Origin: a virus | Lineage: Duplodnaviria; Heunggongvirae; Uroviricota; Caudoviricetes | Length of the DNA: 10,575 bases | Virus record (IMG/VR): IMGVR_UViG_2690315994_000024 | Strand: one strand, 5' to 3' | Part shown: positions 1-10,575 of the stretch, piece after piece | Position numbering within the stretch: the first letter of the stretch is position 1 | Layout of the letters: the number at the start of each line of letters is the position of its first letter | Program-made: the position numbers and the translations under genes | The notes under the pieces: generated by a model | What the model was told of the DNA's origin: nothing | Databases searched by the model: none | What the model saw: only the letters and a program-made list of their open reading frames with translations

Positions 1-987
1 AAAGTCACCTTTACGATCGACTGGTTCAACATCAGCAGCGCGTCCCGGGTAGGGACTATCAAAATTTATAACCTCTCGGCAGATACTGTGAACCGAATTA
101 CCGGGCAGGAGTTTTCGAAAGTGCGTCTGATTGCGGGTTACGACGGTATCGCGCCGGAAGTGTCGGCAAGCGACGTCGGGACAGTGCGGGAAGTTGACGC
201 GGCGGACGTGGGCCAGAGTGATGGTCGCAACTACGGACTGATTTTCAGCGGTGAAATTCGCTACTCGGTTACAGGAAAAGACAGTCCGGTTGATTCCTAC
301 GTCCTGATTCAGGCAGCAGATACTGATCTGGCTTTTGCCACCAGTATAACCTCACAGACGCTGGCTGCCGGTTACACGGTCGCTGATGTAAACCGTGCGC
401 TGATGAAAGACTTCGAAGCCAAAGGCGCGACCGAAGGCCTGACGCCTGAAATGCCTGCTACTGTATTCCCCCGGGGGCGGGTACTCTTTGGCATGACGCG
501 GCATCTAATGGATAACGTAGCCGGGCAATGTGGCGCAACATGGCAATTCGTGGATGGTCAGCGCCAGATGGTGGCGAATAACGAATATGTTCATGAAGCG
601 ATTGTGCTCAACAGCGCTACCGGGCTTATTGGCATGCCGCAGCAGACTATCGGTAACGGCGTAAACGTCCGCGCGCTTATTAATCCGAACATCCGGGTTA
701 ACGGACTTATTCAGCTGGATCAGGCTTCCGTGTATCGTACCGCCTTGTCGAACAACGATATTGCGATGGCTGGTGGTCAGATCACCGACCAGAACACGGA
801 TGGAAATATCACGCTAAGCGGCACCACATCGCAGCCTGCCAGCATCGCAACGGATGGCGTTTATATTGTGCGCGGGATTATGTACACTGGCGACACAAGG
901 GGCCAGGCGTGGTACATGGATATGATGTGCGAAGCGCGCGGTGCGCAGGATATGCCATCCAGCACTGCTTTGCAGAGAGGATTATAG
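1..987 (+). CDS. Phage tail/baseplate structural protein, 5'-truncated by the window edge (hub-like by position upstream of the spike gene)
   Basis: Frame 1 is open from nt 1 with no stop until TAG 985-987, so the gene starts upstream of the window (the track's GTG at 88 is internal). It heads a chain of tightly coupled tail genes. Product is assigned from synteny only; I recognise no motif. Confidence 0.5.
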   Translation, partial: KVTFTIDWFNISSASRVGTIKIYNLSADTVNRITGQEFSKVRLIAGYDGIAPEVSASDVGTVREVDAADVGQSDGRNYGLIFSGEIRYSVTGKDSPVDSYVLIQAADTDLAFATSITSQTLAAGYTVADVNRALMKDFEAKGATEGLTPEMPATVFPRGRVLFGMTRHLMDNVAGQCGATWQFVDGQRQMVANNEYVHEAIVLNSATGLIGMPQQTIGNGVNVRALINPNIRVNGLIQLDQASVYRTALSNNDIAMAGGQITDQNTDGNITLSGTTSQPASIATDGVYIVRGIMYTGDTRGQAWYMDMMCEARGAQDMPSSTALQRGL

Positions 988-989
988 AA

Positions 990-1337
990 ATGAAACGATG
1001 GATATTTTCATTGCTGGCGTTAGTGTCTGTTGGTGTAAGTGCAAACACCATAACGATGCAATGCGGCAACTTTCGTATGGATGCGATCCCTGACTCATTA
1101 TTTAAAATCAATGGCGAAACAGTAACATCCCAAAAAGTAAAAATGTTGGGTAAAGACGGTACAGGCATGCAGATCAAAATGGAGCTGATGCCTGCCAAAG
1201 ATGGCAACAATTATGGGTTCGAGTATATCCATCGACCGGGCACTAAAACGCGTTTCCTGAACGTCCAGTTGTTGCAGAACAGCATGGATGCTCCGAAAAT
1301 TATTGGCTCTTTCCCGTGTAAGAAAGTTGTTGGTTGA
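990..1337 (+). CDS. Small secreted protein of unknown function (predicted Sec signal peptide; two Cys in mature part)
   Basis: ATG 990 lies 9 nt after GAGAGG (974-980) and 2 nt after the upstream stop. N-terminus MKRWIFSLLALVSVGVSA has a basic n-region, hydrophobic core and VSA cleavage motif. The track's longer ORF from 909 overlaps the upstream gene and is unlikely to be the real start. Confidence 0.6.
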   Translation: MKRWIFSLLALVSVGVSANTITMQCGNFRMDAIPDSLFKINGETVTSQKVKMLGKDGTGMQIKMELMPAKDGNNYGFEYIHRPGTKTRFLNVQLLQNSMDAPKIIGSFPCKKVVG

Positions 1338-1344
1338 TTAAGAA

Positions 1345-1899
1345 ATGAGCAAGCGTTCGCCAATAGATACAACAGAAGAACAAAAGGCAATTGAGACTAT
1401 AGGCGCTGATTTTATTTCGTCATATTATAAAGATAGATATGAGGAAGCAAAATCAACATATCGTCGTCTTGAGGACAAAGTTAACTACCTTCTTGCTATT
1501 TTAGCTGTAGAAACCTCTGCTCTACTGGCTGTATTTGGGACTGTTGATTTCAAAAGTGGGCTAAAGAGTAATTGGTTTTTAACATTATCTATACTTTGTG
1601 CATATCTGTGCTTTGTTTGTATTGTTATGTGCTTTTTTTTCCTATGGCGTACTTGGGGACTGAAAGATATACCAAAAATGCCTATTCATAAGCGAAAAGA
1701 AGAGCATGATTTTTTACTTTACGGTGATAAAATTAAAACGCTTAGATACCATATGTTTCAGTATGGTAAAGCTGTTGAATTGATCGAAAGTCTTCATAAA
1801 GAAAAGGCAGTTTATGCTCGTTATCTTTTTGAAGGAATTGCGTTATCTTTCGGTTTTTTCATATTATCGGTTACTTTTCTTTTGATAAATAAGGCATAG
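1345..1899 (+). CDS. Predicted integral membrane protein (about 3 hydrophobic helices), unknown function; AT-rich cargo gene
   Basis: ATG 1345 follows the stop of the previous gene (TGA 1335-1337). Hydrophobic stretches LLAILAVETSALLAVFG, WFLTLSILCAYLCFVCIVMCFFFLW and IALSFGFFILSVTFLLI. Composition is visibly more AT-rich than the flanking tail genes. Confidence 0.6.
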   Translation: MSKRSPIDTTEEQKAIETIGADFISSYYKDRYEEAKSTYRRLEDKVNYLLAILAVETSALLAVFGTVDFKSGLKSNWFLTLSILCAYLCFVCIVMCFFFLWRTWGLKDIPKMPIHKRKEEHDFLLYGDKIKTLRYHMFQYGKAVELIESLHKEKAVYARYLFEGIALSFGFFILSVTFLLINKA

Positions 1900-1902
1900 T
1901 TG

Positions 1903-2073
1903 ATGACAACATCAAATAATGACAACTCACAGCAAAGTAAGCCAACGCAAGCAGAGCAATCCATGGCTGATTATGAAAGCAGTATAATGCTTGAAGTACC
2001 TTTTGATGGATTGGATTACATGACAGAAAGCGTTAAAGAACCTGAGTTGGACAATTTTAAACAGAAAAAATAA
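1903..2073 (+). CDS. Hypothetical small acidic protein (56 aa)
   Basis: ATG 1903 sits 4 nt after the stop of the membrane-protein gene and runs to TAA 2071-2073 (MTTSNNDNSQQSKPTQAEQSMADYESSIMLEVPFDGLDYMTESVKEPELDNFKQKK). It is followed directly by a terminator. Short ORF absent from the track, so low confidence. Confidence 0.3.
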   Translation: MTTSNNDNSQQSKPTQAEQSMADYESSIMLEVPFDGLDYMTESVKEPELDNFKQKK

Positions 2074-2092
2074 ACTTAGAGTTGTTCCTGTA

Positions 2093-2120
2093 GACCCGCC
2101 ACTTGGCGGGTTTTTTGTTT
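2093..2120 (+). terminator. Rho-independent terminator (GC stem CCCGCC/GGCGGG, loop ACTT, then TTTTTTGTTTT)
   Basis: Perfect 6-bp GC stem at 2095-2100 / 2105-2110 with a 4-nt loop, followed by a T-run at 2111-2120. It lies between the cargo ORFs and the spike gene. Confidence 0.65.
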
Positions 2121-2135
2121 TCAGGAGTTTATCAA

Positions 2136-2888
2136 ATGGCCATATCAGACCAGACTCGTAGCGGTGACCTTGCCGAAACATTCAAGTCCGAGCGGGAAAC
2201 AACAAAGAACCAGATCCGCGTCGCCTTGCCTGGCATTATTCAGTCATTCGATCCTGACGCGGTGACGGCGGTTGTGCAGCCAGCTATCCGTTCGGTTGAA
2301 AAGGATAACTACGGTAACCGCATTACCAAAAATTACCCATTGCTGGTGGATGTGCCAGTGGTATTCCCGCGCGGCGGAGGCTGTACGTTGACTTTTCCGG
2401 TAAAAGCCGGGGATGAGTGTCTTGTCGTTTTTGCCGATCGTTGTATTGATTTCTGGTGGCAGAACGGCGGGATACAGGAGCCTGTTGATGACAGAATGCA
2501 TGATTTATCGGATGCGTTTTGTATTGTCGGTCCCCAGTCGCAGGCGAGGAAGATTAGCGGTATTAATACCAGTGCCACACAGTTGCGTAGTGACGACGGC
2601 AGCACCTATTTTGAGCTTAATCCTGATACCAGGAAAATTAAAATTGTCGCTCCGGGTGGTCTTGATGTGGTTGCCCCTCTGGCTGATTTTTCTGAGAAAG
2701 TAACCATTCATGGCCTGTTAACCTGGATGGGTGGCATGGTGGGGTCTGTGGTTTCTGGTGTGGCTTCAAAAATCACTGGTGCTGTTGAGTTTTTGGGTAG
2801 CGTGAAGGCTAACGGCAAGCCAATCGATGATACGCACACTCATGGTGGTGTTCAGCGCGGTGGAAGCAATACCGACGGAGTAAACTGA
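2136..2888 (+). CDS. Baseplate spike / baseplate assembly protein V-like (P2 gpV / Mu gp45 family)
   Basis: ATG 2136 is preceded by AGGAG (2123-2127). The track's start at 2103 is TTG inside the terminator hairpin. C-terminal THTHGG...GGSNTDG resembles the His-rich apex motif I recall from P2 gpV. Position immediately upstream of W/J/I-like genes fits. Confidence 0.8.
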   Translation: MAISDQTRSGDLAETFKSERETTKNQIRVALPGIIQSFDPDAVTAVVQPAIRSVEKDNYGNRITKNYPLLVDVPVVFPRGGGCTLTFPVKAGDECLVVFADRCIDFWWQNGGIQEPVDDRMHDLSDAFCIVGPQSQARKISGINTSATQLRSDDGSTYFELNPDTRKIKIVAPGGLDVVAPLADFSEKVTIHGLLTWMGGMVGSVVSGVASKITGAVEFLGSVKANGKPIDDTHTHGGVQRGGSNTDGVN

Positions 2889-3241
2889 TGCGATACAGAC
2901 GTGAAGACGCCGATGGCGATTACACCTTTGGCAGCGGTGATGACACCTGGCTGATTAACTCACCGGAGGCCGTGGCGCAGGCGGTAAAAACGCGATTCGA
3001 ATTGTGGTATGGCCAATGGTTTCTCGACACCACCGAGGGGACTCCGTGGATCCAGTCCGTACTCGGTAAGCAGAAGCCGGAAACCTACAACCTGGCGATC
3101 CGTAAGCGCATCCTCGAAACGCAGGGCGTTAAATCAATCCTCTCTTTCAATACGACGGTGGATACCACGACCCGACGTGTCATGTTTTCCGCTGAAATCG
3201 ACACTCTTTATGGAATAACGACTGTTACATCGGAGGCGTAA
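2888..3241 (+). CDS. Small baseplate protein, gpW / Mu gp46-like by position
   Basis: Start overlaps the upstream stop (TGATG at 2886-2890). 117 aa, sitting between the V-like and J-like genes as in P2 (V-W-J-I-H-G). Assignment is by size and synteny only. Confidence 0.55.
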   Translation: MRYRREDADGDYTFGSGDDTWLINSPEAVAQAVKTRFELWYGQWFLDTTEGTPWIQSVLGKQKPETYNLAIRKRILETQGVKSILSFNTTVDTTTRRVMFSAEIDTLYGITTVTSEA

Positions 3242-4440
3242 TGGCTCTGAACCTTGATTCTCTCGGTTTATCTGCAAAGGTAACCGCGGAGGGGATCAGT
3301 GCGCCTGATTATCAGACGATACTCAGCACCCTGATTAGCTATTTTCAGCAGATTTATGGCAGTGATGCCTACCTCGAACCGGACAGCAAAGACGGCCAGA
3401 TGGTGGCTCTGATGGCGCTGGCGATTCATGATGCCAATAATATGGCGATAACTGTTTACAACTGTTTTTCACCGGCAACCGGCTATGGGGTTGCACTGAC
3501 CAGTAACGTGAAAATAAATGGTATTTCACGTAAAGGCGCGACGAACTCTACGGTTGATTTGCTTCTTACAGGAACTGCCGGAACAACCATCATTAATGGC
3601 AGCGTGAAAGACAGTAATAATGTGATATGGCGTTTGCCTGCTTCAGTGGTGGTCGGCGTGGATGGTACAGTGATGGTGACCGCAATATGTTCCGTCAGTG
3701 GTGCAGTGGCGGCGCTGGCTGGAACTATCACTGAAATTAATACACCAACCCGTGGCTGGGTTTCGGTAACCAATCCTGCTGCAGCCACTGTGGGCACTCC
3801 GGCAGAAACTGATGCGGAGTTACGTATCCGTCAGTCGCAAAGTGTTGCGTTGCCATCAATAACCCCATTTGAAGCACTGGATGGTGCTGTTTCTAATGTT
3901 GCCGGTGTAACCCGCCACAAACTCTATGAAAACGATACTGGTTCGGAGGACGGTAACGGGTTACCGCCACACTCTGTTGCTGTAATTGTGGATGGCGGTG
4001 ATGTGACGGATATTGCTCAGGCTATCAGAGGGAATAAAGGCCAGGGGACATCCACTCACGGTACAACATCCGTTACGGTTCCGGATAAATACGGCAATCC
4101 CCATGTAATCAAATTCTCGCGCTCTAGTGATGTGCCTGTTTATGCCCGGATTAAATTAAAAGTTTTTACGGGTTATACCTCACAGATAGGGCAGCAGATC
4201 CAGCAGGCTATTTCCGACTATATCAATAGTCTGATGATTGGTGATTCGGTCCTTTTAAGTCGCATTTACTCACCGGCGAATCTTGGCGTGGTGAGTGGCG
4301 GGAATGCACGCTATTACGATATTCAGGAACTGACGATTGGGAAATCCCCGGGGGCTTTGTCGTCATCAAACATTGATATCAGATACAACGAATCTGCGTC
4401 CTGTACACCGGAAAATATCGTTATAACGGTGGAGTCATGA
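3241..4440 (+). CDS. Baseplate J-like protein (P2 gpJ / Mu gp47 family)
   Basis: Start overlaps the upstream stop (TAATG at 3239-3243) with GGAGG at 3233-3237. 399 aa in the expected position between W-like and I-like genes. Confidence 0.75.
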   Translation: MALNLDSLGLSAKVTAEGISAPDYQTILSTLISYFQQIYGSDAYLEPDSKDGQMVALMALAIHDANNMAITVYNCFSPATGYGVALTSNVKINGISRKGATNSTVDLLLTGTAGTTIINGSVKDSNNVIWRLPASVVVGVDGTVMVTAICSVSGAVAALAGTITEINTPTRGWVSVTNPAAATVGTPAETDAELRIRQSQSVALPSITPFEALDGAVSNVAGVTRHKLYENDTGSEDGNGLPPHSVAVIVDGGDVTDIAQAIRGNKGQGTSTHGTTSVTVPDKYGNPHVIKFSRSSDVPVYARIKLKVFTGYTSQIGQQIQQAISDYINSLMIGDSVLLSRIYSPANLGVVSGGNARYYDIQELTIGKSPGALSSSNIDIRYNESASCTPENIVITVES

Positions 4441-5117
4441 GCAAATATACCGAACTAATCACGAACTACCACGCCACCAAACCTAAATTTCTTGCACATG
4501 TTGATCTGATGACCCGGCCGCTTATTGATGTTGCGGCGGCCACCAGAGGGCTGATTACTGCATTTGATATTGACTCTGCGGTTGGTGTGCAACTTGACAT
4601 TCTGGGATTGTGGATCGGACGTAGCCGTGTTGTCAGCCAGCCTATCTCAGGTGTCTATTTCAGCTGGGATACCGACGGGCTTGGATATGATCAGGGTGTA
4701 TGGCAGGGGCCATACGATCCTGATTCCGGATACATGTACCTCAGCGATGAAACTTATCGTGTCATCCTTAAAGCGAAGATTGCGATTAATAACTGGGACG
4801 GACGGAATGATTCGCTTCCAGCAATTCTTGACACTGCAACAGCAGGATCCGGGCTGCGAATGCAGATAGTCGATAACCAGGACATGACGATATCGGTCTG
4901 GGTCTTTCCTGATACTGATATTTCAGATGTATCGCGTGAGTTAATTGCGGCAATTAAACAGGGGTATCTAACAGTAAAAGCCGCCGGGGTATGGGCGGGG
5001 GGTATTGAAACACCTTCGGTGGAAACTCCATCGGAAGGCTCTAAATTTTTTGGTTTTGATATGGATAACGAATTCATCAGTGGTTTTGATGTAGGGGCAT
5101 GGGGAGTATTACTCTGA
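4437..5117 (+). CDS. Tail protein I-like (P2 gpI / Mu gp48 / e14 YmfQ-type, DUF2313-like)
   Basis: ATGA overlap with the upstream gene at 4437-4440. 226 aa, immediately upstream of the tail-fibre gene as in P2/Mu/e14. Confidence 0.65.
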
Positions 5118-5962
5118 TGGCGAAAAATGACTTTAAAGCGTTTGCAACTGATCGAAATGCCAATGTTATGTCGCAGGAGGAATGGGAAGCGTTGCCTGCG
5201 CTTATATCCGGATTTACAGCAGGGAAAGCATCCAGTGCGCAAGTCAATAAGGTTATTCGGCAGGCCAGCTTTATTGCTGCAGCTCTGGCCCAGTTTGTAA
5301 GTGATAAAACGCAACGGGATGTGCTTGATAATGGTGATCTGCCCGGTTTTGTTGAATTGCTGGGATCGGGGTTTGCTGTTGAATACCTGAGCCGCAAGAA
5401 TCCGTTTGGTGATATCAAATCGGATGGCACGGTGAAAACGGCTCTCGAAAACCTTGGTTTGGGAGAAGGTTCGGCATTACCCGTTGGGGTGCCTGTTCCG
5501 TGGCCTTCAGCCACTCCGCCAACAGGCTGGCTGAAATGCAATGGTGCGGCTTTTTCTGCTGAAGAATACCCGGAACTGGCAAAGGCTTACCCGACTAATA
5601 AATTGCCTGATTTACGCGGTGAATTTATTCGTGGCTGGGATGACGGTCGCGGGATTGATTCTGGTCGTACTTTGCTTAATTGGCAGCCACACACAATTTT
5701 GGACCATGCACACTATATGGAATTATGGACAGGGGACGGACTCGCCGCAGGAAGTGCACGGGAAGGAGTAAATCCAGGAATACTGGCTACATACGGTGAC
5801 GGGGGAATAGTTAAAACAGACGAACCCGGTCTTAGGGTGCCTTCCTCACTACGAGCTATTAGCTCCCGTAGTGTAAAACGTTTTGGTGAAATTAGTGGAA
5901 AGGTAGGTACAGAAACTCGTCCTCGTAACATCGCTTTTAATTATATTGTGAGGGCCGCATGA
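5117..5962 (+). CDS. Tail fibre protein: constant N-terminal part (Sc) fused at crossover site A to variable C-terminal domain Sv1
   Basis: ATG 5117 overlaps the upstream stop (TGATG) with GGGGAG 10 nt upstream, and is preferred over the track's ATG 5099. C-terminal part has a tail-collar-like motif ([21 protein letters not shown]...[17 protein letters not shown]). Crossover site lies in-frame at codons LGLGE. Confidence 0.85.
5442..5467 (+). other. Invertase crossover site A (hix/gix-like, 12-2-12): CTCTCGAAAACC TT GGTTTGGGAGAA
   Basis: Two imperfectly inverted 12-bp half-sites flank a 2-bp TT core. It resembles hixL (TTCTTGAAAACC AA GGTTTTTGATAA) as I recall it. It sits exactly at the Sc/Sv boundary of the tail-fibre gene, where sequence identity with the inverted Sv1 copy begins. 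Confidence 0.75.
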
Positions 5963-6052
5963 TGAATAAAGTTATCTTAAATAACGAACTCATTGCCATA
6001 AAAGCGGGAGACATTATCATTTATAATTATGATGGTGAAACGCGGGAATATA
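5454..6052 (+). repeat. Inverted repeat P, left copy (Sv1 variable domain plus first 31 codons of tfa1); reverse complement of 8303-8901
   Basis: Translations are identical in several frames on both strands (e.g. track ORFs 5541-5771 and 8584-8814; 5713-5931 and 8424-8642). Nucleotides were spot-checked at 5941-5970 against 8381-8410. Coordinates sum to 14355. Confidence 0.85.
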
Positions 6053-6066
6053 GACTCAATAATTAA
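5959..6066 (+). pseudogene. Truncated tail fibre assembly gene tfa1' (first 31 codons intact, then 4 foreign codons and stop)
   Basis: ATGA overlap with the tail-fibre stop at 5959-5962. [31 protein letters not shown] is identical to the N-terminus of the full-length 201-aa tfa1 on the minus strand (7791-8396), then diverges at 6052/6053 into RLNN-stop. Confidence 0.7.
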
Positions 6067-6343
6067 CATATACACATATTCACGCTCATTAATACAATCA
6101 TTTAAAGGAAACAACAAACTCATTGAGGATTATGAAAAAATCCTTATTGGCATGGCAGACAATAACAAAGATAAAACCATGTATAAGAGATTACATGATG
6201 CAAAAATAAATGTAATGGTAGATTATGCTCAAGGGATAAAAAATATTGATGCAGAGCTAAGAGATGCAGTCAATAAGGGATTCGACATTATCGACCAAGA
6301 AGTAAAGTCACTACAAATGAAATTAAACAAATTAGCTTCATAG
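6053..6343 (+). pseudogene. C-terminal fragment (about 97 codons) of the downstream cargo gene X, lacking its N-terminal half
   Basis: From DSIINIYTYSRSL... to the stop it is identical to the C-terminal part of the 215-aa ORF at 9603-10250 (-). The first 8 codons of the track ORF 6029-6343 are junction read-through. Confidence 0.7.
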
Positions 6344-6390
6344 AATGCTCCACTCCCTGTTCAATATTTTTACAAGCTTATCAGCCAACC

Positions 6391-6419
6391 GCAGCACGTT
6401 CTTGCATACGACGTGCTAC
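6391..6419. terminator. Hairpin between convergent X' and invertase copy 1 (possible bidirectional terminator)
   Basis: Stem AGCACGT (6393-6399) pairs with ACGTGCT (6411-6417) around an 11-nt loop. There is no clean T-run, so function is uncertain. Confidence 0.25.
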
Positions 6420-6423
6420 GGTT

Positions 6424-6978
6424 TCATTTATCTCCGACCGGAAACTTCTTATACAGTGTCGATATACCAACATCATAGATGATCGCCACCTTCTGGCGAG
6501 GAACGCCTGATGCAATTAATCGTCCGGCCTGCTCCCATTGTTCTGGTGTAAGTTTGGGGCGACGTCCACCAATTCGTCCCTGTGCGCGAGCTGCTTCCAG
6601 TCCAGCTTTTGTTCGTTCAACAATCAGTTCACGCTCCATTTCAGCCAGGGCACCCATCACATGAAAGAAAAAGCGCCCCATTGGGGTACTGGTATCAATT
6701 GAATCCGTCAGACTACGAAAGTTGATGCCTCGTTCGCGCAACTCCTCCACCAGCACGACAAGATGCCGCATACTGCGCCCCAGTCGGTCCAGTTTCCAGA
6801 CCACCAGCGTGTCACCTGCCGATAATGTCCTGAGCAGCTTTTTCAGTCCTGGTCTGTCGGACTTTGTACCGCTTATCTTGTCTTCAAAAATCAGCTCACA
6901 TCCTGCACAGTTCAGCGCATTACGTTGTAGATCGGTATTCTGGTCATTTGTTGATACACGTACATAGCCAATAAGCAT
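6424..6978 (-). CDS. pin: Site-specific DNA invertase, serine recombinase of the Hin/Gin/Pin/Cin family (copy 1)
   Basis: N-terminus MLIGYVRVSTNDQNTDLQRNAL contains the catalytic Ser in the YVRVSTNDQ motif; core VVWKLDRLGRS and SLTDSIDTSTPMGRFFFHVMGALAEMERELIVERT; C-terminal HTH (IYDVGISTLYKK). 184 aa from the conserved MLIGY start; the track's upstream ATG 7014 adds 12 non-conserved codons. Closest recalled relative is e14 Pin. Confidence 0.9.
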   Translation of the reverse strand: MLIGYVRVSTNDQNTDLQRNALNCAGCELIFEDKISGTKSDRPGLKKLLRTLSAGDTLVVWKLDRLGRSMRHLVVLVEELRERGINFRSLTDSIDTSTPMGRFFFHVMGALAEMERELIVERTKAGLEAARAQGRIGGRRPKLTPEQWEQAGRLIASGVPRQKVAIIYDVGISTLYKKFPVGDK

Positions 6979-7032
6979 GTTAAATTCCCCTGGTAAAAGC
7001 AGGAATGATGCCATTTGCTTGTTATTTCTTCA

Positions 7033-7058
7033 TTTTCATAAACGTTGGTTTGGGAGAA
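7033..7058 (+). other. Invertase crossover site B: TTTTCATAAACG TT GGTTTGGGAGAA
   Basis: Shares core and right half-site with site A and is the exact reverse complement of site C. It lies 20 bp upstream of the invertase copy 1 start, at the in-frame start of the Sv2 cassette. Confidence 0.75.
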
Positions 7059-7379
7059 GCGGCAAAACGGAATGTGGGAACTGGGGAAAATCAGATACCT
7101 GATATGTCATCATATGCATCAGGTTCAGGCTGGCGAAAAATGCCAGATGGTTCAATTGAACAGTGGGGACGAATTAGTTTTCCTAGTGAACACGGGCCTG
7201 TATCCGCCAATGTTTCATTCCCGATTCCATTTACACAGACACCGGGCATTGTAATTGTGTGCGATGGTGGTTTCGGGGGGGGGAATATGTGGGGGGCGAC
7301 CAACTGGAGCACTACCGGCTTCATAGCTCACTGCAATTATGGTCTTGAAGGTGGTGCGTTTTTCGCTAAGGGCTGGTAA
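7059..7379 (+). CDS. Silent tail-fibre variable cassette Sv2 (alternative C-terminal domain, about 107 codons), not fused to Sc in this isomer
   Basis: Reading frame continues in-frame from the GLGE codons of site B to TAA 7377-7379. Upstream codons [14 protein letters not shown] are antisense read-through of the invertase 5' region, not a real start. Contains a G9 tract at 7275-7283. Confidence 0.65.
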
Positions 7380-7819
7380 TGATGAAATATCTGTACGTAA
7401 ACAACCTGGCATATCCTTACGAACTTAAGTCTCTTTATGTTGAAAAAGGTGAGTGGCCTGAAGAAAAAGGTGTTGATATAGACGAAGTAATTTTCAGGGA
7501 ATATTTCTATGATACACCACCAGAAGGAAAATACAGATGTGTCGGAGAAGATGGACTGCCTGCATGGGTAGATATTCCTCCACCAACACGTGAAGAACAA
7601 ATTGCATCAGCCGAAACTAAAAAGCAGCAATTGATTAATCAGGCCAACGAATACATCAACAAACAATGGCCAGGTAAAGCATCAATTGGTCGTCTGAAAG
7701 GTGAGGAACTGGTGCAATATAATTTGTGGCTGGATTATCTGGACGCACTGGAGCTGATCGATACTTCCGGTGCGCCAGATATTGAATGGCCTACGCCTCC
7801 GGCAGTTCAGGCCAGATGA
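7379..7819 (+). CDS. Tail fibre assembly protein (Tfa) for the Sv2 cassette
   Basis: TAATG overlap with the Sv2 stop. C-terminus ...YNLWLDYLDALELIDTSGAPDIEWPTPP parallels the C-terminus of tfa1 (...LNAVLDYIDAVTATDTSTAPDVIWPELP). 3' end overlaps the convergent tfa1 by 29 bp, as in Mu U/U'. Confidence 0.75.
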   Translation: MMKYLYVNNLAYPYELKSLYVEKGEWPEEKGVDIDEVIFREYFYDTPPEGKYRCVGEDGLPAWVDIPPPTREEQIASAETKKQQLINQANEYINKQWPGKASIGRLKGEELVQYNLWLDYLDALELIDTSGAPDIEWPTPPAVQAR

Positions 7820-8396
7820 CATCCGGCGCTGTGCTGGTATCTGTTGCCGTCACCGCGTCAATGTAATCCAGCACAGCGTTAAGGCGGGTTGTTTCTGCCT
7901 GCGTCAGCTTCCGTCCGGCCTGTAATTTCAGTTGAATCAGACTGATGGAGGCCATTGCAGTATCAATCAGCGACTGGCGCTGTGCTTCTGCTGCATCTAC
8001 TGCTGCGCCGTGCTGTGCCTCGGTATCTGTCACCCATTTCTCACCATCCCATTTATCATATGGCGTTAATGGGGCGATAGTGGTTGTATTTTCAGGGTAA
8101 TCACCCGGAACTGTGATTTCTTTGGTATCTCCCGTTTCGGTACTATAGACAACTTCACCGCGATGGTCTGGCACATATTCCCATGAATTTAAATCTACAG
8201 AGCGACAGATTGCATAACCAGCTTTATGTGTACCTGGTGCATCCAAACAGGAACATGCCGGTATACCGACGCCGACAGCGAGATATTCAGTTGATGTAGA
8301 AATATATTCCCGCGTTTCACCATCATAATTATAAATGATAATGTCTCCCGCTTTTATGGCAATGAGTTCGTTATTTAAGATAACTTTATTCATCAT
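7791..8396 (-). CDS. Tail fibre assembly protein Tfa1, full length (201 aa), partner of Sv1
   Basis: Start overlaps the Sv1 stop on the minus strand. Its first 31 codons are duplicated in tfa1' at 5959-6051. Confidence 0.8.
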   Translation of the reverse strand: MMNKVILNNELIAIKAGDIIIYNYDGETREYISTSTEYLAVGVGIPACSCLDAPGTHKAGYAICRSVDLNSWEYVPDHRGEVVYSTETGDTKEITVPGDYPENTTTIAPLTPYDKWDGEKWVTDTEAQHGAAVDAAEAQRQSLIDTAMASISLIQLKLQAGRKLTQAETTRLNAVLDYIDAVTATDTSTAPDVIWPELPEA

Positions 8397-8901
8397 GCGG
8401 CCCTCACAATATAATTAAAAGCGATGTTACGAGGACGAGTTTCTGTACCTACCTTTCCACTAATTTCACCAAAACGTTTTACACTACGGGAGCTAATAGC
8501 TCGTAGTGAGGAAGGCACCCTAAGACCGGGTTCGTCTGTTTTAACTATTCCCCCGTCACCGTATGTAGCCAGTATTCCTGGATTTACTCCTTCCCGTGCA
8601 CTTCCTGCGGCGAGTCCGTCCCCTGTCCATAATTCCATATAGTGTGCATGGTCCAAAATTGTGTGTGGCTGCCAATTAAGCAAAGTACGACCAGAATCAA
8701 TCCCGCGACCGTCATCCCAGCCACGAATAAATTCACCGCGTAAATCAGGCAATTTATTAGTCGGGTAAGCCTTTGCCAGTTCCGGGTATTCTTCAGCAGA
8801 AAAAGCCGCACCATTGCATTTCAGCCAGCCTGTTGGCGGAGTGGCTGAAGGCCACGGAACAGGCACCCCAACGGGTAATGCCGAACCTTCTCCCAAACCA
8901 A
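8303..8901 (-). repeat. Inverted repeat P, right copy
   Basis: Reverse complement of 5454-6052; see left copy. Confidence 0.85.
8393..8887 (-). CDS. Silent tail-fibre variable cassette Sv1 (second, inverted copy of the domain currently fused to Sc)
   Basis: From [25 protein letters not shown]... to the stop it is identical to the C-terminal part of the expressed tail fibre. The track's N-terminal [14 protein letters not shown] is read-through into the invertase-proximal repeat. Confidence 0.75.
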   Translation of the reverse strand, partial: GSALPVGVPVPWPSATPPTGWLKCNGAAFSAEEYPELAKAYPTNKLPDLRGEFIRGWDDGRGIDSGRTLLNWQPHTILDHAHYMELWTGDGLAAGSAREGVNPGILATYGDGGIVKTDEPGLRVPSSLRAISSRSVKRFGEISGKVGTETRPRNIAFNYIVRAA

Positions 8902-8913
8902 CGTTTATGAAAA
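8888..8913 (-). other. Invertase crossover site C (reverse complement of site B): + strand TTCTCCCAAACC AA CGTTTATGAAAA
   Basis: Lies between the Sv1 cassette and invertase copy 2. Both repeat families (P and Q) meet and overlap precisely at this site. Confidence 0.75.
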
Positions 8914-8967
8914 TGAAGAAATAACAAGCAAATGGCATCATTCCTGCTTTTACCAGGGGAATTTAAC

Positions 8968-9522
8968 ATGCTTATTGGCTATGTACGTGTATCAACAAAT
9001 GACCAGAATACCGATCTACAACGTAATGCGCTGAACTGTGCAGGATGTGAGCTGATTTTTGAAGACAAGATAAGCGGTACAAAGTCCGACAGACCAGGAC
9101 TGAAAAAGCTGCTCAGGACATTATCGGCAGGTGACACGCTGGTGGTCTGGAAACTGGACCGACTGGGGCGCAGTATGCGGCATCTTGTCGTGCTGGTGGA
9201 GGAGTTGCGCGAACGAGGCATCAACTTTCGTAGTCTGACGGATTCAATTGATACCAGTACCCCAATGGGGCGCTTTTTCTTTCATGTGATGGGTGCCCTG
9301 GCTGAAATGGAGCGTGAACTGATTGTTGAACGAACAAAAGCTGGACTGGAAGCAGCTCGCGCACAGGGACGAATTGGTGGACGTCGCCCCAAACTTACAC
9401 CAGAACAATGGGAGCAGGCCGGACGATTAATTGCATCAGGCGTTCCTCGCCAGAAGGTGGCGATCATCTATGATGTTGGTATATCGACACTGTATAAGAA
9501 GTTTCCGGTCGGAGATAAATGA
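8968..9522 (+). CDS. pin: Site-specific DNA invertase, Hin/Gin/Pin/Cin family (copy 2, identical to copy 1)
   Basis: Same protein as 6424-6978. ATG 8968 is preceded by AGGGGA. This copy is in the canonical position, immediately outside the right crossover site. Confidence 0.9.
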   Translation: MLIGYVRVSTNDQNTDLQRNALNCAGCELIFEDKISGTKSDRPGLKKLLRTLSAGDTLVVWKLDRLGRSMRHLVVLVEELRERGINFRSLTDSIDTSTPMGRFFFHVMGALAEMERELIVERTKAGLEAARAQGRIGGRRPKLTPEQWEQAGRLIASGVPRQKVAIIYDVGISTLYKKFPVGDK

Positions 9523-9526
9523 AACC

Positions 9527-9555
9527 GTAGCACGTCGTATGCAAGAACGTGCTGC
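9527..9555. terminator. Hairpin between convergent invertase copy 2 and X (mirror of 6391-6419)
   Basis: Stem AGCACGT (9529-9535) pairs with ACGTGCT (9547-9553) around an 11-nt loop, starting 5 nt after the invertase stop. No clean T-run. Confidence 0.25.
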
Positions 9556-9602
9556 GGTTGGCTGATAAGCTTGTAAAAATATTGAACAGGGAGTGGAGCA
9601 TT

Positions 9603-10250
9603 CTATGAAGCTAATTTGTTTAATTTCATTTGTAGTGACTTTACTTCTTGGTCGATAATGTCGAATCCCTTATTGACTGCATCTCTTAGCTCTGCATCAA
9701 TATTTTTTATCCCTTGAGCATAATCTACCATTACATTTATTTTTGCATCATGTAATCTCTTATACATGGTTTTATCTTTGTTATTGTCTGCCATGCCAAT
9801 AAGGATTTTTTCATAATCCTCAATGAGTTTGTTGTTTCCTTTAAATGATTGTATTAATGAGCGTGAATATGTGTATATGTTAATTATTGAGTCTCTAGCA
9901 GAATCATTTAGTTTTGCAATGACATTCGCATTTTGCTCATAGAATGTGAAATTATCATCCCCTACAGGGAATGTGAGAATCAACATTTGTCCCGGTTTTA
10001 TATTATCAATGTGTGTTTTCATCCTTTTATTATATAAATTGATTAGGGTGAAAACTTCTCCCTTAACTCCTTTTAATACTGAAAGTTGTAATTCAAGGGA
10101 TTCTCTTTCTGTCTCTACTTTAGACAGCTTAGCTTGTTGGGTCACTCCTTTTAGGGTAAACCATCCGCCAATAAGAGTACCAACTAGAGCTGTGAGGGAG
10201 GAGGATAACCATCCAGGTATGCTATTTAAAAGATTACTAAATTCACTCAT
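9603..10250 (-). CDS. Cargo protein X: N-terminal transmembrane helix followed by a charged, probably coiled-coil region; unknown function
   Basis: 215-aa ORF in AT-rich DNA. N-terminus IPGWLSSSLTALVGTLIGGWFTL is hydrophobic; the rest is K/E/D/L-rich. Convergent with the invertase. Confidence 0.6.
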   Translation of the reverse strand: MSEFSNLLNSIPGWLSSSLTALVGTLIGGWFTLKGVTQQAKLSKVETERESLELQLSVLKGVKGEVFTLINLYNKRMKTHIDNIKPGQMLILTFPVGDDNFTFYEQNANVIAKLNDSARDSIINIYTYSRSLIQSFKGNNKLIEDYEKILIGMADNNKDKTMYKRLHDAKINVMVDYAQGIKNIDAELRDAVNKGFDIIDQEVKSLQMKLNKLAS

Positions 10251-10308
10251 TATAAGTACTCGCTAATATTGAACGATATATATATCAAATTATTATAAAA
10301 CTCGTCAG

Positions 10309-10575
10309 CTACTGGAGAAGGCTACCTGAACTTCGATCTATTCCTGCATCCATATAGTTGATGGTCTTCTGGAGCTCTTCGATTAGGGCAACAGCTTTTG
10401 CTCGAGAAATGCATATTAGTTGATCCGGAAATTCTTGTAAGGGCCAGTTTGGTATACAGGCCATGTTATCAGTGAAGGATGCAGACAAGTAAACTTCATT
10501 GGTAACCAGAGAATAGCTTACCTCAAAATTGGTGAGTTCCAGCAAACTGCTAACGTTTGACTCTTTTCTGCGCAT
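10309..10575 (-). CDS. Hypothetical protein upstream of X in the same orientation, possibly 5'-truncated by the window edge
   Basis: The ORF reaches the last base of the window (ATG is the final codon on the minus strand), so the true start may lie outside. AT-rich; no recognisable motif. Confidence 0.4.
   Translation of the reverse strand: MRRKESNVSSLLELTNFEVSYSLVTNEVYLSASFTDNMACIPNWPLQEFPDQLICISRAKAVALIEELQKTINYMDAGIDRSSGSLLQ

Follow-up and report, generated by a model that had tools for sequence, protein, structure and literature searches.

Accessory loci in phage late operons and membrane effectors of defence

HK97 gp15, P2 Z/fun and JBD26 Tab exemplify accessory genes lodged between conserved virion genes. 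Such genes deviate in base composition from their neighbours, their contents differ among close relatives while the flanks stay constant, and a terminator follows the cargo. Their products are often small envelope proteins that take part in phage-phage competition. A moron, in the sense of Juhala et al. (2000), is an accessory unit of a phage genome that is transcribed autonomously. T4 Imm and Sp and P22 SieA are superinfection-exclusion proteins, and Sp acts by inhibiting the cell-wall-degrading enzyme of the incoming tail. In Pycsar defence, PycTM is a membrane-disrupting effector (PMC11224242).

Here, we describe a cargo locus of this familiar phage kind. It is filled by two genes, ORF B and ORF C (together B+C), that judging from sequence form a putative envelope module. 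The locus lies in a prophage of E. coli whose phage type is a SEN34/Brunovirus-like temperate myovirus of Enterobacterales, with the vB_EcoM-606R2 group among its kin phages. It resembles the HK97, P2 and JBD26 loci in the deviant composition of its genes, in exchanged contents between constant flanks and in the terminator after the cargo. Unlike those loci, the slot runs from hub to spike in a SEN34/Brunovirus-like myovirus and follows a lineage-conserved, predicted exported gene (ORF A). No autonomous promoter was detected here, the terminator is fixed in the backbone, and the roles of the cargo are putative. The features below are numbered within the window, by which we mean the whole 10,575-nucleotide stretch that was analysed.

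1..987, + strand: 3′ part of the hub gene (baseplate hub), conserved left flank; phrog_196, E = 6e-68
990..1337, + strand: ORF A, 115 aa, predicted exported small beta-barrel; STY1065/STY2022 family, phrog_3443
1338..2091 (about), + strand: variable cargo segment holding ORF B and ORF C; unrelated genes in relatives
1345..1899, + strand: ORF B, 184 aa, predicted inner-membrane protein; phrog_18554; remote PycTM-type homologue by profile comparison
1903..2073, + strand: ORF C, 56 aa, acidic, pI 4.2; phrog_18231
2092..2116, + strand: intrinsic terminator at the 3′ end of the slot; stem AGACCCGCC/GGCGGGTTT, ACTT loop, followed by a T run
2136..2888, + strand: spike gene (membrane-puncturing central spike), conserved right flank; PF18352, E = 2.4e-44

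A variable slot between the hub and spike genes

As a first-pass annotation of the window had reported, the hub gene (end at 987) and the spike gene (start at 2136) are separated by three ORFs; all three share one orientation. They stand in a tight row behind the hub gene with spacings of 2–7 nt; ORF A starts 2 nt past the hub stop codon, and the ATG of ORF C lies 3 nt past the stop codon of ORF B. The hub gene also has a match to Pfam E217_GP41, below threshold. It had been described as truncated; in fact the reading frame is already open at window position 1 and is cut by the window edge alone, and the reference prophage (98–99.8% identical) has the full-length gene (354 aa). The spike gene carries the PF18352 N-terminal domain and an Apex motif in Pfam, in agreement with its RefSeq annotation. 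Scanning the window with Rfam gave no match.

Junction alignments delimit the variable part. DNA homology to relatives with other cargo stops at the ORF A stop codon (∼1337) and restarts at ∼2092, just 5′ of the terminator stem. Matches to the hub-spike slot were found in about 290–350 of 5,426 complete E. coli genomes, and at least eight unrelated contents occupy it, B+C being one of them. Close relatives with >90% identical flanks exchange B+C for unrelated genes, some of them for single genes. All of the fillings are AT-rich (GC 0.36–0.44), and most are membrane-anchored or exported. When the alternative cargo proteins were compared with defence families in PADLOC and Pfam, no match was obtained; the only families returned were DUF4282 and DUF2335. 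No empty slot was found among the sampled E. coli genomes. The conserved flanks and exchanged contents bear out the earlier proposal of accessory cargo within the baseplate module. Its premise that structural operons normally have no genes here is correct for P2 and Mu; in this phage group, by contrast, the slot was occupied in every case seen. Nor do the three ORFs constitute one insertion: ORF A occurs lineage-wide, and only B+C vary. The region thus appears to be two-layered, with a lineage-conserved exported ORF A followed by a swappable slot that extends to a conserved terminator.

The reported drop in GC was borne out. GC is 0.43 in ORF A, 0.34 in ORF B and 0.36 in ORF C, against 0.49–0.55 in the structural genes; GC3 is 0.49, 0.25 and 0.33, respectively, against 0.44–0.63. 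The marked AT-richness that had been claimed for all three ORFs therefore applies to B and C, but is mild in ORF A, where GC3 is 0.49. Because GC3 of B and C is low as well, the drop is not solely an amino-acid effect. The deviation of B+C is repeated in the Salmonella and Serratia loci. AT and GC3 deviation of this strength is typical of accessory genes.

The terminator was correctly recognised as strong. Its 9-bp stem (2092–2113) and T run have a folding energy of −17.2 kcal/mol (z = −3.55), and none of 200 shuffled sequences folded equally well. It lies 20 nt upstream of the start codon of the spike gene. It is not, however, the cargo's own, as had been supposed: a terminator is retained ahead of the spike gene in 8 of 10 relatives irrespective of cargo, and in Salmonella and Serratia as well, so that it is a backbone element common to relatives with unrelated genes in the slot.

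ORF A is a conserved member of the lineage

ORF A is lineage-conserved rather than sporadic cargo, and it lies outside the variable cassette. Its homologues form at least 386 clusters. A family member follows the hub gene in every E. coli, Salmonella, Klebsiella and Yersinia relative examined, and also in the isolated phages SEN34, YP3, Mulock and GZ7. The first-pass annotation had accepted that its cargo hypothesis would fall if these genes proved to be conserved structural components of the phage group. ORF A comes close to that description; B and C are not conserved.

The proposed signal peptide of ORF A corresponds to a hydrophobic, signal-like N-terminal segment at residues 4–23. This segment is conserved across the family, as are two invariant cysteines, and together they point to periplasmic export and away from a role in the virion. 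ORF A is therefore predicted to be a disulphide-bonded small beta-barrel exported to the periplasm. The putative fold is reminiscent of PliC/MliC, periplasmic lysozyme inhibitors with a small eight-stranded beta-barrel of generic type, and ORF A has no Pfam or NCBIfam match to the PliC/MliC sequence family and no sequence motif in support. A sequence-profile search of the PDB with the ORF A family gave no significant match, Foldseek against viral structures (BFVD) returned uncharacterised proteins alone with poor TM-scores, and a literature search for STY1065/66/67 yielded nothing relevant.

ORF B is a remote relative of PycTM-type effectors

The earlier description of ORF B as a multi-pass membrane protein agrees with its hydropathy, which reveals three hydrophobic helices at about residues 46–66, 78–101 and 161–181. 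From hydropathy and charge, the predicted layout is a cytoplasmic N-terminal helix, TM1, TM2, cytoplasmic helices and TM3. The N-terminal helix carries the motif YYKDRYEEAKxxYRRLEDK, and TM1 contains an invariant residue, E56. An AF2 model (pLDDT 79.5) places helices at 9–66, 77–104, 118–126 and 129–183.

By profile comparison, ORF B is a remote homologue of the PycTM-type membrane effectors of Pycsar defence, with weak direct similarity. The PADLOC PycTM match to ORF B itself is weak (E = 9e-4). The same models match 10 of the 17 members of the ORF B family (best 1.6e-5) and 20 of 72 more remote relatives (best 1e-8). A bridging group connects the two ends: it aligns with the ORF B family over the full length in hhalign (99.3%, E = 2e-20), and its members match the PycTM models, again over the full length, at 1e-4 to 1e-5. 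A soluble motif before TM1 is shared as well. Precomputed matches to PF18967, which we take to be the PycTM family, are listed for four ORF B homologues. Like PycTM, the members of the ORF B family are small helical membrane proteins (∼160–185 aa). Unlike PycTM, ORF B has no adjoining PycC, is partnered by a 56-aa acidic protein and resides in prophage virion gene modules. No cyclase (PycC) gene was found near ORF B in at least 10 contexts, which comprised the window, the reference prophage, and Salmonella, Serratia, Klebsiella, metagenomic and archaeal loci. The archaeal relatives, in Methanobrevibacter proviruses, are solitary genes within head modules, likewise without a cyclase.

Other searches were uninformative. 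The initial failure to recognise a named family was confirmed for all three ORFs, as Pfam and NCBIfam were blank for A, B and C, and the only matches were PHROGs of unknown function. Foldseek of ORF B against the PDB gave non-specific helical bundles alone, and a sequence-profile search of the PDB with its family gave nothing significant. A literature search turned up no relevant work on prophage-borne orphan Pycsar effectors. In tblastn, ORF B had no match among 50,697 phage records; thus, no sequenced phage isolate has the B+C module, and all known instances come from prophages and metagenomes.

ORF C travels with ORF B

ORF C is, as first described, a small acidic protein, and its family has the conserved motif YE..I...VPFG.L...ES. 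It accompanies ORF B in every enterobacterial context examined, and B and C occur together in six divergent contexts. In Salmonella, Serratia, K. aerogenes and two metagenomic loci, B is followed by an ORF C homologue of 52–64 aa whose start lies between 4 nt before and 14 nt after the B stop codon. One Mu-like prophage carries an ORF A-like gene, B, C and a terminator together. A small ORF after P0159, a remote relative of ORF B, was considered as an ORF C homologue and ruled out, being basic and unrelated.

The pair is rare, occurring in about 21 of the 5,426 complete E. coli genomes, but old. Prophages of Salmonella, Klebsiella and Serratia have B+C in this slot too, at 40–58% identity, and these same-slot orthologues across genera rule out a recent foreign insertion. 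The Serratia locus leads to the same conclusion, since B (40% identity) is as diverged there as the flanking structural genes (40–62%). Such parallel divergence also fits a gene that serves the phage's own life cycle.

Transcription of the locus

In a consensus scan, which off-consensus promoters would escape, none of the three ORFs was preceded by a sigma-70-like promoter above the chance level. Between positions 700 and 2300 there were two sigma-70-like sites against 3.8 expected by chance, neither of them in position, and the Serratia locus likewise gave nothing above chance. Given the lack of a detected promoter and the tight packing behind the hub gene, expression of A, B and C may be confined to the late lytic phase and be absent from lysogens.

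The reference prophage has a gene of the antiterminator Q family upstream of its late genes. The terminator would stop transcription that is not antiterminated before it reaches the spike and wedge genes, and Q-modified late transcription would read through. With no promoter detected, the locus falls outside the strict definition of a moron. The remaining hallmarks are largely present: B+C deviates in base composition, it is an accessory content replaced in relatives between conserved neighbours (as ORF A is not), and a terminator lies downstream, though it belongs to the backbone. The earlier analogy to morons for superinfection exclusion is still the most reasonable reading of envelope cargo, and it stands without the autonomous promoter that a moron implies.

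A possible role in phage-phage competition

Our preferred reading, which we consider plausible though somewhat short of probable, is a moron-type cargo hotspot in the late baseplate operon that here holds an envelope module for phage-phage competition. ORF B would insert in the inner membrane with a cytoplasmic N-terminus and, like its distant PycTM relatives, would damage the integrity of that membrane or prevent transfer across it. We conjecture that ORF C, through translation coupled to that of B, restrains or gates ORF B. The two proteins, possibly with periplasmic ORF A, might then exclude or abort infection by competing phages, and would do so without a cyclic-nucleotide signal from a cognate cyclase, in a manner akin to envelope modules of the Imm/Sp, SieA and HK97 gp15 type. 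HK97 gp15, P2 Z/fun and JBD26 Tab provide precedents for defence morons within late operons. We counted against the exclusion reading the weak direct similarity to PycTM (∼1e-3 to 1e-5), the blank Pfam and PDB Foldseek searches, the lack of a promoter above chance and the lack of an alternative cargo matching a known defence family.

An inner-membrane ORF B beside a periplasmic ORF A would be reminiscent of T4 Imm and Sp, an analogy of layout only that draws on general knowledge. The PliC/MliC-like barrel of ORF A and the SLT domain of the tape-measure protein in the reference prophage suggest, by analogy, a comparison of ORF A with Sp. No sequence or fold similarity was detected between A, B or C and T4 Imm/Sp or P22 SieA-type proteins. 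A more specific version of the proposal is doubtful in our estimation. It would make B+C a hitherto unrecognised two-gene system that needs no cyclase and has an orphan PycTM-like effector at its core, swappable within virion modules and with solitary relatives in methanogen proviruses. The pair would serve as an exclusion or abortive-infection device that senses directly and is gated by C, or alternatively as a decoy that neutralises Pycsar-type effectors of the host, and ORF A would additionally inhibit the lytic transglycosylase of the incoming tail.

Several other explanations address the same observations. Rather than cargo that protects the lysogen, A, B and C might be late factors for the phage's own lytic cycle, produced alongside the baseplate proteins, that act on the envelope of the producer cell, for example by blocking injection of progeny genomes into lysing cells or debris, tuning lysis timing or shielding the wall from the tail lytic transglycosylase until lysis. 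The tight packing behind the hub in a late operon with no detected promoter, the universality of ORF A in the lineage and the parallel divergence of Serratia B and the structural genes would all suit such factors. We nonetheless think this unlikely: B+C is freely exchanged among close relatives, so that no single filling is needed for growth, and its AT and GC3 deviation is that of accessory genes. The prophage already has dedicated lysis genes at another site, outside the hub-spike region, and the PliC/MliC resemblance of ORF A is to a generic small barrel, without sequence motif support. Lysogenic-conversion or host-fitness cargo without a part in phage defence, changing the surface, stress tolerance or virulence of the host in the manner of Lom and Bor of lambda, is quite unlikely. 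The predicted envelope location of the proteins and the presence of clinical isolates among the reference strains with B+C are consistent with it, and Salmonella relatives carry the virulence cargo sopE or pagK in this tail region, further downstream and past the tail fibre assembly gene. However, none of the proteins resembles any virulence or fitness factor, the sole remote homology found is to membrane effectors of phage-defence systems, and some relatives sit in archaeal proviruses, for which animal virulence has no relevance.

The coupling of a membrane protein to a small acidic protein, kept as a pair, could instead indicate an addiction toxin-antitoxin unit, in which membrane toxin B and labile acidic antitoxin C mainly stabilise the prophage or the slot rather than defend against phages. 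The architecture recalls SpoIISA/SpoIISB of B. subtilis, in which a three-TM membrane protein is likewise followed by a gene for a hydrophilic partner of ∼56 aa. It differs in that the third TM of ORF B is C-terminal and in its genomic context, and the profile match of the ORF B family to SpoIISA chain 3o6q_A (E = 0.059) is not significant and was dropped as evidence. With no significant homology to any toxin-antitoxin family, no promoter/operator region detected, little to be gained from addiction by a chromosomal prophage and relatives that swap the pair for single genes, we regard this reading as very unlikely. Finally, ORF B could be a counter-defence protein, that is, an orphan, non-lethal PycTM-type decoy that works as a dominant-negative or as a cyclic-pyrimidine sink, with C as cofactor. 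Its homology to the PycTM superfamily despite the absence of a cyclase from all viral contexts fits this idea, as does a late-operon position that implies probable expression in lytic growth. Published accounts describe phages that carry orphan defence parts as inhibitors, such as viral cas genes and an orphan antitoxin against DarTG1. Yet this analogy is the whole basis of the decoy idea, which we judge highly improbable: a protein made late would miss a system that fires earlier in the infection, Apyc1, the known anti-Pycsar factor, works by degrading the nucleotide, and the similarity to bona fide PycTM is remote.

Significance of the hub-spike slot

Should B+C protect against phages, PycTM-superfamily effectors could work without a nucleotide-signalling partner, and a compact two-gene module would join the prophage-encoded defences. 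In that case the hub-spike slot would merit a search for more small envelope-acting defence or counter-defence genes, much as the P2 hotspots did. For annotation, ORF A is best recorded as a lineage-conserved, predicted exported protein and the terminator as a fixed insulator in the late operon.

Host prophage and gene layout

Sequence comparison places the window within an E. coli prophage: it matches a prophage of strain MINF_1D with 99.8% identity over positions 700-2400 and with 98.3% identity over positions 1-5673. The late region is complete in this reference prophage, where its genes follow in order:

Antiterminator Q family gene; lambda-type holin and GH24 endolysin
Terminase, head and contractile-tail genes; SLT-domain tape-measure protein, Dit-like protein, plug and hub
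The region studied here (ORFs A-C), then a membrane-puncturing spike (PF18352 N-terminal domain and Apex motif)
Sheath initiator, baseplate J, DUF2612/Wedge1, and finally tail fibres with the Pin invertase

The nearest sequenced phages are the Escherichia phages of the vB_EcoM-606R2 group, Salmonella phage SEN34 (genus Brunovirus), Yersinia phage YP3 and the Klebsiella phages Mulock and GZ7. ORF calls bear out the three co-oriented genes that the first-pass annotation placed between the hub and spike genes:

Stop at 987, plus strand, hub gene, cut by the left edge of the window
990-1337, plus strand, ORF A, 115 aa
1345-1899, plus strand, ORF B, 184 aa
1903-2073, plus strand, ORF C, 56 aa
2092-2113, hairpin followed by a T run
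ATG at 2136, plus strand, spike gene

The hub gene had been described as truncated; its frame is open from position 1, and the window edge alone cuts it. GC content drops from ∼0.54 to 0.33 across 1350-2100. The claim of marked AT-richness holds for ORFs B and C (GC 0.34 and 0.36, versus 0.49-0.55 for structural genes), whose deviation persists at synonymous sites (GC3 0.25 and 0.33, versus 0.44-0.63). ORF A deviates more mildly (GC 0.43), and its GC3 of 0.49 lies within the structural-gene range.

An exchangeable slot ahead of a conserved terminator

The hairpin is as strong as was first proposed (-17.2 kcal/mol, z = -3.55; none of 200 shuffles was equally stable). Of 10 relatives, 8 have its pattern, ACCCGCC-loop-GGCGGGTTTTTTG, upstream of the spike gene irrespective of their cargo, and it is also found in Salmonella and Serratia. 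Because relatives with unrelated cargo have the same element, the terminator belongs to the phage backbone and not, as had been supposed, to the insertion.

The flanks match about 290-350 of 5,426 complete E. coli genomes, and the whole arrangement, including ORFs B and C, is found in only ∼21 of them. In relatives with other content, DNA homology covers the window from position 1 until ORF A ends at ∼1327-1338 (86-89% identity), and picks up again at 2094-2105, just 5′ of or inside the terminator stem. These break points define an exchangeable segment of ∼1338-2091 that holds only ORFs B and C, and not the three genes originally proposed as a single insertion. The locus accordingly has a two-layer anatomy, with a variable slot set between ORF A and the conserved terminator. 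A synthetic query for an empty slot, joining the 3′ end of ORF A to the terminator, matched none of the sampled E. coli genomes in a single piece. The slot is otherwise filled by:

170-aa soluble protein
79-aa two-TM DUF4282 protein
190-aa DUF2335 membrane protein
138-aa N-terminally anchored protein (SEN34_21)
148-aa anchored Cys-rich protein (Mulock)
266-aa soluble protein (YP3)
121-aa signal-peptide protein (E. coli strain P4, locus L020, 1708-2073)
426-bp non-coding remnant

Every alternative filling is AT-rich (GC 0.36-0.44), and no alternative cargo protein matched the PADLOC defence models. The 121-aa protein of strain P4 has a ‘KCG’ motif behind its signal and a C-terminal cysteine, a layout like that of ORF A, and may be a diverged tandem paralogue of it.

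ORF A, a lineage-conserved, probably exported protein

ORF A was first counted as insertion cargo, yet every isolated phage of the group has it directly 3′ of the hub gene. Its homologues form at least 386 clusters across Enterobacterales (Escherichia, Salmonella, Klebsiella, Raoultella, Serratia, Photorhabdus, Dickeya, Pantoea and others), a distribution that identifies it as conserved in the phage lineage. Newer RefSeq records name it ‘STY1065/STY2022 family phage-derived protein’. The signal peptide noted at first pass agrees with a typical hydrophobic N-terminal segment, and the family combines a signal-like N-terminus with invariant cysteines C25 and C110 and a highly conserved mature domain. 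An AF2 model (pLDDT 83) shows a 7-strand up-and-down barrel; searches of BFVD and PDB sequences added nothing further. The protein is probably periplasmic. Phage tails assemble in the cytoplasm, so a place in the virion is unlikely for such an exported, disulphide-bonded protein. K. aerogenes carries the A domain fused onto the C-terminal end of a 296-aa lipoprotein, and in Serratia a different 224-aa lipoprotein takes its position.

ORFs B and C travel together

The family of ORF B proper comprises 22 clusters, enterobacterial without exception, and had no match among 50,697 phage records. The same slot houses ORF B elsewhere, at 53% identity in Salmonella prophages with sopE or pagK located further downstream, at 55% in K. 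aerogenes, at 58% in metagenomic contigs and at 40% in Serratia. The divergence of ORF B in Serratia is on par with that of the structural genes (40-62%). In Salmonella, the structural genes (67-91%) have changed more slowly than ORFs A, B and C (41-54%). The family is old despite its small size. At the Salmonella loci (L005-L008, ∼11.9-12.5 kb each), the type III effector gene sopE (SopE_GEF) or pagK directly follows the tail fibre assembly gene. Two of them, L005 and L007, are prophage remnants in which the ORF A-B(-C)-spike segment lies almost directly behind RecT; the A-B-C block thus outlasts prophage degradation.

In all six divergent contexts, ORF B is followed by an acidic ORF of 52-64 aa. 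ORF C itself is, as first described, small and acidic (pI 4.2). The common motif of these ORFs, YE..I...VPFG.L...ES, and their start positions, which range from 4 nt ahead of the ORF B stop to 14 nt past it, fit translational coupling of two genes that function as a pair. In one Mu-like prophage from a metagenome (Tail_tube, Gp41_Mu, DNA_circ_N), B and C stand at another position, together with an exported protein distantly similar to ORF A and with a different terminator. The trio can therefore move as a unit, which lends partial support to the original three-gene view. Overall, the first-pass observations were largely correct and their interpretation partly so.

ORF B resembles PycTM-like effectors

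The multi-pass character first assigned to ORF B is confirmed by three hydrophobic helices; the loop at 102-160 is positively charged (net +5) and predicted to be cytoplasmic. In an AF2 model (pLDDT 79.5), a long N-terminal helix runs into TM1, followed by TM2, two cytoplasmic helices and a long helix ending as TM3, consistent with a three-TM, N-in topology. Residues E56 and S58, inside TM1, are invariant across the enterobacterial family and not conserved in remote relatives. An acidic residue embedded in the membrane hints at ion conduction or helix-helix pairing.

ORF B is matched by PADLOC models of PycTM, the transmembrane effector of Pycsar defence, with E = 9e-4, as are 10 of 17 family members, the best of them at 1.6e-5. 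When 1.84 billion representatives were searched exhaustively with a profile, 81 proteins aligned over nearly their whole length at E ≤ 1e-3. Effector models were scanned against 72 of these; PycTM models matched 20 (best 1e-8), and a few matched CBASS 2TM, CARF-TM or SLATT models. By hhalign, the ORF B family aligns with a group matching PycTM models end to end (1e-4 to 1e-5) at 99.3% (E = 2e-20, 162 columns) and with a Methanobrevibacter provirus group at 94.8% (E = 5e-8). The similarity is more than hydrophobic composition, since a soluble motif ahead of TM1 is held in common (YYKDRYEEAK..YRRLEDK, YFKERYEEEN..FNHIESK, IQHRYEEEER..FQTVDGK). A current Pfam scan of ORF B gave no match; four homologues carry a precomputed label for PF18967, which we take to be the PycTM family. 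These comparisons identify ORF B as a remote homologue of PycTM-like effectors.

In the archaeal proviruses L012-L014 (Methanobrevibacter oralis and metagenomic), a solitary remote relative of ORF B (4001-4537) lies between Mu-F-like head morphogenesis and SU10-type major capsid genes, with neither a cyclase nor an ORF C-like gene present. This membrane-protein superfamily thus recurs as virion-module cargo across domains. PycTM is described as an effector that forms pores or disrupts membranes and responds to cyclic pyrimidines made by the cyclase PycC (PMC11224242). No cyclase gene adjoins ORF B or its relatives in any context that could be read, which places ORF B outside Pycsar by operon organization. 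Whereas PycTM is partnered by PycC, ORF B is accompanied by the small acidic ORF C; it may nonetheless work like a PycTM-type membrane effector.

Proposed function and comparison with known cargo loci

The most fitting reading of the region is a cargo hotspot within this phage lineage's late operon. Late transcription antiterminated by Q, whose family gene is present in the reference prophage, would read through the terminator, which would keep all other transcription out of the spike and wedge genes. ORF B might compromise or block the inner membrane, with ORF C restraining or gating it, and the module could in this way exclude or abort competing phages. Of the readings considered, a role in phage competition or defence is the likeliest and is offered tentatively; the specific gating of B by C is considerably less certain.

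A role in the phage's own lytic cycle, to which the tight packing of the genes behind the hub gene and the failure to detect a promoter would both point, seems rather unlikely. Lysogenic conversion or a benefit to host fitness is improbable, and a toxin-antitoxin addiction pair more so. We give very little credence to a counter-defence decoy of host PycTM-type effectors.

Morons and cargo hotspots have been well documented within late and tail operons, as in HK97 (gp15), P2 (Z/fun hotspot) and JBD26 (Tab), and this locus is of the same kind. Unlike those examples, it sits between hub and spike, behind a lineage-conserved exported protein, with a terminator fixed in the backbone and no detected promoter. 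A literature search returned nothing on the ORF A family, ORF B or ORF C. The locus type is ordinary; its cargo is uncharacterised and potentially informative, and what could prove to be new biology is the orphan PycTM-like effector together with its obligate small acidic partner.

The invertible region at the right-hand end

The right-hand part of the window carries these features:

5449-6052 with 8303-8906, perfect (100%) inverted repeat, 604 nt
6049-7059 with 8887-9897, perfect (100%) inverted repeat, 1011 nt
6029-6343, partial copy of the 215-aa ORF
6424-7014, minus strand, pin invertase gene
8932-9522, plus strand, pin invertase gene, second copy
9603-10250, minus strand, AT-rich 215-aa ORF (GC 0.33, GC3 0.29), just past pin at the prophage end
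10309-10575, minus strand, 88-aa ORF in AT-rich DNA, reaching the right end of the window

Owing to the repeats, there are two oppositely oriented copies each of pin, of the C-terminal segment of the tail fibre and of the 3′ portion of the 215-aa ORF; the reference prophage has a single pin. The repeat ends match Pin crossover-like sites (TTGGTTTGGGAGAAG at ∼5455 and ∼7045, its reverse complement at ∼8890). The duplicated region has two readings: Pin truly rearranged or duplicated the invertible tail-fibre region, or the assembly of a mixed-orientation population produced an artefact. The 88-aa ORF had no PADLOC or NCBIfam match, and the 215-aa ORF none in Pfam, NCBIfam or PADLOC. The latter has a hydrophobic N-terminal segment and may be a further candidate for cargo or defence where the prophage joins the chromosome.

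Follow-up and report, generated by a model that had tools for sequence, protein, structure and literature searches.

Why would a prophage place an expressed tail fiber gene directly ahead of a chaperone gene that ends after 35 codons? The question was raised by a preliminary description of the stretch of DNA analyzed here (the window, 10,575 nt in full), which proposed that fibers made from such a configuration may be defective unless the full-length chaperone gene is expressed in trans or an inversion brings it into place. The window corresponds to nucleotides 1–10,575 of CYBJ01000009.1, a draft contig of 183 kb (GCA_001284825.1), and contains the terminal part of an E. coli prophage abutting yfhH. 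The contig itself begins within the prophage. Genes within 1–5117 encode baseplate proteins: a hub (phrog_196), a spike (PF18352), a sheath initiator (so labeled by Pfam), Baseplate_J, and a DUF2612 wedge (4437–5117, plus strand; PF11041, E = 4.6e-47). The wedge gene precedes the fiber gene, an order that relatives keep. The expressed fiber gene, Sc::Sv1, lies at 5117–5962 (+) and encodes 281 aa with a Collar domain (PF07484) and matches to tail fiber PHROGs; the reading frame as listed runs from 5099 to 5962 (+, 287 aa), and gene callers put the start at 5117. Its constant part (Sc) extends to crossover site A, described below, and its variable part (Sv1) begins at 5456.

The truncated reading frame behind this gene, tfa1', was found where the preliminary description had placed it, at 5959–6066 (+), and it consists of 31 native codons followed by RLNN and a stop. 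The start may be at 5959 or at the second ATG at 5962, in keeping with the relatives' annotation (Tfa1 of 200 aa), in which case the stub has 34 codons. Residues 1–31 of the stub are identical to the start of tfa1 (201 aa), and this identity is not due to chance because it falls within a 604-nt perfect inverted repeat, in which 5449–6052 is the reverse complement of 8303–8906. The fiber stop and the tfa start overlap as ATGATGA both at 5959–5962 and at 8393–8396, and in five complete genomes, as well as in locus L006 (BDPE01000033.1), the end of Sv1 runs directly into the start of tfa1 with 100% identity. The sole full-length tfa1 is antisense at 7791–8396 (−, 200/201 aa), in agreement both with the preliminary description and with the list of open reading frames. 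Its product matched phrog_105 (E = 1e-97) and Caudo_TAP (PF02413, E = 1.5e-31, residues 79–200), and Caudo_TAP_N was listed beside the latter. A Pfam search of the 35-codon reading frame returned no Caudo_TAP domain and no match of any kind; the stub is without any chaperone domain because Caudo_TAP spans residues 79–200, and the stub keeps only 31 of 201 residues. We concluded that the 35-codon reading frame is, as judged from its sequence, a gene fragment and not a member of the Tfa family.

The other chaperone gene in the window, tfa2 (7379–7819, +, 146 aa), serves the Sv2 cassette, and its product matched Caudo_TAP (E = 6.4e-32) and phrog_188. Tfa2 and Tfa1 shared 33% identity over the C-terminal 79 residues only, and their N-terminal parts were unrelated. 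The section of PMC9608196 that summarizes North et al. 2019 describes the N-terminal part of Tfa as the variable, fiber-binding module, and the conserved C-terminal part as driving trimerization. That is, because the fiber-binding part of Tfa2 is unrelated to that of Tfa1, Tfa2 is unlikely to stand in as the chaperone for Sv1. A search of PDB sequences with Tfa1 yielded no matches.

In total, the locus has three crossover sites for Pin and carries the invertase gene twice. Site A (5442–5467, +) is a 26-bp site of the Din type with the sequence CTCTCGAAAACC TT GGTTTGGGAGAA, and its core TT is at 5454–5455. Site B (7033–7058, +; TTTTCATAAACG TT GGTTTGGGAGAA) is a direct repeat of A, whereas site C (8888–8913, −) is inverted relative to both and has the same core TT and right half GGTTTGGGAGAA. 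The format fits the Din 26-bp consensus given in a table by Forde et al. (PMC4134206), and the right half of site A is the repeat of the e14 P segment, TTGGTTTGGGAGAAGG, published in PMC12529663. Site A differs from B and C at a single base directly left of the core (5453, C vs G), as would be expected if exchange occurred at the core and the left halves remained with their own flanks. The two pin genes, copy 1 at 6424–6978 (−) and copy 2 at 8968–9522 (+), encode an identical serine DNA invertase of 184 aa with a Resolvase domain (PF00239, E = 1.6e-51) and HTH_7 (PF02796). Residues 1–181 of Pin were colinear with the Gin structure 3UJ3 (E = 1e-95), and Ser9 was present in the query (MLIGYVRVSTNDQ); from this alignment we read pin as intact and Gin-like. 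If the 5' part of pin includes the Fis-dependent recombinational enhancer of this family, the enhancer is duplicated together with the gene.

Each defining sequence feature of the Din family that was compared was found in the locus. Its recombinase is a serine recombinase with a resolvase domain, a C-terminal HTH and a Ser near residue 9–10; its 26-bp sites share an asymmetric 2-bp core and are inverted around a segment; and one site lies within the fiber gene, such that the fiber C-terminus is swapped together with the downstream assembly gene. On these features the locus is assigned to the invertible tail fiber switches of the Din family (Gin/Cin/Pin/Hin), nearest to Pin of e14. The e14 P segment with PinE (stfP-tfaP / tfaE-stfE - pinE) has the same crossover sequence, TTGGTTTGGGAGAAG(G), and the same gene order: a split fiber gene, two convergent tfa genes, and a fragment reading frame abutting pin. 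In the window, the fragments are a second copy of Sv1, an ATG-initiated stfE-like reading frame (8393–8941, −) whose stop overlaps the tfa1 start, and the stfE-like Sv2 cassette (7005–7379, +), which carries a Gp53-like_C domain (PF21882) and starts antisense to the 5' end of pin. The Gin/G system of Mu and the Cin/C system of P1 (Sc/Sv-U, Sv'-U') are likewise built from a serine invertase (colinear with Gin over the 181 residues noted above), 26-bp sites, and a 2-bp core, and their inversion also exchanges the fiber C-terminus along with its own assembly protein. They differ from the window in having two sites and one invertase, and in that each orientation pairs the fiber with an intact chaperone.

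With three sites, more than one inversion is available. We simulated breadth-first every inversion between oppositely oriented sites, and obtained exactly four isomers arranged in a cycle. The window itself (S0) expresses Sv1 followed by the 35-codon stub; S1 expresses Sv1 followed by full tfa1; S2 again expresses Sv1 followed by the stub; and S3, a plain tandem duplication, expresses Sv2 followed by tfa2. Simulated inversions kept the reading frame, giving a 287-aa frame for Sc::Sv1 and a 229-aa frame for Sc::Sv2, with a tfa gene after each. Inversion between A and C placed full-length tfa1 directly behind Sc::Sv1, so the proposal that this inversion would cure the pairing was borne out by simulation; inversion between B and C did not have this effect, and the stub thus follows the fiber gene in two of the four isomers. 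Tail fibers of this type usually require a phage-encoded chaperone, as a general statement (PMC9608196), and each orientation of Mu expresses its own pair of fiber and assembly protein. For these reasons, particles made from S0 or S2 would probably lack functional Sv1 fibers, as no cognate chaperone would be encoded in cis.

The stub would be harmless if Tfa1 were supplied in trans, but we consider this unlikely. Candidate sources are the pin-proximal operon of the Sv1 fragment and tfa1 (8941 to 7791, minus strand), read-through from the neighboring gene for a 215-aa protein (orf215), flipped sister copies of the genome, and a TfaE-type paralogue of another prophage; the median number of places with pin/tfa regions in an E. 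coli genome was 3. The overlap of the tfa1 start with the stop of the stfE-like fragment adjoining pin is consistent with supply from the operon, as is a study of K-12, in which a phenotype was ascribed to the equivalent pin-proximal reading frame, StfE2, implying its native expression (PMC12529663). However, scans for promoter and terminator consensus sequences stayed at background level, with no promoter-like site upstream of 8941 on the minus strand, and folding of the gap between orf215 and pin gave a 13-bp hairpin, a putative terminator and a candidate stop to read-through. In classical Gin/Cin switches, moreover, the distal cassette is silent.

The stub is the novel joint of an extra, duplicated block. 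This block spans 1,591 bp (5449–7039), is revealed by two inverted repeats (I1 and I2), and contains the tfa1 5' end, Sv1, a crossover site, the second identical pin, and the 3' half of the 215-aa gene. The first repeat is the 604-nt repeat described above, and the second, of 1,011 nt, pairs 6049–7059 with the reverse complement of 8887–9897. Together they make 5449–7059 a circularly permuted, inverted copy of 8303–9897, and a base-by-base check found two mismatches only between the copies, at 5453 and 6051. A three-way comparison placed the joint at 6052|6053, where codon 31 of tfa1 is followed by sequence from midway through the 215-aa gene, and the two share 1 nt of microhomology. A chimeric reading frame of 104 aa (6029–6343, +) crosses the joint; it begins with eight out-of-frame tfa1 codons and continues with the last 96 residues of the 215-aa protein. 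The parent gene of this duplicated half is at 9603–10250 (−) and adjoins pinE in the relatives too; its product had no match in searches of Pfam, PADLOC, and PHROG.

We searched widely for a second instance of the joint. A megablast search of 5,426 complete E. coli genomes with 5900–6200 found none, and the matches were half-length only, breaking at 6049–6052. A 36-nt pattern across 6052|6053 had no match in one-genome-per-species contigs, IMG/VR, or JGI metagenome contigs, and the phage collection gave no match crossing 6052|6053. Protein look-ups by exact identity likewise found nothing for the stub (35 aa), the chimera (104 aa), or the 287-aa reading frame. In the canonical relatives (strain 2011C-4251, MINF_1D, O55:H7 CB9615, and L006), the locus at yfhH has the order DUF2612 - Sc::Sv - tfa - tfa(−) - Sv(−) - pinE - 215-aa gene(−) - yfhH, with a single copy of each and no such block; pinE and tfaE are the RefSeq names of the relatives' genes. 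Both switch orientations occur among these relatives, which is an indirect sign that the segment inverts in vivo. When the A-to-B interval was removed from the window, a locus of 8,984 nt remained, and one inversion then made it colinear with L006 at 99.7% identity over 8,030 nt.

Several simpler origins of the joint were tried and rejected. A secondary (quasi) crossover site was rejected on the finding that the AAACC..GGTTT pattern is present in neither parental sequence. Integration at site A of a circle bearing a crossover site was rejected as the primary event, as it presupposes an existing duplication. A single illegitimate inversion needs an a|d joint and leaves no duplication, and the window retains the a-b and c-d continuities. 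A simulated tandem duplication followed by inversions, in contrast, reproduced exactly the permuted relation between 5449–7059 and the reverse complement of 8303–9897.

We therefore put somewhat better than even odds on a history in which the duplication is real, the switch is an ordinary one, and tfa1' is the duplication joint, a pseudogene scar and not a designed feature. The proposed start state is a canonical switch in a myovirus-like prophage, Sc - ix - [Sv2 tfa2 / tfa1 Sv1] - ix - pin - orf215, where ix denotes a crossover site. With the switch at Sv2-ON, the 1,591-bp block would have been tandemly duplicated by illegitimate recombination at the 1 nt of microhomology, and two later inversions would have given the order seen in the window. 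These inversions could have been mediated by Pin at the ix sites, or by RecA between the 604-nt and 1,011-nt repeats. The outcome would be a locus with a third ix site and a second pin gene that cycles through S0–S3, with tfa1' being the joint read in reverse. The anatomy, the cycle of four isomers, the uniqueness of the joint in the collections searched, and the canonical form of the relatives are direct results, and from these we infer both the reality of the duplication and this order of events. The reading offered in the preliminary description was thus supported in part: the stub lacks Caudo_TAP, the Tfa2 N-terminus is unrelated, and inversion between A and C brings full-length tfa1 behind the fiber gene, but the stub marks a duplication joint rather than one of the normal isomers of the switch.

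The survival of the duplication may be explained by protection from deletion in S0 and S2. Because the repeats are inverted in these two isomers, homologous recombination should flip the copies there and never delete them; deletion would be possible in S1 and S3. If the duplication is real, part of any population with active Pin must be in S0 or S2, whatever the contig shows.

What the contig shows is itself open to a reservation. The canonical k-mer spectra of S0, S1, and S2 were identical up to k = 600, and S0 could be separated from S1 only beyond the 604-nt repeat; therefore, short reads could not phase these isomers. If the assembly was made from short reads, the isomer printed in the contig is a path choice and not an observation. 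The phrase ‘in this isomer’ in the preliminary description accordingly holds for the contig as assembled, but its phase is unprovable by short reads. It is possible, though we lean against it, that the duplication is real while the phase of the contig is arbitrary or that of a minority, such that cells are mostly S1 or S3 with an intact chaperone in cis. The shared k-mers are consistent with this, and cultures are mixed for the orientation of such inversion switches, with inverted fractions of 26–30% in wild-type and empty-vector K-12 cultures (PMC12529663) and about 50% in EC958 (PMC4134206). On the other hand, the contig crosses the repeats, suggesting that some linking information was available, S0 and S2 alone would be protected from homologous deletion, and both must arise in part of the population when Pin is active. 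If the duplication is real, the locus would be a natural experiment on the Tfa requirement of a Collar-type tip, with one fiber produced next to its cognate Tfa gene in some isomers and apart from it in others. It would also illustrate how an inversion switch can gain crossover sites through duplication, and how inversion can then stabilize the duplicate.

The duplication could also be an assembly artifact, in which a canonical single-copy strain had both orientations in culture and sequence from the other orientation was incorporated into the main contig; we regard this as a tentative alternative, rather improbable but deserving weight. The joint is carried by one draft contig that begins within the prophage, and has no counterpart in the complete genomes or in the genome, viral, and metagenome contig collections. 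The region 6053–9522 (orf215 3' half, pin minus, ix, invertible segment, ix, pin plus) is what a merge of both orientations would be expected to yield, and the copies are 100% identical, though a recent event predicts identity as well. Forde et al. warn that merging contigs of alternative orientation into the chromosome creates artifactual duplications at such loci (PMC4134206), and L009, a 2.6-kb contig of another assembly, has pin fragments at both ends (pin-flanked palindromic ends). The artifactual duplications of EC958 described in the same work (Forde et al. 2014, PMC4134206) concern the same kind of locus, and they likewise appear in the assembly as inverted duplicate copies of the cassette and invertase. 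They differ in that they came from separately assembled contigs of alternative orientation, which alone does not explain the tfa1|orf215 joint. Indeed, a mixture of the two canonical isomers does not yield this joint, and graph or overlap assemblers do not make a 1 nt overlap; blunt concatenation of contigs or an accepted chimeric read would be needed. If a de Bruijn assembler was used, the joint would have to have existed in the reads, because a 1-nt overlap is too short for such an assembler to create a joint. Were the block an artifact after all, it would serve as a warning that drafts of invertible prophage fiber regions may hold spurious duplicate invertases and truncated genes, and that a contig may present an isomer that no real molecule has. 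Knowledge of Din switches and Tfa chaperones is unchanged in either case, and the system is of a known kind that carries a one-off rearrangement or a mis-assembly.

If we return to a real duplication, the stub state could be regarded as a selected, programmed OFF state of fiber production, or as related to defense, by analogy only to the host functions claimed for products of the e14 P segment (PMC12529663). We give this reading almost no credence. The stub state was found in none of the relatives examined, nor in the 5,426 genomes; the joint is blunt and inside two coding sequences; and it leaves an unrelated gene with a second, truncated copy.

A real duplication might instead be the first step from a two-site Din switch to a multi-site, shufflon-like system of the type of Min of p15B, at the price of a phase-variable, chaperone-less state in two of the four isomers, although we think this improbable. 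Inversion would turn the tandem duplication, including a site and an invertase gene, into inverted repeats that cannot be deleted by homologous recombination. Min has six crossover sites, and in both systems more than two sites allow more than two isomers; some configurations of Min are reportedly expected to be non-productive, a view attributed to Sandmeier, Iida and Arber in the early 1990s. Unlike the window, Min has a single invertase gene that rearranges several different Sv cassettes. The third site of the window comes from a perfect duplicate, which adds a scar and a second invertase gene but no new cassette, and the likeness to Min is superficial.

The closest comparison remains that with e14, from which the window departs in two respects. 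The prophage of the window sits at yfhH and not at the e14 site, and e14 has mcrA at the place of the 215-aa gene. The window also has the extra 1,591-bp block, and with it the third site, the second pin, and the truncated tfa.

The joint of the 1,591-bp duplication created a chimeric open reading frame (6029–6343, + strand), in which eight codons of the chaperone gene tfa1, read out of frame (MMVKRGNI), form the N-terminus and run on, in frame, into the last 96 residues of a 215-aa protein. The frame follows the fibre gene, and transcription of the late operon could therefore extend into it. A 13-bp hairpin occurs at 6387–6423 and again at 9523–9559, each time in the spacer where the invertase gene pin converges with the 215-aa gene, and is possibly a terminator; its z-scores relative to shuffled sequences are −2.1 and −3.3, respectively. 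In the duplicated copy, the hairpin would meet read-through from the late operon before that transcription entered the first pin copy in antisense.

The two cassette frames nearest to pin (7005–7379, +; 8393–8941, −) each begin with an ATG, and their first 18 codons, which encode the same peptide, lie antisense to the pin leader and crossover site, as in stfE of the K-12 element e14. A 2025 paper (PMC12529663) claimed that StfE2, the K-12 equivalent of these frames, blocks T2 adsorption.

We also compared the fibre joint with that of BDPE01000033.1, a relative with the canonical single-copy locus that is otherwise 99.7% identical. Over 23 nt to the left of crossover site A (4470–4492 in the relative versus 5431–5453 here), the relative carries sequence of the pin-side half-site instead. 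The swap alters residues of the joint, over a 15-residue stretch compared, and keeps the reading frame; it may have arisen by local conversion, be left over from an earlier rearrangement, or reflect an error in the assembly.

The short contig QZLQ01004179.1 (1–2566) comprises the invertible segment with a 72-codon pin fragment at each end, the two in inverted orientation; such a layout is the hallmark of an assembly in which the two orientations of the switch were merged. Record ON470588.1 (‘Escherichia phage vB_EcoM-611R5’), labelled a ‘complete phage genome’, includes the host genes yfhH, pgpC and tadA (10387–12470). That record represents a predicted prophage region, not a genome recovered from particles, and therefore does not demonstrate that this prophage family is inducible.

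At the prophage end, the 215-aa gene (9603–10250, −) adjoins pin and had no matches in Pfam, PADLOC or PHROG; the 88-aa gene (10309–10575, −) matched only phrog_17793, a family annotated as of unknown function. Both are kept beside pinE at the prophage end in many E. coli, at the place held by mcrA in e14, and are possible morons expressed in lysogeny. Three small genes (115, 184 and 56 aa; 990–2073, +) separate the hub gene of the baseplate from the spike gene. The N-terminus of the 115-aa protein resembles a signal peptide, and the 184-aa protein, a member of phrog_18554 (likewise annotated as of unknown function), weakly matched PycTM, a model for Pycsar effectors (E = 9e-4).

What the first reader, a model, noticed from the sequence alone, without database searches (positions are those of the whole stretch)
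6040..6066. Unique breakpoint joining tfa1 codon 31 to the middle of cargo gene X
Up to 6052 the sequence equals tfa1 (...GGGAATATA); from 6052/6053 it equals the interior of X (AGACTCAATAATTAAC...), with only about 1 nt of microhomology. This is the signature of illegitimate recombination or a chimeric join, not of site-specific inversion (no hix-like site here). It creates two pseudogenes and is the only sequence in the window that cannot be produced by inversions from a canonical layout.
Basis: seen in the sequence. Interest (0 to 1): 0.6.

Follow-up and report, generated by a model that had tools for sequence, protein, structure and literature searches.

The report
Scaffold gap in invertible tail-fibre locus
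The supposed recombination breakpoint is almost certainly not biological: in the deposited draft genome that base is an "N", an unclosed scaffold gap that arose because a phage tail-fibre segment was present in both orientations in the sequenced culture.

Summary
Sequence up to 6051/6052 is tfa1 codons 1-31, and from 6053 it is the interior of gene X, starting at codon 120.

The window is the first 10,575 nt of E. coli draft contig CYBJ01000009.1 (GCA_001284825.1). That record differs from the window at one base only: 6052 is N in the record and A in the window. It is the only non-ACGT base in 15,962 nt. So the breakpoint is a residual single-N scaffold gap, and the "1 nt microhomology" comes from the N-to-A substitution.

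The 596 nt left of the N and the 994 nt right of it are exact reverse complements of 8304-8899 and 8900-9893. Each runs outward from a 26-bp hix-type crossover site. Deleting 5454-7044 restores the canonical layout with one invertase, as in near-identical relatives. It also restores an intact 223-aa fibre that matches proteins in three other assemblies exactly.

The scaffold carries junctions from both orientations of a Pin/Gin-type invertible segment. The likely cause is a mixed-orientation culture plus greedy extension of the gap edges. The second invertase gene and both pseudogenes are then spurious. The junction occurs nowhere else I searched. The real biology, an ordinary tail-fibre inversion switch, is already known.

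The parts
5117..5453 (+). Constant 5' part (Sc) of the tail-fibre gene, ending in the left half-site of hix1
   Evidence: Gene call 5117-5962 with a PF07484 Collar domain. Aligns colinearly with the canonical loci L001, L002 and L012.
5442..5467 (+). hix1 crossover site, CTCTCGAAAACC TT GGTTTGGGAGAA (Sc half-site | Sv1 half-site). This junction type belongs to the 'Sv1-on' orientation.
   Evidence: Similar to the E. coli prophage crossover sites and consensus tabulated in PMC4134206.
5456..6051 (+). Redundant block A: the Sv1 exon plus tfa1 codons 1-31. It is the left gap edge, extended into the partner that the 'Sv1-on' orientation places there. It duplicates 8304-8899.
   Evidence: 596 nt with 0 mismatches to the reverse complement of 8304-8899. 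It continues colinearly with the canonical L002 and L012 until exactly 6052.
6052..6052 (.). Single N in the deposited record, shown as A in the window. It is a residual scaffold gap and the whole of the 'breakpoint'.
   Evidence: It is the only difference between the window and L003, and the only non-ACGT base in 15,962 nt. The same N is at the matching position of L013.
6053..7046 (+). Redundant block B: X codons 120-215 on the + strand, a second copy of the invertase gene on the - strand (6424-6978), and the gin-side half of hix2. It is the right gap edge extended leftwards. It duplicates 8900-9893.
   Evidence: 994 nt with 0 mismatches to the reverse complement of 8900-9893. Gene calls.
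7033..7058 (+). hix2, TTTTCATAAACG TT GGTTTGGGAGAA (invertase-side half-site | Sv2 half-site). This junction type also belongs to the 'Sv1-on' orientation.
7047..7819 (+). Sv2 exon (to 7379) and its chaperone gene tfa2 (7379-7819)
   Evidence: PF21882 Gp53-like_C (weak) and PF02413 Caudo_TAP. Joining Sc to Sv2 at the hix centres gives an intact 223-aa fibre that matches proteins in 3 other E. coli assemblies exactly.
7791..8396 (-). Intact tfa1 (tail-fibre assembly protein, 200-201 aa)
   Evidence: PF02413, E = 1.5e-31. The exact protein is encoded on canonical loci elsewhere, L012 and L014.
8393..8899 (-). Sv1 exon, the silent copy in the backbone orientation
   Evidence: PF07484 Collar. Reverse complement of block A.
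8888..8913 (-). hix3 (invertase-side half-site | Sv1 half-site). This junction type belongs to the 'Sv2-on' orientation.
8968..9522 (+). The real Pin/Gin-type serine invertase gene (184 aa)
   Evidence: PF00239 Resolvase, E = 1.6e-51, and PF02796 HTH_7. The exact protein is on more than 1000 contigs.
9603..10250 (-). Intact gene X: a 215-aa hypothetical protein, 33% GC, next to the invertase at the prophage end
   Evidence: No Pfam, PADLOC or PHROG match. Single copy and full length in 80 of 5,426 complete E. coli genomes.

Best explanation
The 6052/6053 join is a scaffolding and gap-filling artefact in a short-read draft assembly. It was triggered by a real, ordinary Pin/Gin-type invertible tail-fibre segment that was present in both orientations in the sequenced culture.

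The true locus is most likely canonical: Sc - hix - [Sv2 tfa2 / tfa1' Sv1'] - hix - invertase - X.

The scaffold backbone carries the 'Sv2-on' orientation on its right side. A gap was left at the Sc|Sv2 junction. Each gap edge was then extended greedily with reads from the 'Sv1-on' orientation. The Sc edge ran through hix into Sv1 and tfa1, for 596 nt. The Sv2 edge ran backwards through hix into the invertase gene and X, for 994 nt. These two extensions belong to different places on the molecule, so they could never overlap. The gap stayed open as one N. The window shows that N as A.

Shown here:
- The N sits exactly at the join.
- Both blocks are 100% identical to sequence elsewhere in the scaffold.
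- Both blocks start at hix centres.
- Junction types from both orientations occur in one scaffold.
- Removing the blocks restores the canonical locus.

Inferred:
- The culture was mixed in orientation.
- The software process was an iterative gap filler such as SSPACE plus GapFiller. The pipeline used for this assembly was not identified.
For: 1. The source record has N at 6052. It is the only difference from the window and the only non-ACGT base in 15,962 nt. The chance that a lone N falls on the join by accident is about 1 in 10^4.
2. Exact look-ups of the 104-aa and 35-aa products that cross the join failed. Yet genes with exactly those coordinates are on record for this contig, and the 281-aa neighbour was found. 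This is consistent with the recorded products differing at the codon that holds the N.
3. Blocks 5456-6051 and 6053-7046 have 0 mismatches to the reverse complements of 8304-8899 and 8900-9893.
4. Both blocks begin at the central TT of a 26-bp hix site.
5. Three of the four possible hix junction types are present in one scaffold: Sc|Sv1 and invertase|Sv2 from one orientation, and invertase|Sv1 from the other. A single canonical genome cannot hold all three.
6. Deleting 5454-7044 (1,591 nt) gives an 8,984-nt locus that is colinear with canonical L001 (8,994 nt) and comparable in span to L002 (8,980 nt; other orientation). It also gives an intact 223-aa Sc-Sv2 fibre that is an exact match to proteins in three other E. 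coli assemblies.
7. The nearly identical prophage in L012 (99.6-99.9%) has the canonical layout with one invertase, and the shorter contig L014 shows the same for the part it covers.
8. An independent assembly contig, L015, shows the same palindromic path. It has invertase codons 1-72 on both sides of the segment as 299-nt perfect terminal inverted repeats.
9. The junction is absent from 5,426 complete E. coli genomes, the GTDB representatives and the JGI metagenomes.
10. Literature:
   - E. coli prophage tail-fibre segments occur at about 50% mixed orientation in cultures. They give spurious contigs, and the authors explicitly warn of artefactual duplications in phage regions (PMC4134206).
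   - GapFiller extends each gap edge base by base and closes a gap only if the two extensions overlap by at least 10 nt (PMC3446322).
   - The Sanger pipeline runs 120 GapFiller iterations and notes that the greedy steps can make false joins (PMC5320598).
Against: - Raw reads were not available, so the absence of junction-spanning reads is inferred from the N, not seen.
- The assembler and pipeline for GCA_001284825.1 were not identified (one search found nothing). That a single N marks an unclosed or negative gap rests on my knowledge of SSPACE and GapFiller behaviour. No paper I read states it.
- I found no reason why the extensions stopped at tfa1 codon 31 and X codon 120. X is single copy, and the mosaic boundary in the tfa1 region lies elsewhere.
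- The layout is also exactly what a real 1.59-kb tandem duplication followed by two hix inversions would give.
Confidence: 0.9

Rival explanations
1. The rearrangement is real. A head-to-tail tandem duplication of the 1.59-kb segment [tfa1 N-terminus - Sv1 - hix - invertase - X C-terminus] (8304-9893) arose by illegitimate recombination. Two invertase-mediated inversions among the resulting three hix sites then followed. The result would be a two-invertase, three-site locus.
For: The left block order (hix-Sv1-tfa1N | Xc-invertase-hix) is a circular permutation of the reverse complement of 8303-9897. That is exactly what a tandem duplication plus inversions between hix1 x hix3 and then hix2 x hix3 would predict, and all three hix sites have the predicted half-site combinations. 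Perfect identity of the copies fits a very recent event.
Against: A real junction would be covered by reads and assembled through. Instead the record has an N exactly there. The junction is found in no other genome or metagenome. Near-identical prophages are canonical. Mixed orientation plus edge extension explains every feature without any new event.
Confidence: 0.06
2. A chimeric DNA fragment or read, formed by ligation or PCR during library preparation, joined tfa1 to X and was built into the contig.
For: The join has no meaningful homology and no recombination site, as expected for random chimeras.
Against: A chimeric read would give a defined base at the join, not an N. It would not explain why both flanks start at hix centres, or why an entire second invertase copy is present. 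Assemblers normally remove singleton chimeras by coverage cut-offs (my knowledge).
Confidence: 0.02
3. The invertase itself recombined two quasi-hix sites, one in tfa1 and one in X. This would be secondary-site recombination, as described for Cin.
For: An active serine invertase is encoded next door. Use of quasi-sites by Cin is known from the literature (my knowledge, not checked here).
Against: No hix-like core lies within reach of 6052, 8303 or 9897, even with 2 mismatches. The parental sequences share no 2-bp core in register. The N at the join argues against any sequenced junction.
Confidence: 0.01

Closest known systems
Artefactual duplications and spurious contigs at invertible prophage tail-fibre segments in E. 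coli assemblies (EC958 Phi1, Phi2 and Phi4; Forde et al. 2014, PMC4134206)
   Same: An E. coli prophage tail-fibre C-terminal exon and chaperone cassette is flanked by 26-bp crossover sites next to a DNA invertase. Both orientations are present in one culture. The assembler emits the alternative orientation as extra sequence. The authors warn that merging it creates artefactual duplications.
   Different: In EC958 the alternative allele came out as separate PacBio contigs. Here it was stitched into the main scaffold on both sides of a one-N gap in a short-read draft, which creates an apparent breakpoint and a second invertase gene.
Gin/Cin/Pin/Hin serine-invertase switches (Mu G segment, P1 C segment, e14 P segment)
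   Same: The real biology under the artefact has these features. There is a 184-aa Resolvase plus HTH_7 invertase. There are inverted 26-bp sites with an AAACC/GGTTT core. Two alternative fibre C-terminal exons each have their own tfa chaperone. Both orientations are seen among genomes.
   Different: Nothing unusual once the redundant 1,591 nt are removed. The cassette sits behind a Baseplate_J/DUF2612 tail module rather than a Mu, P1 or P2 one.
Multiple-inversion systems with more than two crossover sites (Min of plasmid p15B; R64 shufflon)
   Same: As written, the scaffold has three hix sites and would allow nested inversions.
   Different: The third site and the second invertase gene lie in the redundant blocks that flank the N. 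There is no evidence they exist in the genome. This comparison rests on my knowledge of those systems.

Membership tests
Assembly/scaffold-gap artefact | Ambiguous base(s) (N) exactly at the join in the deposited record | tested here: met
   Position 6052 is N in L003 and L013. It is the only non-ACGT base in 15,962 nt and the only difference from the window.
Assembly/scaffold-gap artefact | The sequence on both sides of the gap is redundant with sequence elsewhere in the same scaffold | tested here: met
   596 nt and 994 nt, each with 0 mismatches to its reverse-complement partner.
Assembly/scaffold-gap artefact | Removing the redundant sequence restores the layout of close relatives and intact genes | tested here: met
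   The 8,984-nt repaired locus is colinear with L001. Its 223-aa fibre ORF is intact and an exact match to proteins in three other assemblies. L012 is canonical at 99.6-99.9% identity.
Assembly/scaffold-gap artefact | No reads span the join, and read depth on the duplicated blocks is single-copy | not testable with these tools
Illegitimate-recombination junction / tandem duplication | A contiguous sequenced junction between the two parental sequences | tested here: not met
   The junction base is N in the record.
Illegitimate-recombination junction / tandem duplication | Microhomology at the junction | tested here: inconclusive
   The apparent 1-nt homology (A at 6052) is the N shown as A. Both parents happen to have A there.
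Illegitimate-recombination junction / tandem duplication | The junction is inherited or seen in independent sequences | tested here: not met
   None of 5,426 complete E. coli genomes spans it. The 24-mer has 0 matches in the GTDB representatives and the JGI metagenomes.
Gin/Hin/Cin/Pin invertible tail-fibre switch (the underlying locus) | A small serine recombinase with a Resolvase catalytic domain and a C-terminal HTH_7 | tested here: met
   PF00239, E = 1.6e-51, and PF02796, E = 4.4e-13.
Gin/Hin/Cin/Pin invertible tail-fibre switch (the underlying locus) | 26-bp crossover sites in inverted orientation that bound the segment, with identity changing at the central dinucleotide | tested here: met
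   hix1, hix2 and hix3 have exact AAAC[CG]TTGGTTT cores. The repeat arms end at the central TT.
Gin/Hin/Cin/Pin invertible tail-fibre switch (the underlying locus) | Two alternative fibre 3' exons, each with its own chaperone gene, arranged tail to tail | tested here: met
   Sv2-tfa2 on the + strand and tfa1-Sv1 on the - strand.
Gin/Hin/Cin/Pin invertible tail-fibre switch (the underlying locus) | Both orientations are observed | tested here: met
   L001 has Sv2 on, while L002 and L012 have Sv1 on. Junction types of both orientations occur within this one scaffold.
Gin/Hin/Cin/Pin invertible tail-fibre switch (the underlying locus) | A Fis-dependent recombinational enhancer inside the 5' part of the invertase gene | not tested
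   Not examined.
Multiple-inversion system (Min / shufflon type) | More than two genuine crossover sites in one genome | tested here: not met
   The third site lies in the redundant block next to the N. Relatives have two sites.

The most novel reading that the evidence does not exclude
The scaffold could be right despite the N. In that case this isolate carries a very recent 1.59-kb tandem duplication spanning tfa1-N, Sv1, hix, the invertase and X-C. Its own invertase then flipped the duplication into an inverted configuration. That would create a three-site, two-invertase nested inversion system, a nascent Min-like multiple-inversion locus. In the configuration seen, the duplicate copies are inverted relative to each other, so recombination between them would invert rather than delete, although further hix inversions could restore a deletable direct arrangement.
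Probability: 0.05. Interest if true: 0.4.

Novelty: not a real feature. Interest (0 to 1): 0.04.

Why it matters
As biology it does not matter. The locus is a standard invertible tail-fibre (host-range) switch of an E. coli prophage.

It matters as a caution. A draft record in the public databases carries a phantom second invertase gene and two phantom pseudogenes. Showing the single N as a normal base makes a scaffold gap look like a recombination breakpoint.

The one useful biological by-product is indirect evidence that the invertase was actively flipping the segment in the sequenced culture.

Tried and rejected
1. Independent occurrences of the junction. I searched 5,426 complete E. coli genomes, and ran a 24-mer against the GTDB representatives and the JGI metagenomes. 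None was found.

2. Exact look-ups of products that cross the join. I tried the 104-, 103-, 102-, 35- and 34-aa forms, and forms with X at the N codon. None is on record. The versions with X are uninformative, because such products may not be indexed.

3. The 63-aa C-terminal X ORF. It is common, but it comes from frameshifted X genes or from contigs that start inside X, not from this junction.

4. A quasi-hix site at the join or at the parental points. None was found. I rejected invertase-mediated secondary-site recombination.

5. A repeat or mosaic boundary that would explain why the extensions stopped at tfa1 codon 31 and X codon 120. X is single copy and full length wherever it occurs. The common similarity boundary in the Sv1/tfa1 region lies about 140 nt upstream of the join equivalent. 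The stopping points remain unexplained.

6. Function of X. It has no Pfam, PADLOC or PHROG match.

7. Provenance of the assembly in the literature. There were no hits for the accessions. A search of the scaffolder-evaluation paper for the single-N convention found nothing, so that convention rests on my own knowledge.

8. Logan read-level assemblies of the same isolate. None appeared among the contigs that encode the exact tfa1 protein.

Full report
**The observation.** The window holds two long perfect inverted repeats. One pairs 5449-6052 with 8303-8906, and the other pairs 6049-7059 with 8887-9897. Base-by-base comparison shows that the tfa1-type match runs through 6052 and then breaks. The parental tfa1 continues with TTTCTAC. 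The X-type match starts at 6052, and the parental X reads ...GCTAGA before GACTC. tfa1 starts at 5959, so 6051 is the last base of codon 31. Position 6053 corresponds to the first base of codon 120 of X, which lies at 9603-10250 on the minus strand. A core pattern search with up to 2 mismatches finds only the three expected sites, at 5449, 7040 and 8895.

**Context.** The window is the tail end of an E. coli prophage:
- A baseplate module (Baseplate_J, Phage_Wedge1/DUF2612).
- A tail-fibre gene whose 3' exon lies in an invertible segment.
- Two tail-fibre assembly genes.
- A 184-aa Resolvase plus HTH_7 invertase.
- A 215-aa hypothetical gene X and an 88-aa gene.
- The chromosomal genes yfhH, yfhb and purL beyond the window.

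Related complete genomes have the canonical layout Sc-hix-[Sv/tfa, tfa'/Sv']-hix-pinE-X. It occurs in either orientation and is about 1.58 kb shorter than the window. No complete genome covers 80% or more of the window, or spans the junction.

**Geometry.** There are three 26-bp sites:

| Site | Position | Sequence | Half-sites |
|---|---|---|---|
| hix1 | 5442-5467 | CTCTCGAAAACC TT GGTTTGGGAGAA | Sc / Sv1 |
| hix2 | 7033-7058 | TTTTCATAAACG TT GGTTTGGGAGAA | invertase side / Sv2 |
| hix3 | 8888-8913, minus strand | not re-listed | invertase side / Sv1 |

. The repeat arms end at the central TT. The piece between hix1 and hix2 consists of Sv1 plus tfa1 codons 1-31, then the join, then X codons 120-215 and a second invertase gene. 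It is a circular permutation of the reverse complement of 8303-9897. Two readings fit that geometry. One is a real 1.59-kb tandem duplication followed by two hix inversions. The other is an assembly that mixed the two orientations.

**The decisive result.** The exact 281-aa fibre protein occurs on a single public contig, CYBJ01000009.1 of GCA_001284825.1. The window is the first 10,575 nt of that contig (L003). Comparing the two gives exactly one difference in 10,575 positions. Position 6052 is N in the record and A in the window. It is the only non-ACGT character in the 15,962 nt fetched. It is also present in a second, independent fetch of the record (L013). The breakpoint is therefore a one-N placeholder between two sequence pieces, not a sequenced junction. 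The ~1 nt microhomology is the N written as A.

The protein look-ups fit this. Genes at 5959-6066 and 6029-6343 are on record for the contig. The products translated from the window could not be found, although the neighbouring 281-aa product could.

**Supporting tests.**
- Blocks 5456-6051 (596 nt) and 6053-7046 (994 nt) have no mismatch to their partners.
- Cutting out 5454-7044 (1,591 nt) leaves 8,984 nt. This is colinear with L001 through the Sc-hix-Sv2 junction.
- The same cut creates an intact 223-aa Sc-Sv2 fibre. That sequence occurs, residue for residue, in three other E. coli assemblies.
- Nearly identical prophages have the canonical layout with one invertase. These are L012, at 99.6-99.9% identity, and L014.
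- The scaffold contains the junction types Sc|Sv1 and invertase|Sv2 from one orientation, and invertase|Sv1 from the other. One canonical genome cannot contain all three, but a culture with both orientations does.
- An independent contig, L015 (2,566 nt), has invertase codons 1-72 on both sides of the segment as 299-nt perfect terminal inverted repeats. It shows the same assembler path elsewhere.

**How the artefact most likely arose (inferred).** A scaffolder linked the Sc contig to the contig starting at Sv2. This is correct for the Sv2-on orientation. A gap remained at the hix junction, where reads disagree. A greedy gap filler then extended both edges with reads from the Sv1-on orientation. 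From Sc it ran into Sv1 and tfa1. From Sv2 it ran backwards into the invertase gene and X.

GapFiller works this way. It adds one nucleotide at a time from each edge. It closes a gap only if the two extensions overlap by at least 10 nt and the length fits (PMC3446322). One widely used pipeline runs it for 120 iterations and warns that the greedy steps can make false joins (PMC5320598). The two extensions here belong to different places, so they could never merge, and one N was left.

I could not establish which software made this assembly. The meaning of a single N in SSPACE or GapFiller output is from my own knowledge.

Forde et al. documented about 50% mixed orientation of such segments in E. 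coli EC958. They saw spurious contigs as a result, and warned of artefactual duplications in phage regions (PMC4134206).

**Rivals.**
- A real tandem duplication plus inversions fits the geometry. It would have produced read-supported sequence across the join rather than an N, and it is seen nowhere else. I give it about 6%.
- A library chimera would give a defined base at the join. It does not explain the hix-anchored blocks. I give it about 2%.
- Invertase action at quasi-sites is not supported by the sequence. I give it about 1%.

**What remains unexplained.** I do not know why the extensions stopped at tfa1 codon 31 and X codon 120. X is single copy. The common mosaic boundary in the Sv1/tfa1 region lies elsewhere. 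Contigs of four other short-read assemblies also start inside X, within about 40-110 nt of the equivalent point. X has 33% GC. A coverage drop in AT-rich DNA is possible but untested.

**Verdict.** The breakpoint is not a real feature. The biology underneath is a known kind of invertible tail-fibre switch.

Noticed in passing
L015:1-2566 (GCA_003604455.1, QZLQ01004179.1); equivalent to window 6761-9185: An independent 2,566-nt contig consists of the invertible segment flanked on both sides by invertase codons 1-72 in inverted orientation (299-nt perfect terminal inverted repeats). It shows the same 'invertase on both sides' path as the window, and is most likely also a mixed-orientation assembly artefact.
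   Followed up: partly
window 9893-10004 (interior of X); L008-L011 contig starts: Four other short-read E. coli assemblies have contigs that begin inside X, at window equivalents 10004, 9984, 9936 and 9931. This is close to where the window's right-hand piece begins (9893 equivalent). X is single copy and has 33% GC. The cause was not established. Low coverage of AT-rich DNA is one possibility.
   Followed up: partly
window 9603-10250 (-): Gene X is a 215-aa protein with a hydrophobic N-terminus. It has no Pfam, PADLOC or PHROG match. It is present in 80 of 5,426 complete E. coli genomes, each time as a single full-length copy (95-100% identity); in the loci examined it lies next to the invertase at the prophage end. 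Many draft genomes carry it split by a frameshift: a 63-aa C-terminal ORF occurs on more than 167 contigs, for example L004-L007.
   Followed up: partly
L021:6026-9690 (E. coli MLI104K1, NZ_CP116923.1): The query spanning the Sv1 3' end and the first part of tfa1 matches at 99.8% identity in a P2-like prophage (tail sheath, tube, GpE, late control D), where the annotated neighbours have the same cassette layout (Sv1, tfa1, a second tfa, one invertase). In the window the cassette follows a Baseplate_J/DUF2612 module. This part of the switch is evidently shared between unrelated tail modules.
   Followed up: no
L001:8888-9441 (E. coli 2011C-4251): The pinE invertase is annotated as frameshifted in this relative, so its segment may be locked or flipped in trans. 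Sv2 and the start of tfa2 (window about 7110-7633) are also too diverged from L001 for megablast. This indicates allelic diversity of the second exon.
   Followed up: no
window 1-987: The window starts at base 1 of the source contig, inside a tail or baseplate gene (partial 328-aa product). The prophage is therefore split across contigs in this draft, and the locus lies in a poorly assembled region overall.
   Followed up: no
window 6052: The window shows an unambiguous A where the source record has N. Ambiguity codes seem to have been replaced when the window was prepared. This can turn gaps into apparent junctions in other windows too.
   Followed up: yes

Follow-up and report, generated by a model that had tools for sequence, protein, structure and literature searches.

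Our results support an interpretation whereby the duplicated invertase gene in this prophage locus is very probably an artefact of assembly or scaffolding and not a real feature of the genome. The underlying locus is a canonical single-invertase tail-fibre switch of the Gin/Pin type, with the order Sc, site, [SvB, tfaB, tfaA', SvA'], site', invertase and X. The stretch of DNA analysed here (the window; 10,575 nt) corresponds to positions 1-10575 of contig CYBJ01000009.1 (NCBI GCA_001284825.1) and differs from the record at a single position: nucleotide 6052, an "N" in the record, reads "A" in the window. This N is the sole N among the 13,962 nt of the contig, and it falls on the sole non-parental joint that a duplication requires, i.e. 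that between a tfa 5' fragment and an X 3' fragment (…GGGAATAT[N]GACTCAAT…).

The tail-fibre gene (5117-5962, + strand; annotated as 281 aa in the source record; Pfam Collar, 2.5e-15) joins the constant region Sc, which extends to 5453, to the variable C-terminus SvA, forming the "A-on" junction; Sc is short, with ~112 of the 281 fibre codons preceding the crossover site. Crossover site 1 (5442-5467, + strand; 26 bp, CTCTCGAAAACC-TT-GGTTTGGGAGAA) has the half-site AAACC on its Sc side, while site 3 (8888-8913, − strand), which is of the same 26-bp type, has the half-site AAACG on its invertase side; we judge both to be real, and site 3 bounds the canonical switch on the right. The base next to the core thus distinguishes Sc (AAACC) from both invertase copies (AAACG). 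The crossover sites resemble Mu gix and match the 26-bp invertase consensus tabulated previously (PMC4134206). Between them lies the invertible cassette (7060-8886) with SvB (to 7379, +), tfa-B (7379-7819, +), tfa-A (7791-8396, −) and SvA (8393-8886, −), which together give one Pfam match to Gp53-like_C and two to Caudo_TAP, the two Caudo_TAP genes being on opposite strands; SvA and SvB are the only alternative fibre ends present in the window.

The invertase gene that we judge to be the genuine copy (8968-9522, + strand) encodes a Gin/Pin-type protein of 184 aa with Ser9 (MLIGYVRVSTNDQ; Pfam Resolvase, 1.6e-51; HTH_7, 4.4e-13), annotated as pinE in relatives, that aligns over residues 1-181 with the Gin structures 3UJ3 and 4M6F (E=1e-95). 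The 5' 300 nt of the gene align well with Mu gin and include one match to the Fis consensus, GTGCAGGATGTGAGC at 9038-9052, that is conserved at the homologous position in Mu and may belong to a candidate enhancer; the spacing of the Fis-motif matches, 37 nt in Mu, differs from the 48 bp of hin. Adjoining the invertase is gene X (9603-10250, − strand; 215 aa), which has no family match, whose exact protein appears in 5846 index blocks across the assembly collection and whose 3' 291 nt are repeated at 6053-6343. Searches of NCBIfam with the invertase, X, tfa and fibre proteins produced no family above cut-off. The prophage backbone is that of a ~42-kb myovirus, vB_EcoM-606R2/SEN34-like, inserted adjacent to yfhH, and the switch is located at one end of this prophage.

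As written, the window contains two identical outward-facing invertase genes, at 6424-6978 (−) and 8968-9522 (+), each encoding a 184-aa protein with Resolvase and HTH_7 domains. These genes bracket the cassette, copy 1 lies inside a larger site-to-site unit, and there are three crossover sites, all of which a preliminary description made from the letters of the window had correctly read. That description also placed a ~1-kb perfect inverted repeat at 6053-7058 and 8888-9893, and this repeat is present with limits right within one or two bases. By base-by-base extension, 6052-7059 and 8887-9894 are exact reverse complements over 1008 nt (100% identity); without base 6052, the correspondence is between 6053-7059 and 8887-9893, and the arms returned by repeat search are 6049-7059 and 8887-9897. 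The match of these ~1-kb arms far exceeds chance expectation. A second perfect inverted repeat adjoins the first, pairing 5454-6051 with 8304-8901 (599 nt when taken as 5454-6052 and 8303-8901), and both repeats terminate at position 6052. The total redundant block (5454-7044) is therefore 1591 nt, compared with the ~1 kb first seen, and starts ~5.4 kb from the end of the contig, which itself begins inside a prophage gene. The repeat boundaries fall within two genes, at tfa codon 31 and X codon ~119, so that truncated fragments remain, of which one is out of frame. The annotation of CYBJ01000009.1 includes junction ORFs of 35 aa and 104 aa as genes, and exact-sequence look-ups of these ORFs and of the 287-aa fibre ORF found nothing on record, whereas the 281-aa version of the fibre, with a different start, matched the source contig.

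To account for the window, we built one single-copy locus of 8984 nt in both the A-on and the B-on orientation. The A-on reconstruction contains 1-6051 and the reverse complement of 6053-7100 verbatim, the B-on reconstruction contains 7046-10575 verbatim, and every window base except 6052 has an exact counterpart in one orientation or the other. No window base needs a duplication. The reconstructions are collinear with the related loci L002 and L001, save for one cassette stretch too diverged to align. Consistently, window 1-6052 is collinear with L002, which is A-on, with the alignment stopping exactly at 6052, and window 8887-10575 matches L001 and L002 without a break, placing the invertase at 8968-9522 in its parental context. 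Of the four junction types possible, the assembly contains three; Sc|SvB is missing from the scaffold.

Support for a single-copy locus also comes from related genomes, a comparison that the preliminary description had proposed. All 13 related loci have one invertase match each, and in 80/80 complete genomes carrying it the X 3' stretch occurs once and runs uninterrupted across 9894; none of these genomes has a second partial copy of the X 3' end. Two crossover sites, with site 1 and its AAACC half beside Sc, occur in 12 of the 13 loci, the exception being L010, which is without any site. The mirror layout of the cassette is common to the same 12 loci (L001-L009 and L011-L013) with both orientations represented, and Sc::SvA and Sc::SvB fusions are each found, in different strains whose prophages are otherwise near-identical. 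Since both cassette orientations occur among strains, the switch does flip. None of 5426 complete E. coli genomes spans the tfa|X joint; in the genome, viral and metagenome contig collections it had no match, whether with A at 6052 or with any 0-4 bases at the N.

We suggest that both orientations of the cassette were present among the cells of the sequenced culture and that the assembler put both into one scaffold. In our model, piece A (1-6051) would exit Sc in the A-on orientation and end in redundant sequence consisting of SvA and the first 31 codons of tfa (5454-6051, + strand). Piece B (6053 onward) would open with the A-on right-hand junction in reverse (6053-7059, − strand), i.e. the X 3' fragment (6053-6343), invertase copy 1 (6424-6978) and site 2 (7033-7058, − strand), followed by SvB; it would then cross the cassette and leave in the B-on orientation through SvA', site', invertase and X. 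The two pieces would have been abutted with a one-base N as placeholder at 6052. We accordingly judge 6053-7059, read as a second invertase copy, to be artefactual. As for the software, reads may have been used to extend the two edges of a gap that failed to meet, as in GapFiller-type closure. SSPACE and GapFiller leave a single N between adjacent contigs that do not overlap. In the literature on sequencing and assembly method we found no paper citing CYBJ01. Gap closers extend both edges base by base and merge them only on overlap (GapFiller paper, PMC3446322, which describes growth from the edges and is silent on the way an unclosed gap is written).

In agreement with this model, a mixture of segment orientations results, according to Forde et al. 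2014 (PMC4134206), in "artefactual duplications in phage regions". For E. coli EC958, prophage tail-fibre segments were inverted in ~50% of reads, which led to spurious contigs, and the same study explicitly predicts a duplication if both alleles enter one sequence (PMC4134206). The alternative alleles of EC958 share with our locus the organism, the locus class and the cause, an orientation-mixed culture; they differ in that they were separate PacBio contigs that were recognised and kept off the chromosome, whereas here both orientations apparently entered one deposited scaffold with a single-N seam. For e14, a 1:1 ratio of orientations has been observed in clonal cultures (PMC4272514). Some points, besides the exact fit of a real-duplication model described below, weigh against an artefact. 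The N at the joint removes support for a duplication yet gives no positive disproof of it, and the piece ends at 8303/4 and 9893/4 match no common boundary that would explain stalled extension: no common mosaic or paralogue boundary lies there, with 1387 of 1449 genomes continuing through 8303 and 80/80 through 9894.

The best surviving alternative, which we nevertheless regard as unlikely, is a real and recent event in which a 1591-bp head-to-tail tandem duplication of the tfaA 5' end, SvA, site, invertase and X 3' end was followed by two inversions. In the route proposed for it, which appears equally unlikely, illegitimate recombination would have produced the duplication while the locus was B-on, and the invertase would then have inverted at the central TT. 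The N at the joint makes this scenario a minor rival, because mixing of two orientations fits equally well. In simulation, a canonical locus with a duplication of 8303/4-9893/4 and two central-TT inversions regenerates all 10,575 bases; the exact fit is, however, equally given by mixing the two orientations of a single-copy locus. Similarly, the C/G half-site polymorphism is distributed as it should be after strand exchange at the core, but this pattern is also to be expected in the absence of a duplication. A real duplication would likewise stall extension at exactly 6051 and 6053, since both would be branch points. It would generate four isomers in the cycle W-S1-S3-S2, among which W (the window) alone is without direct repeats, so that RecA-mediated deletion could not remove the duplication from W. 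Multi-site systems are not implausible, given the real three-IR, four-variant tail-fibre shufflon known in an EPEC P2-like prophage (PMC4272514). Against these points, the defining joint is an N in the record, leaving no positive evidence for the duplication; no other locus among thousands of relatives has this joint, which is missing from all collections searched; and the scenario needs three rare or ordered events in place of one very common condition, a mixed-orientation culture. That such a duplication was in addition converted by its own invertase into inverted repeats, yielding a "locked" two-invertase, three-site, four-state switch, is likewise unlikely, although if true it would be a snapshot of how shufflons like Min could arise from two-site switches.

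Two further explanations fare worse. Another kind of artefact, such as the inclusion near a contig end of a chimeric or hairpin long read (adapter missed) or of a chimeric product of amplification, is very unlikely: contig-end hairpin artefacts are a recognised problem (PMC4134206) and the window does open at contig position 1, within a prophage gene, but the arms of a foldback should meet at the fold and are here 1827 and 2250 nt apart, which led us to rule out a foldback or hairpin chimera; moreover, the arms are bounded precisely by invertase crossover cores, and the redundant block is distant from the contig end while the N points to a scaffold join. An old and stable two-invertase architecture, a true Gin/Pin variant in which gene conversion between the 1-kb inverted repeats maintains identical arms, is scarcely credible, as the perfect arm identity is all that favours it, while an established architecture should recur and was found in 0/80 complete genomes and 0/13 loci (with the joint in 0/5426 genomes), its ends lie inside tfa and X and leave truncated fragments unlike a selected design, and its joint is an N. 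Thus, among duplication, gene conversion and assembly artefact, the three explanations offered in the preliminary description, we favour the last and neither of the others.

With assembly of both orientations as our preferred explanation, the real locus matches Gin, Cin, Pin and Hin of the Din family (Mu G, P1 C and e14 P segments) in every structural point tested. The enzyme has 184 aa with Resolvase and HTH_7; the 26-bp sites are paired and inverted, with imperfectly palindromic 12-nt halves and a 2-bp core; the cassette is a mirror of two fibre C-termini, each with a Caudo_TAP chaperone, while the constant N-terminus lies outside; the single invertase sits just outside one site and is transcribed away from it; and the segment inverts. 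After collapsing the redundant 1591 nt, no substantive difference from these switches remains; the backbone, which is not that of Mu, P1 or e14, and the short Sc set the locus apart. The idea of a truly duplicated invertase that departs from the Gin/Cin/Pin pattern is not supported, given that the joint is an N, that two orientations explain the rest and that relatives lack it. The premise that known systems always have the invertase outside the segment was itself too strong, as Salmonella hin is located inside its invertible segment.

The three sites of the window as written, with four isomers, recall the three-site shufflons Min of p15B and the EPEC P2-like three-IR system (Goldberg et al. 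2014, PMC4272514), and the count is as in EPEC. Real multi-site systems, however, have a single invertase, and every additional site is placed before a different fibre C-terminus. The third site of the window, at 7033-7058, precedes no new fibre end; it faces repeated copies of SvA and the invertase and is confined to redundant scaffold sequence. The locus thus lacks the three or more sites with distinct coding ends that characterise multiple-inversion systems.

The biological weight of the finding is slight, as the locus is a Gin/Pin-type tail-fibre switch of the textbook kind, carried by a common prophage of E. coli. More generally, draft assemblies may hold both orientations of such a segment in series, leading to false gene duplications, extra sites and truncated chimeric ORFs. 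In the window, replacement of the N by A erased the only visible sign of the seam, and raw sequence should be scanned with its Ns retained or flagged. Finally, as a by-product, the three junction types imply flipping of the cassette in the sequenced culture: their coexistence without a duplication would mean that the culture was mixed, and a mixed culture would in turn mean that the invertase, or another acting in trans, was active, making it probable that the cassette switch is active in the sequenced strain.

The duplicated invertase is very probably not a real feature of this phage, the second copy being best explained as an artefact of scaffolding a mixture of cassette orientations. The preliminary description, which claimed an invertase gene duplicated in an inverted repeat of ~1 kb around the cassette, was correct in its coordinates and geometry: the repeat arms match, and both genes (6424-6978, minus strand; 8968-9522, plus strand; each 184 aa with Resolvase and HTH_7 domains) read away from the cassette. 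By base-by-base extension, 6052-7059 and 8887-9894 form a perfect inverted repeat of 1008 nt (100% identity), and a second perfect inverted repeat of 599 nt (5454-6052 and 8303-8901) adjoins the first, giving a redundant block of 1591 nt with one crossover site as its left boundary and a second at its right end. The 26-bp crossover site occurs three times (sites 1 to 3 from left to right; cores at 5454-5455, 7045-7046, and 8900-8901), with AAACC as the half-site on the side of Sc, the constant fibre part, and AAACG as the half-site beside both invertase copies.

Upstream of the fibre gene lie the spike (2136-2888) and sheath-initiator-like (2888-3241) baseplate genes, a Baseplate_J gene (3241-4440), and a DUF2612 wedge gene (4437-5117). 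In the fibre gene (5117-5962), Sc is joined at site 1 to the Collar-domain C-terminus SvA. Positions 5962-7040 then hold the first 31 codons of the chaperone gene tfa-A, joined out of frame at 6052 to the 3′-terminal 291 nt of X, the invertase neighbour, followed by the inverted invertase and site 2. The cassette (7060-8886; 1827 nt) contains the alternative C-terminus SvB (to 7379, plus strand; Gp53-like_C), its chaperone gene tfa-B (7379-7819, plus strand), tfa-A (7791-8396, minus strand), and SvA (8393-8886, minus strand); to its right come site 3, the invertase, X (9603-10250, minus strand, without a family match), and an 88-aa ORF.

The joint between the tfa 5′ and X 3′ fragments is where the source record is informative. 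An exact search with the 281-aa fibre protein matched a single contig, and the window was identified as positions 1-10575 of this contig, CYBJ01000009.1 (GCA_001284825.1; 183,236 bp). The two differ only at 6052, where the record has N and the window A. This N, the only one within the 13,962 nt retrieved, lies at the sole joint foreign to the parental arrangement and at the end of both inverted repeats, and the canonical relative L002 aligns (98.6%, no gaps) only as far as this point. Because the N falls exactly on the non-parental joint, this joint was never sequenced; position 6052 is the seam between two scaffold pieces. Replacing the N by A removed the sole visible mark of the seam and also gave the joint what looks like 1 nt of microhomology. 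Two ORFs of 35 and 104 aa called across the seam in the record (window 5959-6066 and 6029-6343) are artefactual chimeric proteins, now in public protein sets. Our literature search found no paper citing the accession of the source assembly.

Collapsing the redundancy yields an 8984-nt single-copy locus, which we built with SvA (A-on) or SvB (B-on) joined to Sc. The A-on form includes window 1-6051 verbatim plus the reverse complement of 6053-7100, the B-on form includes 7046-10575 verbatim, and they are collinear with the related loci L002 (A-on) and L001 (B-on), respectively, except for one cassette stretch too diverged to align. The scaffold reads as the A-on left junction, the N, the A-on right junction backwards, the cassette, and the B-on right junction. 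Of the four possible junction types it holds three, Sc|SvB being the missing one; unless there is a duplication, cells of either orientation must have contributed reads. Such mixtures are normal for switches of this kind: in E. coli EC958, prophage tail-fibre segments lay in the alternative orientation in ~50% of reads (PMC4134206), and e14 had an orientation ratio of 1:1 in clonal K-12 cultures (PMC4272514). Gap closers lengthen each gap edge one base at a time and join the two only on overlap (PMC3446322); as a putative software route, extensions from edges in different orientations would diverge and never meet.

The real locus is a canonical Gin/Pin-type switch. Its invertase carries Ser9 and can be aligned end to end with the sequences of Gin crystal structures (E=1e-95). 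Its sites have the 12-2-12 architecture and are similar to Mu gix and to the published consensus (PMC4134206). The cassette has the layout usual in such switches, with fibre C-termini and chaperones arranged as a mirror pair; a motif search did not locate the recombinational enhancer. In this invertase family, Fis is bound to an enhancer within the invertase gene, strands are exchanged at the 2-bp core, and inversion swaps the C-terminus and chaperone joined to Sc, changing host range.

Comparison with the same prophage in related genomes, the check proposed in the preliminary description, revealed neither a second invertase nor the joint: each of the 13 related loci has one invertase match. 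The joint occurs in 0 of 5426 complete E. coli genomes and is absent from genome, viral, and metagenome contig collections queried with A or any 0-4 bases at the seam. The X stretch spanning 9894 was found in 80 complete genomes, contiguous in all and exactly once per genome. Two crossover sites are present in 12/13 loci, the one beside Sc with AAACC and the one beside the invertase with AAACG, while none was detectable within 3 mismatches in L010, and the cassette is seen in both orientations among related loci. Among phage records, the closest (vB_EcoM-606R2 and relatives) likewise have one invertase, as does a P2-like prophage that shares the cassette module.

We consider a real recent duplication, head-to-tail over 8303/4-9893/4 and followed by two inversions, improbable. 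In simulation, the window minus 1591 nt (a canonical B-on locus) subjected to this duplication and two inversions at the central TT regenerates all 10,575 bases, and the window would be the only one of the four isomers in the resulting cycle without direct repeats. A true duplication would also stall read-based extension at the same two points, and the piece ends do not match mosaic boundaries that could otherwise account for the stops. However, it needs three ordered rare events, its joint is unique among thousands of loci, and no positive evidence for it is left. The mixed-orientation artefact needs a mixed culture, documented as routine, and a scaffolder, nothing more, and also predicts the N. 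An artefact of another kind is very unlikely, and an old conserved two-invertase architecture is the least credible of all.

The related loci showed further variation. L001 (10388-10941) and L004, L005, L012, and L013 (8729-9282) share one frameshifted invertase allele, identical in all five, of 554 nt and with a stop codon arising prematurely after ~117 codons. The cassette is B-on in L001, L004, and L013 and A-on in L005 and L012; either the cassette was flipped in trans by the invertase of another prophage or the flips are older than the frameshift. In L010 (8001-10240; GCA_964043225.1, 4.36-Mb contig), X and an intact invertase directly adjoin non-phage genes (hexapeptide transferase, DUF1488, aroE, yrdC-like, dprA, def, and fmt), and a truncation or rearrangement seems to have affected this prophage close to or at the crossover site. 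The SvA/tfa-A module (window 8154-8453) is 100% identical over 300 nt in L015 (6718-10382; E. coli MLI104K1, NZ_CP116923.1), a P2-like prophage with V/W/J/I/H order and sheath and tube after the invertase, so this module is exchanged between unrelated myovirus backbones. At the window start (1-987), the contig begins inside a gene with a weak E217_GP41 baseplate-hub match that is whole (354 aa) in relatives, so the assembly also broke upstream within the same prophage; the source genome may contain further repeats or variants of this phage. Between this baseplate-hub-like gene and the spike gene, 990-2073 is a variable slot with ORFs of 115, 184, and 56 aa, without Pfam match in the source contig gene table, and with other genes in L003, L006-L009, and L011, a pattern resembling an insertion point for morons or accessory genes within the baseplate module.

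As biology, this feature is of low interest; its value is cautionary, both for invertible segments in draft assemblies and for the practice of replacing an N by a base ahead of sequence inspection.

What the first reader, a model, noticed from the sequence alone, without database searches (positions are those of the whole stretch)
9603..10575. Two-gene AT-rich cargo module at the accessory hotspot downstream of the invertase
Related elements carry accessory or defence genes immediately beyond the invertase (as I recall, mcrA next to pin in e14 and mom next to gin in Mu). Here that position holds a different module: a membrane-anchored coiled-coil protein X and an upstream small ORF on the same strand, both AT-rich and without recognisable motifs. 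A 3' fragment of X has also been copied into the inverted repeat. This is a candidate novel exclusion or defence locus, though the function is pure inference.
Basis: inference. Interest (0 to 1): 0.6.

Follow-up and report, generated by a model that had tools for sequence, protein, structure and literature searches.

The report
Orphan membrane-protein cargo gene at prophage end
The last variable slot of an E. coli prophage, just past its tail-fibre invertase, holds a single imported gene for a membrane-anchored helical protein of an uncharacterised family that rides on many mobile elements; it is a reasonable but untested candidate for protecting the host from other phages.

Summary
The two ORFs are real, but they are not one module. 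X (9603-10250, minus strand, 215 aa, GC 33%) is a 729-bp single-gene cassette. It sits in a true cargo slot between the tail-fibre invertase and the last backbone gene of a SEN34-like prophage integrated in yfhL. In relatives that slot is empty, or holds a 281-aa protein or an O-acetyltransferase.

X has one N-terminal membrane helix and a confidently modelled four-helix bundle, predicted to face the cytoplasm. It evolves under purifying selection (dN/dS about 0.1). Its family has 659 clusters at 50% identity and matches nothing in Pfam, PADLOC, PHROGs or NCBIfam.

X travels alone. It is found after cI, after gpJ, at prophage ends, beside integrases of satellite-like elements, in an ICE and on plasmids that carry phage genes.

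The 88-aa upstream ORF (10309-10575) is complete. It is a conserved backbone gene (phrog_17793) with a conserved LexA box just beyond the window.

A defence or exclusion role is the best inference but is untested. The X 3' fragment copy is real. It belongs to a 1.59-kb duplication seen in no other assembly.

The parts
9603..10250 (-). X: CDS for a 215-aa bitopic membrane protein; the cargo gene
   Evidence: ORF. 216 homologous clusters of the same length. dN/dS about 0.1. Structure model pLDDT 84.
9566..10293 (.). Bounds of the X cassette (729 bp): similarity to relatives that lack X stops at 9566 on the pin side and resumes at 10294 on the small-ORF side
   Evidence: blastn against L004 ends at 9566; against L003 it resumes at 10294. 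45 genomes match only from query position 44, which is window 10294. GC of X is 0.333.
10152..10208 (-). Codons 15-33 of X: the single transmembrane helix (LSSSLTALVGTLIGGWFTL)
   Evidence: Best 19-residue hydrophobic window. K+R count is 0.03 before and 4.0 after the helix across 32 homologues, which predicts N-terminus out and C-terminus in.
9927..9971 (-). Codons 94-108 of X: the invariant loop motif FPVGDDNFTFYEQNA between helices of the bundle
   Evidence: Invariant columns F94, G97, D98, D99, N100, F101, F103, Y104, E105, N107, A108. F101 is invariant across the distant family too. The stretch is non-helical in the model.
10309..10575 (-). Small ORF (88 aa, complete): a conserved backbone gene of the prophage end (phrog_17793), not part of the cargo
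   Evidence: Annotated as 88 aa in RefSeq and SEN34. Present without X in 45 genomes and in Citrobacter, Salmonella, Yersinia and Stenotrophomonas phages.
10292..10297 (-). Perfect TATAAT hexamer straddling the cassette boundary, 41 nt upstream of the X start codon, with a poor -35
   Evidence: Read directly from the sequence. The promoter scan found no site meeting its criteria on the minus strand between the small ORF and X.
9523..9559 (-). Hairpin followed by UUUCAUUU between the convergent X and pin genes; a likely shared terminator
   Evidence: RNA fold -18.1 kcal/mol, z -2.24. The 42-nt segment is conserved in HK97 and Stx2a phages.
8932..9522 (+). Pin/Gin-type DNA invertase, the conserved left flank of the slot
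   Evidence: Resolvase plus HTH_7 domains, E 1.6e-51.
8887..8906 (.). Crossover (cix/hix-like) site next to the invertase; further copies at 5449-5468 and 7040-7059
   Evidence: AAAC(C/G)TTGGTTTGGGAGAAG.
6029..6343 (+). Chimeric ORF: 8 codons from tfa-derived sequence fused to X codons 120-215 (the copied 3' fragment, 6053-6343). It lacks the membrane helix.
   Evidence: This exact protein is absent from the 15-billion-protein collection.
6424..7014 (-). Second, identical copy of the invertase inside the 1591-bp duplicated block (5449-7039)

Best explanation
**Shown**
- The window is the tail end of a SEN34-like (Brunovirus-like) myovirus prophage of about 42.7 kb, integrated in the 5' end of yfhL.
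- Between the tail-fibre invertase and the last backbone gene there is a cargo slot. In this lineage a minimal 729-bp AT-rich cassette fills it, carrying one gene, X.
- X is a real protein under purifying selection.
- X belongs to a large uncharacterised family. Its members sit alone in accessory positions of many kinds of mobile element.
- The upstream 88-aa ORF is not part of a module with X. It is a conserved backbone gene preceded by a TTGACT -35 box and a LexA box.

**Predicted**
- X has one N-terminal transmembrane helix, N-terminus outside. This helix continues into a four-helix bundle on the cytoplasmic face of the inner membrane.
- X has no enzymatic motif. The conserved surface loop is FPxGDDNFxFYEQNA.

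**Inferred**
- Expression: X brought only 43 nt of its own upstream sequence. No terminator separates it from the small ORF. So here X is probably transcribed as the second gene of the small ORF's LexA-controlled transcript. Read-through from the captured host yfhL promoter may add to this. Transcription probably ends at the hairpin shared with the convergent pin gene.
- Function: X is a lysogen-benefit (moron) protein. Most likely it protects the cell against other phages at the inner face of the membrane. It could block genome entry (superinfection exclusion). Or it could sense infection through the bundle and damage the membrane through oligomerised anchors (abortive infection).

**Confidence by step**
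- Solitary cargo gene in a hotspot: about 0.9.
- Bitopic protein with a cytoplasmic bundle: about 0.75.
- Anti-phage function of any kind: about 0.45.
- Exclusion at entry versus abortive infection: undecided.
For: **Hotspot and cassette**
- The slot content differs among collinear relatives.
- The cassette bounds are 9566 and 10294, and X has GC 0.333.

**Prophage layout**
- The integrase lies next to yfhL. X and the small ORF are at the opposite end.
- The att core is an 18-bp repeat inside yfhL. The host yfhL promoter points into the prophage.

**X is a real, constrained protein**
- 216 clusters at 62-75% identity across Enterobacterales.
- 659 representatives at E <= 1e-3 in the deep search.
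- dN/dS 0.08-0.14.

**Architecture**
- Model pLDDT 84, pTM 0.71.
- Positive-inside counts favour N-out, C-in in 32 of 32 close and 44 of 53 distant members.

**X travels alone, in cargo positions**
- On the same strand after cI and an HSDR_N gene in Providencia lambdoid prophages.
- Directly after gpJ in Morganella.
- The last gene before icd' in a Citrobacter prophage.
- Next to integrases of Klebsiella elements that carry capsid genes.
- In a Dickeya ICE beside CcdAB.
- In an Enterobacter islet beside HigBA.
- A 28%-identical relative lies on the opposite strand between the lysis and replication genes of a phage-like contig.
- 31%-identical relatives lie on about 110-kb non-mobilizable plasmids that carry phage genes.
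- On IMG/VR contigs it often lies within 0.3-2.7 kb of a contig end.

**Neighbourhood**
- 114 neighbouring proteins from 16 loci were scanned.
- PADLOC hits include PD-T7-4 (3e-96), PDC-S18 (2e-140), PD-Lambda-2 A and B, AbiTii and DRT UG29.
- Six are integrases.

**Transcription**
- A LexA box lies 13-14 nt before the small ORF's ATG in E. coli, Salmonella and Citrobacter. Similar boxes lie close upstream in SEN34, Fostie and YeP1.
- No terminator was found between the small ORF and X.
- A hairpin follows X.
Against: - No sequence or fold link ties X to any characterised defence or exclusion protein. PADLOC gave no hit for X and only single-member hits to unrelated models among 53 family members. 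Pfam and PHROGs and the BFVD viral structures also gave nothing significant.
- The fold hits are generic helical bundles.
- X is absent from all 50,697 deposited phage genomes by tblastn. It is so far known only from prophages and other integrated or plasmid elements.
- Strong purifying selection and 62-75% identity across genera are not what is typical of proteins in an arms race with phage partners.
- In two contexts its neighbours are SOS and damage-tolerance cargo (umuDC, dinI, SRAP). Here it sits behind a LexA box. That would equally fit a stress-related role.
- LexA repression would keep expression low in an unstressed lysogen. That fits poorly with constitutive exclusion.
- The topology rests only on the positive-inside rule. 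The promoter and terminator assignments are sequence patterns only.
- The neighbourhood sample is small, and I could not assign each PADLOC hit to its locus.
Confidence: 0.5

Rival explanations
1. X is an accessory membrane protein with a benefit unrelated to defence. It might modulate envelope or division physiology, or damage tolerance, during the SOS response or lysogeny. A lysogenic-conversion or fitness factor, not an anti-phage protein.
For: - Here X lies downstream of a LexA-box promoter.
- In Citrobacter and Morganella prophages it sits among dinI, umuDC and SRAP cargo.
- In other phages the gene after the small ORF is dinI.
- Purifying selection is strong and there is no sign of diversification.
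- No defence-family match exists.
Against: - Upstream regions of X in five other contexts contain no CTG-N10-CAG box. So LexA control belongs to the slot, not to X.
- In Providencia X follows the cI repressor on the same strand. That is the classical place for exclusion and abortive-infection genes such as rexAB.
- Its neighbours include several recognised defence genes.
Confidence: 0.25
2. One reading: the small ORF and X form one two-gene functional system (for example regulator plus effector, or antitoxin plus toxin) imported together as cargo.
For: - The two genes are on the same strand, 58 nt apart, with no predicted terminator between them.
- Both have below-backbone GC.
Against: - The small ORF occurs without X in about 45 complete E. 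coli genomes. It also occurs without X in Citrobacter, Salmonella, SEN34, Fostie and YeP1.
- X occurs without it in every other context examined.
- The similarity break at 10294 puts the small ORF outside the cassette.
Confidence: 0.07
3. X is a selfish or toxic element: a membrane-active toxin or addiction factor that stabilises the mobile element and gives the host no benefit.
For: - X is a solitary small membrane protein, often next to toxin-antitoxin pairs (HigBA, CcdAB).
- It is always on mobile DNA.
Against: - No cognate antitoxin or partner gene is conserved next to it.
- It is stably present as an intact 215-aa gene on at least 1000 contigs.
- In Enterobacter the same protein was seen on about 700 contigs and at one chromosomal site in the genomes read. 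An unneutralised toxin is unlikely to persist like that.
Confidence: 0.1
4. X serves the phage's own lytic cycle. It could be an i-spanin-like or holin-associated lysis factor, or a membrane factor for DNA ejection or assembly.
For: - An N-terminal membrane helix followed by long helices resembles i-spanins such as Rz.
- A 28%-identical relative lies beside a lysis cassette.
Against: - The prophage has its own lysis cassette about 23 kb away: holin, GH24 lysozyme and a following gene.
- No o-spanin partner is present.
- The predicted topology places the helical domain in the cytoplasm.
- The relative is on the opposite strand from the lysis genes.
- X homologues occur in an ICE and in chromosomal islets that have no phage genes.
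- Relatives of the same prophage lack X.
Confidence: 0.05

Closest known systems
e14 pinE-mcrA-icd' and Mu gin-com/mom right end: accessory genes just beyond the tail-fibre invertase
   Same: Same position. The gene sits between a Pin/Gin-type invertase with its invertible tail-fibre segment and the end of the prophage or phage genome. The content differs from one element to another.
   Different: The cargo is unrelated. McrA is an HNH type IV restriction enzyme and Mom is a DNA-modification enzyme. X is a small membrane-anchored helical protein with no enzymatic motif. X is convergent with pin, whereas mcrA and mom are co-directional with their invertases. Here a conserved LexA-controlled backbone gene closes the slot on the far side.
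Phage diversity hotspots that carry defence genes (P2 Z/fun and old/tin loci; Rousset et al. 2022 as cited in bioRxiv 10.1101/2024.10.15.618418)
   Same: A slot flanked by conserved genes, next to tail-fibre genes and often a DNA invertase, with swapped cargo. AT-rich single-gene cassettes fill it.
   Different: The phage lineage is different: SEN34/Brunovirus-like, not P2-like. None of the cargo alleles seen in this slot (X, the 281-aa protein) matches a PADLOC model. The only recognisable allele is an O-antigen acyltransferase.
Prophage superinfection-exclusion and abortive-infection membrane proteins (lambda RexB, P22 SieA/SieB, T4 Imm, HK97 gp15; my own knowledge of these systems plus PMC10883804 for SieA)
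   Same: Small inner-membrane proteins encoded as morons and expressed from the prophage. One X context, directly after cI on the same strand, copies the placement of rexAB.
   Different: There is no sequence similarity. Pfam and PHROG scans of X and 53 relatives gave nothing. X has one helix and a large cytoplasmic four-helix bundle, rather than several membrane helices or a periplasmic domain. No phenotype is known.
Four-helix-bundle sensor domains (Tsr/Tar ligand-binding domain, DUF3829)
   Different: Identity is 7-12% and no TarH or 4HB_MCP Pfam match exists. There is no second membrane helix and no signalling domain. The bundle is predicted to be cytoplasmic, not periplasmic. The fold class is very common, so this is a resemblance and not membership.

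Membership tests
Phage accessory (moron) hotspot next to the tail-fibre invertase (e14 pin-mcrA, Mu gin-mom type) | Located between the invertase or tail-fibre module and the end of the prophage | tested here: met
   X lies between pin and the small ORF. The att core in yfhL is about 200 nt beyond the small ORF, and the integrase is at the other end. The e14 and Mu layouts were verified.
Phage accessory (moron) hotspot next to the tail-fibre invertase (e14 pin-mcrA, Mu gin-mom type) | Gene content of the slot varies among otherwise collinear relatives while the flanks are conserved | tested here: met
   The slot is empty, or holds a 281-aa gene, an acyltransferase plus small genes, or X. Breakpoints are 9566 and 10294.
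Phage accessory (moron) hotspot next to the tail-fibre invertase (e14 pin-mcrA, Mu gin-mom type) | Composition differs from the backbone | tested here: met
   GC is 0.333 for X against 0.49-0.51 for pin and the tail genes. The small ORF, at 0.427, is intermediate.
Phage accessory (moron) hotspot next to the tail-fibre invertase (e14 pin-mcrA, Mu gin-mom type) | Autonomous transcription unit with its own promoter and terminator (the classical moron definition) | tested here: inconclusive
   A hairpin follows X. No promoter met the scan criteria between the small ORF and X. Only a TATAAT with a poor -35 lies at 10292-10297. X may depend on the small ORF's promoter.
Known anti-phage defence systems (PADLOC-DB v2.0.0) | Significant match of the protein to a model of a known or candidate defence protein | tested here: not met
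   X gave no family at E <= 1. Among 53 family members only single-member hits to unrelated models appeared. Newer catalogues could not be searched.
Known anti-phage defence systems (functional definition) | Reduces phage plating or protects cultures when expressed | not testable with these tools
   This needs cloning or deletion and a phage panel.
Superinfection-exclusion protein families (SieB, Imm, Cor and PHROG families annotated as exclusion) | Sequence match to the family profile | tested here: not met
   Pfam and PHROGs scans of X and of 53 relatives gave no such family.
i-spanin (Rz-like) lysis proteins | N-terminal anchor with a periplasmic coiled coil, encoded in the lysis cassette with an o-spanin partner | tested here: not met
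   The lysis cassette is elsewhere. No partner gene is present. The helical domain is predicted to be cytoplasmic. Homologues occur in non-phage elements.
4HB_MCP / TarH chemoreceptor sensor domains | Profile match, periplasmic location between two membrane helices, and a downstream signalling module | tested here: not met
Two-gene system (small ORF plus X) | The two genes co-occur across genomes and contexts | tested here: not met
   125 against 80 genomes. Each gene is found without the other.
LexA (SOS) regulon, for the small ORF | A LexA box (CTGT-N8-ACAG type) at the promoter, conserved among orthologues | tested here: met
   CTGTACATAATTACAG lies 14 nt before the ATG in E. coli. Boxes matching 15-16 of 20 consensus positions lie 13-14 nt before the ATG in Salmonella and Citrobacter. 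CTGT-N8-CCAG boxes lie close upstream in SEN34, Fostie and YeP1. The background rate of CTG-N10-CAG is 0.37 per kb. The box lies just outside the window.
LexA (SOS) regulon, for the small ORF | LexA binding and induction by DNA damage | not testable with these tools
   This needs a gel-shift assay and transcript measurements with and without mitomycin C.

The most novel reading that the evidence does not exclude
X founds a widespread family of single-gene anti-phage proteins not listed in the catalogues searched here. The family has 659 clusters at 50% identity and is absent from Pfam and PADLOC. In this reading, a membrane-tethered cytoplasmic four-helix bundle senses or blocks incoming phage at the inner face of the membrane. 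Prophages, satellite-like elements, ICEs and phage-like plasmids exchange it as a minimal cassette. In this prophage it is wired behind an SOS-controlled promoter.
Probability: 0.35. Interest if true: 0.6.

Novelty: new member of a known kind. Interest (0 to 1): 0.4.

Why it matters
Prophage hotspots are a productive place to find new immune genes. This work turns a vague 'AT-rich module' into one sharply bounded, cheap-to-test candidate.

- The candidate is a 648-bp gene with natural carriers among standard strains: IAI1, ETEC H10407, O55:H7 CB9615 and O103:H2 12009.
- Natural slot-empty and slot-swapped relatives are available as controls.
- If X is protective, it adds a large unannotated family with a simple architecture to the defence catalogue.
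- It would also mark the slot between pin and phrog_17793 in SEN34-like prophages as a place to mine. The 281-aa alternative allele is equally unknown.
- If X is not protective, its recurrent placement after cI and at prophage ends still needs a different explanation.

Separately, the conserved LexA-box gene at the prophage end shows that cargo placed in this slot can come under SOS control.

Tried and rejected
- **Antirepressor idea for the small ORF.** I considered a LexA-controlled antirepressor of the kind I recall from Gifsy prophages. I dropped it as unnecessary because the prophage repressor carries a Peptidase_S24 self-cleavage domain.
- **Spanin or lysis role for X.** Rejected on location, topology and occurrence outside phages.
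- **Family and structure searches that gave nothing.**
  - Pfam, PADLOC, PHROGs and NCBIfam on X, on 53 distant relatives and on the alternative 281-aa cargo.
  - The PDB sequence profile search (best E about 1).
  - BFVD.
  - The afdb50 fold library was unavailable.
- **Phage genomes.** tblastn of X against 50,697 phage genomes found no hit.
- **Literature.** A search by RefSeq accession found nothing. Keyword searches found no matching described system.
- **Distant-relative locus search.** The search for related loci with the distant alignment failed for lack of conserved stretches. The close alignment gave only 7 species-representative genomes.
- **A 4-bp microhomology at the duplication junction.** This was suggested by the repeat finder's overlapping arms. 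Base-by-base comparison corrected it to 1 nt.
- **The novel junction.** It is not in IMG/VR or JGI metagenomes. The chimeric ORF is not in the protein collection. So I could not decide between a real rearrangement and an assembly artefact.
Full report
**What is in the sequence**

The window carries tail and baseplate genes on the plus strand. These are followed by an invertible tail-fibre segment and a Pin/Gin-type invertase (8932-9522, Resolvase plus HTH_7). Two minus-strand ORFs then complete the window. X is at 9603-10250 (215 aa). A small ORF is at 10309-10575 (88 aa).

X has GC 0.333 against 0.49-0.51 for the tail genes and pin. The small ORF is intermediate at 0.427.

The small ORF is complete. 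It matches phrog_17793 over positions 1-88 of 91 (E 2e-43). RefSeq and phage SEN34 annotate the same 88 residues. Its ATG is simply the last codon of the window.

**Where the window comes from**

Near-identical DNA occurs in complete E. coli genomes. In O103:H2 strain 12009 the region is the end of a prophage of about 42.7 kb lying between yfhH and yfhL. The tyrosine integrase sits next to yfhL. X and the small ORF are the last two genes at the opposite end.

The attachment core is an 18-bp repeat, AATTGTGATATGTGTGAA, inside codons 11-16 of yfhL.
- At the X end, the host yfhL promoter and its first 16 codons remain and point into the prophage, about 200 nt upstream of the small ORF.
- At the integrase end, the phage supplies a new 5' end for yfhL.

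The closest sequenced phage is Salmonella phage SEN34 (Brunovirus). There the small-ORF homologue, SEN34_31, is the gene next to attP and int.

**The slot is a real hotspot, but the cargo is X alone**

X is present in 80 of 5,426 complete E. coli genomes, always as a single copy. The small ORF is present in 125. In the other 45 or so, similarity to the window resumes at 10294, 15 nt after the small ORF's stop codon.

Relatives fill the slot differently:
- In the record vB_EcoM-606R2 a 281-aa protein of unknown function occupies the slot and has also replaced the 3' half of pin.
- In Citrobacter prophages the slot is empty. The small ORF and the invertase converge and overlap by 4 nt.
- In Salmonella and SEN34 the slot carries an O-antigen-type acyltransferase and small genes.
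- A prophage with the same tail genes at the pphA site ends with pin and has neither X nor the small ORF. Similarity stops at window 9566.

So X is a 729-bp cassette (9566-10293) with 43 nt of upstream and 37 nt of downstream sequence. The small ORF is conserved backbone.

e14 has pinE-mcrA-icd' and Mu has gin-com/mom at the right end. A preprint on phage hotspots also notes invertases and mixed cargo next to tail-fibre genes in P2-like phages.

**What X is**

X is a genuine, constrained gene.
- 216 clusters of 215-223 aa share 62-75% identity across Escherichia, Salmonella, Enterobacter, Citrobacter, Klebsiella, Serratia, Dickeya, Pectobacterium, Yersinia, Providencia, Morganella and Proteus.
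- Long invariant motifs include FPVGDDNFTFYEQNA and RDSIINIYTY.RSLIQSFKGNN.
- dN/dS is 0.08-0.14 against five homologues.
- A profile search of 1.84 billion representatives found 659 clusters at E <= 1e-3 and 251 at E <= 1e-10. Most of those listed are 190-220 aa and match across most of their length.

Neither X nor 53 diverse members match any Pfam, PADLOC, PHROG or NCBIfam family consistently. No solved structure is related by sequence.

AlphaFold2 gives a good model (pLDDT 84, pTM 0.71).
- A helix spanning residues 13-82 contains the only hydrophobic segment (15-33).
- A conserved non-helical stretch (83-101) follows.
- Two long helices (116-154 and 160-214) pack into a bundle.

Positively charged residues average 0.03 before and 4.0 after the membrane helix in 32 close homologues. 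The figures are 0.62 and 2.9 in the distant set, with 44 of 53 sequences agreeing. This predicts the N-terminus outside and the bundle in the cytoplasm. There are no cysteines, only two histidines, and no catalytic-looking motif.

**How X travels**

Every context examined shows X alone, in an accessory position of a mobile element:
- On the same strand after the cI repressor and an HSDR_N gene in Providencia lambdoid prophages.
- Directly after the tail-tip gene gpJ and before umuDC in Morganella.
- The last gene before the icd' duplication in a Citrobacter prophage, after dinI, umuDC and SRAP.
- Next to the integrase of Klebsiella elements that carry capsid genes.
- Among the cargo of a Dickeya ICE beside ccdAB.
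- In an Enterobacter chromosomal islet beside higBA.
- A 28%-identical relative lies on the opposite strand between the lysis and replication genes of a phage-like contig.
- 31%-identical relatives sit on about 110-kb non-mobilizable IncFIB plasmids that carry phage genes.
- In IMG/VR, 21 viral contigs carry X, often within 0.3-2.7 kb of a contig end.
- No deposited phage genome carries X.

I scanned 114 proteins encoded near X homologues at 16 loci. Strong PADLOC hits included PD-T7-4, PDC-S18, PD-Lambda-2 A and B, AbiTii and a DRT UG29 reverse transcriptase. Six of the 114 were integrases. The sample is small, and I could not map each hit to its locus.

**The small ORF and expression**

Upstream of the small ORF, and therefore just outside the window, E. 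coli relatives have a TTGACT -35 box. They also have a perfect LexA box, CTGTACATAATTACAG, ending 14 nt before the ATG.
- Salmonella and Citrobacter homologues have boxes matching 15-16 of 20 consensus positions at the same distance.
- SEN34, Fostie and YeP1 have CTGT-N8-CCAG boxes close upstream.
- The background rate of CTG-N10-CAG is 0.37 per kb.

In Fostie and YeP1 the next gene is dinI. The small ORF is therefore very probably an SOS-regulated backbone gene.

No terminator is predicted between the small ORF and X. No promoter there meets the scan's criteria. A perfect TATAAT with a poor -35 straddles the cassette boundary at 10292-10297. A hairpin followed by a U-rich run lies after X. 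It falls in a 42-nt segment that is conserved in HK97 and Stx2a phages.

From this I infer that X here is the second gene of the LexA-controlled transcript, possibly helped by read-through from the captured yfhL promoter.

X homologues elsewhere have no LexA-like box upstream. Several share a GTTAAC-containing element instead. So SOS control is a property of this slot and not of X.

**Most likely function**

I commit to a lysogen-benefit protein acting at the cytoplasmic face of the inner membrane, most probably against other phages. My estimate for any anti-phage role is about 0.45.

Points in favour:
- X is solitary cargo in classic moron positions.
- It sits after cI, where rexAB sits in lambda.
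- It has defence-gene neighbours.
- Its architecture is that of a small membrane protein.

Points against:
- There is no homology to anything characterised.
- The fold is generic.
- Purifying rather than diversifying selection acts on it.
- It is repeatedly associated with SOS and damage-tolerance cargo.
- LexA repression here would limit expression in an unstressed lysogen.

I cannot separate exclusion at DNA entry from abortive infection by computation. The main rival is a stress- or envelope-related accessory role (0.25). Lesser rivals are a selfish toxin (0.1), a true two-gene system (0.07) and a lytic-cycle function (0.05).

**The copied 3' fragment**

Window 5449-7039 is an extra 1591-bp block that no other assembly contains.
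- It reads: crossover site, tail-fibre C-terminal exon, the first 94 nt of a tfa gene, then X codons 120-215 and a second identical invertase in reverse.
- It is a circular permutation of the reverse complement of 8303-9897.
- It differs at only two positions. One is the half-site base next to the crossover core (5453). The other (6051) lies at the novel junction, in the few bases where the repeat finder's two arms overlap.
- The novel junction (6052/6053) has 1 nt of microhomology.

A tandem duplication of 8303 to about 9895, followed by two ordinary Pin inversions between the three crossover sites, reproduces the arrangement exactly. This is my reconstruction from the coordinates.

The best-matching complete E. 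coli genomes span about 8,990 nt, which equals the window minus this block. The junction is absent from IMG/VR and JGI metagenomes. The chimeric 104-aa ORF (6029-6343) is absent from 15 billion proteins. It is either a one-off rearrangement or an assembly artefact. The truncated X copy lacks the membrane helix and is probably inert.

**Verdict**

- The hotspot idea is supported.
- The two-gene module is not supported.
- Defence remains a good but untested inference.
- This is a new member of a known kind: uncharacterised cargo in a phage hotspot. Interest is moderate.

Noticed in passing
window 5449-7059 and 8303-9897 (junction 6052/6053; crossover sites 5449-5468, 7040-7059, 8887-8906): A 1591-bp extra block duplicates the tail-fibre exon, the invertase and the 3' part of X in inverted, circularly permuted order. 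A tandem duplication followed by two Pin inversions reproduces it. It is found in no other assembly searched, so it is a one-off rearrangement or an assembly artefact.
   Followed up: partly
just beyond the window end (10576 to about 10640); seen in L001/L002 13054-13120, L003, L025, L035-L037, L040: A conserved TTGACT -35 box and a LexA box (CTGTACATAATTACAG in E. coli) lie 13-14 nt upstream of the small ORF's ATG in E. coli, Salmonella and Citrobacter. Similar boxes lie close upstream in SEN34, Fostie and YeP1. In Fostie and YeP1 the next gene is dinI.
   Followed up: yes
L006 1203-1250 and 43913-43960 (about 200 nt beyond the window end): The prophage integrates inside yfhL (18-bp core AATTGTGATATGTGTGAA, codons 11-16). 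The host yfhL promoter and 16 codons are left pointing into the prophage towards the small ORF and X. The phage supplies a replacement yfhL 5' end at the integrase side.
   Followed up: partly
window 1345-2073: A second AT-rich insert (GC 0.34) lies inside the baseplate gene block. It encodes a 184-aa membrane protein (phrog_18554; weak PADLOC PycTM hit, E 9e-4) and a 57-aa protein (phrog_18231). A related O111 prophage has a DUF4282 gene at this position, so this looks like another cargo slot.
   Followed up: partly
window 990-1337: A small protein (phrog_3443, unknown function) has a signal-peptide-like N-terminus (MKRWIFSLLALVSVGVSANT). It lies between baseplate genes, in a stretch of somewhat lower GC (about 0.43-0.46).
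   Followed up: no
window 9523-9564: The 42 nt after the pin stop codon are 93-97% identical to segments in HK97, phage 2H10, Ayreon and many Stx2a phages. They fold into the hairpin that probably terminates both pin and X transcripts.
   Followed up: partly
L003 4869-5714 (phage record ON470579.1): The alternative allele of the same slot is a 281-aa protein with no Pfam, PADLOC or NCBIfam match. Its insertion removed the 3' half of pin. This 'phage' record also includes the host genes yfhH, pgpC and tadA, so it is a prophage region with flanks.
   Followed up: partly
L002 9815-12000 (E. coli B-JRPT-4119): The same X and small-ORF end is joined to a different, Mu-like tail module. That module has a truncated stfP, a GH55 protein and only a remnant of the invertase. 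So this prophage end recombines between unrelated prophages at the yfhL site.
   Followed up: no
L026-L030 7702-8130: In Klebsiella elements that carry capsid genes, the 56%-identical X relative is followed 35 nt later by a 140-142-aa gene with no Pfam hit on record. This may be a lineage-specific partner that E. coli lacks.
   Followed up: no
L001 11447-12000 (O103:H2 12009): pinE is annotated as frameshifted in that reference strain, whereas the window has two intact copies.
   Followed up: no
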